64,000 nucleotides of DNA from Nitrososphaerales archaeon. GTDB taxonomy: Archaea; Thermoproteota; Nitrososphaeria; Nitrososphaerales; UBA213. Below the pieces are notes generated by a model. It was given only the letters and a program-made list of their open reading frames with translations, did no database searches and was not told the DNA's origin. The position numbers and the translations under genes are program-made. The stretch is taken from NCBI GenBank assembly GCA_965197925.1, contig CBDAOC010000020.1, positions 512,001 to 576,000 on the forward strand, written 5' to 3'. Below are positions 1 through 64,000 of this stretch, one piece after another. Numbering within the stretch: the first letter of the stretch is position 1; the number at the start of each line of letters is the position of its first letter.

Positions 1-1
1 G

Positions 2-199
2 AAGATAGAGTCAGAGTATCACAAACTTGCCTGTGCACGCGGTGGTATAATAAAGGAAATTATACGTATAGAGCGAAAAGAAGAATCACATTTCCTTTTC
101 GAAGATGCTGATTTTTCGATTGCCACAATAAAACAATTAATTAAACAAGGAGAGGAAGATGCCAAAATTGTTATAGCTGGAAGAGAGAACATTTCATGA
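2..199 (+). CDS. 3' end of a gene entering from the left; resembles the C-terminus of a thaumarchaeal patatin-like phospholipase
   Basis: Frame open from base 2 to TGA 197-199, overlapping the next ATG (ATGA); ends ...FEDADFSIATIKQLIKQGEEDA... Confidence 0.5.
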   Translation, partial: KIESEYHKLACARGGIIKEIIRIERKEESHFLFEDADFSIATIKQLIKQGEEDAKIVIAGRENIS

Positions 200-1347
200 A
201 GCGTATCGATAGGGAGGCGCTGAAGCTTCACAATAACCTCAAGGGAAAGATTGAGATCACAAGTAGAATACCCATAAGAACATCAAAAGATCTGAGTCTA
301 GTTTACACACCAGGTGTGGCTGTGGTATCGAGTGAGATTCATAAGAACCCAAAAATGGTTTACGATTACACATCAAAGTGGAATAATGTCGCAATTGTTA
401 CAGATGGTTCCAGACTGCTTGGATTGGGCAACCTTGGGCCTGAAGCTGCACTCCCAGTGATGGAAGGCAAAGCCATAATATTCAAACAGTTTGGCAATGT
501 CAATGCATTTCCCATTTGCCTAGCAACACAGGAAAAATATGATATAATAAAGACCGTAGAACAAATTGCGCCAGTGTTCGGTGCAATAAACATAGAGGAT
601 ATTGAATCACCAAAGTCATTGGAAATAGTCGAGCAACTCCAGCAGAAATTAGGCATACCTGTTTTTCATGATGACCAGCATGGCACGGCTACTGTTGTAT
701 TCGCAGCCCTAATTAACGCATTAAGAATTGTAAATAAGGATATAAAGCAAGTAAGAATTGTGATCGTTGGTGCAGGCGCTGCTGGTTACGGCGTTGTAAA
801 GATACTTGAGAATGTAGGAGCTAAAAATGTTTTCGTAGTAGATTCCATTGGTATTATTAATAGAGAAAGAACGAAAAATATGAATCGTTACAAACTAGAG
901 ATTGCAGATATTACTAACAAGGACAAGATCAATGGTTCATTGAATGAGGCAATAAAAGGAGCTGATGTCCTAATTGGGTTATCGGGTAAGAAGAATTTGA
1001 TATCAAGAGAAATGATAGGAATTATGTCAAAGGATCCAATTGTGTTTGCTTTGAGTAATCCTGATCCAGAAATTATGCCAAAAGTTGCCAAGCAAGGTGG
1101 AGCGAGGATCATAGCAACTGGACGATCAGATCATTACAATCAAGTAAACAACGCCTTGATCTTCCCATTTATATTCAGGGCTGTTTTGGACTCAAGAATA
1201 ACAACCGTAAACCGGGAAATGCTCATTAATGTTGCAACTAGTATTTCTAAATTGATGGGGAAGAAGTTAAGCGAAAAGAAAATTCTGCCCTCAATTAAAG
1301 ATAAAAGAATTCCTTCCGTTGTTGCAAGATCGATAAAAGGACATTAA
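196..1347 (+). CDS. mae: NAD(P)-dependent malic enzyme
   Basis: YTPGVA, TDGSRLLGLG, VMEGKA, INIEDI, FHDDQHGT, GAGAAG, SNPDPEI, NQVNNAL motifs. Confidence 0.95.
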   Translation: MKRIDREALKLHNNLKGKIEITSRIPIRTSKDLSLVYTPGVAVVSSEIHKNPKMVYDYTSKWNNVAIVTDGSRLLGLGNLGPEAALPVMEGKAIIFKQFGNVNAFPICLATQEKYDIIKTVEQIAPVFGAINIEDIESPKSLEIVEQLQQKLGIPVFHDDQHGTATVVFAALINALRIVNKDIKQVRIVIVGAGAAGYGVVKILENVGAKNVFVVDSIGIINRERTKNMNRYKLEIADITNKDKINGSLNEAIKGADVLIGLSGKKNLISREMIGIMSKDPIVFALSNPDPEIMPKVAKQGGARIIATGRSDHYNQVNNALIFPFIFRAVLDSRITTVNREMLINVATSISKLMGKKLSEKKILPSIKDKRIPSVVARSIKGH

Positions 1348-1943
1348 TTTTCAGTATAACTATTTCTATACCATCTTATGTCCTCGAACCTACTGAACTA
1401 AGACGACCATAGAAATAAGAACTGTTCAGAAATATCTGGAATAATTTGGCAAAAATTGGTATTTTTCTTATTTTTATTAATATAGCTAAACAGGACCATG
1501 TCGGGATTAGCAACAAGAGAAAATTAGTTCCTCATTATTAGACTATTTGAAATAGTTCAGAATCAGTTTTATGGACTAGAGTAGAATTACAAAAAGAGCA
1601 TTTATCCACATCCTTATCAGGGGATTAGGAAGGCACAATCCAGAGGCAATTGGGCAAAAATGAAGATAAATCCAGTGTTTTTGTTTCATGATTTATTTCT
1701 AAAATCACCTTTATTCTAATATTAAAGAATTTCTAATTCTGTAACAAAACTTTATGATATAGTATACATTTTTTGGCAGAGTCTTTAGCAAAGATTAGGC
1801 TAACACAAGTGTTGTAATATTCATCGAGGATCAATGGGTAATACATCCCTAGAGTTATTCGTATAGTAACAGGTCAGGATGATAGTTATTTGAAGCATGG
1901 GCATTATTCCATATAACAAAAATAACTTGATGCCTCTGATTGA

Positions 1944-2994
1944 TTAGCTTCCCAACATATACTTCAATGCCCTTAATGGTCTTCCTGTCAAGTAGTTGTA
2001 GTATACCATCAGCTGGTATAGCAATATAGAAATCAGAACGATGCTCCTAGCTTTATCGAACCCTCTAACTGGCAATGGATCTATGGTAAATACATCCTTC
2101 ATATGCTCTATCAATGGCTCAACGCTTATGCTCTTCCGAGAATATACATGCTGTCCATATTCAGAGTTATAGAACTGCAGCAATGCCAGTCTATTATCTG
2201 TAGTATGCTTGTACCTTTCCAATGGGAATACTGGATGCCCTCTATACCTGCTGAAATCACATAACTTGTGATCATCATATCCTTCATCTCCTACAACATA
2301 CCTTACCATTCCTGTAGGCAATGAAGATGTTATGCTTTCATACATCTTGTTATCAGTAATGTTAGCTGTTGTGAAATCAGCTGATAATGGAACTATCAAC
2401 GAACCTGTGCTACATGCTAGATGCATCTTGTATCCGAATACCCATCCCTTGGTTCTGCTGTAGCCCCATCGAGCATCTGTATCTATACCGGAGCGTGGCA
2501 CTTCATTCTTCTTCATGCTAGATTTGTGCCATACATGTCCCTTTGCCTTCAACAAGGAACTGTCAACGGATACTATGGCTGGGTCTACCAACCCATCTTT
2601 TATGAAGAGCATACCCATCCCAAGTTTGCCCTTTATCCAGGGCCTTATCCCGCAAGTCTACCAACCCATCTTTTATGAAGAGCATACCCATAACATCTAT
2701 CCTTGATCTTATGTCAATTGATGGCCTTGAACCTTCTGTCGAATGTTCTTCTGTCTGGCAACCTATCCAAACCACATACCCCATTACCTTCCTGTTGTAT
2801 GGCATGTCTATCGAAAAGTATTCATGCAAAGCATTGTTGCTTGGTATTCTTACCCATACTCTAACGATGAAGCATCTCACCATTACTGTAGGAGAATAGT
2901 AGAATGGTCTACCCCTTTTCCTATTAGGTTTTGACCAAGGAATCACGTCAATCAAAAATAATATACGAAGAAGTATGGAGTCTGAGCTAAACAT
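1944..2994 (-). pseudogene. Transposase split by a 73-bp insertion and by compensating indels
   Basis: ORFs 2563-2994 and 1944-2618; VDSS...DTDARWGYSRTKGWVFGYKMH...GDEGYD...VEPL DDE motifs. Confidence 0.88.
2583..2691. repeat. 36-bp direct repeat / 37-bp unique insert / 36-bp repeat inside transposase (copy A)
   Basis: GTCTACCAACCCATCTTTTATGAAGAGCATACCCAT at 2583-2618 and 2656-2691. Confidence 0.95.
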
Positions 2995-3282
2995 ATCAAC
3001 AATAAAAACTAGAACCTGATCTTATCGTTTCGACCGGCTTAATTATGCCCAAGCCTCAATTAGATATTTCCCTTTGCATATGACTGATTAGTTTGCCTAA
3101 TCTTCGTATTTCTACAGCAATTAGACTGTTGGTGTTCACTCCAACTTTCGCCAAATTATTTTTGTGCTATTAGAGATATACTGTCCAATGTTATCTCTAA
3201 TGTAAGCAAATAATAAATAATTGAGGCTTGGGCGTAATTTAGTTCGAAACGATAAGATCAGGTTCTAGTTTTTATTGTTGAT

Positions 3283-4333
3283 ATGTTTAGCTCAGACTCC
3301 ATACTTCTTCGTATATTATTTTTGATTGACGTGATTCCTTGGTCAAAACCTAATAGGAAAAGGGGTAGACCATTCTACTATTCTCCTACAGTAATGGTGA
3401 GATGCTTCATCGTTAGAGTATGGGTAAGAATACCAAGCAACAATGCTTTGCATGAATACTTTTCGATAGACATGCCATACAACAGGAAGGTAATGGGGTA
3501 TGTGGTTTGGATAGGTTGCCAGACAGAAGAACATTCGACAGAAGGTTCAAGGCCATCAATTGACATAAGATCAAGGATAGATGTTATGGGTATGCTCTTC
3601 ATAAAAGATGGGTTGGTAGACTTGCGGGATAAGGCCCTGGATAAAGGGCAAACTTGGGATGGGTATGCTCTTCATAAAAGATGGGTTGGTAGACCCAGCC
3701 ATAGTATCCGTTGACAGTTCCTTGTTGAAGGCAAAGGGACATGTATGGCACAAATCTAGCATGAAGAAGAATGAAGTGCCACGCTCCGGTATAGATACAG
3801 ATGCTCGATGGGGCTACAGCAGAACCAAGGGATGGGTATTCGGATACAAGATGCATCTAGCATGTAGCACAGGTTCATTGATAGTTCCATTATCAGCTGA
3901 TTTCACAACAGCTAACATTACTGATAACAAGATGTATGAAAGCATAACATCTTCATTGCCTACAGGAATGGTAAGGTATGTTGTAGGAGATGAAGGATAT
4001 GATGATCACAAGTTATGTGATTTCAGCAGGTATAGAGGGCATCCAGTATTCCCATTGGAAAGGTACAAGCATACTACAGATAATAGACTGGCATTGCTGC
4101 AGTTCTATAACTCTGAATATGGACAGCATGTATATTCTCGGAAGAGCATAAGCGTTGAGCCATTGATAGAGCATATGAAGGATGTATTTACCATAGATCC
4201 ATTGCCAGTTAGAGGGTTCGATAAAGCTAGGAGCATCGTTCTGATTTCTATATTGCTATACCAGCTGATGGTATACTACAACTACTTGACAGGAAGACCA
4301 TTAAGGGCATTGAAGTATATGTTGGGAAGCTAA
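3283..4333 (+). pseudogene. Transposase split by a 73-bp insertion
   Basis: ORFs 3283-3714 and 3659-4333, identical translations to copy A. Confidence 0.88.
3586..3694. repeat. 36-bp repeat / 37-bp insert / 36-bp repeat inside transposase (copy B)
   Basis: ATGGGTATGCTCTTCATAAAAGATGGGTTGGTAGAC at 3586-3621 and 3659-3694; insert 3622-3658. Confidence 0.95.
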
Positions 4334-4753
4334 TAGTAATAATTTCAAAATAATATTATAATTGAATTATGCCCAAGTCTCAGTTAATTAGTGGTTATGT
4401 TAATGGAGCCTTTGGATAATTGCGGCTAATCCTTTAAGGGTTCTGTCTACTTGGATGAGAATACTATATTCAGTTGAGTTATGAACACGTTTCTTGATAA
4501 GTGTATGATTTTGTGTTTTCAATGTTGTTCTGGTGCATATAACATCCAGACTGGTCGGGATTTAGTATAGAGAGCTGATATTCACGGTAATTATTTACAA
4601 TAACAATCGATTAACTGTCTTTGTGATATAGTTTCTGTGAAGCCCCAATATATACAATAATTTATCAATATATTTATTGAAGAAGGATTATTATTACTTA
4701 CAATACAATTATCAAAAATAAAACTGAGCAAGAATTTTGATGAAATTTATAGT

Positions 4754-6232
4754 GTGAAAGATGAAATTCCTGTGTTTAGAAATTTCATAGGGGGAAAATG
4801 GGTTGAGTGTAGCTCCAAAAAATTTATCAATGTTAGGAGTCCTATTGATAATAGTATCATAGCATATGTTCCTGATTGCATTGAGAAGGATGTTGACTTG
4901 GCTGTCACTTCAGCGTACAATGCGAGGCAAACGATAAGGGATGTGCCTGGCATTGAAAGGTTAGAATTTCTTGAAGAGGTAGGGAAGATACTTGCAAAAC
5001 ATGAAGAAGATTTTATCAACACAATAATGCTTGAGGCTGGAAAGCCTAGGAAGGACGCCGAAGGCGAAGTAAAGGCATCGACTGAAAGGATATTACTCGC
5101 AAAGGAAGAAGCCAGTAGAATATTTGGTGAATACCTGCCTGGTGACTGGAGCCCAGATACTATTGGTAAGATTGCACTAGTGATCAGGGAGCCCTTGGTG
5201 TTATTGCTACTATCTCACCATTCAACTATCCACTCTTCATAGGCCTGGCAAAGATTGTACCTGCAATACTTGCTGGCAATACCGTGGTATCGAAACCACC
5301 AAGTGCAGATCCATTGGCATTAACGCTACTTGCTAGAATAATGGAGGATGCTGGTATACCTGAAGGAGTGTTCAACGTGGTTACAGGTTCTGGTGGAACT
5401 GTCGGCAATGCTCTGGTTTCTGACGAAAGAATTTCAATGGTCAACTTTACTGGCAGTACAGAGACAGGTAAGAGTATCTCAAGTAAAGCGGTACTGAAGA
5501 AACTTCACCTTGAACTTGGAGGAAAGGGTATGGTAATAGTACTCGATGATGCGGATCTTGAACTTGCGGCAAAGAGTTATGTTGATGGTGCACTAAAGAA
5601 CGCTGGGCAACGATGCGATGCAGTAAGTGCAGTTTTGGTGCAGGAAGGTGTAGCAGATCACTTTGTTAACAAGGTGTTGAAGCATGCAGATTCGTGGAAA
5701 GTTGGAGATCCTAGAGGTGAAGGAATCAAAATGGGTCCTTTGATCAGCGAGGAGGCCAGTATGTATGTTGAAGAACTCGTTAAAGATGCTGTAAAAAAAG
5801 GTGCAATAGTGCTGAAGGGAGGAAAAAGGAAAGGCAATTATTTTGAACCAACTGTATTGGACAAAGTTTAATTAAAGTCTAGGATAGCATGGGAAGAAAC
5901 TTTTGGTCCGGTTGTCACTATTGTTAGGATAAAGAGCGAAGACGAGGCGATAGATATTGGACAAAAGTCCAACTATGGTCTTAACTCCTGTATGTTCTCA
6001 AGTAACTTCTATCGTATGTGGAAGATAGCAAAAAGGTTACAGATTGGGGAGATAACTATAAACGATCTACCTAGACATGGAGTTGGTTACTTCCCGTTTG
6101 GTGGTGTGATATTCCGGGCGTGGAAGGGAGGGAATAGGCCATAGCATTAAAGAAATGACTACGCTTAAGACTATAGTATTCAATTTGGAACCCTGGCAGT
6201 TAGGAAAACCCAAGAAGATTGTAAAGGGTTAA
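4754..6232 (+). pseudogene. Aldehyde dehydrogenase (GAPN-like), disrupted
   Basis: FTGSTETG, LELGGK, NAGQRC, EETFGP motifs spread over frames; frameshift near 5195, stop at 5871, further shift near 6110. Confidence 0.9.
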
Positions 6233-6563
6233 CATGTTCTCTCATAAAGTAGAATGTTGTTATAACCAAAACCTATAATATTTTCATAAACTTCTCTTAA
6301 CTAATCAGATATCTGTTGTTATGAAGGAACTGGAATATCCTAGCTCATATTCTCATATTGAACGTATTGACACATGTGACCATATAACCACATCTTAAGC
6401 AGATTCGTTCTACACCCACAGTCGTTAAAATGTATATTATTTTGCTATAACGCCAATTGTTGTTTTAACTAGAACTTGCGATCACCCTTTTTCTCAGGTA
6501 AATTATAGATTATTGTTTATCCCAAGACAATTGTTAGCAAGAGCTTCAATTGAATTCCATATT

Positions 6564-6645
6564 CATAATATTCTTGGTACATAATCATTCTTGGTACATA
6601 ATCATTCTTGGTACATAATCATTCTTGGTACATAATCATTCTTGG
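6564..6645. repeat. 17-bp tandem repeat, about 4.9 units
   Basis: (CATAATCATTCTTGGTA)n. Confidence 0.95.
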
Positions 6646-6876
6646 AAAACAACATTAAATGCGTTAAATGCATCTAAACCCACTGTGGATTCAAATTCCA
6701 ACGAGCCCACCTCACCCAAATGAATTTCACTACATCAAGGTCTACTAATGGTAGCCAATAGAGAACTGTATTACCCTTCAGTTTCTAAAGACATCGATCA
6801 TTAGAAAAGATTAAAAATTGTGGGAATTGGTACAAAAATAAAGTTTATAATCCTGACAAATTAATTTATAACTTCA

Positions 6877-7377
6877 ATGAAAATTTCTGTGAGAATGTTA
6901 AAAGCATTGAATGAACAAATTTCAATGGAAGCTTATGCTTCAAACTACTATTTGTCAGTGGCATCGTGGTGTGAGGCAATCGGCTACGAAGGTTCGGCCG
7001 GTTTCTTTTTTAGACAGATAGATGAAGAAAGACAACACATGCTAAAGGTCATTCATTATTTAACTGGAATTGGAATAAATCCTGTAATACCTTCAGTAGA
7101 ACAGCCGCCAAAAACATTCAACTCACTGGAAGCTGCGTGTAAGACTGCTTTAAAGAATGAAGAAGCAGTTACAAAATCTATCTATAATATGGTAGAATTC
7201 GCACAAGAAGAAAAAGATTACAATACTTATAGTTTTCTTCAATGGTTTGTTGACGAACAAATGGAAGAAGAAAAATCATTTGGAGCCATATTGCACAAGT
7301 TTGATTTGATTGGAAGAGACAAATATGCAATTAATGAAATTGACAAGGCTTTGATGAACTTGAAAAGTATAACTTAA
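6877..7377 (+). CDS. ftnA: Non-heme ferritin
   Basis: LNEQISMEAYASNYY, EERQH, FLQWFVDEQMEEE ferroxidase motifs. Confidence 0.93.
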   Translation: MKISVRMLKALNEQISMEAYASNYYLSVASWCEAIGYEGSAGFFFRQIDEERQHMLKVIHYLTGIGINPVIPSVEQPPKTFNSLEAACKTALKNEEAVTKSIYNMVEFAQEEKDYNTYSFLQWFVDEQMEEEKSFGAILHKFDLIGRDKYAINEIDKALMNLKSIT

Positions 7378-7649
7378 GACGGTAACCAATACATCCTAGA
7401 CCATTTTCTGGATTATAAGTTCTACTTTGGTATTATAGGATAATATTATTGCGGTTCGTTTAAGATGTTATAACCAAACTTGGCACTCACTGTATATTGG
7501 TAGAGGGGTATAGTTGGAATTCTTAAAAGAGAGGGGATTAAATTACCAATAGGTAGGAATCCATACAACCTTTGATTGCAGATACTGCCTTCCCCTTCCG
7601 GTGAAAGATCATTATAGAACTCTATGCACCTTCCTGATAAGGTGAGAAA

Positions 7650-7822
7650 TTAAAATCCTAACCGACCAGCTCCAATTATAACAAGACCAACGGCAAGAAA
7701 AGTAAGATCGAGTCCGTAGCCTCTTCTCCCAATCAAATTTGAGGCTTATTATTCATGAAAATGACTCCAAATATAATCATTGACAGTAAGAAAGCTGGTA
7801 GTCTTGAAAAAACAACATTCAT
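7650..7822 (-). pseudogene. DoxX family remnant
   Basis: Minus-strand fragments FSRLPAFLLSMIIFGVIFM and GYGLDLTFLAVGLVIIGAG resemble the DoxX C-half at 28251-28685. Confidence 0.45.
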
Positions 7823-7882
7823 GATTAGAATTTTTTTATCGAACTCATAATTAGTAGATAAAGGGATACTTTTTTCAAATTA

Positions 7883-10228
7883 TTACTCCGTTGAGATATT
7901 CACAACCTTTGTAAATAGAAATTTCTTTTTCCATATAAGAACCACTACCATAGCTACAGAATATGCTGTAACCCCTGAGATCATTGACCATGATAGTCCG
8001 TACATGATTCCAATTATAGTAGCTAATACTGCTCCAAACACCGAGAACCCACCATTTATAGACCACATCCATGGAACATTTGTTGGCATCTGAGTTTTCA
8101 CAATACGAATTCCTGTTGGGAACGGCATTCCAAGGATGAAGCCCAATGAAGAAAGCATTATTACACTAACAGATATGCGAACCATAATCGATTCAGGCAA
8201 GATAGCTGAGATTATTGATTCCATCTTCCATGTATAGAAAAGTATTAACGCTGCGATTCCACTAATAACATAAAATAAATTTCTAGCAGTTAATTGTTTC
8301 ATTATTCTTGTGCTAGCTAAGCTTCCAAAACCTCCAGAAAGTAGTAATGTAAACAATAATACTGCGAGTGTATACGTCGGGTTACCTATAAGTAAGATTA
8401 GCTTTTGTAAAAGCGCTACTTCAATGAGCATAAAGCCAATGCCTAACGAAGCAAAATATGGAATAATATACAAAATATTTTTGCCCTGCCTCATTTTTTT
8501 AGGCGACATTTTGAACATTGGAACAAAAACAAATACCGTTACAATCGCAATACTAGCGTATAGAAGTTGTACCAGAATTTCCGGTAATGGTTTTTCAAAA
8601 GTAAGAAAGTAAGGACTGTCATCTGTTACAGGATGGACTCTATATTCGAAGAGAGAGTAGAAGTTTTCAAGTGTTATATCACCATTGAATAATTTGTCAT
8701 AAGGTTCTGACATAACGCGATTTGGAAGGAGTATTGGTTTGTAACCATTCGTTACGAATGAGTTTGATAAGAAATCTAGTTGTGATTCTGAAAAAGGTTC
8801 TTTGCTGAAAATAACTACCGTTATACTCGGATCTTCTGTGATAGATGTGTCTGTAACAATCACTAGATGTCTATATGATTCTTCGACGGGGATATCGTTA
8901 TCCTCAAGTAGTTGCACAAACGTGGAGACTAGTCTAGGAGAATCTATTAACCATCTAACTACGACTATGATACCGTTATCGCTAAGATGATCGTAATACT
9001 CTTGAAATCCTTCCATCGTGTAAAGATAGTTTTCCGAAAGACTCAATCCTCCAGAGGATACAGATGCCCAAGTATCGACAAATGGTATGTATATAACATC
9101 GAATCTTTGATTTAATCTAGTTACAAAGCTCCTTCCTTCATCGATATGAGCGTCAACATAAGGATGCTTGTAAACATTCCCAACCTTGGAACCATATTGG
9201 TCAACTGTATTGAAAATAATTGGGTTGATCTCAACAGAAGTTACGTCCTTGCTACCACTTGCTATTGCGGCTACGACATCCCTTCCCCCTCCAGAACCTA
9301 TAACAAGAACTTTAGGATCGTCATCTAGCCTAAAAGGCAGATATTGCATCCAAGTTGTTAATTCTTTTCTACTATTGGGATTTCCATCCCACAAAATAAC
9401 ATTCATTCCTGCTCCTCCATCTATGAACATTTTGGCAGCCAGTCCCTGATCACCATCACTACCTTCAACCACATCTATTCTAGAGAAGGAATTCCACTCG
9501 GTTTTTACAATCTTCGCTTCAGGATGTTGTTCCAAATATATTGGAAGATCCTTTTGTGAAGTTGAATGAGTATGAATGGAGAATAAATCAGTTGAATTAT
9601 TGACTACAACAAGTGAACAAGCAAATATTACAAATACGCCACTAACAATAATCATTCTTCTACTTTTGGACACGAAAGCGAATATAACACCCGCCACCGT
9701 GGCAACTAGTCCCACCAGTAGAGTGGTACTTTCGCCACCAAACAAAATCAATGAAGCAATCACTACAAGAGAACCAAATGAGGCTCCAAGTAGGTCTGCA
9801 AAGTATAACTTGCTAGCTATATGTGCAAACGTGTTAAATGATGTGGAGATAACTAGACCAATGAAGAAGAAGGGTATGGCGGAAAGAACCAAGAATGTTG
9901 ATACGTACTGCACTTGAGATGAAAGAGCCCGCATCACAAGCAAAATTATAGGTATGGACACAGCAATTGAAATCGAAGCCAGTATTGACAATTTGGTTGC
10001 CCATCTTCGATAAGAATATTTGGTAAAATGCAGGAACAAACCTGAAGAGCCCAGTCCTAATAGTGCCACCGAAACAGCGAGAAATGCATGGTGATACCAT
10101 ATAATACCGGAGAAAATCCTTGTGATAGAAATTTCAAGAATCAATCCTGAGAGGGAGACAAGAAATACAGCCGTTAAAACTAATCTCCGACTTGCTTCGA
10201 ACATGTCTTCTATTATCTGCTCATTCAT
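7883..10228 (-). CDS. Membrane-bound spermidine synthase-like SAM-dependent transferase
   Basis: N- and C-terminal TM bundles; central VLVIGSGGGRD, VEINP, DEGRSFV, ENYLYTMEGF, TDDSPYF. Confidence 0.85.
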   Translation of the reverse strand: MNEQIIEDMFEASRRLVLTAVFLVSLSGLILEISITRIFSGIIWYHHAFLAVSVALLGLGSSGLFLHFTKYSYRRWATKLSILASISIAVSIPIILLVMRALSSQVQYVSTFLVLSAIPFFFIGLVISTSFNTFAHIASKLYFADLLGASFGSLVVIASLILFGGESTTLLVGLVATVAGVIFAFVSKSRRMIIVSGVFVIFACSLVVVNNSTDLFSIHTHSTSQKDLPIYLEQHPEAKIVKTEWNSFSRIDVVEGSDGDQGLAAKMFIDGGAGMNVILWDGNPNSRKELTTWMQYLPFRLDDDPKVLVIGSGGGRDVVAAIASGSKDVTSVEINPIIFNTVDQYGSKVGNVYKHPYVDAHIDEGRSFVTRLNQRFDVIYIPFVDTWASVSSGGLSLSENYLYTMEGFQEYYDHLSDNGIIVVVRWLIDSPRLVSTFVQLLEDNDIPVEESYRHLVIVTDTSITEDPSITVVIFSKEPFSESQLDFLSNSFVTNGYKPILLPNRVMSEPYDKLFNGDITLENFYSLFEYRVHPVTDDSPYFLTFEKPLPEILVQLLYASIAIVTVFVFVPMFKMSPKKMRQGKNILYIIPYFASLGIGFMLIEVALLQKLILLIGNPTYTLAVLLFTLLLSGGFGSLASTRIMKQLTARNLFYVISGIAALILFYTWKMESIISAILPESIMVRISVSVIMLSSLGFILGMPFPTGIRIVKTQMPTNVPWMWSINGGFSVFGAVLATIIGIMYGLSWSMISGVTAYSVAMVVVLIWKKKFLFTKVVNISTE

Positions 10229-10273
10229 TTCTTATCCTGTGAAATGCATTTGTTATTAAGTGTTAGATTATTG

Positions 10274-11236
10274 GGCTTTGTAGAAACCATAGATTTTAGC
10301 CCGTTGTATATCGAATTGCACCATTAGATCAATGTGTTACATGCTATGCATGCTTATGCATGAAAGAATCGCGATACGCCAAACTTGCAAAAACAATACT
10401 TGATGTCTTGATATAGGCTAGAATCCCGCTGTACATGCACAGGAAGAGCAGCCATATCAATAAGGTATGACAACATATCATCTTACTAGCAGTTAGGCAG
10501 TATGAAGGGAAGAGCTATTGAGGGTTTGTGGAATGCCTGCATGAAGCATATTATCTAAGAATGGTTATGCAGTTGGACAAGGTGCTGCATTATACAACGC
10601 TTCAGGTATTTACTTCAAGATTCAAATGGTATCTACTGTACAGAATAGTATCTTCATTCATACTCCTTACCAAGATTAGAAAATTGTTGGTAGGAATAGA
10701 TGCTTCTGGATTCAGGTCGAGCAACGCATCGTCATACTATACGGATAGAACAGGAATAAGGAAGAAGTACATCAAGCTATCGATGGGTGCTGAATTAAGA
10801 GAGCAAATAGCATGTTCATTGAAGATCAGGCGTGCTCCTAAGCATGATACTGTAGATTTCAAACCCATTATGGAAAGAGCATCAAACATAATGCCATTAT
10901 CTATCGTTGTAGCAGACAAGGGCTATGATAGCGAAGCAAATCATGAATTTGTAAGAGAAGAACTTGATGCTGTTAGTATCATACCAGCTAGATATGAAGA
11001 TGTTCCAGTATGGAGAACACATGGAAGATACAGAAAGCAAATGAAGAGGAGATTCTACAAACAACTTTACTATCAGAGGAATAAGAATGAGACAATACTG
11101 TCTGTGGTAAAGAGAATGTTTGGTGAGTATATAACATCAAGACTGGTGAAGATGCAGAATAGGGAACTGATGTTCAGAGTGATAGCCTACAACATGCATA
11201 GATTGACTGTATTTATGGTATGGTTTCTACAGAGCC
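10274..11236 (+). mobile_element. IS5-family (ISH1/IS903-like) insertion sequence with 8-bp target site duplication
   Basis: TIRs GGCTTTGTAGAAACC / GGTTTCTACAGAGCC; GATTATTG at 10266-10273 and 11237-11244. Confidence 0.92.
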
Positions 11237-11403
11237 GATTATTGTTACAAATCCTAAATGGAATACAGTACAGCAATATAATAAATTCTCTTGTTGTTTT
11301 GAGATCAGGTAACAGATCTCCATTTACAATTTATCTACTGAGCTTGGAATTATCTATTAGTATTCAAAAACCTGTTTGGAATTTAAAAATACACAAAGGG
11401 TGA
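10360..11403 (+). pseudogene. IS5-family transposase with N-terminal nonsense codons
   Basis: GIDASGF, ADKGYDSE, YYQRNKNET; in-frame stops between ATG 10360 and 10528. Confidence 0.85.
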
Positions 11404-11790
11404 AACAGAAATAATCATAATCTTGTATGGTGGTGCAAATCAATTGTTATTACATGATGAATCCAATAGAACATACTTTAATCTCTACACATTCATTTAA
11501 TTGTTGTATCAATGTATCTAATAATTTATAGTTGGGTTTCTCCACCTCCGTGACCAGAAGGAATGAGTGCCTTTTCAAAGAATGAAAAGTAAAAACTATA
11601 AATCTTATTGTTTTTCAATCCTAATACTGAACTCCGCTCTATAACGATTTAGGGAACCAATCCCCTACTACCTTCCTCCCACTAGATCTTCAACCAATAT
11701 ATTCAATTGCATTTCTGGGGCAATTTGGTTTGAAAAGATATCATAATGGTTAAAGATACAGGTAGTCAATTTTAGTATGAAAGACAATTC

Positions 11791-12308
11791 TCAAGGATTA
11801 GTAATCTTCACCAATATAGTATTATCAGTAATCGCCGTTTCTATTTTGGCTCCCAATGACTTGTAAACATTTTTGGAGAGTTCGGACAAAAACAGAGACC
11901 ACTTTATACCCATATCATGCTGGACCACAATTTTATACTCATCGTCTCGTACATTCATTGTATACGGAAAACCCGCAGCTCTTATCCAGGACTCATATAC
12001 CTCAATGGCTTTTTGGACAGTGAATTCAGCCCTAAGGAGCAATATAGTTTCTTTAGGGACGCTTATACTCTCTTTGGCAAATTTAATGACTTCATCATCA
12101 TCAAGCCTATTCATTAAGGAAGTTATCAGGCCTTTAGCGATAGGGACCTGTCCAGCTTTTGCCGCATCGGCATGCCAGTCTAGTGTTCTTGGAGTATTTG
12201 GCTTACTAGGGTGTTTAAGCTCATATGCTTTCTCTTTGATTCATCACTTAAACCACGAAAAGTGTTGTTTCCTATCCTGAATGTTATACTTCTATTCTCA
12301 CTTTTCAT
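11791..12308 (-). pseudogene. Putative RHH-type transcription regulator, frameshifted; paralog of 14629-15180
   Basis: MKSENRSITFRIG...SLNTLVSQILQEH, then a 1-bp shift near 12182 to DWHADAAKAG...QHDMGIKWS. Confidence 0.7.
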
Positions 12309-12320
12309 ATTTCACTCCCA

Positions 12321-12456
12321 TTGATCAACGAATTTTTTCTCAAATATTCAATCAATTACCAATTGATTAAGTAATCTTGTTCAATAATAATCCTACACTT
12401 TAGTGAATTCAGAAAAACTTGAAAGGTTACTTTAATTGTTAAACAAATTGGATCAA
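12321..12456. promoter_or_regulatory. Cluster of TTGATCAA-like palindromic boxes upstream of the RHH-type gene
   Basis: TTGATCAA 12321, TTGATTAA 12363, TTGTTCAA 12377, TTGTTAAA 12436, TGGATCAA 12449. Confidence 0.35.
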
Positions 12457-12680
12457 CTTTTTTGTTAGATATTTTATCTTATTATCTAGTACAAAAATCA
12501 GACACCGGAACAAGTTACGGAAGAGATCGAAAATGGTTCTTCAGGTATGAACTCAGACTCTAGAATTCAATACTAATCATGGTGTGGTTAGGCACTGCTA
12601 TAATTTGGTGACTGGTTTATATATTATATTTGTCGAATGAAGATGTATGAAAGATTCAAGACGACACAATTATCAAAAAA

Positions 12681-13091
12681 ATGGATGTGTTAGTAGTCGT
12701 CATTCAACTATTAGGAGGTTCCAATAATTTGGAGAGTAGTTACATGAAACGAACAGATAGTAACCCGTTACATATGGAATTTGAGTTTCTACCAACTTTA
12801 GTTAAGACGGGAACATGGGAAGCATGGACATGGAATCAGTTGGGTCAGGAAATAAAGAGCCGGAGCCGTGATTCACTTTTAAAAGCTATAAACAGCGTAG
12901 ATGGTTACCTTGTAAGTCGTTTATTAGGTTTTGATAGTGTCTATATCTCTGCTATAGATAATGTATTATCGGATTTAAATGAGGCAACAGGACCAGTATC
13001 CATTAGAGACTATAGGACCCAAGAAGTGTTAATTACTTTACTGCAATATGTGGATGCACCAATGGACGATGTGAGAATAAATGATGAGTGA
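12681..13091 (+). CDS. Hypothetical protein, possibly a remnant
   Basis: 136-aa ORF, no recognised motif. Confidence 0.35.
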   Translation: MDVLVVVIQLLGGSNNLESSYMKRTDSNPLHMEFEFLPTLVKTGTWEAWTWNQLGQEIKSRSRDSLLKAINSVDGYLVSRLLGFDSVYISAIDNVLSDLNEATGPVSIRDYRTQEVLITLLQYVDAPMDDVRINDE

Positions 13092-13095
13092 GATT

Positions 13096-13325
13096 ATGGG
13101 AGGGCAGAAAAAAGGATTGTTTGATCCGTTTTTAGTTATTTGGAGGTATTGAGAGGAGGTCCATGTACTAAAATTACCTTGGTTGGGAAATTTAATTCGG
13201 ACAAAAGCTTAACGGAGTATATGAGGATGACTCAGACATTAAATCTCATTGCCTTTGATTCTAAAGTTTATAGGATAACTGGTAAAGGTTTGGATTTTCT
13301 AGAAGAATATGGAAAGTTAAAGTGA
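13096..13325 (+). pseudogene. Small archaeal winged-helix regulator (HTH_45-like), 5' end probably frameshifted
   Basis: ...YRITGKGLDFLEEY wing/helix motif; upstream ATG 13096 is out of frame with ORF 13140-13325. Confidence 0.55.
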
Positions 13326-13541
13326 ACATATTGGACGCAGGTGCTTCGTAATGAATTCAAAAATGTAAGGAAGTGTAAAGGACCAAATTTTACGTTAGAA
13401 TGCATAGAATTTATTGACAGGATAAGAATCGCCCCTAATTTTGAACCCTTAGACTAGATTCTACATACATAAAAGTTCAACCGTGGAATTTTGTATCATT
13501 CTGAAAGTATTTTCTTGTTTGCACGATATAATTTAATGCAT

Positions 13542-14450
13542 TTAGTGAACAGGTCTTTTAAGCTCAATTTCCGCTCCGAGTGATAGGAATGAATTGCTTT
13601 TGAACAACTTTTCCAATACTTCCACTGTATCTACAAATGACTTTTTCTTTGGTGTGATAACCTTAGTACCATTCTCCTTGATTGTATAGTTTGCTCTACC
13701 TCCAACAATTATCGGTGTTGTAAATCTAGAGTTAATCTTTGCAACAAGCCTTTGAGTTGCCCTACGATTTTCGATTAGCGTTATTGATAAGAAAATCACG
13801 TCGGGTCTTATCTCTTCTATGGATCTGATTATCGAATCATTAGGTAACGAGGGTGAAAAGTGAAAAATCAAAAATCCTGTATCCCTTTTTCGACAAAACT
13901 GTTCCTAACATTCTGCATCCCAGATTATGTAATTCCCCAAAAGGTGTACAGATTAGCACCTTCTCCTTATCACCTCTTCTCTCTATACTATCTCCTATCG
14001 ACTTTATTAGTATGGTTGTAATATTGTTACATACTTGAGCTGTAGCAATATCAATTTCATTATTTGCTAAAAGCTCCCCCACTCTAACCATCGAGGGTGT
14101 TACAATTTTGTCGTAAAAGTAGGTCAATTTTTGAACGCCAAAATTCTTTTCATACATGCTAACTAGCCCATCAACGTTCCCAGATACCAAATGGTTAAGA
14201 AACTTTTCCCGTATTCTTATTAAGGTAATCTCATTTTCTGGTAAATATTCTGAATACTCTGTATACATGTATGAAGAAACATTTGGGTAATTCCGATACT
14301 CCTCTGGAACATCATCAATTTTTATATTAGATGCTCTCCCGAGGTATTTTATAGTCTCTTGCCTTGACGTCCTATTCTTCCCATCCCATACACTTCTTAC
14401 AAGATAAGCATACTTTATCCCTTGACCTTCTTCTTTCTAATGTAGACCAA
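13542..14450 (-). pseudogene. Cobalamin (B12)-binding domain protein, two frameshifts
   Basis: IVTPSMVRVGELLANNEIDIA, CTPFGELHNLG, PDVIFLS, IIVGG; N-terminal VYIRKKKVKG/YAYLVRSVWD segment upstream. Confidence 0.8.
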
Positions 14451-14628
14451 GCCCGTTCTATAATTTTTGATAAAATACATAAACAGTATGAATTTTATGC
14501 AATAGCAATCTAATAATAATTGAAAAATTACAATCTTAAGAGGAATGACTATGCACGAATTTTAATGCATTGCAATCATATATCTAAAAATAGAAAATCT
14601 ATTATTATATAACACTTAGCTCCCAATT

Positions 14629-15180
14629 ATGATTATGAGGAATGGTAATGGAAGCAAGGCCAATGAAAGTGTGACATTTCGGCTTGGGAAGGACATGCTG
14701 GAAGTAGTTCGCCTAGAAAGTCAGCAAAAACGGATAAACCTGAACACCTTGGCAGGTCAAGTATTTGACCAATATGTAGGTTGGCATATGAAGGCTGCTG
14801 AAGCAGGAATGGTATCCTTTCCTAAGGAACTTTTGACCTTGATTATGGATAAGTTGAAAGAAGAGGATGTGGTAAAGATCGCAAGATACATTGGCGACCA
14901 ACGATCTAAAGAGATAATAATGATGCTTAGACAGCAATTTGATCTGGGTTCCGTTGTTGATGTTCTAGAATTTTGGTTGAAAGCATCAGGCATTCCTTAT
15001 AATTTACAAACCAGTTCTAGTGAATATAGATATATGTTACAACACGATATGGGGAGAAACTGGTCTATTTGCATCAAAGAAGCCTGGAAGGTCATCTTTG
15101 AAAATGTGGGGGTGAAAAAATCTGAGTTCGAAATATCAGATAACTGAATTCTTGTCAAAATTGCTATTAATAAAGAGTAA
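14629..15180 (+). CDS. Putative RHH-type transcription regulator; TGA at 15145-15147 clips about 11 C-terminal residues
   Basis: SVTFRL...INLNTLAGQVF...WH...QHDMGRNWS; frame after TGA reads ILVKI, as in the paralog. Confidence 0.7.
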
Positions 15181-15386
15181 AATAAAGAGCAAGAATTCTC
15201 CATTTGTTGGCAAAATTCACCGTCATGAATAGAATAATCCAATTTTCTACTAAATAATAGTTTACCAATAATAGTTTACAACAAAAAAATTTGAAGGTTA
15301 TTTATAATATTTGAATAACAATTGAGTTAGTCACTAGACCTTGTAATACACAAATTTTATAAATAATAAAATCTCCTTGATGCTAA

Positions 15387-15468
15387 GGAGACGCATAGGT
15401 CAGTGCAGTTAAGTTGTTACCAGGCCCCCCCTGTCAGCAAGATTCGTTAACTGTACTGACCTGTCTCC
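15387..15468 (+). ncRNA. Candidate structured small RNA (long hairpin)
   Basis: GGAGAC/GTCTCC plus a 16-bp stem AGGTCAGTGCAGTTAA/TTAACTGTACTGACCT with one G-U; TATA-like TTTTATAAA about 28 nt upstream. Confidence 0.5.
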
Positions 15469-15806
15469 AATATTAAACAGGTTTTGTAATGGGGAAGTTT
15501 TGATAAAATGGAAATATATCTTCCTCTGGTTAAATGTACAATCGTGGAAGTTTCTGAGGAAGGTAGAAAGCATTTGTGGTCAATTCTAACTCGTGTTTGG
15601 CAATATAATTATCAGATCATTGAAAAAATAGAATTGAGTAGCTTCTCGAAATTAACGAGGAGAATAGACGTTTCATTATTTGTCAGGATATAGACTCCAT
15701 TACCCACTAAGAATTACAGACAAAGAACCTCTACTCTACTGGGATTAATGCTTTACAAAAAATATCTGAGCGCAATTTAAATAACGCTATATTATCGGGA
15801 CATTAG

Positions 15807-16823
15807 ATGAATCTACCTACTACAAGCAAGATACAATTCACATCTGATTTGCATATTTGCCGTATCTTGAATGGGATGTGGCAGGTGTCAGGTGCGCACG
15901 GACCCATTGATCCTGAAAAGGGAATAATAAACATGTTCAATTATCTAGATTCAGGATTTACGACTTGGGATCTTGCAGATATTTACGGACCAGCTGAAGA
16001 TTTTATTGGTGAATTCAAACGTCAACTGGGGTCATCTCCCTCTGCACAATCAAAATCTTGTATTCAGGCTTTTACAAAATGGGTTCCACAACCAATGAAG
16101 ATGACTCGGAAGCTGGTAGAAGAGAGTATCAAATCGTCTTTACGGCGAATGGATGTTGAAACCTTAGACTTGTTGCAGTTCCACTGGTGGGACTATAATG
16201 ATTCCAACTACCTTGACGCACTTGTCTATCTTTCGGAGTTGAGGGAAGAGGGAAAGATAAAGCATGTTGGCCTAACCAACTTCGATACGAAGCATCTAAA
16301 GCTCATAATTGACCACGGGATAGAGGTGGTTTCTAACCAGACACAGTTTTCATTGATTGACCGAAGGCCAGAAGTAAGTATGATTCAGTTTTGTAAACAG
16401 AAGAATGTCCAGCTTCTAGTATATGGAACACTTTGTGGCGGTCTGCTATCAGAGAAATTCTTGGGCCAACCTGAGCCTATAGGAGATGTATTGAACACTG
16501 CTAGCTTGCAAAAATATAAGCGGATGGTGGATCGATGGGGCGGCTGGGATTTGTTTCAAGAGCTACTTATGATACTGAAGCAGATAGCTAGCAAGCATGG
16601 AGTAAGTGTAGCCAACGTAGCGGTGCGTTATATTCTGGACCGGCCGATGGTGGCTGGGGTAATCATAGGCGCACGACTCGGTGTGAGTGATCATCGATTG
16701 GATAATGCACGTGTATTTGATTTCAAGCTTGACACGGATGATCATAGCTTGATTGAGACTATTCTCAACAAATCACATGATCTTTATAGCTTGATCGGAG
16801 ATTGTGGTGATGAATACAGATAA
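15807..16823 (+). CDS. Aldo/keto reductase
   Basis: GMWQ, DLADIYGPAE, LDLLQFHWWDY, GKIKHVGLTNF, YGTLCGGLLS. Confidence 0.93.
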   Translation: MNLPTTSKIQFTSDLHICRILNGMWQVSGAHGPIDPEKGIINMFNYLDSGFTTWDLADIYGPAEDFIGEFKRQLGSSPSAQSKSCIQAFTKWVPQPMKMTRKLVEESIKSSLRRMDVETLDLLQFHWWDYNDSNYLDALVYLSELREEGKIKHVGLTNFDTKHLKLIIDHGIEVVSNQTQFSLIDRRPEVSMIQFCKQKNVQLLVYGTLCGGLLSEKFLGQPEPIGDVLNTASLQKYKRMVDRWGGWDLFQELLMILKQIASKHGVSVANVAVRYILDRPMVAGVIIGARLGVSDHRLDNARVFDFKLDTDDHSLIETILNKSHDLYSLIGDCGDEYR

Positions 16824-17165
16824 TATTGAATTTCATTCCAGATTCACGATTGGAGTTAACAAGTTATAGTTAACAACAAAGAATCAAACAATTAAACTAT
16901 TAGTCTTCAAATTCTATGAAAGTTACTATTGTCTCAAGAGATGTATTGTTCCAAGAATTGCAGTTATATCATTATGTCCATTATCATAGCCTTCTCGTTT
17001 AGTAGACCCAAAATGCACCAATGATACATTGGAGTACTAACGTGTATGTAAGGTAAGTCATATTTCTCTTGACGAGATTGGGGTAAGAGAAGAACAATGA
17101 TCTTGACAGCACATCTAGACACCTTTGATATTAACACCTTTTATACTTCTCTAGACCATGATTGA

Positions 17166-18089
17166 ATGATGCACTTAAGAAAATTATTATCCATAACTAG
17201 ATTGTCTACAGTAATATTGATGATTCTTTCTATATCCCTATCTTTATCTCTCGGACAGGCATCCGCAAGAGACCCAGAAAAAGATAGAGGGGGAGAATTT
17301 AAAATTCCAGACCTGGGTACGTTATATGCAATTGATTTGAGTGGTGAGACCTCTATACCAACTAGGGAAACTAATCAACCAGTATCTGCACACATGTTGT
17401 TGGAAGTAAGCTCCGTTAAGACATCTGGGGTTCCGAACATTTCTCTAACTCTAATAGAAGGGTATGTAATAGTTGGTGGTGAAAAATCGCCATTATCACA
17501 TGGTACGTCATCGATCGCGCCGGTGAACAAACTAAATATGAGGCACTTTAGTGAAGTTGGCAGAAGTGTCCTAACTGTGTCCGCTGATCTATTAATGCCG
17601 CTACCCATATCAGAAGCCGATTCACCCGTAAAGCTGGCACCTGCTCTAACCAGCAGATCAGCTGAAATCCAAATCAATAACGAGATTTGGTATTTTAATT
17701 ATTTCAGTGGTGATCTACGCATTTCACCACCCGTTGTTGGTGAAGCAGTAGGTGTATCAGATACCGAAACTATAGATGCTCTTGGCGGTAGAATTCAGGA
17801 CTTTTTCGAGGGCAAGCAGATGTTGTTTCAATCTGTTTTATCCAATAATCTAGAGTCCCCACAGGACTTTGCCTATATAGTACAGATAACAGATTCTGAT
17901 GATTTGACCATACAGTTATCATGGATGCAGGGCACCTTAAATCCGGGACAATCAATAACTGTGGCGCAGTCATGGTTAGCCGAGGATAGAGGAATTTATG
18001 ATGTTCAGGTATTGGTCTGGGATAGTATGGCAAGTCCGACTCCTTTAACATCAGGGGTTGACACCTTGGAAATAGAGGTAACCAAGTAG
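17166..18089 (+). CDS. Secreted protein with C-terminal thaumarchaeal Ig-like domain
   Basis: Signal peptide; QDFAYIVQI...SW...GIYDVQVLVWDS..PTPL. Confidence 0.75.
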   Translation: MMHLRKLLSITRLSTVILMILSISLSLSLGQASARDPEKDRGGEFKIPDLGTLYAIDLSGETSIPTRETNQPVSAHMLLEVSSVKTSGVPNISLTLIEGYVIVGGEKSPLSHGTSSIAPVNKLNMRHFSEVGRSVLTVSADLLMPLPISEADSPVKLAPALTSRSAEIQINNEIWYFNYFSGDLRISPPVVGEAVGVSDTETIDALGGRIQDFFEGKQMLFQSVLSNNLESPQDFAYIVQITDSDDLTIQLSWMQGTLNPGQSITVAQSWLAEDRGIYDVQVLVWDSMASPTPLTSGVDTLEIEVTK

Positions 18090-18409
18090 AATAGCAAGCA
18101 AATAAGAAAGATGTATACCCACTCTCATGATAGAATTGTTTTTTATTCAATTCTAAATCGTTTGAAAGTGAAATAAATGGTAGAATTATTATCTATGACT
18201 AGAATCCGTAACACAAAATGGATTCAAGTCTAATCGAAATTGGCAATCAATTTCAATGGATGTAAGCTAGTTATTGTTCATGAATGAATGAGATCGTCGT
18301 TGATTAGGTTCATGGTCTGCCATGCTGATTTCATTCGTATTAAACATATTATATTTCTAAAGTGAATATGAAAATATGTCCATCTTTATTCCTGATAGTT
18401 GAGCTATTT

Positions 18410-18577
18410 AGGTCGTCTCAAAACCCTTTAACGGTTAATGAAATTTCTGCGATCGATATATTTGCCAGTACAGGGTTCCGGAGATCAACGATTCGTTATG
18501 AAGGATCATGGGAAACGTACATGGGATTTCCGCATCTAGCAGCATCCATAATGCATTGGAGAGTTTTGAGATGACTT
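18410..18577 (+). mobile_element. MITE / internally deleted IS5 derivative
   Basis: IRs AGGTCGTCTCAAAAC / GTTTTGAGATGACTT; retains transposase tail GFRRSTIRYE...HWRVLR* similar to 37079-37318. Confidence 0.75.
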
Positions 18578-18832
18578 CATTAATTGACTATGAATAAAAA
18601 TCAAAATTTGTTCTGAAGGAATATTTTTTGATACATATTGTCCTATATTTCTCCAATATGGTGGTCAAGATTCTCTGCGGGTAATATGAGTATATTGTTG
18701 CTTATCCCCATCCTAAATATTACAACAAAATAGTGTTGGCGCTTATTAAATTGGTTTATTCCTTTCCGCTCTTAATTGTGATTTCCCAGAAACTGTTTCT
18801 CGTACATGAACTTCTTTTTTCTAGCGGACAAC

Positions 18833-20451
18833 CTAAATCCAACCAACTTCACGAGTTATCTTTCTATTCCTATTACTAAATATTGGAATCATGAGAAACA
18901 AAGCAATAACTGTGGCAAATACGATCGATGTAATAGGAAATTCTGGGACTACAGTTGCTCCAAATATCTCAATGGCATCTGTATCATCTGGAGCGATGAA
19001 TCTAATTGTTGTTGAGGAGGCATTGGAGGATATTTCTTCGAAGCGGATTTGTGTCTTCTGGTCTCTAGTTGTTATTGTGTGAATACCATCTATAATCTTC
19101 TTCGGTATCGATAATTCCAGCTCGCCTCCTCCTCCAAGATCAAAATGGACCGACTCATTGGGTTTTATGACAAAACCAAATGGCCTTACGTCCTTTGCTT
19201 TGCCCAGTACAGAGTACGTATTCCCATCGATACTGGACGAAAGAGCAAACCTCGTAGGTTCTACCTGCAGAACTTCGACCATTGTTTCGTCCGAGGCACT
19301 AACAATACCATCATAAACTACTAAATGAAATATCAGTGTTGTAACTTCATCTACAATCGGTGTTGTAAAAGTCGGTGTGGGAGATGATGCATCACTCAAA
19401 GTGACATTTGTACCTGTTAACTGAATACATGAAAACGTTAGGATGCCATCATCAGGGTCTGAACTGGCTGTTCCGTTGAGAGTCACCGACACCATTTCAT
19501 TAACCGTATGATCTTTACCCGCATTAGCTATAGGCGAATGATTTGGAGTGACAGATTCAAATAGTTGGACACGACGATTTCTTGTATCAACTACAATAAT
19601 TTTGTCCGAACCATTAACCGTTATACCAGTAGGCGCTATAAATTGTCCATTGCCAGAACCTTGTGAGCCGAATGTGAGGAGGAAATTACCATTAGAATCA
19701 AACACAACAATGCGATGATTCCCTGAATCAGTAATGATAATGTTGTCTGAGCTGTCTACTTCAATATCGCTAGGCAACAGAAGTCCATTACCCTGTGGAG
19801 TAATAGGCCCAAACCTGATTAATTTACCAGTAGAATCGAATACCTGGATGCGATGGTTGAGTGTATCAGCTAAAATGATGTTGTCTGAGCTGTCTACTGC
19901 TACTCCCAACGGTAAATTAAACTCTCCATCAGCAGATCCTTTAGAACCAAATTTGAATAGGAAATTACCCTTGGAATCAAATACTTGGATTCGGTTATTT
20001 TCGCTATCAACAACAATAATGTTGTCCGATCTATCTACAGCCAGACCGGCCGTTTAAACTCTCCATTATTAGATCCCTCCGAACCAATCCTAAAGAGGAA
20101 CTTTCCAGTAGAATCGAATACCTGGATGCGATGATTTAATCCGTCAGAAACAATAATGTTACCTGAGCTGCCTACGTCGATTGGACGATTGAACAATCCA
20201 TTACCAGAGCCAATAGAGCCGAAGTTGAAGAGGAATTTACCAGTAGAATCGAATACCTGGATGCGATGATTGAAAGTATCAACAACAATAATGTTGTCCA
20301 TACTGTCGGTAGCTACGCCTATAGGTCGATTGAATTGACCATCGGCAGAACCTTCTGAGCCAAACTTTGTGATAAAGGCAGAAGATGCGTATACAAAATT
20401 TGCACTCAACAACACCAAAATTAAGGCCAACATACACACAATTTTCCGCAT
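18833..20451 (-). pseudogene. NHL-repeat beta-propeller surface protein with PKD-like domain and PEF-CTERM anchor, frameshifted near 20040
   Basis: Repeated NHRIQVFDSTGKFL units, PIANAG...SDPD, VPEFP + TM helix + basic tail. Confidence 0.85.
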
Positions 20452-20785
20452 AGAAGTTTGTCTATGGACTGATAATATATTATATCTTTCGTCATTTTTG
20501 TGTACACTTTTCCAAGCGATAAAAATTAGAAGGATGAGACCTTAGTTATTCCTGTTATTATAGAATATTATCCCGAAAAATACAAAAGCTTGTTGCTAAA
20601 GGAAGTAAGAAGAAGAATTACAGTTGTATTTAGAAACCATTAGTCTTTACTACATGATTATTCATATCTATCCCTTGAATTATTGAATTAGAATTTTCTC
20701 ACCATTCTCTGTATTGTAGTTTTTATGGTTATGGTTAACATCATTTTTTTATGAATAATTATTCTACATTAACTTCTAAATATCT

Positions 20786-21944
20786 GAGACTTGGGCATAA
20801 TTCAATTATAATATTATTTTGAAATTATTACTATTAGCTTCCCAACATATACTTCAATGCCCTTAATGGTCTTCCTGTCAAGTAGTTGTAGTAAACCATT
20901 ACCTGATACAACAATACTGATAACAACACTATACTCCTTACCTTATCAAATCCTCTAACTGGTAATGGTCTATATCAAATACATCCTTCATATGCTCTAT
21001 CAATGGCTCAACGCTTATGCTCTTCCGAGAATATACATGCTGTCCATATTCAGAGTTATAGAACTGCAGCAATGCCAGTCTATTATCTGTAGTATGCTTG
21101 TACCTTTCCAATGGGAATACTGGATGCCCTCTATACCTGCTGAAATCACATAACTTGTGATCATCATATCCTTCATCTCCTACAACATACATCACCATTC
21201 CTGTAGGCAATGAAGATGTGATGCTTTCATACATCATGTTATCAGTAATGTTAGCTGTTGTGAAATCAGCTGATAATGGAACTATCAACGAACCTGTGCT
21301 ACATGCTAGATGCAGTTTGTATCCGAATATCCATCCCTTGGTTCTGCTGTAGCCCCATCGAGCATCTGTATCTATACCAGAGCGTGGCACTTCATTCTTC
21401 TTCATGCTAGATTTGTGCCATACATGTCCCTTTGCTTTCAACAATGAACTGTCAACGGATATTATGGCTGGGTCTACCAACCCATCTTTTATGAAGAGCA
21501 TACCCATCCCAAGTTTGCCCTTTATCCAGGGCCTTATCCCGCAAGTCTACCAACCCATCTTTTATGAAGAGCATACCCATAACATCTATCCTTGATCTTA
21601 TGTCAATTGATACGGCCTTGAACCTTCTGTCGAATGTTCTTCTGTCTGGCAACCTATTAAGACCACATGCCTTCATTACCTTCCTGTTGTATGGCATGTC
21701 TATCAAAAAGTTTCATGCAAAGCATTGTTGCTTGGTATTCTTACCCATACTCTAACGATGAAGCATCTACCATAACTGTAGGAGAATAGTAGAATGGTCT
21801 ACCCCTTTTCCTATTAGGTTTTGACCAAGGAATCACGTCAATCAAAAATAATATACGAAGGAGTATCGAGTCTGAGCTAAACATATCAACAATGAAAAAT
21901 GGAACCTGATCTTATCGTTTCGAACTAAATTACGCCCAAGCCTC
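20786..21944 (-). mobile_element. IS982-like insertion sequence, copy C, diverged and multiply frameshifted
   Basis: TIRs GAGACTTGGGCATAATT / AATTACGCCCAAGCCTC; transposase fragments 20938-21507 and 21452-21706. Confidence 0.88.
21472..21580. repeat. 36-bp repeat / 37-bp insert / 36-bp repeat inside transposase (copy C)
   Basis: Repeats 21472-21507 and 21545-21580; same insert as copies A and B. Confidence 0.95.
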
Positions 21945-21980
21945 AAATAGATATGATTAATAAAACCACAAAAACGAAAT

Positions 21981-23051
21981 GTGAATATGGAAAATAGAAT
22001 GGAGAAAAAAGAAAACTCCTTCTCGGATACACTCTTGGCTATCCTTAATGATGGTGCTCTAGCATTGATGATTTCCATAGGACACAGAACTTATCTATTC
22101 GATATTATGGCTGAAATAGGTCCGTCCACAAGCGAGCAAATATCATCAGAATCAAATCTCAAGGAAAGGTATGTTCGCGAATGGCTAGGAGCTATGGTAA
22201 CCGGAAGAATTGTTGAATACGATCCAGATAATGGACAGTATAATCTTCCACCAGAACGTGCATCCTTCCTAACTCGTAAGTCTGCTCCTAATAATCTCGC
22301 AGTCTATATTCAATACATACCACTAGCAAATGTTGAGAACAGGATAGTTGAAAGTTTCAAGAGGGGTAGAGGTGTACCATATTCCTATTTCACCAGATTC
22401 CATGAGATCATGGAGGAAGAAAGTAGCCAGACTATCCTTCCAGCCTTGATAGATTCGATTATTCCACTAGTTTCTGGTTTGAAAGAACGACTTGATAAGG
22501 GTATAGACGCATTAGATATTGGATGTGGACGTGGACGAGCTCTGATACTCATGGCTCAGAACTTCCCCCGCAGTCATTTTGTAGGATATGATTTTTCAGA
22601 GGAGGCTATTTCATCTGCTAAATCAATTGCAGAAAAATTTAATCTGAGCAATGTCAGTTTTGAAGTTATAGATGTGTCCAATATTCAAACAACTCCGAAG
22701 TTCGACCTAATAACAGCTTTTGACGCTATACATGATCAGGTAAAACCTGATAAGGTGTTGAAAAACATAGCAAGTTTGCTGCGTCCGAAAGGGATCTTCT
22801 TGATGCAAGATATTGCTGCTTCTAGTAAGCTCCACAACAACATTGAGCATCCAATAGGTCCATTTCTTTACACGATCTCATGCATGCATTGCATGACTGT
22901 ATCCTTGGCTAATAATGGAGCTGGACTGGGAGCGGTATGGGGTAAGGAGAAGGCATTGGAAATGCTCAAGATTTCTGGGTTCACTAATGTGGAGGTAAAT
23001 CAGTTACCTCATGACTTTCAGAACTATTACTTCGTATCTAGGAAAAATTAA
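21981..23051 (+). CDS. Class I SAM-dependent methyltransferase with N-terminal wHTH (Rv2258c-like)
   Basis: ERYVREWL, LDIGCGRG, FDAIHDQ, YTISCMHCMTVSLA. Confidence 0.9.
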   Translation: MNMENRMEKKENSFSDTLLAILNDGALALMISIGHRTYLFDIMAEIGPSTSEQISSESNLKERYVREWLGAMVTGRIVEYDPDNGQYNLPPERASFLTRKSAPNNLAVYIQYIPLANVENRIVESFKRGRGVPYSYFTRFHEIMEEESSQTILPALIDSIIPLVSGLKERLDKGIDALDIGCGRGRALILMAQNFPRSHFVGYDFSEEAISSAKSIAEKFNLSNVSFEVIDVSNIQTTPKFDLITAFDAIHDQVKPDKVLKNIASLLRPKGIFLMQDIAASSKLHNNIEHPIGPFLYTISCMHCMTVSLANNGAGLGAVWGKEKALEMLKISGFTNVEVNQLPHDFQNYYFVSRKN

Positions 23052-23246
23052 AGACTGGATTTCGGAGAATGTTGTTATTAAAAACCTTTCATTTTGGTTA
23101 ATAACTCGAAGGAATGCTTTGTACGTCGATAAAAAGAATGTGATAGATGTAAAAGTGGCAGTAAGCTACTGGGGTGGATACATAACCCACTCCATTTTTT
23201 CGTCTTAAGTATCAATATTCAAAATAGATACAAAATATAAAGGGGA

Positions 23247-23441
23247 ATGGCTTGTCCTTACCCATCGTTCGAAGCAGTTAAGAACATGAGTTCCCTTAAT
23301 CCTAAGGAGATCCTTGAAGTTGTAACTGACAATGATGAATCGGCCATGAAATCAATACCTTCTGTTTGCGAAAAACGTAATTGGGAATTTATTGTAATTG
23401 AAGATGGTGTAGATCTTTGGCGAGTTAGGATCAAGAAATAA
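23247..23441 (+). CDS. TusA/SirA family sulfur-carrier protein, possibly 5'-truncated
   Basis: CPYP motif, LEVVTD, W-R-I-K-K tail. Confidence 0.7.
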   Translation: MACPYPSFEAVKNMSSLNPKEILEVVTDNDESAMKSIPSVCEKRNWEFIVIEDGVDLWRVRIKK

Positions 23442-23637
23442 AAGTAGATATTTCTACACAAATTATTTTGTCGTATCCTTTACCTCTGGATTATCGTGAA
23501 ATTTGTCAAATGGTATTACACCTAAGTCTCAGCTAGTTATCAAGGGATGATAAGTATAATTCAGATGCAGTCGTCAAAAGTCAATCAGCGGCATGTTTCT
23601 TAAAATTAAAGTAGAGCGTAGTATCATTCTGATCCCC

Positions 23638-24465
23638 ATGAAGGGCAACAATAAAGTGGAAGATCATTACACAAGGAGTAATCTTAGGGATATTATTCTT
23701 CTCGAACTACAGAAGGCAGGAAGAGACATCAATGCACTAACGCCGGAAGATCTTTCACCGGTAGACGAATTTCATATTCGTGGTCGTGAAGCAACTAAAG
23801 AGCTGGCAAATCTTGCCGATCTGAAACGAGATTCACATGTTCTTGATGTAGGAAGCGGAATAGGAGGACCCTCCCGATATCTTGCGTCGGAATTCGGTTG
23901 TTATGTAACTGGCATCGACCTAACGGAGGAGTATTGCCAAGTCGCTAAAATGTTGGCCCAGCGAACTGGATTGAAGGATCGTGTTAATTACGAGTACGGA
24001 GACGCACTGCAGATGCCTTTCGATGATGGAATCTTTGACGTAGTATGGATGCAACATACCACAATGAACATTGAAGCAAAGTTGAAACTATATTCTGAAA
24101 TATATCGTGTTCTGAAACTTGGAGGTAGGCTTGCACTCTACTAGATCTGCTCTGACGGTGGAGGATCTGTTTACTTCCCAGTGCCTTGGGCTCATGAACC
24201 TTCGATCAGCTTTCTGGTTTCTGCGGAACAGATGCAACATGATTTGAAAAATACAGGATTTCGAGTTCTCACTTGGCGCGATGCGACAAATCCTGCTCTC
24301 GAATGGTTCCTCGAAATGTTGGAAAGGCAAAAGGTCGATAGATCGCCCTTGGGTCTTAACGTGCTCATTGGACCTGAATGGGGAACGATGGTTGCGAATC
24401 TAATAAAGAATCTAAAAGAAAATCGTATCGCTCTAGTGCAAGGAGTATTGGATCGGAGGAATTAG
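23638..24465 (+). pseudogene. SAM-dependent methyltransferase (sarcosine/dimethylglycine MTase-like) with in-frame TAG
   Basis: DEFHIRG, LDVGSGIGGPSR; TAG 24142-24144, then in-frame FPVPWA. Confidence 0.85.
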
Positions 24466-24481
24466 TATCTGCTTTTAAGGT

Positions 24482-24520
24482 GAGGCTTGGGCATAATTTA
24501 GTTCGAAACGATCAGAACAG
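24482..24520 (+). mobile_element. Isolated left end of an IS982-like element
   Basis: GAGGCTTGGGCATAATTTAGTTCGAAACGAT matches the element start at 3223. Confidence 0.75.
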
Positions 24521-24651
24521 GTATTCTATGATACTATGATGGGAGCAAACATAAGAATTGCAAGCATTACTACATACTTCTATCAATAATCAAGGAGAAG
24601 CATTCGATAACTCCTTCACAGGTTGAGAATCATTTCGATCTAGGATACAAG

Positions 24652-24859
24652 GGAGTCAAACCCATTGGGGAGGGCCTCCACGTTCCTTGTTGCATAACTA
24701 TGAAATCCATTACTGAATAACGAAATTATTCTGTTATTGTGGTATGAAATTCTGAGTTGCATTTCCAATATTTAACCATAAGACAAAAAATTACAGAATC
24801 TTTGAGTTATGCGACAAAGTGCCTCCGCGGGGAATCGAACCAAATGGGGATTCGACTCC
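24652..24859. mobile_element. Nested inverted-repeat (MITE-like) remnant containing a tRNA-3'-like 22-mer
   Basis: Outer IR GGAGTCAAACCCATTGG / CCAAATGGGGATTCGACTCC; inner IR TTGTTGCATAACT / AGTTATGCGACAA flanked by GCCTCCACG / GCCTCCGCG. Confidence 0.45.
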
Positions 24860-24929
24860 ATAAATGACAGAAGCTATCGGGGTGGCTACATAATCCCTAC
24901 CCATTTTTTTTGATTTTTATAGATTGGGA

Positions 24930-25469
24930 TTATTCATAAGGTAAAGCTCTTTTTAGTTTGTCTAATTCGTTATCTAATCTTCTGTACAATTCTGATTGCC
25001 CAGCTATGAGAGAACTTATTGGTCGCCTAGCGGGGAAAACTGGGCCAAGTAAAACATCATTTCCTATTATTTCATCCAATCTTTTTGGTTCTTTTTGCAG
25101 TGTGCTAGAGATCAAGTTATTCATTGTTTTAATTGCATCTTGAGAAGAAATTCCATGTTCCATTGCAGTCATTAATTTTCTTATAGATCGCTTCGGAAAT
25201 GGTCTCAAACCGTATTGAGTCGTTTTTGGGATTGATTTAGTAAATTTGCTTTCTATTCTTTCCCCAATTCCAAGTTTTCCGGTGTAAATGCTCTCACGTT
25301 TGATCAACCAAGATATCTCTGGACTGTTAATAAATAATTCAGGATAACCTTTCGGACTAGTACCGAAAAACATTTGCAGTCCCAACGGATTTTGTTCGTA
25401 TCTCCTCTGTACATCTTTCCAGATTTGTTCTTCGGACATTATACCCATTTCTAAATCAGTTATCTCCAC
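24930..25469 (-). CDS. Hypothetical protein
   Basis: 179-aa uninterrupted ORF with protein-like composition. Confidence 0.6.
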   Translation of the reverse strand: MEITDLEMGIMSEEQIWKDVQRRYEQNPLGLQMFFGTSPKGYPELFINSPEISWLIKRESIYTGKLGIGERIESKFTKSIPKTTQYGLRPFPKRSIRKLMTAMEHGISSQDAIKTMNNLISSTLQKEPKRLDEIIGNDVLLGPVFPARRPISSLIAGQSELYRRLDNELDKLKRALPYE

Positions 25470-25816
25470 TTCTTTATAATTTGATCTCTAACTAATTGCA
25501 AGTGTAGAGGTTATGGTTACATAGCTATCTGTATTCTTACAAAATTGAAACCGCCAAAATTAAGTCTTAACTCATTTGTGACTATCTGAAAGCATCATTC
25601 TCGATACAAGTATATGGAACCCATAAACATAAAGGCCCGTAGGGCATTGATTACTACAGGTTGTCGGGTTCATCCTTTAGCTTGCCATCAATAGTCTTGC
25701 TTCTCTTATAACACTTACACTCACAATTGTACTCCTTGCATAAATGGTCAAGCTTCATAGTAGCACATTATCTCCATACCTGGGGGTACTGGAAGGGTTA
25801 CTCCTAGCATTCATCT

Positions 25817-26664
25817 TTACCTCAAACCATCCACTATCAGTGTTAGATAAGCTGTTCCTGGATTGTGACCTTCCTTACCGGCATTCACAACTAACTGATG
25901 GTGTTCCTTGCTAAGGTTATCTCCATTGAATGTGTATGTTCCCTCATTCTTTTGTAATTCTACTATACCATCAAGTCAGCATTGATTACATCGGGTGTTA
26001 CGAAATCTCCATAGTTAATCTTGTCACTAAATCTATCTCCTTGAATGAAATTCACGAAGATTGTAGCTAATTCTCCTTGTTCGTACAATGTCTTATCAGA
26101 TTCCATCTGTACTATCAGGTCCCACGATTTCACATTGACCGGCACATTTCCACAGCAGTGTCTTACCCCGGACTTTGAGGGATTGAACGTATCGTTGCCT
26201 TCAAATATAGCAAAGATGCTCATCGTTTGGCTTCCTTAGGATTTTATTGTCTCTGTTGATCCGGGCTTGATATAATAGGGTTCTACAACCCATGTGACAA
26301 AGTAGCTTCCATCAATCCCAGTCACTCCTTTGCCTACCAACTTCTGCTCTGGGGTCGGAGTAAGAGCAAAAATTTTTACAGGTATGTTAGGTAACATATA
26401 ACCCTCACGTGTCATCAAGTTGCCTGTGAATACAATTTTCTCTCCAATATGCAGTACATCATTGGAAATTCCTGAACCGCCATCAACTGCTGCCGATCGT
26501 TGCAGCGGATCTAACACGATTATGGTGGATGTGCCTCGAATGAAAGGACTAACCAGTTCTGAAGGCGTAAAGACTTTTGCCACTGTATTTGTAGTTACAA
26601 TTGAGCCCGTAGAAAGCACTAACGCCAATCCCAATTCTATTGCCATAGGTTTGTTTGATTCCAT
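25817..26664 (-). pseudogene. Secreted thaumarchaeal protein, fragmented
   Basis: Signal peptide; fragments 26236-26664, 25963-26223 and a shifted tail ...HHQLVVNAGKEGHNPGTAYLTLIVDGLR*. Confidence 0.6.
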
Positions 26665-26759
26665 GAGTTACTAGTGTAAGAGGAAAATAAAAGAGGTACC
26701 ACCAACAATTCTACAAAAAATTGAATAGTTAAATTCTCAACACTGATAATTGGCTTTTA

Positions 26760-27425
26760 TCAGGAAGTCAAATTCATTATACATAATTTTCCCATTGTCG
26801 TTAAATCAACACGCAGTTTACCCTTCCCTCTATCTACTTCAACCAATCCTAGATCTGTAAGTCCTCTAGCATCCTTACTGCCTTGTATGTGATAACTAAG
26901 CAAGGGTTTTCCGAAGTGTGATAATTTTCCTAATTGCTCCAAGCCCTTCACCGAGCCTCCTGCATTATCGATGGCCTTTAGAATTTGTATCTTTGCAGGT
27001 GAGATAACTTCATTGTAAGTCAACTTTAGAACAGGTAAAAGCATTGGATTACCTTCACCATCCATGCCAAATGTCTTTATTCCATTTACAAATGCTGCAC
27101 ATAGTGCCGCAGAACCAAGAATCTTGTCCCCACCACTTACATTCATTAATATATGATCAACATACCCTGACTCGTCCTTTATTAGTTCTGCAATTCTTTC
27201 CAAAACATCGTGGAAAAGATTATTTCTTGATACAAACATATAATCTACTTGTATGCCAAGTGTGTTTATGAGATTTGTTGCAAACTCTTCAACTTTAGGC
27301 TTTTGGTCTTCATAACAAAGAACTGCAAGTTTGTTTATGGGAAAGTTCCTTACCCCTATCATAATGTCATTCTCTGCCTCACCAAAAGATACTATCTGAA
27401 TTATATTCTGAGGTATGGAATTCAC
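26760..27425 (-). CDS. CARF-like + winged-helix transcription regulator (Csa3/DUF6293-like)
   Basis: N-terminal Rossmann-like domain with MNVSGGDK motif; C-terminal wHTH LSYHI...LGLVEV...LTTMGK. Confidence 0.75.
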   Translation of the reverse strand: MNSIPQNIIQIVSFGEAENDIMIGVRNFPINKLAVLCYEDQKPKVEEFATNLINTLGIQVDYMFVSRNNLFHDVLERIAELIKDESGYVDHILMNVSGGDKILGSAALCAAFVNGIKTFGMDGEGNPMLLPVLKLTYNEVISPAKIQILKAIDNAGGSVKGLEQLGKLSHFGKPLLSYHIQGSKDARGLTDLGLVEVDRGKGKLRVDLTTMGKLCIMNLTS

Positions 27426-27575
27426 ATATTATGACTATACCCCAATAATTAAACATGAGCCTATCAATTAACATAATTCATTTTCCATAATACTCGAGTA
27501 GCACGAAACCTTAATGTTATTTTTCAGATGCTATCTTCTTGTTAGGGTATGAAAAAGCCCTACAGAATCTATACA

Positions 27576-28140
27576 TTATCCTATCTTAAACAACTTGTTC
27601 TTTTGTACGAAGAAGCTCTGGTCATGACTCTTAACTAGATCCATAATATCGTCCGCACCACCACTGAGCAAGTCTTGCATTCTATATGGGCAATACATTA
27701 CTCCATTAATCCTGTTACCATTGTACAATTCTTCGAGTGCTACGACCCTTCCAAGTGAACTCTGATGGCACAGATCACCCGTCATAAACCCTATAGCGTA
27801 ACTTCGCTTTTCTCCAGCTTCGTCAGTTATTCTCTGCCAGACTTCGTTGAAATACTGTTTACTGTCATCCAATAGGCGTGTGTAGGGAGATAAAGTTACG
27901 TCGGTCCATTCATGGTTCCTGAGGAACTCGATACTAGTGTGTGATACTGGTCCGCAGTATGCCCTAAACCAATTTTCCTTGGTCAGTTCCTCTGAGGCTC
28001 CAAATACATTCTTCAGCGATTCTTCTTCATCATATAAGAGAAGAATATGTCTACTTTCCTCATCTTCCCCAACTTTGGTTTGCAGTCCACCATCTAGATC
28101 CTTAACCGATATTTTGTATCTAGTATGTAATGGGACTCAT
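27576..28140 (-). pseudogene. MEDS-like sensory domain protein with disrupted start
   Basis: Frame open upstream of 27872 (RHILLLYDEEE...) without an in-frame start; MYCPY...LVKSHD tail. Confidence 0.45.
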
Positions 28141-28181
28141 GTTCTTTATACTTAACCTTTAACTATTCAGGAATGGGTTAA

Positions 28182-28227
28182 ATCGTTGGGAGCTAAGGAT
28201 AAATATCATTGGGAGCTAAGGATAAAT
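28182..28227. repeat. 23-bp tandem duplication upstream of doxX
   Basis: ATC(G/A)TTGGGAGCTAAGGATAAAT x2. Confidence 0.85.
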
Positions 28228-28250
28228 CAGAATATGACTAATACAGTTGT

Positions 28251-28685
28251 ATGGAACGAGGCGAGCTAGTAATTCGTAAAAATGAAAACCTGTTACGTGA
28301 TCTAACACACTGGGGGATAAGGGCCTCTATAGGGGCAATCTTCATCTTTCATAGTATCAAGAAATTTAATCCAAGGATGCAAGAATGGCTTGTAAGTATA
28401 GGACTTCCACCCGAACTACAGCTTCCGATTGCCTTGGCAGAATTTCTAGGAGGAATCTTCCTTATTACAGGTATATTTACTAGAGTAACTAGCTCGATTT
28501 TTGCGGTTATCTTACTTGGTGCAATCTTCATGATAAAGGGAGTGGACAAATTTTCAGGCAGTACATTCACTGGCTGGGAATTTGATCTGGTGATGCTTGC
28601 ATCTGTGCTGGCCTTCATCGTAGCTGGACCAGGAAAAGTTTCAATTGCCCATGTTCTAAAAAAGATTCCAGTATTTTTGCATTGA
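28251..28685 (+). CDS. DoxX family membrane protein
   Basis: AEFLGGIFLITGIFTR, GWEFDL, AGPGKVS. Confidence 0.88.
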   Translation: MERGELVIRKNENLLRDLTHWGIRASIGAIFIFHSIKKFNPRMQEWLVSIGLPPELQLPIALAEFLGGIFLITGIFTRVTSSIFAVILLGAIFMIKGVDKFSGSTFTGWEFDLVMLASVLAFIVAGPGKVSIAHVLKKIPVFLH

Positions 28686-28875
28686 AGAGCATGTATTATG
28701 CTGTGATCAAAAAGTTGTACAGAATAAGTATACGATAAACACTTGACAGGCCGTTGCTAACAATCAAATACTGATTACAAAATCCTGACATCTATAGAAG
28801 AGGGATAGAAGATTATCTTTTTTTGATATTTTAACACATCTTGTGTAGTTAATACATCGAAATATTTCTCACTTA

Positions 28876-29931
28876 GAGCTTATCCGAAAATTAACATCAC
28901 GGCCTGATTGTTTATACCGAAACAGATCTAGATCTGTTCTCTCTAGCTAAATTTGTGAGAAAATCAAAGAAAAAGAGCATGCCGACCATATGGCATATAC
29001 CAGACGATCTATGGGAAGAGTTCGAACTAGTGCTGCCGCCAAGGAAACCAGCAAGAACAGTTGGAAGGCCAGCTGTGCCATTTAGAAAAGTGTTGAATGG
29101 AGTACTGTACGTATTAAGAACTGGATGCCAGTGGAAGAAGGTGCCGAAAGAATTTGGTTCTGGCTCAACTTGCCATGCAAGATTTCAGGAATGGATTGGG
29201 ATAGGAGTATTCAAGAAGGTATGGAAGAGGCTGCTGGAAATATATGATGAATTGAAGGGTATAGGATGGGACTGGCAATCCATGGATAGCGTACCGAAGG
29301 CCCCATTAGGGGGAAAACGACCGGAGCAAACCCAACGGATAGAGGCAAGCTAGGTACCAAACGTCACATGCTGGTTGATAGAAGAGGAGTACCTCTCTCA
29401 TCTGTAATTACTGAAGCAAACAAGCACGATATGAAATCAGCCTTTCCTACAATAGATAGCATTGTTGTTGATAGGCCCAAAGTTAAACAGAACATATGCA
29501 TGAATAGGATATGATTTCCCTGAGATAGAGTATGGAGTATGAAATATGGAGTTAGGAAGGGGATATGTGGATCACATTCGTCATAAGGGTGAAGTGTTGA
29601 AAAAGAATTTGTACAAAGCAAAGAGATGGGTTGTAGAAAGAACCGCATCTTGGCATAACAGGTTCAGAAAGTTATTGGTAAGGTTCGAGAAGAGAGAGGA
29701 AAATTATCAGGCGCTAGCAGAATTTGCTAACTGCCTAATAGTGTACAGAGCGATATATTGGTAGTGTCATAAACACGTTAATGCAACTGTTTCTAGTATC
29801 TATTATCTACAATACTAATAAAATCAATAGTAAGAAAACTAAACCTGACAGTTTGAACTAATATTCTTGCATTCTAAATGTTATCATTTCTACCAATCAT
29901 TAACTATCAGCTAGAATTTTAGGATAGGCTC
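28876..29931 (+). mobile_element. IS5-family (IS427/IS1031-like) insertion sequence, defective
   Basis: TIRs GAGCTTATCCGAAAATT / AATTTTAGGATAGGCTC; orfA YVLRTGCQW, orfB RWVVERT; DKGYD region disrupted. Confidence 0.9.
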
Positions 29932-29933
29932 TA

Positions 29934-30953
29934 AGTCATACACGTCTTGTCTACAAATATGTTCTAGAACAAGCGTATAAAAACAAAACTAAGCATTGGG
30001 ATCCCGCTGACACAAAACTTTCAGATGGAAAATCAGAATTGGATCACATAGAATGGAGCACGATTTCATTTCAAGAAATGCATGAAGGCCCTTTTGCGGC
30101 AAGAAATATAATTCCTGTGCCCATGGCTTGGACAGGTTTAGCTCCCAACTACCCAGATTATCCCTCTAGCTCATACTTTGCGGCAAATTGTGGCTTCGTG
30201 TTTGACATGCGTATGCAAGAAAGCCTATTGATTGAATTACAGAATAAAATAAATGACTTGCATAAAATTCATAGTCAAACTTGGACGCTACAATCGAATG
30301 AACCTGAATCTGATAGCCGAACATATTATATGACGGGGTTTTCGGCACAAAGTTTGGTTAAAACCGTTAAGGAGAAGAATCTTTATAATGTAAATATGGC
30401 ATGGGTAATTAGAACACTAGAAGCTGTTAATTATATTATAACAGGTAGATTCGAACAAGAAATAACTGTCACCGCATATCTTCCATACATTCCGCGATTG
30501 AACAGGTTTCCAACCATAAACCGAACTAATAAAAAATATGAAGTTAAAACTATGCGTGCCTCAGTATTCTTAGTAAATCTAGAGCATTTGGAAGGGGGAA
30601 TAGGATCTAATGATATTGTATTTGGAGATGAAGACTATATGACTAGAAACAGAATTTGTGATGTGCATCCCTATCTTTATTTGAAAGAAGAATGGACCGA
30701 GTGGATAAAAGCTGTACGCTTATCTAACTTCGACGCTTTTGTGAATAAACTGATGGATAATTCTGTTCCATATAGCGAACAACTTCGACATATGCAACCA
30801 CAAGTCTTGTTTGGCAATCTAAGCACTTCAATTGAAAAGAATCGTCTAGTTCTTACCGGCTTTAATCTTTATGTAGAAAAATATAATCCAAGACCAATTT
30901 CACAAAACACTGTATTATGTTTATTGTTTAACCCACAGGTTCATTCTGTATAA
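29934..30953 (+). pseudogene. Hypothetical protein, 5'-truncated by IS
   Basis: Frame of ORF 30039-30953 stays open back to the IS junction (SHTRLVYKYVLEQ...). Confidence 0.65.
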
Positions 30954-31097
30954 AATGCCTTTTTGTTATTCCTAAATTGATCTGTATACCATTATTATTC
31001 GACATTATGTCTTGAAGTATAAGGTGGCATTTATCCTTGTACAAATTAAATCCCAGAAAATGTATTGTTGGTATCACCAGAAAGGAAGAATGAGTAA

Positions 31098-32153
31098 GAG
31101 CCTATCCTAAAATTCTAGCTGATAGTTAATGATTGGTAGAAATGATAACATTTAGAATGCAAGAATATTAGTTCAAACTGTCAGGTTTAGTTTTCTTACT
31201 ATTGATTTTATTAGTATTGTAGATAATAGATACTAGAAACAGTTGCATTAACGTGTTTATGACACTACCAATATATCGCTCTGTACACTATTAGGCAGTT
31301 AGCAAATTCTGCTAGCGCCTGATAATTTTCCTCTCTCTTCTCGAACCTTACCAATAACTTTCTGAACCTGTTATGCCAAGATGCGGTTCTTTCTACAACC
31401 CATCTCTTTGCTTTGTACAAATTCTTTTTCAACACTTCACCCTTATGACGAATGTGATCCACATATCCCCTTCCTAACTCCATATTTCATACTCCATACT
31501 CTATCTCAGGGAAATCATATCCTATTCATGCATATGTTCTGTTTAACTTTGGGCCTATCAACAACAATGCTATCTATTGTAGGAAAGGCTGATTTCATAT
31601 CGTGCTTGTTTGCTTCAGTAATTACAGATGAGAGAGGTACTCCTCTTCTATCAACCAGCATGTGACGTTTGGTACCTAGCTTGCCTCTATCCGTTGGGTT
31701 TGCTCCGGTCGTTTTCCCCCTAATGGGGCCTTCGGTACGCTATCCATGGATTGCCAGTCCCATCCTATACCCTTCAATTCATCATATATTTCCAGCAGCC
31801 TCTTCCATACCTTCTTGAATACTCCTATCCCAATCCATTCCTGAAATCTTGCATGGCAAGTTGAGCCAGAACCAAATTCTTTCGGCACCTTCTTCCACTG
31901 GCATCCAGTTCTTAATACGTACAGTACTCCATTCAACACTTTTCTAAATGGCACAGCTGGCCTTCCAACTGTTCTTGCTGGTTTCCTTGGCGGCAGCACT
32001 AGTTCGAACTCTTCCCATAGATCGTCTGGTATATGCCATATGGTCGGCATGCTCTTTTTCTTTGATTTTCTCACAAATTTAGCTAGAGAGAACAGATCTA
32101 GATCTGTTTCGGTATAAACAATCAGGCCGTGATGTTAATTTTCGGATAAGCTC
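31098..32153 (-). mobile_element. IS5-family insertion sequence, inverted copy of 28876-29931
   Basis: Same TIRs and identical ORF translations; flanked by TAA on both sides. Confidence 0.9.
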
Positions 32154-32515
32154 TAAGTGATTAATAGACTTGTCGGTTATTTGAACTTCAGGAAAAAATA
32201 AATCATGCCTAATCTGACTGGTACTAATATCCTGATTGGAAGGATACAGAGCATTATATGTTGCGATCATTATGAGCAAAATTCTTGGAATTACTTGAAC
32301 TATTTAAGATAGTCATCCTAATGATTTTATTGTCTAAAAGTGATATTGTTGAATAAAGCAAAAGTCTAATTGATTGGTGCTCTAGATTGAGAGTGTATGA
32401 TCCTAGGATAATTTTATTAGTATTTTTGTCAACATGTATTCAATTTGATATAATGGAGAAATGATTGTTAATTTGTAAATTCTTCAGTTTTATGATCATT
32501 TCTGCTGAATCACAA

Positions 32516-33494
32516 CTATGAGAACAAGATACGGGCTTCCACCGGAGCGTGGTCAGAAGATTTGCTAAATGTCGCTAGAATATCATTTCGAATGACTCCT
32601 GACTGTGGAATTAATGTAATCTGGCCAGACTGAAAGCTAGGAGAGAATAAAATGTGATCTATTACTAATCTTTCCGAAGGTCCTTCATTACCAAACTTCA
32701 TAGTATAGTGCTTACCTAGTTCCTTTAGGTTCTCCAGAATCTCCTTCTCACATGCATTGAGAAAGAGTTTGTAAGGCTCGCGCATAGAACCTGTCACAAT
32801 ACTAGCAAAATCTCCTCCGAGACGATATTCGAACGGATCCAAACCAATCCCATCATTCATGTCCCCACAAATTACTAAGTTTCGACCAATATCCATATCC
32901 AATAGGTAATTGATCCAGTTACGAATGTTTATTGCCTGTGCTAATAGTTTACGCCGATTTTCTATCGCACCGCTAGAATTTGATGACTTTTTGGATTTGG
33001 CATGAAGTATGAAAAATTTGATCGGACCAATTCGTACTCCACCATCATCATAACTAAGGTCTACTTCCAAAGGTAGTCGGTGATGGAAAAAATCTCTTTT
33101 CCAATGTTTGGATCGATTATCTTATTCCAGTCCTGAAAGGGACCATTATATTCGGAATTTCGCACTTCAAAATGCGTAAGATTCCGATCATTTCGATATA
33201 ATACCCAAACCATCTGGGTATCTCCATAGGATCTCCCCGTCTCAGGATGTCTATCCCTCTTTGAGGCTCTGATACTATTATACATCCTTCCAAGATACTC
33301 ATCCACAAAGGAATTCATCTCCCCATATTCATTTGGACCTTCTTGGATCGCCAAAATGTCTGGATTCAATGTTGTAATTGCAGAACTGATCTGCTCCAAC
33401 CTCTCTTTAGAATTCGAATCTGTCTTAGTCTATTGTTGCTGAAAAGAGCATTCATCCACTCAATGTTCCAAGTTACGATTTTCAACTCAGTCAT
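32516..33494 (-). pseudogene. Endonuclease/exonuclease/phosphatase (EEP) family protein, two frameshifts
   Basis: VTWNIEW, PDILAIQEGP, LHAKSK, GDMND, IDHIL, SDHAPV motifs across three frames. Confidence 0.88.
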
Positions 33495-33799
33495 TATGCC
33501 AACACCTTATAATTCAGGGTACTATCAACATAGCTAGAACAAAGAATCTAACACATTCATATAAATTTTGAATTGCTGTATTTAATCTAATTATCCCTTA
33601 TCTATCGATATTGGTCTCCAAAAATCAATATTTAAATTGTAACCTCAATTAAATTGTAACCTCAATTCTAATAGGTTCAATTTTACACATTACATTATTT
33701 CGATACTTTTGATTAATTCATAAACAATATACCCTCATTGGTAAGCAAGCAAAAAAAGTTAGAGGCGGTGTCTAGAATTAATCAAATAAACATTATCAA

Positions 33800-34474
33800 T
33801 CAATCTGAAGAGAAAGAACTTTGGGTTAATATTATTATAGGCTCCTCCTTTTTTCCCTTTATTAGAAGAGTGCCGAGTATCTGCTTCCATTTTTTGGAAT
33901 TTATCGTTTTTGGATAAAAGATATTTTTTTGCCTGACATTTTTAAAACCTGTTTGCTTGAGTAAATCTACCCATTCTTCCCTTGAATGCATTTCCATCTT
34001 TACATGAAACTTCGTTGGCCATGAATGACTTGACTTATTTTCCAGATAGTAGTCAATACCACATAGAAACATCCCTCCAGGTTTGAGGAGATTATATATT
34101 TTTTTTAGGGTGACATTAACTGGAACAATATAATACAACGATTCCATGGAGAATATTACGTCAAACCTTTTTCTTGTATTCCATTTTAGAAGGTTTGTAC
34201 GGACGAAATACTCCTTTTTTGTTGCCTGTAACTTAGCCCTCTTAATCATCTCATTGCTAACATCTAGACCCCAAGCAGATTTGCACAGTGGATTTTCAGA
34301 GACCTTACGTACAGTCCATCCATTACCGCATCCTATATCCAGGAAATCAAAAGAATGCCCAATCTTCAATTCCTTGAGCATAATTTTCACCCCGTAGCTA
34401 TGCTCTTTTTCCAATAATAGATCTAGACCTTGAAGTGACCATTGGTCAAATAGGGCTCTAACATTATCTTTCAT
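33800..34474 (-). CDS. Class I SAM-dependent methyltransferase
   Basis: LDIGCGNGW, FSMESLYY, LKPGG. Confidence 0.88.
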   Translation of the reverse strand: MKDNVRALFDQWSLQGLDLLLEKEHSYGVKIMLKELKIGHSFDFLDIGCGNGWTVRKVSENPLCKSAWGLDVSNEMIKRAKLQATKKEYFVRTNLLKWNTRKRFDVIFSMESLYYIVPVNVTLKKIYNLLKPGGMFLCGIDYYLENKSSHSWPTKFHVKMEMHSREEWVDLLKQTGFKNVRQKNIFYPKTINSKKWKQILGTLLIKGKKEEPIIILTQSSFSSD

Positions 34475-34733
34475 GTATCAGTTCCTCTTTCGTAGACATC
34501 ATATCTATTTGAAGGTTAAACTGAAACAAGCACTTCCAACGTTGATTATTACACCCGTGAATATTAAACCCATGACTATTATCCCCAGAACAATGTACCC
34601 AATTTACATTATACATTAATAGGATTGCGCTCGAAGGTCCACTAGTAATTCCGGAGACTTTTTAATCTTGATATTTTATTCAACAATATTATTGTGTCTG
34701 AACATAACTCCTATTTTGTTCAATCTACAAAAT

Positions 34734-35087
34734 TCAGGGCTTAAGCAATTGCCAATCATCCATAGAGTATAAAAAGATCATATATGATCCAGTTGAAAAT
34801 CCATGATTAACATCATTTCTCCAGGGTTGAACTGACGCAAAAACTGGAATGCCTCCAATTGAATATGCATATTCTTTTAATTTTTTAATTTCTTCCGATT
34901 TTATATGTGGTGATTTGGTACTGGCTTTAATCTGAATACACCACTTGTTGTTATCCTTATTTACAATTAGATCAGCTGCACCCCTGCTGGATGGGCTAAA
35001 TACAATATCCCATCCGTTCAATCTTAAATAACTGGCAACAACAAATTCCGCTTCTCTACCAAATTCACGCCATGAATAAGTCTTCAT
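34734..35087 (-). CDS. Hjc-like PD-(D/E)XK nuclease
   Basis: GREAE...SRGAADL...IQIK. Confidence 0.75.
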   Translation of the reverse strand: MKTYSWREFGREAEFVVASYLRLNGWDIVFSPSSRGAADLIVNKDNNKWCIQIKASTKSPHIKSEEIKKLKEYAYSIGGIPVFASVQPWRNDVNHGFSTGSYMIFLYSMDDWQLLKP

Positions 35088-35308
35088 AGACGAAGGTATG
35101 AGAGTATGAGTATAAAAATTCCTGACCTACAATTATCTCTTAGGCACTGATACGTTTTGTTGTGTCCTGACCTTTCTTAAAGCTAAATCATTGATCGCGT
35201 TATTAAGTAAAAATTTACCTCGGGTGAATATTGTTATAACGAATGACTAAACTCTACAATTCAAAATCATATTAAGGAGGGAATTTGCTAATAATTGCGT
35301 AGGATCTG

Positions 35309-36400
35309 ATGTATCACATGAGGAAAATAACATTAATCGTTTTGCTGCCCTTGTTTCTATTACCTACTTTGCCAATTCTTGATTTACCTTCAATAAAAGA
35401 TGAAGATCTTGTAGTTAAGGAATTTGTTACTGATCTTGCGTTACCAACCACTATGACGTTTGTAGACGGCGATATTCTGGTTCTTCAAAAAAATGATGGA
35501 AAGGTTAGACTCGTTAGGGATGGAATCCTGCAAGACAAACCAATTCTTGATCTAAAAGTTAGTAACAAAAGTGAAAGGGGTCTTCTTGGTATTACTTCTG
35601 TTGATTCAACAATCTACCTTTACTTAACCGAATCAGACAGAGATGGAGGAGATCCCTTTGGGAACAGAATTTATCAATATCACTGGAATGGTGGGTCATT
35701 AATTGATCCAATCTTGATAAAAGATTTACCTGCAACTCCAGGGCCTAACCATGACGGAGGGGCAATGGTGACAGGTCTGGATGGCGAAGTATTTGCAGTG
35801 ATAGGTGATCTAAACAGGAGGGAACCACTCCAAAATTTGTTTCAGGGGATGTGGATGACACTGGTGTCATTTTACAGATAGTACCTGAAGAGAAGTATTA
35901 TGCAATAGGCATTAGGAATAGTTTTGGTCTTGCAATAGACCCCTATACAGGCAATCTTTGGGACACAGAGAATGGGCCTGACAAATGGGATGAGATCAAC
36001 CTTGTTCCCCCAGGCTTTAATAGTGATTGGAGAACAATCATGGGCCCAGCCACAACATCCGCATTGGAAAAACTTCCTGGTTTTGCTGATTTTGTTTATA
36101 GTGATCCTGAATTTGGTTGGGGGAAGCCCGTCGCACCAAGGCTTTATCATTTATCAATTCAGAATCGTTTGAAAAATATCAAAATAACTTGTTTGTAGGT
36201 GCTTGTAATTAATAATGGTATACTATACAACTTTAAATTAAATCCAGAGCGCAATGGATTCGTACTTGAGGAACCACAATTAACAGACTTGGCAATAAAT
36301 GAAGGAGATTCCATAGAGGAGATCGTTTTAGGAAGACAATTTGGTTGTATTACCGATATCGAAGTTGGTCCAGATGGGTACTTGTATGTAGTTTCTCTAA
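35309..36400 (+). pseudogene. PQQ-dependent glucose/sorbosone dehydrogenase (GDH-B-like), frameshifted and IS-truncated
   Basis: ERGLLG, HDGG, GIRNSFG, TENGP..DEIN, GPDGYLYV across three ORFs. Confidence 0.88.
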
Positions 36401-36457
36401 GAGCTTATCCGAAAATTAACATCATAGCCTAATTGTTTATACCGAAACAGATCTAGA
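36401..36457 (+). mobile_element. Orphan left end of the 28876-type IS5 element
   Basis: GAGCTTATCCGAAAATTAACATC...GAAACAGATCTAGA matches the 28876 element start. Confidence 0.85.
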
Positions 36458-37074
36458 AGGAATCTGCCCACATGCAGGAGTTTGTCCTGCTGTTCCTTTC
36501 ACAGATGTTCCACTCATAATTGAATCGGATGACGATTTTAAGATGGAGATCAAAACCACTGTGCTACCAAAGGGTAGTACTTCTACTTTGGTAAAGGCAA
36601 GAGTTGGTTACGAGGGAGGCACCACAGAGATCGCGGCTGTGGCGGAATATTTTGGACAAACGTTCACACAGCTGACATTACACGGACATTCTGGTATAGA
36701 AATGGAGGCAGAGCCTTTGATATCGAGAATAATGGCAAAATCTGATTTTCCATATGTAGTATATTTGGTGGACTCTGACGGTATGGCGGCAAATTCAATT
36801 GGCGACATGACTCTCTCAATATCAAAATCGGATGAACCGGAAGCGGAGATCGGCACTTCGAGGACAACAACGGAGATAGTTGAGATAGATGCGGGAATCA
36901 TACGGAAGGGAACTTCAATGTCGTTACTACAAGCAACATCAAAAGGGAAAGGAAGTTCGGTTGTAACGGTGGAAGGTTCAGTGAAGGATATTTCTTTATC
37001 TTCAGAAGAGACGATAACTATGAATGCTCAGGTGCCAGAACGACTTGAATTCTTTATTCCAAAAACAATACTAG
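36458..37074 (+). pseudogene. Internal fragment of a large Ig-like surface protein
   Basis: ORF 36543-37136 is beta-rich, has no signal peptide and runs into the next IS. Confidence 0.5.
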
Positions 37075-37948
37075 CAACTCATCTCAAAACCCTACAATAC
37101 ATCAAAAATGATGCGAGATTAACAAATGCCAGGTAGTTTTCTGCCGTTCTTTCATACCTGGTTCTTGTTCTGTGAAATCCATTCTTGAGCCATGCAAGGA
37201 ATCTCTCAACTACAAATCTTGTCTTGCTGTAATGTTTGCAATCATTATTTTGCAAGATGAACTTGGGATTTATTTTGTATGGGATGCAACATGCAATATT
37301 TCTATCCCACAAATACATTCTGATGTATTTTGCATCATTTTGTCTGCATAAACTGATTCTATCTGTTGTATTGAATCATCATCAAGATAGTCTGAAATTG
37401 ATCCTGTAACATCCATGCATTTTGTACTGTCATGTTCATTTGCTGGACTCAACAGTATGGATATTGGAAATCCGTTACTCTCTACTGCGGCATGTATTTT
37501 TGTACCTGTTATTCTCTTGAATCCATTATATCCAGTTACATTGCCCCTTTTTTATCAGGAATGGATGAAGAGTCAACTGATATTTTTTGTAGATTAATTT
37601 TGCCAGATTTATGTGCTGAGTGAATAGTACGTGATAGAATCTTTTTCCAGATTCCTTTTTGTTGCCATTTGTTTAACCTTCTGTTTGCAGTAGAATCATC
37701 ACCATATCTTTTTGGCATATCGTCCCATCGGCATCCAGTAGTTAGAACATGGATTATTCCGTTAATGATTTTTCTATCATAATCCCTAGGCCTGCCAGTT
37801 TTTGCATGTGGTGGTATGTGTGATTCCATCATACTCCACTGTTTGTCTGATAATTCTTGGAATTTCATAAAATAATTTTAGATGTCGCTATTCATGGATC
37901 TAAATGGTCGCTAAAAATTGTCTAAATGGTTAGTTTTGAGATGAGTTG
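37075..37948 (-). mobile_element. IS5-family (IS427-like) insertion sequence, defective
   Basis: TIR CAACTCATCTCAAAAC / GTTTTGAGATGAGTTG; LTTGCRW, VDSS, KKG frameshift window, RFVVER. Confidence 0.9.
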
Positions 37949-38221
37949 TATATATCGATTGGTAGAAATCATTTAATGAACCATGGAATTGGGAGTGTTG
38001 TCGATATTAACTTGCTATAATTAACAAATAAGTTAGGCACTAGTAGTTACCGTAGAAACGCGATTTCCTTAATTGTGTTTTGAATTGTCATTTTTCCCTT
38101 GTACTCAATTCAATTCACCTTTACCTATAATATCAAAATATATAGTCTATAAAATAATAATAAATCCTTAATTTACTTCATCTTAAGAACTTCTTAATTT
38201 CAAATTCTAAAACCAATTTGA

Positions 38222-39799
38222 TCATTCCACCTTAACCCTGTTCTTCTGCCAATTTGGTGTTTCTTTCTCGATCCACAAGAATTTCCTCTGTAAGGTACTG
38301 GTGTAAATCTTCATCCAATCTAGACCAACATGATCAGCCCAGGATTTCATCACTCTTGGATCTATATAATTGCGTAATGATGTTCCAAGGTTGTAATCTC
38401 TAGTACTTTCTGTTAACTTCAACTGAAGTTTTGCCTTCTCCTTCCGGTCCTTAAGCATTTTAGCCTGTTTCTCTGTCTTAGGTTTCGTATTTTCTATTTT
38501 CTCAAGTCTTTCTTTTTTCTTTTGTAACATCTGTTCAAAGTTCTTTGCAACAGCTTTCTTGTGGTTACATTCTATTGCAGCCTGCAGGTTTGCCATCTTT
38601 GCATGATAGATTTTCACAAATTCAGACCTCCCATCAATCTTACTATCAACCGTTGACAAATAGTTTTTCACTATTTCTGAGCCCAGGTAGGTTCTGAACA
38701 CTTTAGCAGACAAACCTGGCACTATCTTACTAAAGAACTTATTTACATGCCTTGAAGTGATTCCTGAAAATATCAATTCATCGTGTTTCTTTCCTTTCAC
38801 AAACTCTTTCATATTTTCATAAACTATGAAATCTTTGTCATGAAGTTCTAGGACTTTCTTCCATCTAACACTATCCTTGCCCAAAAAATCAAATTCTATA
38901 TTTTCATCGTTTAATTTAATATGTTCAATCCTTAGCGTAGTAGCTCCTACAGTATCTGCTTCATCTGGATCTTTTTCGTCACCCACCCTCATCGCGAGTT
39001 TGTAAATAAGATAGCAAACGGTAGCCACTTTGCGTTCCTTCACATCCTTGGTCCCCATTGCTTTATAGATCTTATCCACAACTTTGTCTATCTGACGAGC
39101 AAGATCTATTGCCTTCTCATATTTGGCCTTGTCACGTTCCTGTCTTAAAGTTGCGGCGTCTGAAAGCCATACATACTTCTCCTTTCCCGTAAGTTTATCG
39201 ACCCATCTGGCGAGCCACATGGAATCTTGATCATGAACAATGCGACCCCAGTCTCCTTTAGGCGCTTTTGCATCACTACCAAGATTTAATGTTATGTCAG
39301 CTGGATTAACTCTTGGTTTCCACTTGCCACGTAACGGATGTCTACCCCTCCCCATAAATATACCAGGCGGCTCAACCATCCAGTTGGCAACATCAAACGA
39401 TTGACCATCAACTTTAGCAACACCGTACTTTGCCTTTAATTCATCCCTTATTTTCTTTCTTTCAGCGGAGCGTTTTTTCTTATCCTCCTTGTCCAACACA
39501 ATATTCTTCTGTTGATCTACCCATTCATAAATCACGTTAAAGTCAACCTCCTCAAAACTAGCATCATTCAATTCTTGCGGAAATAGTTTCAGGAAATCTT
39601 TGATGAAATTCTGTACAAACACTGGATCTTGTATGTATGGTGTATCTTTCTTCTTTGCCCAAGCAACAGCCATCTCTTCCTGACTTTTACTCAGAGCTAC
39701 AGTTTCACCCCTAATCTTTATTTTGAAACCTAAAGGCTGGAAATCGGGAAGAAATACAACTCCATGATGCTCTAATGATTTCCATTTCATAATATACAC
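38222..39799 (-). CDS. DNA topoisomerase IB (eukaryote-type)
   Basis: KWKSLEHHG, EPPGIFMGRG.HPLRG, RVGDEKD, FDFLGKD, AKVFRTY, CNH, GTSLRNYIDPR. Confidence 0.97.
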   Translation of the reverse strand: MYIMKWKSLEHHGVVFLPDFQPLGFKIKIRGETVALSKSQEEMAVAWAKKKDTPYIQDPVFVQNFIKDFLKLFPQELNDASFEEVDFNVIYEWVDQQKNIVLDKEDKKKRSAERKKIRDELKAKYGVAKVDGQSFDVANWMVEPPGIFMGRGRHPLRGKWKPRVNPADITLNLGSDAKAPKGDWGRIVHDQDSMWLARWVDKLTGKEKYVWLSDAATLRQERDKAKYEKAIDLARQIDKVVDKIYKAMGTKDVKERKVATVCYLIYKLAMRVGDEKDPDEADTVGATTLRIEHIKLNDENIEFDFLGKDSVRWKKVLELHDKDFIVYENMKEFVKGKKHDELIFSGITSRHVNKFFSKIVPGLSAKVFRTYLGSEIVKNYLSTVDSKIDGRSEFVKIYHAKMANLQAAIECNHKKAVAKNFEQMLQKKKERLEKIENTKPKTEKQAKMLKDRKEKAKLQLKLTESTRDYNLGTSLRNYIDPRVMKSWADHVGLDWMKIYTSTLQRKFLWIEKETPNWQKNRVKVE

Positions 39800-40344
39800 T
39801 GCTCTTGCAACTTATTCAAAAGCCCTCGCAAATGGAGATAAATGTTTGAATATATTTCCAAACATAGTCTTTTCCAATCTTTATTTAACATTAAAGGTTT
39901 ATCGATCACTAACAGATGAATTAATGATGCTTCTAAATATCTTGTGTGATCGATGGAATAATATTTACATCCCCTACCAACAGAAAAAACCATCAAATAT
40001 ATCAAATTTATAAATATTGCACTCCGGGTATATCATTTATTGTTGTATAGTAATTATTTAAATACATTCATATTTAATTTTTTAAAAATATAGATGCATA
40101 GGACATGTATTTAGAACAAGAAAATAGGGTCTCACACGAGCCGTGTAACTCCAATAGACTTTGCAACATAATTACTACCCAAGGTACGAAATTAATGTGA
40201 ATTAGATGTAATTAAATCTTGTTCGATACATCTTGTTGGGACGAACCATCTAGCAATTCCAAAATTCATTCCAGAAGTATTTGTATTATTATATGTTTTC
40301 TATAAAAGAAAACATTCCATCGACTATTCAAATTTGTACTATTA

Positions 40345-40530
40345 TTAGTGCTTCTTGAACTCTTTCCTTAATGACTTCCAACCCTTTGCTATTATCTCTT
40401 CATAAACATTTGATAGTTTAGGAATACTATCCCCTTCTATTACTGCTTGCTTCACCCGTTGCCTATAATACTCCTCTATCTCTTTAGCTATCATGTTGTC
40501 TATAGTTATGGAAGCCCTGTATTTTGTCAC
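40345..40530 (-). CDS. Small RHH-like DNA-binding protein
   Basis: N-terminal strand YRASITID followed by two helices. Confidence 0.55.
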   Translation of the reverse strand: MTKYRASITIDNMIAKEIEEYYRQRVKQAVIEGDSIPKLSNVYEEIIAKGWKSLRKEFKKH

Positions 40531-40631
40531 GGAGCTTAATATACTATATTAATATATTAATATATATGCGCTAAAATATTACATATATATCATAAATGAT
40601 ATAAAGTAGACTTTCTATTATATATTGTTTC

Positions 40632-40790
40632 ATGAGCAACAAGAGGATCGTAAAAATCAGATACGGCAAAAAAACCTTCTTGCTTGACGAAGATATTATT
40701 ATCTCCGATTTCTTAAAATCTCAACATCTCGATGTTCTGAAACTCATAGTTCTCAAGGAAGTGAATGATTCTCTCATGATTAACACATGA
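40632..40790 (+). CDS. 52-aa hypothetical protein, below the ORF-track cutoff
   Basis: MSNKRIVKIRYGKKTFLLDED...NT*, divergent from the RHH-like gene. Confidence 0.45.
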   Translation: MSNKRIVKIRYGKKTFLLDEDIIISDFLKSQHLDVLKLIVLKEVNDSLMINT

Positions 40791-41105
40791 AAACAGTAAT
40801 TAACTTTCACATTGATTTACAATTAAATATCTATAACGAAGTTGAAAAATCCTTGAAAAGTATTAATTCCGTTTATTGTCCTCCATCTACGCTTATACAT
40901 CCAAGATTTTTATAGTTAATTCGTTACGTATTAAGTTGCCCCACTAATCTATCAAAAAACAATTTATGATCAACTGATCAAGAATTTAACATTCTAATTC
41001 TTGGACCCAAGATCGTATGATATTGTTATCGTTCCCCTTCCTCATGAAATTCTAAAATGCTTATATCGTGATTTAGTAAATTTTGGATAAGTGATGTACT
41101 AAGAT

Positions 41106-41213
41106 GCCGGGGTAGGATAGCATGGGAGTCCGTCAGCCTCGAGATCAAATAAGGTAACAGGAAAGCTGATGTCCCATCGGGACGCGTGGGTTCAAATCCC
41201 ACTCCCGGCGCCA
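41106..41213 (+). tRNA. tRNA-Ser(CGA) with 20-nt intron at 37/38 (41144-41163), CCA encoded
   Basis: Acceptor GCCGGGG/TCCCGGC, G discriminator, anticodon stem TCAGC/GCTGA, long variable arm GTCCC/GGGAC, T-loop TTCAAAT. Confidence 0.9.
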
Positions 41214-41278
41214 TGCCAATTATTCAGATATCACTGGACTTGCTTGTAATAGCAAAGTATTATACTGTATCTCTAGAG

Positions 41279-43081
41279 ATGCGGATTGGGTTGAAGGAAA
41301 TTCTTGAAAGACAGGTTTCATATTATATGGAAAAAGATGTTATACTGCTCGATAGTAATAGCACGATCTCCCTTGCCAGTAGGATAATGAGGAAGAGAGA
41401 GGATGATAGCGTAGTTGTAATTAAGGAAGGCCAGCCTGTTGGTATAGTAACAGATCAAGATGTTCTCGACAATCTAACTACTAAGGGAATGAATCCTGAA
41501 GGCGCAAACTTAGAATCGATAATGTCTTCTCCACTTATCACAATCAACCCTGAAGCAAAACTAACAGATGCTTTGAAAAATATGCGAGAATTAAACGTCA
41601 AAAAATTGGTTGTTGTTGAAGATGGGGTAGTCAAGGGAATGATAAGACAATCAATGATAGCGAATGCAATTAGAAATGCAGTCATTGTTAAGCCTAGAGG
41701 TGTTAAACCTGGTCTACATTCAGTTCTAGGTAACTTGGGTTTCTTGTTGCAATTTGCAGGGATACTAATTATGATTCCAGCATTAGTTTCAATGTTTCTA
41801 AATGAGGCTTTGGTTGCAGCTAGTATCTTTTTAATGTGTGTCTCATTACTTGCAATAGGATTTTTCCTTAACTCGTATGGAGAAAAGGCACCTTTGAACC
41901 TAAGACAAGCATCTGTTCTAGTGATTTCAAGCTTTTTGTTACTGAGTCTATTCGGCATGATTCCATATGCGTATCTTAATCCTTATGACTCAGTTTCTAT
42001 ACCAGAATTGTTTGTAAATAGTTTCTTCTCTAGCACTGCAGGCTTTACGACGGGGGGAATTTCGCTGATCACAACTCCTGAGGATCTGCCGCAAAGCTTC
42101 AGATTCTACAGGGCATTCACGCAATGGGTGGGTGGCATGAGTTTCATATACCTCGTTATGACAGCATTCTATCCCCAGGGGAAACTAGCAGGTATGCGAG
42201 GATTCATAACTGGCAAAACTTTGCATCTGAAAGAGCTATTTCTAACAATTACTATTATTTTCAGTATCTATGTAAGTATTGTGAGCTTTTTATTCTACAT
42301 TTTCGGTGCAAAAAATATCGTTGACGATGTATCACTAGCATTAACCACTGTTGTAACGGGGGGTTTTCTTCCAAATTCTACCATTCTTCTAAATATGGAA
42401 TGGTACAAAATGGTCGTTTTAATCATTGGAATGATTCTTGGCGCACTTCCATTTACATATCACTATGCATTGATCAAGAGAAGATTTCTGACTCCTTCGT
42501 TAAATAAGGAGATAGCAGTTTTTCTCGCATTAATAGGATTTAGTATAGTAGTTTTTCCTTTTGTTGTTGGAATTGATTTTATAACGAGCATATTCTATGT
42601 CATTTCAGCGAGTACTACTGCAGGTCTGCAGGTAGGAAATATAACTGGATTTAATGACGCCGCTAAAATCTTCCTAATGTTGTTAATGTTTATTGGTGGC
42701 TGTGGATTTTCTACCGCAGGTGGTATCAAGATCTTCAGGTTCATCGATTTAGCCAAGTTGGCTAAAAGAATAAGGTACAAGGAGACATACAGGCAAATGA
42801 CCAAGAAAGATGCAAAGGAACTCGCTTCTATTTTGATCATAATGGCATTGTTTCCATTGATATCATATTTTACTGCTCTTCACATAATGGGTCAAGGCTT
42901 CACTTTCACTGATGCATATTTTGAATCCGTTGCTGCTATAACAACAGGAGGGCTATCTATGGGAGTCACAAGCCTTGAACTTGATTCGCTCTCAAAGATT
43001 TATTTAGCATTGATAATGATTCTGGGAAGATTTGAAATAATAGCCATAATATACATAATGGTTCCTAAGTTGAGGCATTAG
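41279..43081 (+). CDS. trkH: TrkH-type potassium transporter with N-terminal CBS pair
   Basis: CBS motifs GIVTDQD; four pore loops (GFTTGG, VTGGF, STTAGL, ITTGGL), GRFEI; start moved to ATG 41279, downstream of the tRNA. Confidence 0.9.
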   Translation: MRIGLKEILERQVSYYMEKDVILLDSNSTISLASRIMRKREDDSVVVIKEGQPVGIVTDQDVLDNLTTKGMNPEGANLESIMSSPLITINPEAKLTDALKNMRELNVKKLVVVEDGVVKGMIRQSMIANAIRNAVIVKPRGVKPGLHSVLGNLGFLLQFAGILIMIPALVSMFLNEALVAASIFLMCVSLLAIGFFLNSYGEKAPLNLRQASVLVISSFLLLSLFGMIPYAYLNPYDSVSIPELFVNSFFSSTAGFTTGGISLITTPEDLPQSFRFYRAFTQWVGGMSFIYLVMTAFYPQGKLAGMRGFITGKTLHLKELFLTITIIFSIYVSIVSFLFYIFGAKNIVDDVSLALTTVVTGGFLPNSTILLNMEWYKMVVLIIGMILGALPFTYHYALIKRRFLTPSLNKEIAVFLALIGFSIVVFPFVVGIDFITSIFYVISASTTAGLQVGNITGFNDAAKIFLMLLMFIGGCGFSTAGGIKIFRFIDLAKLAKRIRYKETYRQMTKKDAKELASILIIMALFPLISYFTALHIMGQGFTFTDAYFESVAAITTGGLSMGVTSLELDSLSKIYLALIMILGRFEIIAIIYIMVPKLRH

Positions 43082-43127
43082 AAATTACAAATATGTAACT
43101 TTTATAATACAATAGGACAATTATATA

Positions 43128-43508
43128 ATGATTAAAAAACTGGTGTTCAAGCGTGATGTTGTAAACAGCATAATTACATTCTGTAAGATGCATCACCCAA
43201 ACGAGACCATTCTTATATTAAGAGGAAACATTGGGAATGATTCAATTGTTGTAGATAGTCTCATAATTCCACCATTAGCTGAAGGTGGCCCTTTCTATTC
43301 TGGTTTCCCTTCAGATATGCTTCCTGGGGATATATCTATTTTGGGAACAGCGCATTCCCATCCAAGTGGAGGTTCCGAACCATCTTTAATTGATGTGAAT
43401 CACTTTACAGGAGTTGTAGGAGTAATCGCAAGATATCCGTATGAAGAAAACGATTTCTTCGCTTACAACTCCAAAGGTGAAAAATTAGATTTTTTTGTAC
43501 AAGATTAG
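43128..43508 (+). CDS. JAB/MPN (JAMM) metalloprotease
   Basis: HPNE, HSHPSGGSEPSLID. Confidence 0.9.
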   Translation: MIKKLVFKRDVVNSIITFCKMHHPNETILILRGNIGNDSIVVDSLIIPPLAEGGPFYSGFPSDMLPGDISILGTAHSHPSGGSEPSLIDVNHFTGVVGVIARYPYEENDFFAYNSKGEKLDFFVQD

Positions 43509-43558
43509 TTTTATAATTTCCAATTGCAAAAAAGATTTAAAAGGTTGCCCAAAGAAAT

Positions 43559-43870
43559 GTGAGTAGGAATTCGATGAACTACTATCGTAGGATGTTAACG
43601 TGGTTAGTATTTTCTTTGGTGGTCAGTATGGCATTGACATATTTGTTTGGATCCATTTTTCCTGGTATAGGAATATTTGTTGGTCTAGCTATGGCGGTGG
43701 GCATTTTTATCTTATTATCAATCTACATTAGAAAGAAAACGTTGCAGGGGACTATGAGTGGTGGGATGTTTGCAGGAGGAATAAATTACATTTGTATCGC
43801 ATGCGGGCACAGGTTCAAAGGTGGTTCTTGTCCTAGATGTGGTTCAAAGATGAGAAAGGCAGAATTTTAG
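43559..43870 (+). CDS. Small membrane protein with C-terminal zinc ribbon
   Basis: Two TM helices, CIAC...CPRCGS. Confidence 0.75.
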   Translation: MSRNSMNYYRRMLTWLVFSLVVSMALTYLFGSIFPGIGIFVGLAMAVGIFILLSIYIRKKTLQGTMSGGMFAGGINYICIACGHRFKGGSCPRCGSKMRKAEF

Positions 43871-43906
43871 GTTAAGATTTTATGTAATAAGAATCTGTTT
43901 ATAGAC

Positions 43907-44224
43907 ATGACATTGGAAGAACTCCGAAGCAAGGCCTTGTTTCAAAATACTATTGATGTATGGATAATGCATTGCGAGGAAAGTAAACTTGAATGGTTTG
44001 ATACTGATGCTTACCGGGCATTTATAACTCATATGTTAGAAAACGATATTAAGATGCAGAAATTTCCACTTTGTATAAAAGAAAGTGGAGGTATGTTTGA
44101 AAGGGGTAGAGATAAGACCCAGTTTCTTGATAAGCTTTCCAAATTCGACAATCCTGATGCAATGGCGTATACTTTGAAGTTATCTGATAAGACCCTTTCT
44201 ATTATACGTGCTTTCAGGCGCTAA
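43907..44224 (+). CDS. Hypothetical protein
   Basis: 105-aa ORF in an operon-like run. Confidence 0.7.
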   Translation: MTLEELRSKALFQNTIDVWIMHCEESKLEWFDTDAYRAFITHMLENDIKMQKFPLCIKESGGMFERGRDKTQFLDKLSKFDNPDAMAYTLKLSDKTLSIIRAFRR

Positions 44225-45594
44225 TTCTTCTTCATCTTTGGATTTACAATAGAGTCAAGGGCCGTACCAATCAATACAAATGCCAAACCCGTTATTGCTA
44301 TCATAATCCCCGGTGGCAGTATCCACCACCAGAGCCCTCTTGCTGCAGCTCCAAATGTATTTGCATCATGTAAAATCTGACCCCATGTTGGCAGGGTTGG
44401 ATCACCAAGCCCAAGAAAACTCAATCCTGCTTCAGTGATTATTGCAGCTGGAACCGAAATTGCGATTACTGCAAATGCGTATGGCAACACTTGAGGGAAA
44501 ATATGTTTGAAAACTATCCTGATGCTTGACTGACCCATGAGCTGCGCAGCTTCTATGTATTGTAGATGTTTTATTTGTAGTGCCATACTTCTAGAAATCT
44601 TTGCAATTGCTACCCATCCAAATATTATTAGATATCCAACTATGAGAAATATACTTTTGCCAACCGTAATTGCAAGCAAAATGAGCACTGGTAGGGCAGG
44701 CAATGCGTAAACAACATCATTTGCTCTCATCATAACTTCATCTGTTCTTCTACCTCTGTAGCCAGAAATTATTCCATACATTAAACCTATTATTACGGAA
44801 ATTGAAGAAACTGAGATGCCTATAAAAAGTGCTATAGGAGTGCCCCATATTATTCCAACTGCAAGATCTCGTCTTAGCTCATCCGTGCCAAGCAACCCAT
44901 AAACTTTGCCTCCCAATAAAAGCTCACTGCTAATAACATTATCCGTGTCGTTGAAGAGAAAGAATGTGGTTGTCATAGTATAAGTTCCTTTCAATACCTT
45001 CGATTCATGTAGATCCGAAAACAAGGTAATCTCTGGTTGTGACTCATCAATCGGATAATTATAAGCATAAAGAAGGTTCCTAACATTATTCTTGACTGCA
45101 GAGTCAGTTGAGAATATTGTTCCCGTATATGTATATGATCCAACCTTCGGCGTTGGTAGTGAGGTTCGCAACAATTCAATTTGATTACCATCTGGTCTCT
45201 CTATAGAGAACTGTAATAATGGTGGTGTAGTGTGATACTGTACAATGTAATTGACCATAAAATCATTTAGGAACTTGTCATAGTTGTAATTGAAGATGAA
45301 TCTATGTGATACCGTTCGTAGACCATCTTGGTTTGTTTCAATCACATATGGTTCACTAATTATCTTATGTTCTGGCAATTTAGTTATCAAAAAATAATTA
45401 ACCCATATAGGCATTGCAGATTTTGGGTTGTTAATCCATTGTGCTGGATTCTGCCATTGTTGGAAAGTTTCTAGAGGGATTGTTACAACTGCCACTATGG
45501 ATATTACTACCAACGCTATAAGTATGATCAAACCTGCGATACCAGTTTTGTAACGCCTGAACTCTTTCCAAATGTCCGAAAAAGCCAGACTCAT
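44221..45594 (-). CDS. Peptide/nickel ABC transporter permease (OppC/DppC-like)
   Basis: LLGTDELRRD, YIEAAQLMG, EAGLSFLGLG. Confidence 0.93.
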   Translation of the reverse strand: MSLAFSDIWKEFRRYKTGIAGLIILIALVVISIVAVVTIPLETFQQWQNPAQWINNPKSAMPIWVNYFLITKLPEHKIISEPYVIETNQDGLRTVSHRFIFNYNYDKFLNDFMVNYIVQYHTTPPLLQFSIERPDGNQIELLRTSLPTPKVGSYTYTGTIFSTDSAVKNNVRNLLYAYNYPIDESQPEITLFSDLHESKVLKGTYTMTTTFFLFNDTDNVISSELLLGGKVYGLLGTDELRRDLAVGIIWGTPIALFIGISVSSISVIIGLMYGIISGYRGRRTDEVMMRANDVVYALPALPVLILLAITVGKSIFLIVGYLIIFGWVAIAKISRSMALQIKHLQYIEAAQLMGQSSIRIVFKHIFPQVLPYAFAVIAISVPAAIITEAGLSFLGLGDPTLPTWGQILHDANTFGAAARGLWWWILPPGIMIAITGLAFVLIGTALDSIVNPKMKKN

Positions 45595-46643
45595 GATACC
45601 TTCACCCTAGGATCGAAAAGCCCATAGAGTAGATCAGCTATAAAGATGCCTGCAAGAAATACTAAAGTTGTGATATATGTTAGTCCAATTATCACCGGCA
45701 CATCAAAGATATTGATAGCATCAAAGTAAAGCTTACCCATTCCCGGCCAATCAAACACAGCTTCAGTAATTATGGCTCCTCCTATTGAAGCGGAAAGACC
45801 AAGGGAGACGGATGTAATTATAGGAGGGGCTGCATTCTTCAACGCATGTGAATATACCACTTTATGTTCAGGAATTCCTTCTGCTCTCTTTACCATTATG
45901 TAATCCTCGTTAAGTATACCGATTACAAAGTTTCGTACAATGTAGGCCCATGCACCAAATCCTATTAGGACCAGTGTAATTAAGGGCAATGTCATATGAT
46001 ACAGCAGCGACCATATGTAAGCAGGGTCAGTTACTGAGATCAACGGTGTAGCTCGCGCTGGAAATATTCTGTAAACAAATGCAAAAGCAAATATCATAAG
46101 CATACCAGTCCACCAAACAGGGAAGCTGCTACTTATTACCGCAAAACCTGAAGTGAGCCTGTCTACTATTGAACCTGCTTTACTTGCTGAGAATGCGCCC
46201 AGAAACAAACCTATCAGTGTTATTATCACCGTCGCCGTTGTGAAGAGTAGTATTGTTCTAGGAAGCTTCTCGAAAATTATGTCTCTAACATTATTTGAAC
46301 CGGTATCGCTTTGAAGGAAAAACGACCTGCCAAGATCAAAAAATAGTATCTTTAGCATCGTAGATCCTAACCTCTTTGGAGAATACCAAGGTTCATCCAA
46401 TCCTATTGCCTTGGAACGAGCTTCGATCAAGTTTTTCTTGTAACTTTCCAGTTCATTAGGATCCTTGAAACCGCTTATCAATGCCCTGTTGTTTGTTATT
46501 TCCTCCATAACACTCACCTCGATGGAACGCTTGAGGATATTATCCATTGTTGGTCCAACGAGAACAAGTGTAAGAAATATGACGAAGAAAAGCACAATCA
46601 CCATATTGACAGAACGTTTTAGCAGGAATCGACCGAAGCCCAT
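45591..46643 (-). CDS. Peptide/nickel ABC transporter permease (OppB/DppB-like)
   Basis: DLGRS, EDYI..KRAEG, TEAVFDWPGMG, DPRVK. Confidence 0.93.
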   Translation of the reverse strand: MGFGRFLLKRSVNMVIVLFFVIFLTLVLVGPTMDNILKRSIEVSVMEEITNNRALISGFKDPNELESYKKNLIEARSKAIGLDEPWYSPKRLGSTMLKILFFDLGRSFFLQSDTGSNNVRDIIFEKLPRTILLFTTATVIITLIGLFLGAFSASKAGSIVDRLTSGFAVISSSFPVWWTGMLMIFAFAFVYRIFPARATPLISVTDPAYIWSLLYHMTLPLITLVLIGFGAWAYIVRNFVIGILNEDYIMVKRAEGIPEHKVVYSHALKNAAPPIITSVSLGLSASIGGAIITEAVFDWPGMGKLYFDAINIFDVPVIIGLTYITTLVFLAGIFIADLLYGLFDPRVKVS

Positions 46644-46756
46644 CTCTATTCACTTATCAAGATCAAGTTTCTATTAAGCATGACATCATACCAGTTATTC
46701 AAGCCACCCCAAACCTATTGGATACATAATAGAAACTTCTAAGACAAGGTCTAGGA

Positions 46757-49744
46757 TCATTTCCTTCTTTCAATTGTGTATTTGTAGAATGTTCTTGTCG
46801 ATACTATCGAACTAATGATGAGAGTAGTTAGTACTAAAGCAGGTGTGGAAATCATTAGAAGGTGTTTATTGCTAGAAATAATTCCAAGCAATACAGAGCC
46901 TATTAAAATTCCCATTATTATCATTACAACTCGTAAAGAAAATTCATATTTTCTAATCTTCCTAATTGCGAACATTAACGGAAAGAAATACATTGTTCCT
47001 ATCAAAGAACTCGCGGTTAATCCTGCGATAATGGCACCACTTTCACCTCCAAATAGTCCAAATGCTTTCTCCGAAAGCACAAGTATTTGAATTAGTGGGT
47101 AGATAGATATTTTGACAAGTTGTTGCATCCAGATGTTGTCCCTCGCATAATCAGCTATATACGGGCTAAACGAATAATACCAAGCATTGAATATGTGCAT
47201 AAAGCTATAACCTGCCTCAGTTGTCAAAATCTTATTATCTCTGAAATTTCTCAAAAACTGCACTTCTGAACTCAATTCGGAACCAAATGTTGCAGTGGCT
47301 ATAAGGCAACCAGAGGGTTGTTGTTCGGGCTGAAGGGGCGGAGTCGGAGGAGTTGATACAGTAGGAGTTGAAAATGTTGATTCGGTTGCCAAACCTATAA
47401 CGCTTGTAGTATAGATATCGGGTTTGAGTGCTACATTACTAATGGCGAAGAGTTTCAACTGATTAGGACCAGTCGACAACTCGGCTGTGTCACTGTTTGA
47501 AAGGATTATCTCGAACTTTCCATCCGATGATGGTTTTATATTACCATTTACTACAGGACTGCCTTCCTTGTTCTTCAAGAAATAATATATCTTAACATCA
47601 CTGTATTTTGCTTTGGTCTCTATATCTCCTGATATGGTAACTGTTGAACCTAAGTTGATGGACAATGGTGAGCTAATGTTAATCAATTTTACAATCTTCG
47701 CTTCTTCGAATTCTTTCCACTTGCCCACTTCAAATGGATAGGAGTTATCTCTGAAAGCATTGAGAGTGATTGTCCTTGCTTCTGGGTTATAGTTTTGCAG
47801 AAAGAATGGACCGTTGCTTATTACCGCATGCCTCTTTTCTTCTATCCAATTTATGCTAGCATCATACCTGCCTACTGCATCAGCAGAACTTACAGATTCG
47901 CGAAGTGCAATTGGTACAAAATTATCATTTTTGAATTGTGTTAATGTATTCTTTATCTTATCGGCATTATCCGTTATTATTAAAGACAACCAGTCGACAT
48001 TCTTGGAATCGGCATCTGCTTTAGAAAAAGCGGCATTACCATCCATAACAATTTTCTCCATCGCTGCAGTGATCTCCCATGGCATGGAACTCCAAGCTCC
48101 CATATAGGCAGCTATCTCTCCTTCATCAAAATGCCAATAATCGATATATACCTCGATCTTATTTTCTGAAAGGATTCTAATGCCTTTGATTGTTTTTACG
48201 AGTGGCTCCATTTGTGATGTATATTCTGCATCGATTGTGCGATCATTCTCTCCTTCATTTGTGCCCCATTCAAAAGTAAAATACAGAGAATATAGAATAT
48301 CGCTCTCTGTCATTTCAATATCATGGTGCCATTTGCTATATGTAAGATCGTATACAACATTACTTGTTGCGTTTACATCAGAGCCAACTTTAACCCATTC
48401 TTCATTAACTGCATCCCATTTAACAGCATCAGATGGAACGATTAATTTTTCACTTGGTCCTGCTGTTGTCACTTGCCAAGAAGTCCTTATGGGTATTACA
48501 TCTCCAGTGTGGGGGTTTCTGAATGTGTCAGGATCAGTTATACCCATCCATATTCTATTTGCGTAAACGTCCCTAAATCCTCCTATAGGGTTCCAAGCTC
48601 CCTGGTAGATATGCTTGACGCCGATCTTAAGATTATCCTTGTCCTCAACAATTCCATTGATGAGTGTAAACCTACTAGTGATGCCAGCACTAAAATCATT
48701 TACAATTCTTTCCAGCTTGTTTGATGCGATATAAGGATCGATTAAACTCGCAACAAATATCCTAACTGACTCATCAATTCCTATTTTGACTGCATCCATG
48801 AGCAATCGGTCACGTTCATCTTTGCTCGTGAAATTGCCAATTAATATGCTTTGGGTTAATCTATCAAGTTCTTCGTTCTCGTAGTTCCAAGATCCCGCAA
48901 TCTGAAATCCAGGCATGTTAGCATACCATGGTGCATACATCTGCGATCCTATTATAGAGTCAAACCGAACAAAGCCTGCCCTACCTCCCCACCCCTCAGT
49001 ATAAATATGCCATCCTTGGTCCTTTGGATCTGTACCATATACTACAGTAAATGCCTTGTTTAGATCTCCAAAATCCTTTGATACAACAAACCCTATCTTT
49101 TCCAGTTCTGAAGAGATCAATTCACCCAAAGCATTTCTTCTTGGATCATCACTCCTTATCATGAACTTTACTTCTATAGGTTTATCATTATAGTACCACT
49201 TACCATCTGCCCCCTTCAAAGCTCCCTCTTCTATCATTGCATTGGTAATCATATCGTGGGCAAACTGTGGATTGTAGGTGAATCCAAAAGATTCCACTGT
49301 ATCTATTAAGATCAGGTAATCGGGGTCAAATTGGCTGAACGCAGAGAACATGGGAGAGCCGAAGCCCTTTAGAATTTCATTTACTATTAGCTGTCTATTT
49401 ATCAAGTAATTCATAGCATACCTTACTTCTTGATTTGAGAATGGGTTAAGCCCATTCGGGTCCGGAGCTGGATTCAGCAGTAAGCTAAGGGACCCACCTA
49501 CTGATTCGTATACTCTAACATTTGGATCGTTCTTATTAGCGGATACAAGTTCTAGAGGCATTCTGAAGAAGTATAGATCCAAGTTACCTGCTTTGACTTC
49601 TTGCACCGCAACACTTTCATCCAGATAATGTATGAACTGAATCTCTTCAACGTTAGGACCTCTTGGTGTTTGGCCGTAAGTATTTGGTTGAAGAGGAGCA
49701 AAAAGGATAAGCATCAACAACGCAGTAAGAACTATCCTAATCAT
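46757..49744 (-). CDS. ABC transporter family-5 substrate-binding protein with CFI-box-CTERM domain
   Basis: Signal peptide, NPFSNQEVRYAMNYLINR, SNGPF, GCLIATATFGSE. Confidence 0.92.
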   Translation of the reverse strand: MIRIVLTALLMLILFAPLQPNTYGQTPRGPNVEEIQFIHYLDESVAVQEVKAGNLDLYFFRMPLELVSANKNDPNVRVYESVGGSLSLLLNPAPDPNGLNPFSNQEVRYAMNYLINRQLIVNEILKGFGSPMFSAFSQFDPDYLILIDTVESFGFTYNPQFAHDMITNAMIEEGALKGADGKWYYNDKPIEVKFMIRSDDPRRNALGELISSELEKIGFVVSKDFGDLNKAFTVVYGTDPKDQGWHIYTEGWGGRAGFVRFDSIIGSQMYAPWYANMPGFQIAGSWNYENEELDRLTQSILIGNFTSKDERDRLLMDAVKIGIDESVRIFVASLIDPYIASNKLERIVNDFSAGITSRFTLINGIVEDKDNLKIGVKHIYQGAWNPIGGFRDVYANRIWMGITDPDTFRNPHTGDVIPIRTSWQVTTAGPSEKLIVPSDAVKWDAVNEEWVKVGSDVNATSNVVYDLTYSKWHHDIEMTESDILYSLYFTFEWGTNEGENDRTIDAEYTSQMEPLVKTIKGIRILSENKIEVYIDYWHFDEGEIAAYMGAWSSMPWEITAAMEKIVMDGNAAFSKADADSKNVDWLSLIITDNADKIKNTLTQFKNDNFVPIALRESVSSADAVGRYDASINWIEEKRHAVISNGPFFLQNYNPEARTITLNAFRDNSYPFEVGKWKEFEEAKIVKLINISSPLSINLGSTVTISGDIETKAKYSDVKIYYFLKNKEGSPVVNGNIKPSSDGKFEIILSNSDTAELSTGPNQLKLFAISNVALKPDIYTTSVIGLATESTFSTPTVSTPPTPPLQPEQQPSGCLIATATFGSELSSEVQFLRNFRDNKILTTEAGYSFMHIFNAWYYSFSPYIADYARDNIWMQQLVKISIYPLIQILVLSEKAFGLFGGESGAIIAGLTASSLIGTMYFFPLMFAIRKIRKYEFSLRVVMIIMGILIGSVLLGIISSNKHLLMISTPALVLTTLIISSIVSTRTFYKYTIERRK

Positions 49745-49773
49745 GATAAGACTTTAGGAATGAAGAATTTAAT

Positions 49774-50433
49774 ATGTATTGTGATGTGTATGCTGATTAC
49801 ATGAATTCATCTCTAATATTGAAAGCTATACAAGTGATATGCAAGGGGAGTTATTCCATTGATGAATTCGCAGTTGCTGCTGGTTTGGGCAAGAACATAG
49901 CAGAAGATCTTCTTGGATTTCTTCGGAAATATGAAATTGGTATAGTAAGTTCAGAGAAAGTAGAATTTCGAGTATCAGATAAAGTGAATGCAAGCGTGTT
50001 GGCTATACAAATGGGTGCTGATCCGGAAGATATTTCAAATTTTTTGACTTGGAAGGATTTCGAACTGCTAGCTAGAATCATGCTAGATAAGAGCGGCTAT
50101 ATTGCGGAGCATGAATTTAGAATGAAGAGACCGAGATTCGAGATAGATGTTGTTGGAATCAAAGATTCAATAGCATTGCTGATTGATTGTAAACACTGGA
50201 AGAGATGTAGTCTATCTGCGTTGGAAAGGTTTGCGTATATGCAGGTTAAGAGGGCACAAGCATTTCTTGTTTTACAAAATGATCTAAAATATGTAGTTCC
50301 AATCATACTTACTTTACATTCTGAATCAATAGTAAATGTAAAAAGAGTACCTGTAGTTCCAATAATAAAATTTAGGTCTTTTCTAAACGAAATATCTGGT
50401 TATCTTGATGAATTTAGAGTTGTTCATGTCTGA
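49774..50433 (+). CDS. Mrr-like PD-(D/E)XK nuclease-fold protein with N-terminal wHTH
   Basis: WKDFE, EIDVVG, IDCKHW. Confidence 0.8.
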   Translation: MYCDVYADYMNSSLILKAIQVICKGSYSIDEFAVAAGLGKNIAEDLLGFLRKYEIGIVSSEKVEFRVSDKVNASVLAIQMGADPEDISNFLTWKDFELLARIMLDKSGYIAEHEFRMKRPRFEIDVVGIKDSIALLIDCKHWKRCSLSALERFAYMQVKRAQAFLVLQNDLKYVVPIILTLHSESIVNVKRVPVVPIIKFRSFLNEISGYLDEFRVVHV

Positions 50434-50800
50434 CATATTCATTCTTCTTTGGAGATCCAGTCCGAAATTGTATACCATTTAAGATTTTTGTTCAACAAAT
50501 CGTAAAAATATTATTAGAGTAGTTAAAGATACAAACCTTATTCCTCCGACTTTTGGCAGATTGGATTTTGATAAAAGTAAATTTTATTGATAATAACTAT
50601 GACAATTCACAATACTGCTTAGAATTTTTAAAATTACACAATTAACGATAATTGAGGGTCTTGTTTCCTTTAGGATCTTACCTCTACCTCCGTCATCTTC
50701 AGGTCCAAGCAAGTATAGTAACCTTTGGTTAAGTTTTGATAATAAGAAAGGATAAATGTGGCTCAAAAATTATGTTGCTAGTGTTTGTAAAAAAACATGA

Positions 50801-52561
50801 TTATCCGATAACTAAGACTGTTATATATAACGCAACGGTAAGGACAAAAGAGGCTTTGGTGATATTCATGCCACGATCTAAGCCATTTGAATAAACACTA
50901 AACTGTTCACTACCCATCACCTTTACATTCGATAGTGTGTGGGACACTTCATAACTTGCATTTGTCATTCTCTCTATTGCTTTTGTTGCCATCTCAAGAT
51001 ACCACTTGCTAACATCAGCAAATGAACTCAAACTGCCAAACGTGAAGTATCCTTTAATATTTCGTGCTCTCCCCGATGTGAAATGTGTATCTGAGGTACA
51101 AACCTCAATCATCGATATATGATTTGAGGAAAGATAATGAATTATATTTTCCCGTAGGTTCTTAACCATGTTGTTGCCATCAGCCCATCCTATAGTAACC
51201 AATTTTTCATTCACTCTAATTGCCAATACGCTTAGTCCAGCCGGACCAACATCGTTAGAATTTACGCCAATTTCTGATGAATGGCAGAACCCATATTCAA
51301 AATTGAACTGTGGTTTCTTTTTGAGTTCATTCAAAGAAATTCTGCAAGCTTTTAGCATATCAGTTCTATCCTCTTCGTTAAGATGCATGCCGATAGAATT
51401 ATGTGCATCGATCACTATAGCCAGAGTGAAATCTTTTTCTTTTGCATACCTCTCTACTTCTTTTCTGATTAGAACTGGAACATCTTCCATACCATGAGGA
51501 GATAATGTCAAAAATAATAATGCCACTTTCCCATAAGCAATACTGGTAACATATGCCTTGTTGATCTGAATTTCTAGAGGCTCTGTGCAAGTTTTACCAT
51601 TCTCAAAAAGAGTTTTACTGCTAAGACTGTTGATGTAATATCCAACTTGTTCTTTTGATGGAAGATTTAGTGAGTGATCTGATATGCTGTGCATAACAAG
51701 TGCCTGTACCACATTTGGAGAGTATGCTTTATAGATTTCATATGGAAGATTACTCCCACCAACGGGGTAGAACGGGCCGGGATGCAAGTCAGGAACTACT
51801 ATCCCTGATTTACCAAACGTTGTTTTGAAGAATAATGTGTAAGTGTTTAACCTTGACTCATGTGCTCTACTTTCAATGATGTTCTCCAATGATTTTGGAT
51901 TAAGATCAGTCCAAGCCAGCAAATAAGCCTGAAGTACCCTGAATAAACTTTTGACACTAGGTCTTCCAGCTCTGTCAGTTATAACAGACCAGATCGAGGC
52001 TATTGTGATGAATGAAAGACCAAATCCTAGACTTACGTGGTCTACAAAATGAAACGGAATAGATTCTATAGGCATGAAGGCTACTAAGAAGAGTAATGGT
52101 AGTATGGTAGAAGCTAATATTGATCGAGGTAAACCTGCACCAAATACGGATGTGAATACGATTATTCTAAAACCGATTGTAAGGAAAAAGCCGATAACGA
52201 TATAATGAGAATCTATAATAGGCTTTGAGAAAACATAAGCCGCAGTCACTCCTAAAACTATAGTAATTAGCCAAATAATGTTTGCAAAGGCAGATGTATG
52301 GTAGATCTTTGTAAGTTTCGCAACGGGTAAGTTATTCAGCATTACGAAATCAATCATATTTGCGGCATAAAGAACTACTAGTGATAAAGGTAGTACTATA
52401 GTAAGCTCAGATAATGGGATCTGTAGATAGTAAACATAAGATAAGACAACTATTAGTGATGCACAGAGAAATGAAATTAGCAGTGATGTTATATGGGATT
52501 CTGGATTTATTAGTGTAAGATAGAATCTCTTGTGTATTCTGCCAACAGATTCTTCACTCAT
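50801..52561 (-). CDS. DUF2070 family membrane protein
   Basis: TM N-half; HPGPF.PVGGSNLP, DAHN, DGNN, SDTH. Confidence 0.88.
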   Translation of the reverse strand: MSEESVGRIHKRFYLTLINPESHITSLLISFLCASLIVVLSYVYYLQIPLSELTIVLPLSLVVLYAANMIDFVMLNNLPVAKLTKIYHTSAFANIIWLITIVLGVTAAYVFSKPIIDSHYIVIGFFLTIGFRIIVFTSVFGAGLPRSILASTILPLLFLVAFMPIESIPFHFVDHVSLGFGLSFITIASIWSVITDRAGRPSVKSLFRVLQAYLLAWTDLNPKSLENIIESRAHESRLNTYTLFFKTTFGKSGIVVPDLHPGPFYPVGGSNLPYEIYKAYSPNVVQALVMHSISDHSLNLPSKEQVGYYINSLSSKTLFENGKTCTEPLEIQINKAYVTSIAYGKVALLFLTLSPHGMEDVPVLIRKEVERYAKEKDFTLAIVIDAHNSIGMHLNEEDRTDMLKACRISLNELKKKPQFNFEYGFCHSSEIGVNSNDVGPAGLSVLAIRVNEKLVTIGWADGNNMVKNLRENIIHYLSSNHISMIEVCTSDTHFTSGRARNIKGYFTFGSLSSFADVSKWYLEMATKAIERMTNASYEVSHTLSNVKVMGSEQFSVYSNGLDRGMNITKASFVLTVALYITVLVIG

Positions 52562-52564
52562 GGG

Positions 52565-52738
52565 TCATGCAGGAAATAATATCCTTATAAGTATAGATAC
52601 CCCAGTGAGGGACCCAGCAATAGCAAAGACGATCTCCGGTCTTATCTTAAATCCTTTTGTCTCATCCTCAAAGAACCTTAGTAAGCCTGCGCTTGAAGCA
52701 GGCAAAGGAGCAGATTTTTTGCTTTTTCGTGAGCTCAT
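52565..52738 (-). CDS. Preprotein translocase subunit Sec61-beta (57 aa, not in ORF track)
   Basis: MSSRKSKKSAPLPASSAGLLRFFEDETKGFKIRPE plus TM helix. Confidence 0.92.
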   Translation of the reverse strand: MSSRKSKKSAPLPASSAGLLRFFEDETKGFKIRPEIVFAIAGSLTGVSILIRILFPA

Positions 52739-52778
52739 ATTCAGCTATTTAATCTCCTAAAATATAATAAATATCTTG

Positions 52779-53150
52779 CTATGAAGATTTGTATTCATTT
52801 GATATCTTCTCAAGTACTACTAAGTAATTCCTGATCAATTCTGTCAAATCTGCCTGCTTGTTATGATCTTTTTCAGATTTTAAAGCCGGGAGCAACTCAC
52901 TGATTTTTAGCAAAACTATTTTTCTAAGTTCTATTACAACTTCTCCAGTTTCTATTTGTCTATCACTAGTTTTTGCCTGCTTTTTACCATTTTCTGTAAA
53001 TTCAATATCTTCCTCGTTTCCACAATTCACACAAATGAGCTTACCAGAAAACTTTACCTGGACCCCAGCACATATAGAACAGGATTCACTAACAAGCGTA
53101 CCACCTTTTCTGATTAGCTCTGCCGCTGTATTCATGCGTTCCTTGCTCAA
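52779..53150 (-). CDS. Sjogren/scleroderma autoantigen 1 (p27) family zinc-ribbon protein
   Basis: AELIRKGGTLVSESCSIC...CVNC. Confidence 0.85.
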   Translation of the reverse strand: MSKERMNTAAELIRKGGTLVSESCSICAGVQVKFSGKLICVNCGNEEDIEFTENGKKQAKTSDRQIETGEVVIELRKIVLLKISELLPALKSEKDHNKQADLTELIRNYLVVLEKISNEYKSS

Positions 53151-53271
53151 AACTATATTTAATTTGGCAAAGTATCATAAAAACAATACGTATCGTGGTT
53201 TCGAATAGTAATAAATACATCGACTAATCTAAATTAAGCCAAGGGAAGGAAGGCTTAATAATCGGATATGT

Positions 53272-53595
53272 ATGAATTTTTCATTGATAGTGATTATCTG
53301 CAAAAAATGCGGACTACCAGATGATTTATGTGCCTGTGGCGAACTAGAAAAGGAGGAGACTAGGATTGTTGTACGTCTCGAAAAGAGGCGATTTAATAAG
53401 CCTACTACGATGATAGAAGGTTTTAATCCTAAACTTGCTGACTTGGATAAGATTGTAAAAAAGCTGAAAAATCGTTTAGCATGTGGAGGAACAACAAAAG
53501 AAGGTTATATTATGTTGCAGGGTGATCATAGAGATGTTATAAAAAACCATTTGATTGATCTAGGATTTAAGGAATCTTCAATAGACGTTCATTAA
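53272..53595 (+). CDS. Translation initiation factor SUI1 (aIF-1)
   Basis: CGLPDDLCAC, LACGGT, LQGDHR. Confidence 0.95.
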   Translation: MNFSLIVIICKKCGLPDDLCACGELEKEETRIVVRLEKRRFNKPTTMIEGFNPKLADLDKIVKKLKNRLACGGTTKEGYIMLQGDHRDVIKNHLIDLGFKESSIDVH

Positions 53596-53596
53596 G

Positions 53597-54628
53597 GTGC
53601 AAGTAATGCACCTAAAGTCTGTTTTTTGGAATTTCCTCCAGCTTTTTTATTCTGCTATTATAGGAACAATATTCGTTCTAATGATCCTATCCTTTCCATT
53701 AGGAGCCTATGTCATTTTCAATACAGACCTGGGTTCAACTATAACTGACGAAATTCCTTTAGACAGTTTTTACATATTCCTGGGAGGTCTTGCGGTAGAT
53801 CTACCTGTAAAAAATGAATTAGGAGAGATATTTATTATAATATGGTGTTTTTACCTGTTCTTCTTTGCTATACTCATGCTTGGTCCCACGAAGAACATCT
53901 TGCAGTCACTCGTCAAAGGTCAAGGAGGAAACGAACATGCCCATAGAGATAATGCGCTGGTTATGGTTATTTTATCACTAGCTGTATTACTTGTAATATC
54001 AAAGGCATTAGAGATTGTACAACAGTCAGTAGGAATTAGCACAGGTGCCGTTGAATTTTCTAACCCATTGATCCAGTTCTTTAACATAACAGCTGCCCCA
54101 ATACGAGAAGAGCTGGGTTTCAGAGTTGTTTTAATAGGCATACCTGCATACATTATTCTGGCAAAAAGACATTCTCTTGCATATTTCTTCAAGACATTGT
54201 GGTATCCAAACAGGCATATTGTAAACCACCGAAACACGTGTAAGGATATGTACTTGTTGATAACTCTAAGCGCAATAATCTTCGGATTGGCACATCTTTT
54301 CTATGGTGGCGGATGGAGTTACGGCAAGATCACCCAAGCTATGATTGGGGGATGGATCATCGGGTGGCTTTATTATAGATACGGTCTGCATTCTGCGATA
54401 TTAATGCACTGGAGTACTAATTACTTCATATTTTCTTATGGTTACTTTGGGAATACGGTTTGGGGTTTTAGCGAGAATATCACGAGTGATAATCCATTAC
54501 TTGGGGTTATTGACTTCTTACTTACAATAGCGGGAATAATTACAGTTGGTATTTTTTTGCAAAAAAAGATAAAGGAGTACATTAACGTAAAGGAACAAAA
54601 TAGTTTTAAAGACAGTAATATTATGTAG
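53597..54628 (+). CDS. CPBP (CAAX/Abi) intramembrane metalloprotease
   Basis: APIREELGFR, FGLAH, HWSTN. Confidence 0.9.
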   Translation: MQVMHLKSVFWNFLQLFYSAIIGTIFVLMILSFPLGAYVIFNTDLGSTITDEIPLDSFYIFLGGLAVDLPVKNELGEIFIIIWCFYLFFFAILMLGPTKNILQSLVKGQGGNEHAHRDNALVMVILSLAVLLVISKALEIVQQSVGISTGAVEFSNPLIQFFNITAAPIREELGFRVVLIGIPAYIILAKRHSLAYFFKTLWYPNRHIVNHRNTCKDMYLLITLSAIIFGLAHLFYGGGWSYGKITQAMIGGWIIGWLYYRYGLHSAILMHWSTNYFIFSYGYFGNTVWGFSENITSDNPLLGVIDFLLTIAGIITVGIFLQKKIKEYINVKEQNSFKDSNIM

Positions 54629-54632
54629 CGTT

Positions 54633-55154
54633 ATGACCATTACTGGCAAGAGTGAATTTGTTAAACTTGTAGAAAAATACCATTGTATATACCCTTTTAC
54701 ACATGTTCTTCTTGATGGTGATGGATACGTTCTTACAATGAAGGACGAAGTTACACTAAACTACTTGGAGCATAGGAATATGATATCTAATGAGGTGGTC
54801 TTTGCACCCCCAAATTATGTGGCACATCTAACTGCCAAGAGTAAGTACGGAAGGCTTGGTCTTTCATTCCTAAATGCCGCTAAGGTTCACAGCGGCTTCG
54901 TGGGGAGACTGGCCCTAGAACTAGTAAATTTAAGCAACGAACGCACGCCCATCACAATCAAGCATGGTAGTCCGCTCATACATGTAGAATTCATTAGTAG
55001 GAGTGGTGACCCATCCCCATACGAGGGAGAATTTCAGTTTCAATATATGGATGAACATGAAGTTGGTTTATACATGGATGTGATAAGTAGGGAATTCTCC
55101 GAAGCCTTTGATATAACTAGACTTCAAGATAAAGTAAAGAAAAGAGTTCTTTGA
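54633..55154 (+). CDS. dcd: dCTP deaminase family protein
   Basis: AKSKYGRLGL, VHSGFVGRLALELVN, Y.G.FQ.Q. Confidence 0.8.
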   Translation: MTITGKSEFVKLVEKYHCIYPFTHVLLDGDGYVLTMKDEVTLNYLEHRNMISNEVVFAPPNYVAHLTAKSKYGRLGLSFLNAAKVHSGFVGRLALELVNLSNERTPITIKHGSPLIHVEFISRSGDPSPYEGEFQFQYMDEHEVGLYMDVISREFSEAFDITRLQDKVKKRVL

Positions 55155-55269
55155 TCAGATTCTTTAATAGATACCCTTCAAAAAATAGCTCCAACTATGA
55201 GGTAATAGTATTTTTAAAAAGTTAATTACTATAAACAAATTTAAGTAACTACGATTTTAGATTTGACCG

Positions 55270-55782
55270 ATGTCTAAGGGTGACGATACTAAGTACAAGA
55301 AAGGAGGAAAAAACATCTACAATGGTATCGTCAGATTGGTATCGTTCATACAGAGAGCACTGGAAACAGGAAAGTCAAACTACGGTGAAATGAATGAGAT
55401 TGATAAATATTTTACATATTGTATGAGGGCTCATGCTGATGATATTTCTTTGCACATGGACAATATACTGAATAAATATAAGAACGATATTCGATATAAA
55501 CAATTTAGGGATGATCTACTTGGGGTTTTTAGGAATATTGATAAAAATGGCATAAATGCGTATGAGAAACTCCTTACCACAAATGGGAGAATAAACAAAA
55601 ACCTTCTAGAACAATTGGTTCAGTTCGATACAGAAATAACTGCATCCATGAACATGATCAAAACCGCTTTTATGATTGCCAAGAACCATGGTGAGCTGAC
55701 CGAAGAGGAAATACATGAAATATCCTGTATGGTGAATGAACTAATGAAAACTATTTCCAAAAGAAAAAAAATAGTGAAGTGA
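55270..55782 (+). CDS. Hypothetical alpha-helical protein
   Basis: 170-aa intact ORF. Confidence 0.65.
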   Translation: MSKGDDTKYKKGGKNIYNGIVRLVSFIQRALETGKSNYGEMNEIDKYFTYCMRAHADDISLHMDNILNKYKNDIRYKQFRDDLLGVFRNIDKNGINAYEKLLTTNGRINKNLLEQLVQFDTEITASMNMIKTAFMIAKNHGELTEEEIHEISCMVNELMKTISKRKKIVK

Positions 55783-56041
55783 ATTTATCATTTAACATAT
55801 ACTGGAGTTTTATTCATTGGTGTAAGAGTAGGAGGCGATTAAAGGGTTCAGGAGAAAATTTCTAGCGCGTACGTGTTCTCACTTTCATCTCTAGCTTTTA
55901 CCTATTCTAATAGATTAATACTGTTAATATATTTCATTCATGATTAAAAATTTAGCCAAGTCTACTTTTTAATCGGAATTATATAAACAAAACTTCTTTC
56001 ACTAAACTATTATTGGTTATAGAAGATTCTGATAATTAGAT

Positions 56042-57133
56042 GAGGCATGGGCATTATTCCATATAACAAAAATAACTTGATGCCTCTGATTGATTAACTT
56101 CCCAACATGTGCTTCAATGCCCTTAATGGTCTTCCTGTCAAGTAGTTATAGTATACCATCAGCTGGTATAGCAATATAGAAATCAGAACGATGCTCCTAG
56201 CTTTATCAAATCCTCTAACTGGCAATGGATCTATGGTAAATACATCCTTCATATGCTCTATCAATGGTTCAACGCTTATGCTTCTTTGCGAATATACATG
56301 CTGCCCATATTCAGAGTTATAGAACTGCAGCAATGCCAGTCTATTATCTGTAGTATGCTTGTACCTTTCCAATGGGAATACTGGATGCCCTCTATACCTG
56401 CTGAAATCACATAACTTGTGATCATCATATCCTTCATCTCCTACAACATACCTTACCATTCCTGTAGGCAATGAAGATGTTATGCTTTCATACATCTTGT
56501 TATCAGTAATGTTAGCTGTTGTGAAATCAGCTGACAATGGAACTATCAACGAACCTGTGCTAGATGCTAGATGCATCTTGTATCCGAATATCCATCCCTT
56601 GGTTCTGCTGTAGCCCCATCGAGCATCTGTATCTATACCGGAGCGTGGCACTTCATTCTTCTTCATGCTAGATTTGTGCCATACATGTCCCTTTGCTTTC
56701 AACAAGGAACTATCAACGGATACTATGGCTGGGTCTACCAACCCATCTTTTATGAAGAGCATACCCATAGCACCTATCCTTGATCTTATGTCAATTGATA
56801 TGGCCTTGAACCTTCTATCAAACGTCCTTCTGTCTGGTAATCTATCAAGACCACATGCCTTCATTACCTTCCTGTTGTATGGCATGTCTATCGAATAGTA
56901 TTCATGCAAAGCATTGTTGCCTGGTATTCTTACCCATACTCTAACGATGAAGCATCTACCATAACTGTAGGAGAATAGTAGAATGGTCTACCCCTTTTCC
57001 TATTAGGTTTTGACCAAGGAATCACGTCAATCAAAAATAATATACGAAGGAGTATCGAGTCTGAGCTAAACATATCAACAATAAAAACTAGAACCTGATC
57101 TTATCGTTTCGAACTAAATTACGCCCAAGCCTC
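56042..57133 (-). mobile_element. IS982-like insertion sequence, copy D, lacking the 73-bp insert, with 8-bp TSD
   Basis: TIRs GAGGCATGGGC / GCCCAAGCCTC; AATTAGAT at 56034-56041 and 57134-57141; transposase ORF 56094-56909 with one upstream frameshift near 56958. Confidence 0.93.
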
Positions 57134-58403
57134 AATTAGATAAGAAGTTCTAAAATGCCAGCTACTGACCCGGTTTCATCTAGTATGAGATAGGATCGAT
57201 GTACCAATGTATGTTGCCATCTAGCCTTTTCTTACCATTAAAACAAGATCTTTCACCCCCACATCCATTCTTATCAATGAAGCCGTTCTATTCTTGCACA
57301 CTCCAATCAGTATACAGGTATCCGAAACAAGCAGGTCTTCATCTATAAAGTATTTTACAGAAATTGTTAGACTAAATTCTATCACTTCTATTGAGGTCAC
57401 CATCTCTTGAAGCAAATATTCTTTTTCAAAATATCCAAGGGACATTCTTACTCGAATGATATCTAAGATTTTAGGATCAATATCCTCACCGTGAGCTACA
57501 GTAAAAACACTAACTGAATTTCCTTTAGTTCAATCTTATTTATCAAATATAATACTAACGATCGTCAGGCATATCATAACGGAATTTGACACCTCAAACC
57601 CCTGTTCAATCAATTCTCCTATTGTAATAATGTCCCAATTGAAACCATTAAATCTCCATTATTTTTCCTATTGTTTGAAAGAGAGCCAGATTCTGCCGAA
57701 CAAGACTTGCCGATTCTTATAGTTGTTTCTTTCATTGGTGGATAGTATGTCTGACCGCCTGCAATTCTTGCTACTGCCTCTATGATCACTCGATAGTTTC
57801 AGTTTATCAACTTTGTTTCTATCAGTGTTTAACAATTGTGTTATTAATTTATCCTTGATTTGTTCGAGGTAAATATTCTTTCATGTCAAATATAACTGTG
57901 ATTGTTTTCAATCCCTGGAACAACCTTCTTAATTCATATTGTAGAACATTCCCCATTAGGCGTATTATCAAAGTAAAACATCTTAATTTATGAACCTCTA
58001 TCAAGCAGCATATTGTTTTACTCTTCAGGGTAAACTCAAATATACCACGCTAATCCAGGTATTTTACATAAAGGGTTGTAACCACCGATATCTGTTTGTG
58101 CGACTAACTATGCAAGCGGAATATTTCCTAACTTGTCGGTGCTCATGAATATTACATCATCACGATCCAATGCATGGCCCTGGAATCCATATTAGAATTC
58201 GGTCCTGCCAATTATACAGTAAGATTATTTCCCAATTTTATTTTATCTTCATCCTTTTTTAGATGAACGTTATAGTCAATTACAAAATAACATAGCAATT
58301 AGGATAAAGATATCAGTGCAACACCTAGGACGTACCCAAAGAGTTTCTCAGTAATATGATTAGTTTGTAATAATTGATGTTTTATGAAACGCTAAACAAA
58401 AAG

Positions 58404-59315
58404 TTAAAGTTTAAGGGCCAACTTAAGACCCTTGTATCTGTTCCTTATAGTTACTTCTGTAACACCAGCCGCTTCTGCCACATCCTTTTGCGTCTTGTTT
58501 TCACTATTCATGACGCATGCAACATAAAGTGCTGCTGCTGCTAGACCCATTGGATCTTTCCCTGCAGAAATCTTTTCTTCTTCAGCTTTCTTTAATATGT
58601 CAAGTGCTTTTCTCTTAGTCTTTTCCGTCAAACCAGCCTTTCCTGCTATCCTAGCGACACATCTAACTGGATCAACAACTGGCATCTTCAAATCAAGTTC
58701 TCTTATCAACAATCTGTAGCACCTTGCCACATCTTTTTTCTTTATATTGCTGGATCCGGCAATATCTTTTAAGGTTCTTGGGGTTTCGGTATCTCTGCAT
58801 GCAGCATACAGTGCTGCAGCAACTAGTGCAGAGATCGATCTACCTCTTACAAGCCCTTTTTCAAGGGCTTTCCTATAGATATAGGCAGCTTTTTCTATTA
58901 CAGCATCACCTACTGCCAACTTATCCTTCAATCTGTCGAGCTCGCTGAACGCTTGCCTAAAATTTCTGTCAACGGGCTCATGAACTTGGCTTCTGCTGTC
59001 CCATGTTCGTAAACGTTCTATCGTGCTCTTCATTGAGGCTGATAATGGTTTACCTGAAGCATCTTTGTCTATTGGTCCTATTATAGTTGCTAGACCCATA
59101 TCATGCATTGCAAGTGATGTTGGAATACCGGCCCTACTCCTATCTTCATGTTCCTCTTTCGAAAACGCTCTCCACTCTGGACCAAGTTCTGCAATTCTTT
59201 CTGTTAAAACGAAGCCACAACCTCCGCAGAACATTTCACCAGTAGCATTATCTGTTACCATAGGTCCCTTACCACACCTTGGACATCTTTCACTAGTAGA
59301 AACATCTTTCTCCAT
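58404..59315 (-). CDS. tfb: Transcription initiation factor IIB
   Basis: CPRC zinc ribbon, GPEWRAF, cyclin repeats, VTEVTIRNRY. Confidence 0.97.
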   Translation of the reverse strand: MEKDVSTSERCPRCGKGPMVTDNATGEMFCGGCGFVLTERIAELGPEWRAFSKEEHEDRSRAGIPTSLAMHDMGLATIIGPIDKDASGKPLSASMKSTIERLRTWDSRSQVHEPVDRNFRQAFSELDRLKDKLAVGDAVIEKAAYIYRKALEKGLVRGRSISALVAAALYAACRDTETPRTLKDIAGSSNIKKKDVARCYRLLIRELDLKMPVVDPVRCVARIAGKAGLTEKTKRKALDILKKAEEEKISAGKDPMGLAAAALYVACVMNSENKTQKDVAEAAGVTEVTIRNRYKGLKLALKL

Positions 59316-59460
59316 TTCCTATCACTAAAAATTCTGAAAGCTAAGGTATTTATATTATGTATATAAATCTTGTGTCTATTGAAGGCATCTCGAAACTCTC
59401 TAAGGTTAGTGAAACTTCGCTCACTCAATTTGTGAGCACTTTAATATTATTTGAAATTTA

Positions 59461-60407
59461 GGCTCTGTAGAAACCATACCATCAATACACTCAATATATG
59501 CTTTTTGTAGATATTACTCTTAACATCAATTCCCTATTTTGCATCTTCACCAGTCTTGATGCTATATGCCCACCAAATGCGTTTTATCACAGTCAACATC
59601 GTCTCATCCTTGTTCCTCTGGCAGTATAGATATGTATAAGAATATCCTCTTCTTTTGCTCCCTGCATTTTCCATGGTTTTCCATACTGGAACATCTACAT
59701 ACCTGTCGGATATGATACTAACAGCAAAGTTCTTCCCGTACAAATTAATGAATTATTTCACTTTCATAGCCCTTGGCTGCTGCAATGTTAGTGGCGTTAT
59801 CCTAAACGCTCTTTCCATAATGGGCACTAAATCTAGTATCAGGTTTTGGAGTCCTTCTTATCTTCGATGAGCATGCTACCTGCACTCTTTATTCTGCACC
59901 TATTGATAGGTTGATGTACTCCCTTATTCCTATTCTATCTGAATAGTATGATGATGCGTTACTGGATCTGAATCCAGAAGCATCTCTTCCTACGAACAAT
60001 TTCCTAATCTTGGTTGAGTATGAATGAAGAAATTATTCTGTACAGCGATGAACCATTGATTCTTGAAGTAAATTTCTGAAGGGGTGTATAGTATTACACC
60101 TTGTCTAACTGCAGAAACATTCTAAGATAGCATGCTTCATGCAGTCATTCTACAAACCTTCTGTAGCTCTTTCCTTCATACTGTCTGAATGCTAGAAGGA
60201 TAAGGTATTGCCATACTGTATAGATGTTATTGCTCTTCCTGTGGATGTAGAGAGGCATTCTGGACTTCATTAACACATTGAGTATAGTTTTGGCAAGTTT
60301 GACGTATCTAGACTCTTTCATGTATAGACATGAAAGGTATCTAAAATATTGCTCTCGCGGTGTAAATCCAAATACAACGAGCTAAAATTTTTGGTTTCTA
60401 CATAGCC
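59461..60407 (-). mobile_element. Degenerate IS5-family element related to 10274-11236
   Basis: TIRs GGCTCTGTAGAAACC / GGTTTCTACATAGCC; fragments DVPVWKT, QRNKDET; no TSD. Confidence 0.85.
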
Positions 60408-60499
60408 TGGATGTGCAAGCTTTACTTAGATACCCTTTAATCTCCAAACTACTGAATATTAATTATGCTACAAAATCCAAATAAGCTGTGTAAATAAAA

Positions 60500-63373
60500 A
60501 TGACTAGCAACAATATCTTTTCTACATTTGCAAGACCGTTACAAAGAGCCATACAGGAAAGGGGATTTCTCAACCCTACAGATCCCCAATTAAGAGCTAT
60601 TCCATTACTACTGGAAGGAAGAAACTTGCTTTTGGTTTCCCCTACGGGAACCGGAAAAACGGAAGCGGCGTTTCTCCCGATTCTCAATATATTATATTCG
60701 GAGCAGGAAAAAATTCATGGTATAAAGGCAATATTCATCACTCCACTTAGGGCCCTGAACAGAGATCTACTTGAAAGATTGCAGTGGTGGTGCAAGTATC
60801 TGGATATAAAAATTGCTCTAAGGCATGGTGATACAGATGTGAAGGATAGGGGAAGGCAAGCTTTGGTACCACCAGAAATCTTGATAACAACTCCGGAAAC
60901 CTTACAAGCGATACTTCCAGGTTTTCTGATGCAGAGACATTTGATGAAGGTTAGGTTTGTAATTATCGATGAAGTTCATGAGCTGGCCGATGATAAACGA
61001 GGAAGTCAACTTGCATTAGCATTGGAGAGGCTTAGAGAACTTGTGCATGAAGATTTTCATGTCATAGGTTTATCAGCTACTATAGGTACACCGGAAAAGG
61101 TAGCGAACTTTCTAGTGGGTAATGATAAACCCTGTGAAGTTGTTAAGGTCCCGGTGGCTAGATGTATGCAGTTGGAGGTTGTTTATCCTGAAGCAGCCCC
61201 AGTCGATCATAAGCTTGCAACAAAACTTTTGACATTCCCTGAAGCTGCTGCAAGGCTTAGAATAATTAGGGAACTTGTACAGAAGCACCGCTCAGTCCTA
61301 ATCTTCACGAATACCAGGAGTGAAGCAGAAATTCTAGCTAATAGATTCAGGATCTGGAACATAGACTGTCCTATAGGTCTTCACCATGGATCACTATCTA
61401 AGCCCACGAGGGTAAATACGGAGATTCAACTCAAGGAAGGAAAGCTTCATGGTGTAATATGTACAAGCTCGCTTGAAATGGGTATTGATATAGGTTCGCT
61501 TGAAATGGTTATTCAATATAACTCCCCACGCCAAGTCACACGGCTTATGCAAAGAGTTGGAAGGAGCGGTCATACGGCAGCCCGGACAGCCAAGGGTGTC
61601 ATAATTACTCAGGATTCCGAAGATACACTTGAATCCATGGTAGTTGCAAGAAGGGCATATGAAGAGTTGTTAGAGCCAGTATCCATTCCTGATATGCCCT
61701 TGGATGTACTTGCACATCAAATTGCGGGTCTCCTTCTACACAGCAAAGAGTGGGTTCTTGACGACGTTCTTCAGCTGGTAAGGAGAGCTTATCCATATGC
61801 TGCCTTGAAGATGGATGATCTGATAAAAGTTTCAGAATACATGAATTCACGCTTTCCTAGGACTGCATGGCTATCCAGTGATAACAAGTATATCAAGAGG
61901 CCCATAAATCCTAAACAACTGTACAAGTATTATTTTGAAAATCTTTCTATGATACCGGAAGAAAAGCATTACCTTGTTTTGAAGGAAGATGAGACTCCAA
62001 TCGGTGTTCTGGATGAAGCGTTCGTTGCAGAGCATGGGGAGATAGGTACAAAGTTTGTGGAAGGTGGTTCCGTTTGGAAAATAATTCAAGTTTATAATGA
62101 CAGAATTTACGTTACTCCCGAGGATGATCCAACAGGAGCAATACCTAGCTGGGTTGGAGAGGAAATTCCTATTCCATTTGAAATTGCTCAGGAAGTAGGG
62201 ATGATTAGAGGTAAGGTCGAGAATGACCTTTTGGAACAAATAACCATGAGTCAGATAACACAAGAGATCTGTGACAAATACCCCGCCAAAAGGAAAACTG
62301 TTGAAAGAGCATTATCTGAAATCAAGGAACAAGTGGAGAGAAGATTGTCTATACCCACGGACAAGAGTATCACCATTGAGAATTGGGATTATTATTTGAT
62401 AATGAATTGTTGCTTTGGTCATTTGGTGAATAGAACCCTTAGTAAATTACTCGCCCATAGGCTTTCGGAAAAAGTAGGTAGTGCTGTTGAAGTGCAACAA
62501 GATGCCTTCAGAATCGTCATCAAGGGCGCATCAATTGATATCGATGAACTTGAAACATTATTACGTGAGCTTGTAAAGGAAGATATCAAAGAGCTATTCA
62601 TTGGCGCGTTAACCCGGACTGGAACTTTCAAGCGAAGAATTTTACATGTAGCGAAGAAGTTCGGAGCAATTGCAAAAACGGCTGACTTATCAAGTATCAG
62701 CCTGGGTAACATAATAGAAGGTTTTAGGGACACGGCAATATTTGAGGAAGCTGTAAGAACGGTCTTAAGGCTGGATTCTGACCTTGAGGGTACAGCAAAA
62801 GTATTGGAATTGATAGATAGTGGAGAAATTAAAATCGTTATTCTGGATAATAAAGACCAACTATCACCGCTATCCAGGATTGGTATGGAGGAAATGGGAA
62901 GACATTCTGATCTTATCCCTCCTCAGAGATTGCAAAAAATACTGTTAGAGTCCACAAAGGCCAGATTACTTTCTGAAGCAAGAACCTTGGTTTGTACTCA
63001 ATGCTGGGATCATGTTCGTACCAATTCAATTAAGGAATTAGCTAAGGATCTCAAATGCCATATCTGTACATCTACCAGTGTAGGCCTAACTGAAGAAACA
63101 GAACAGAGATGCATTTTACTCTGTGAGAAGATGCATTCCAATCCTTCGATTCTCCCAAAGAACTATGGGAGGCTACATAAAACTCTCATAAGATCAGCCG
63201 GACTTGCTACTAGGCATGGTTTTCTAAGTGCCATTGTCCTTGCAGGAAAAAATATTCCAGTGTCTGATGGAGAAAAGATCTTGGAAAATGTAAAACACTT
63301 TAATGATACGATGGTAGAATTGATCATGAAGGCTGAACGTCGTGCCTTAAAGAGACGATATTTTGGATCCTAG
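60500..63373 (+). CDS. lhr: Lhr-family ATP-dependent DEAD/H helicase
   Basis: PTGTGKT, DEVH, SAT, HHGSLS, QRVGRSGH, PSWVGE, C-terminal zinc ribbon. Confidence 0.95.
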   Translation: MTSNNIFSTFARPLQRAIQERGFLNPTDPQLRAIPLLLEGRNLLLVSPTGTGKTEAAFLPILNILYSEQEKIHGIKAIFITPLRALNRDLLERLQWWCKYLDIKIALRHGDTDVKDRGRQALVPPEILITTPETLQAILPGFLMQRHLMKVRFVIIDEVHELADDKRGSQLALALERLRELVHEDFHVIGLSATIGTPEKVANFLVGNDKPCEVVKVPVARCMQLEVVYPEAAPVDHKLATKLLTFPEAAARLRIIRELVQKHRSVLIFTNTRSEAEILANRFRIWNIDCPIGLHHGSLSKPTRVNTEIQLKEGKLHGVICTSSLEMGIDIGSLEMVIQYNSPRQVTRLMQRVGRSGHTAARTAKGVIITQDSEDTLESMVVARRAYEELLEPVSIPDMPLDVLAHQIAGLLLHSKEWVLDDVLQLVRRAYPYAALKMDDLIKVSEYMNSRFPRTAWLSSDNKYIKRPINPKQLYKYYFENLSMIPEEKHYLVLKEDETPIGVLDEAFVAEHGEIGTKFVEGGSVWKIIQVYNDRIYVTPEDDPTGAIPSWVGEEIPIPFEIAQEVGMIRGKVENDLLEQITMSQITQEICDKYPAKRKTVERALSEIKEQVERRLSIPTDKSITIENWDYYLIMNCCFGHLVNRTLSKLLAHRLSEKVGSAVEVQQDAFRIVIKGASIDIDELETLLRELVKEDIKELFIGALTRTGTFKRRILHVAKKFGAIAKTADLSSISLGNIIEGFRDTAIFEEAVRTVLRLDSDLEGTAKVLELIDSGEIKIVILDNKDQLSPLSRIGMEEMGRHSDLIPPQRLQKILLESTKARLLSEARTLVCTQCWDHVRTNSIKELAKDLKCHICTSTSVGLTEETEQRCILLCEKMHSNPSILPKNYGRLHKTLIRSAGLATRHGFLSAIVLAGKNIPVSDGEKILENVKHFNDTMVELIMKAERRALKRRYFGS

Positions 63374-63942
63374 TCAACTGATTCTTCAATCGGAGTTTTT
63401 TCTGAAAGAATTAGGCTCAGCAGTGTTTTCTGATCTATTTCGGCCTTTGCTCGCCAACCGATAATTATTATATCCTTTTCTTCGACAAAATATCCTCTTC
63501 TTATGAACCTATCAAGGTTAAGCTGAACTTTCCACTTCGGGAATTTTTCACGCAAGACTTGTTCCAGATCCTTCCGCCTGACCTTACCTTGTCTGGGAAT
63601 CAAGTAAGCTATACCCGCAGCCAGTACCGCTATGTCATCTATCCTTAACCCTAGTGTACCCGTCTCAATTCTAGATAATGGTTCTTTGATTACAATGAAG
63701 AATCTTGCCGAATCCAGTACCTCAGATTCTGATTGATTTTCCTTTTCCTCTACAGAGACCGTCTTAACAGATAGTCCTAACGTCGCGATTTGAGTATTTA
63801 ATATGTCAACATATTTCTGATAATCTTTGCCCAGTACCTTCCGCAGCTCCCAACCCTTTACTCCAGGATACCTGTGTTTCTGAAGAACCAACATCTGAAA
63901 AGCCCTTCCAACTTTTCCACTAACTTGAGCTTCCTCAGACAT
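63370..63942 (-). CDS. Tandem winged-helix protein, putative SMC kite subunit (Nse1/Nse3-like)
   Basis: Two wHTH-sized halves; ILNTQIATLGL and GWRAKAEI resemble kite motifs. Confidence 0.55.
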   Translation of the reverse strand: MSEEAQVSGKVGRAFQMLVLQKHRYPGVKGWELRKVLGKDYQKYVDILNTQIATLGLSVKTVSVEEKENQSESEVLDSARFFIVIKEPLSRIETGTLGLRIDDIAVLAAGIAYLIPRQGKVRRKDLEQVLREKFPKWKVQLNLDRFIRRGYFVEEKDIIIIGWRAKAEIDQKTLLSLILSEKTPIEESVD

Positions 63943-64000
63943 TTACTCTACTCTCCATGGTCCTTTGCCACGATTCATTATCAAATGTAACAGCTATGGA
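63935..64000 (-). CDS. 3' end of an upstream gene, partial, overlapping the kite-like gene start
   Basis: Open frame SIAVTFDNESWQRTMESRVNV*. Confidence 0.45.
   Translation of the reverse strand, partial: SIAVTFDNESWQRTMESRVNV

What the first reader, a model, noticed from the sequence alone, without database searches (positions are those of the whole stretch)
3586..3694. CRISPR-like repeat-spacer-repeat created inside a transposase gene: candidate off-target Cas1-Cas2 spacer integration
Seen: a 36-bp piece of transposase coding sequence (ATGGGTATGCTCTTCATAAAAGATGGGTTGGTAGAC) is exactly duplicated around a 37-bp, more GC-rich insert (TTGCGGGATAAGGCCCTGGATAAAGGGCAAACTTGGG). The same unit occurs at 2583-2691 and 21472-21580. 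Copy D has the empty site, a single 36-mer at 56733-56768, so the pre-insertion state is visible. The net +73 bp breaks the frame. Established: Cas1-Cas2 integrates a spacer of roughly 30-40 bp and duplicates a repeat-length target, whereas IS TSDs are far shorter and simple slippage adds no foreign DNA. Inference: this is a natural ectopic spacer-acquisition event that disrupted the transposase and left a one-spacer proto-array on a mobile element, a possible route to de novo arrays.
Basis: partly seen in the sequence, partly recalled or inferred. Interest (0 to 1): 0.88.

Follow-up and report, generated by a model that had tools for sequence, protein, structure and literature searches.

The report
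Stray CRISPR spacer inside a transposase
A 37-base piece of the organism's own chromosome has been pasted into a jumping-gene's transposase with a 36-base duplication of the target, the footprint expected when the CRISPR spacer-integrating enzyme hits the wrong place, and the same genome carries at least three more such scars.

Summary
A 36-bp stretch of an IS4/IS5-like transposase gene is duplicated around a 37-bp insert in three IS copies in the window and one more on contig C17. Of 80 near-full IS copies, 76 have the empty site, as does a related IS in another genus.

The best explanation is an off-array integration by a CRISPR Cas1-Cas2-type integrase.
- The 37-mer has one other exact copy in the genome, with clean ends: a donor site at C13:68501-68537.
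- A genome-wide scan found three more independent units of the same geometry (duplication 36-37 bp, insert 36-37 bp, period 72-73).
- The genome has orphan CRISPR arrays with a 37-nt repeat and period 70-73.
- A relative has a nearly identical 37-nt repeat (period 72-73) beside a complete type I cas locus.

Caveats:
- The cas genes of that 37-nt system are not in this assembly.
- The only CRISPR-type cas1-cas2 present belongs to a 30-nt-repeat system and is decaying.
- The targets do not resemble the native repeat.
- No PAM could be fixed.

The unit is younger than the divergence of the IS copies and seems to have spread among them by gene conversion. Off-target integration is already known from experiments, so this is a new natural member of a known kind.

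The parts
3586..3621 (+). First copy of the duplicated 36-bp target (IS copy B)
   Evidence: Exact 36-mer.
3622..3658 (+). 37-bp insert (spacer-like). It is identical to the genome's own C13:68501-68537 read on the minus strand.
3659..3694 (+). Second copy of the 36-bp target. Its first ATG starts the 224-aa C-terminal ORF.
3218..4334 (+). IS copy B (IS4/IS5-like, DDE_Tnp_1), carrying the unit. It is 100% identical to copy A over 1091 nt, in inverted orientation.
3283..3714 (+). N-terminal transposase ORF, 143 aa. It is thrown out of frame in the insert and has no Pfam match.
3659..4333 (+). C-terminal transposase ORF, 224 aa, holding the DDE_Tnp_1 domain (E 4.9e-21).
1880..3066 (-). IS copy A, carrying the same unit at 2583-2691.
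2583..2691 (-). 36-37-36 unit in copy A.
20833..21956 (-). IS copy C, carrying the same unit at 21472-21580. Its backbone is 92-95% identical to A and B.
21472..21580 (-). 36-37-36 unit in copy C.
56031..57155 (-). IS copy D with the empty site: a single 36-mer at 56733-56768.

Best explanation
The unit is the scar of an off-array (ectopic) spacer integration by a CRISPR Cas1-Cas2-type integrase.

Mechanism.
1. A spacer-sized piece of about 36-37 nt was cut from the cell's own chromosome. The donor is still present at C13:68501-68537.
2. It was joined by two staggered strand transfers, 36 bp apart, into the coding sequence of an IS4/IS5-like transposase.
3. Gap repair duplicated the 36 bp.

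The geometry matches the 37-nt-repeat CRISPR system whose orphan arrays are in this genome and whose complete cas locus is seen in a relative. I take that system's integrase, now lost from or unassembled in this genome, as the most likely agent (about 0.55 of the 0.78 confidence given for this explanation).

Consequences. The event frameshifted an otherwise intact transposase. The unit then spread to other, already diverged IS copies by gene conversion. It is most likely a functionless scar rather than a working mini-array.

Shown: the structure, the empty site, the donor, the recurrence of the geometry, and the native arrays.

Inferred: the enzyme, the order of the steps, and the gene conversion.
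For: (1) Exact 36/37/36 structure with unambiguous ends.

(2) The empty site is the ancestral state. 76 of 80 near-full IS copies lack the 73 bp. In a 73-77%-identical IS of another genus (G007), the two matched pieces overlap by 35 bases on one copy of the target, so that IS also has an empty site.

(3) The 37-mer has exactly one other copy in the 2.9-Mb genome. Identity ends at both ends of the 37-mer, and the flanks there are not IS sequence.

(4) The geometry recurs. A scan for local exact direct repeats found three more independent units:
- C20:730231 has a 37-bp duplication of another site in the same IS and a 36-bp insert. That insert is also exact at C19:469639.
- C15:78685 is 36/37.
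- C20:935899 is 36/36.
All have period 72-73 and 100% identical repeat pairs.

(5) Native arrays have a 37-nt repeat and periods of 70, 72 and 73. Relative G041 has a 33/37-identical 37-nt repeat. Its periods are 73 (35), 72 (34) and 74 (18) of 114 intervals. That array lies beside Cas7, Cas5, Cas3, Cas1, Cas2 and Cas4.

(6) Insert lengths of 36-37 are also the modal spacer lengths (253 of 337) in relatives' arrays beside the orthologue of the resident cas1-cas2.

(7) For Pyrococcus furiosus Cas1-Cas2, off-target sites keep the 30-31-bp spacing of the native repeat (PMC6698737, passages). A duplication of repeat length is therefore the expected signature.

(8) Ordinary transposition in this genome looks different. 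A MITE inside another copy of this IS has an 8-bp target duplication. The family 1 casposase of Nitrosopumilus koreensis makes 13 bp (PMC8464041, abstract and passages).

(9) All four inserts have C at one 5' end. That is what is expected if the last base (C) of the 37-nt repeat comes in with the spacer (36 duplicated + C + 35-36). My arithmetic puts this at about 0.014 by chance, and the test is post hoc.
Against: (a) No cas1, cas2, cas4, cas5 or cas7 orthologous to the relative's 37-nt-repeat locus is in the assembly (tblastn). The one CRISPR-type cas1-cas2 present (C20:38914-40212) has orthologues that sit beside 30-nt-repeat arrays in 5 of 5 relatives.

(b) That resident module is decaying.
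- cas1 is fused to cas2 by a 13-nt insertion not seen in the 3 relatives aligned.
- Homology to the relative starts inside cas4, so the leader and array are gone.

(c) The duplicated targets show no significant similarity to the native 37-nt or 30-nt repeats. Empirical p for the four units is 0.13-0.94, and for E1 by global alignment 0.11-0.25.

(d) No consistent PAM. With the C-first orientation the two donors give TTC and TGC. In another orientation both have TATG 5' of the protospacer, about 0.02 by chance. These two readings exclude each other.

(e) The duplication is 36 bp, not 37.

(f) The four carrying IS copies are not one clade, which needs an extra step such as gene conversion.

(g) Both known donors lie within 257 and 630 bp of copies of this IS. 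This could hint at an IS-linked process rather than a Cas one.
Confidence: 0.78

Rival explanations
1. The chemistry is the same, but the agent is the resident cas4-cas1-cas2 module at C20:38914-40643. This module was orphaned from its leader and 30-nt-repeat array, and its cas1 is fused to cas2. Without its cognate target, or with an altered architecture, it integrates at stray sites with a spacing equal to its spacer length (36-37) instead of 30. This is a sub-variant of the best explanation, not an alternative to Cas-type integration.
For: - It is the only CRISPR-type Cas1-Cas2 in the assembly.
- It is full-length against the Pfam Cas1 and Cas2 models and scores 391 bits against TIGR03641, above the cut-off of 304.
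- Its orthologues' arrays have spacers of 36-37 in 253 of 337 cases, the same as the inserts.
- Its leader and array are missing, and a MITE copy abuts the break.
- In all four units the duplication length is about equal to the insert length.
Against: - In P. furiosus, off-target spacing equals the native repeat length, 30-31 bp (PMC6698737). A 30-nt-repeat integrase should therefore give about 30-bp duplications.
- A separate class of candidate units with 30-31-bp duplications exists in this genome and fits this module better.
- The 13-nt insertion replaces the Cas1 C-terminus and may inactivate it.
Confidence: 0.2
2. A replication or repair error, such as template switching or microhomology-mediated break-induced replication. 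This would have copied 37 nt from the C13 locus, which lies next to an IS fragment, and then re-copied 36 nt of the IS.
For: - The only other copy of the 37-mer lies 257 bp from a fragment of the same IS that includes the 36-mer.
- Only 2.5% of non-IS genome positions lie that close to a copy.
Against: - The 37-mer at C13 is inverted relative to the IS fragment, and its immediate flanks are not IS sequence.
- At the junctions there is no more than a non-adjacent 2-nt match.
- Four independent units share nearly identical duplication and insert lengths, which such errors do not predict.
- Two of the units are not in IS sequence at all.
Confidence: 0.07
3. The 73 bp is an old part of the IS that most copies lost by recombination between the 36-bp direct repeats.
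For: The carrying copies are scattered on the IS tree, and each has empty copies as its nearest relatives. Precise deletion between 36-bp repeats is mechanistically easy.
Against: - The 109-bp unit is 100% identical in all four copies, and the 37-mer is identical to the C13 donor, while the backbones differ by 3-9%.
- The related IS in another genus has the empty site.
- The 37-mer exists outside any IS context.
Confidence: 0.02
4. Integration of a short DNA piece by a casposase. An intact solo Cas1 lies at C1:31612-32805, and the other Cas1-like fragments in the genome are closer to it than to the fusion.
For: - An intact 398-aa solo Cas1 and four further Cas1-like fragments are present; tblastn places them nearer the solo Cas1 than the fusion.
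- The N. koreensis casposase integrates oligonucleotides from 7 nt upwards (PMC8464041, abstract).
Against: That casposase makes a 13-bp target duplication set by a ruler. Here the duplication is 36-37 bp in four of four units.
Confidence: 0.02

Closest known systems
Off-target ('neo-CRISPR') spacer integration by E. coli Cas1-Cas2 (Nivala, Shipman and Church 2018, Nat Microbiol). The paper is not held; I know it only through citing passages.
   Same: A spacer-sized DNA is integrated outside any array, creating a new repeat-spacer-repeat from ordinary genomic sequence.
   Different: That work used over-produced integrase and supplied oligonucleotides. One citing preprint says natural evidence was only circumstantial, in two other species. 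Here the events are natural, at least four in one archaeal genome. The empty site and two donor sites are preserved. No integrase with a matching ruler is in the assembly.
In vitro off-target integration by Pyrococcus furiosus Cas1-Cas2 (PMC6698737; passages read).
   Same: Paired strand transfers occur on opposite strands at a spacing equal to the native repeat length, even on DNA without a CRISPR.
   Different: The P. furiosus off-target sites resemble the repeat. Here the four targets show no significant resemblance to the native repeats.
Ectopic spacer acquisition inside Streptococcus thermophilus arrays (PMC7999890; search listing and start of abstract only).
   Same: The spacer is integrated away from the leader-proximal repeat.
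   Different: Those events still use genuine CRISPR repeats inside an array. Here the target is a protein-coding IS sequence.
Casposon integration (family 1 casposase of Ca. Nitrosopumilus koreensis, PMC8464041; abstract and passages).
   Same: A Cas1-family integrase makes staggered strand transfers with a ruler, and can insert short DNA.
   Different: The target duplication there is 13 bp, against 36-37 bp here.

Membership tests
Product of Cas1-Cas2 spacer integration at a non-CRISPR site (neo-CRISPR unit) | Direct duplication of the target, of native repeat length, on both sides of the insert | tested here: met
   The duplication is 36 bp exact. The native repeat is 37 nt. A relative's repeat is 37 nt. 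The difference is 1 bp.
Product of Cas1-Cas2 spacer integration at a non-CRISPR site (neo-CRISPR unit) | Insert of native spacer length | tested here: met
   The insert is 37 bp. Four of the five distinct native 37-nt-array spacers are 33-36 nt, the fifth 22. Periods in relative G041 are 72-74 in 87 of 114 intervals, giving spacers of 35-37. In the 30-nt-repeat relatives, 253 of 337 spacers are 36-37.
Product of Cas1-Cas2 spacer integration at a non-CRISPR site (neo-CRISPR unit) | Insert copied from a protospacer elsewhere, with clean ends | tested here: met
   C13:68501-68537 is 37/37 identical, and identity stops at both ends. A second unit's insert is exact at C19:469639.
Product of Cas1-Cas2 spacer integration at a non-CRISPR site (neo-CRISPR unit) | An integrase with the matching ruler encoded in the genome | tested here: inconclusive
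   A Cas1-Cas2 (fused) plus Cas4 is present, but it is cognate to 30-nt repeats. The cas genes of the 37-nt system are absent from the assembly and present in a relative. The C1 array touches a contig edge on its leader side.
Product of Cas1-Cas2 spacer integration at a non-CRISPR site (neo-CRISPR unit) | Protospacer-adjacent motif consistent between donors | tested here: inconclusive
   There are only two donors. They give TTC and TGC in one orientation, or a shared TATG in another. The native PAM is unknown.
Product of Cas1-Cas2 spacer integration at a non-CRISPR site (neo-CRISPR unit) | Target resembles the leader-repeat junction or repeat motifs | tested here: not met
   Similarity to the native repeats is no better than for random genomic 36-mers. 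p is 0.13-0.94, and 0.11-0.25 by global alignment. The leader was not compared.
Product of Cas1-Cas2 spacer integration at a non-CRISPR site (neo-CRISPR unit) | Catalysis by Cas1-Cas2 | not testable with these tools
   This needs enzymology or genetics.
Functional CRISPR array | Several repeats of a Cas6-recognisable sequence, a leader, and processing into crRNA | tested here: not met
   There are two repeats and one spacer, and the repeat is transposase coding sequence unlike the native repeats. No PF01881 (Cas6) or PF01905 (Cas7/DevR) match exists in the genome. Processing was not testable.
Transposon or casposon target-site duplication | Short duplication typical of the element, flanking an element with terminal repeats | tested here: not met
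   A MITE in this genome has an 8-bp duplication. The casposase duplication is 13 bp. Here the duplication is 36 bp around 37 bp that I did not check for terminal repeats.

The most novel reading that the evidence does not exclude
This archaeal genome records a repeated conflict between a CRISPR integrase and an expanding IS family.

The integrase wrote self-derived spacers into non-CRISPR DNA many times.
- There are four clean units with a 36-37-bp ruler.
- There are several candidates with a 30-31-bp ruler matching the second CRISPR system.
- One unit is nested inside another.

The events are linked to the IS.
- The donors lie next to IS copies. The chance that both lie within 630 bp of a copy is about 0.004 (fraction, my arithmetic).
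- Two of the four targets lie inside the IS, which makes up 3.9% of the genome.

The unit hit, or was copied into, the few transposase genes that are otherwise intact. Three of the 4 carrying copies would be intact without it, against 4 of 76 empty copies. That gives p of about 0.002, or about 0.014 if the identical pair A and B counts once (my arithmetic). The unit can in principle be removed precisely through its 36-bp repeats, so it may act as a reversible off-switch for active copies.

In turn, mobile elements orphaned the cas module: a MITE sits at the cas4 break.
Probability: 0.25. Interest if true: 0.8.

Novelty: new member of a known kind. Interest (0 to 1): 0.62.

Why it matters
Off-target spacer integration has been shown mainly with over-produced E. 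coli integrase and in vitro. Whether it happens in nature, how often, and with what consequences is largely open. One citing preprint calls the natural evidence circumstantial.

One genome here preserves the product, the empty site, two donor sites, several independent events with a fixed ruler, and the native arrays that set the ruler. This gives a natural data set on three questions:
- the integrase's intrinsic ruler;
- self-derived spacers;
- how new repeat-spacer-repeat units arise and then spread on mobile DNA.

It also shows a concrete cost of keeping an adaptation module: genes are broken by it.

Tried and rejected
- **Rfam on the donor region** (L007, E up to 1): no match. RNA folding of the GC-rich stretch beside the donor gave z-scores of -0.59 and -0.33, so there is no sign of a structured RNA.
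- **Native 37-nt repeat in other collections:** 0 hits in genome contigs, 0 in metagenome contigs, and 0 of 5 relatives at up to 3 mismatches.
- **The 37-mer elsewhere:** 0 hits in viral contigs and 0 in metagenome contigs.
- **Inserts of the C15 and C20:935899 units in viral contigs:** 0 hits each.
- **PAM from a relative's array:** a relative's 142-repeat array searched against GenBank phages gave no match, so no PAM could be derived.
- **Empty site for the C20:935899 unit in other genomes:** the region was found in 0 of 40 relatives and 0 of 5 further genomes, so this was not testable.
- **Similarity of targets to native repeats:** not significant.
- **Earlier notes of this scan:** none fit.
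- **Nivala et al. 2018:** could not be read.
- **Variability of the last repeat base** in the relative's 115 repeats, as a sign that it comes from the PAM: it is invariant, which is uninformative.
- **IS plus mini-array moving as one unit** (C18:164620 and C19:7563): rejected. Both lie in one 10.5-kb duplicated segment.
- **Run X2:** it shows no cover over the insert and only the joined (empty) form. Contigs can drop rare variants, so this does not show that the unit is absent there.
Full report
**1. Observation**

Window 3586-3694 reads a 36-mer, a 37-mer and the same 36-mer. With up to 3 mismatches allowed, the 36-mer has 7 matches in the window, all exact. The 37-mer has 3, also exact. None was expected by chance. 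The units lie at 2583-2691 (-), 3586-3694 (+) and 21472-21580 (-). Copy D has one 36-mer at 56733-56768. The ends cannot be shifted, because the flanking bases differ from the ends of the insert.

The insert splits the transposase into a 143-aa ORF and a 224-aa ORF that starts at the ATG of the second repeat. The 224-aa part holds DDE_Tnp_1 (E 4.9e-21). NCBIfam gives only sub-threshold IS1182, IS982 and IS5 matches.

**2. The element**

The window is G000:C20:512001-576000, in a 2.9-Mb genome of 20 contigs with 34-40% GC per contig. The IS is about 1.11 kb. It gives 141 BLAST loci, which make up 3.9% of the genome.
- Of 80 near-full copies aligned, 4 carry the 73 extra bases: the three in the window and C17:50015.
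- A 73-77%-identical IS in another genus (G007) has the empty site. Its two matched pieces overlap by 35 bases on a single copy of the target.
- The IS was found in 3 of 8 other genomes of the family searched, and in 0 of 32 from other families of the order.

**3. Age and spread**

The four carrying copies are not one clade. Their common ancestor on a midpoint-rooted FastTree holds 55 of 80 tips. They are 91-97% identical to each other, flanks included; copies A and B are 100% identical over 1091 nt.

The tract identical in all four spans only alignment columns 507-655. The flanks of A/B and of C are 99.5-100% identical to empty copies; those of C17 are 97.8-99.1% identical. The 109-bp unit has no difference among the four copies or from the donor, while the backbones differ by 3-9%. 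The unit is therefore younger than the copies and moved between them, most simply by gene conversion. This step is inferred.

Taking out one repeat plus the insert restores a 325-326-aa ORF in 3 of the 4 carrying copies. Only 4 of the 76 empty copies have an ORF of 324-327 aa.

**4. Donor**

The 37-mer has one further exact copy, at C13:68501-68537 on the minus strand. Identity stops at both ends. BLAST extends it to 39/40 only through a non-adjacent 2-base match.

The site lies between the end of a pentapeptide-repeat ORF fragment and a roughly 450-bp GC-rich stretch (55-59% GC) without long ORFs. That stretch has no Rfam match and no unusual folding energy.

The donor is 257 bp from a 113-bp fragment of the same IS. 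That fragment has the empty form, and the 37-mer is inverted relative to it.

**5. The geometry recurs**

A scan for local exact direct repeats (20 bp or more, period 50-100) found, besides the native arrays and the four copies of this unit, three more units:

| Locus | Duplication (bp) | Insert (bp) | Notes |
|---|---|---|---|
| C20:730231 | 37 | 36 | Another site of the same IS; the insert is also exact at C19:469639, an intergenic site 630 bp past an IS copy |
| C15:78685 | 36 | 37 | No other genomic match |
| C20:935899 | 36 | 36 | No other genomic match |

All repeat pairs are 100% identical.
- A scan allowing mismatches added none of this geometry.
- In a wider scan (period up to 400), every non-tandem pair with repeat 28-40 and spacer 33-42 was one of three things. 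It was a native array, one of these units, or one of a second class with 31-bp repeats: C1:49193, C17:116185 and C19:180281. The single exception was a 40/41 pair at C19:322044.
- The C15 unit is nested inside a 30-bp duplication (C15:78655 and 78799). That duplication would have enclosed 41 bp before the inner event.
- The C20:935899 unit spans the overlap of two genes. The upstream gene can end in repeat 1 and the downstream gene can start in repeat 2 (and the sequence).

**6. CRISPR-Cas in this genome**

Arrays:
- The 37-nt-repeat arrays lie at C1:1-305 (five repeats, at the contig edge; periods 70, 72, 59) and at C18:164620 and C19:7563 (three repeats each; periods 72, 73).
- The C18 and C19 arrays lie in one 10.5-kb duplicated segment, so they count as one array. 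No cas genes lie beside them.
- A remnant array of three 30-nt repeats is at C20:873557.

cas genes:
- Pfam Cas1 matches 6 places.
- Only one is CRISPR-type. It is a 432-aa ORF with full Cas1 and Cas2 domains, scoring 391 bits against TIGR03641 (type I-B Cas1; cut-off 304), with Cas4 next to it.
- The others are an intact 398-aa solo Cas1 and fragments closer to it than to the fusion.
- Cas2 occurs only in the fusion.
- There is one intact Cas4 plus one broken copy.
- There is no match to PF01881 or PF01905.

**7. Relatives**

Five genomes whose records are titled Nitrosopumilus sp. MAGs encode orthologues of the fusion at 67-93% identity.
- In the closest (L034), cas1 (337 aa) and cas2 (108 aa) are separate genes.
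- Ours differs from the three relatives aligned by a 13-nt insertion that shifts cas1 into the cas2 frame.
- In 5 of 5 relatives an array of 30-nt repeats lies beside the genes. Spacers are 36 nt in 170, 37 in 83 and 35 in 51 of 337.
- In ours, homology starts inside cas4, so the leader and array are gone. A copy of a roughly 140-bp MITE abuts that break.

One of these relatives (G041) has a second, complete type I locus: Cas7/Csh2-like, Cas5b-like, Cas3, Cas1 (320 aa), Cas2 and Cas4.
- Beside it is a 115-repeat array of a 37-nt repeat that is 33/37 identical to the C1 repeat of our genome, with periods of 73 (35), 72 (34) and 74 (18).
- Our assembly has no orthologue of that locus's Cas1, Cas2, Cas4, Cas5 or Cas7.

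**8. Reading**

Three things match the 37-nt-repeat system: a duplication of 36-37 bp, an insert of 36-37 bp and a period of 72-73.

For P. furiosus Cas1-Cas2, off-target integration keeps the native 30-31-bp spacing (PMC6698737). A 36-37-bp duplication therefore points to an integrase with a 36-37-bp ruler.

The 1-bp offset (36 duplicated, 37 inserted) would be explained if the last base of the repeat, C, enters with the spacer. I recall this for the last repeat base in E. coli; it was not checked here. In line with it, all four inserts have C at one 5' end, about 0.014 by chance on my arithmetic (post hoc).

The second class, with 30-31-bp duplications, would fit the resident 30-nt system. 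These remain unverified leads.

**9. Evidence against**

- The matching integrase is not in the assembly.
- The targets do not resemble the repeats.
- No PAM can be fixed from two donors.
- Both donors lie close to IS copies. The fraction of non-IS genome within 630 bp of a copy is 0.061, so both doing so is about 0.004 by chance. Two of the four targets are in the IS.

I read the last point as a link between IS-induced DNA breaks or intermediates and both prespacer supply and target choice. That is an inference, and it could instead point to an unknown IS-linked process.

**10. Rivals**

- Template switching lacks junction microhomology and does not predict fixed lengths.
- An old IS feature lost from most copies is contradicted by the identity of the unit across diverged backbones and by the empty site in another genus.
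- Casposase integration gives 13-bp duplications.
- Ordinary transposition in this genome gives 8 bp.

**11. Reads**

Logan contigs of runs X1 and X8, from two studies, cover the inside of the insert at depths of about 21 and 16. Run X2 and the RNA run X18 give contigs that skip exactly 3586-3658. All four runs are held as contigs, so they show presence only. One DNA run may be the source sample.

**12. Known or new**

Off-target integration that creates new repeat-spacer-repeat units was reported for E. coli by Nivala et al. 2018. That paper is not held and is known to me only from citing passages. One of those passages says the natural evidence was circumstantial, in two other species.

Two full-text searches for off-target or neo-CRISPR integration listed no paper whose title or abstract start describes a natural multi-event case. 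The listed papers were not read in full, and subscription journals are not searched.

I file this as a new natural member of a known kind.

Noticed in passing
G000:C20:38914-40643 (outside the window; locus L009 8915-10644): cas1 and cas2 are fused into one 432-aa ORF by a 13-nt insertion that looks like a tandem duplication. The three relatives aligned lack it. cas4 loses its first ~50 nt of homology to the relative, and the leader and array are gone.
   Followed up: partly
G000:C20:40615-40753 and C20:731061-731208: A MITE of about 140 bp with about 10 copies on C20. One copy abuts the break at the 5' end of cas4. Another sits in the IS copy that also carries the second ectopic unit, flanked by an 8-bp duplication (CATTGAAG).
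   Followed up: partly
G000:C17:116185, C19:180281, C15:78655/78799, C14:8013, C1:49193: A second class of two-copy units with 30-31-bp repeats and 34-42-bp inserts. They may be off-array integrations by the 30-nt-repeat system. The C1:49193 repeat itself looks like a CRISPR repeat (GTTTCAATCC...CTAAAC). At C19:180281, 27 of the insert's 34 bases match C1:51317-51343.
   Followed up: partly
G000:C17:166920-166955: One IS copy has an imperfect 36-bp tandem duplication with no insert between the copies. The length is the same as the ectopic target duplications. It may be a repaired pair of nicks, or it may be unrelated.
   Followed up: no
G000:C13:68538-69000 (locus L007 5540-6000): A GC-rich stretch (55-59%, against 38% for the genome) without long ORFs lies beside the donor site. 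It is unique in the genome, has no Rfam match and shows no unusual folding energy. Its origin is unknown.
   Followed up: partly
IS copies genome-wide (80 near-full copies): Only 4 of the 76 empty copies have a 324-327-aa transposase ORF. Three of the 4 copies carrying the unit would be intact without it.
   Followed up: partly
window 1943-4334: IS copies A and B form a perfect 1091-nt inverted pair with 210 nt between the identical arms. Both carry the unit, so this looks like a recent inverted duplication.
   Followed up: no
window 28863-32166: Two 100% identical inverted copies of another IS (its N-terminal ORF resembles the DUF4096 IS4/5 transposases seen elsewhere in this genome; not scanned) flank 1150 bp containing one 304-aa ORF. 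The arrangement resembles a composite transposon.
   Followed up: no
G000:C18:157010-167514 and C19:1-10457: A 10.5-kb segment is present twice at 99.7-100% identity, including an IS copy and the three-repeat 37-nt array. It is either a segmental duplication or assembly redundancy (estimated contamination is 5.4%).
   Followed up: partly
G000:C1:31612-32805; fragments at C17:38228, C18:209338, C20:1036342, C20:205100: An intact 398-aa solo Cas1 (casposase-like) and four fragments of similar genes. Two of the fragments lie within ~220-530 bp of copies of the IS studied here.
   Followed up: partly
G000:C20:861133-862416: One IS copy holds a 172-bp run of a 9-bp unit (AGGATATGA) inside the transposase gene.
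   Followed up: no
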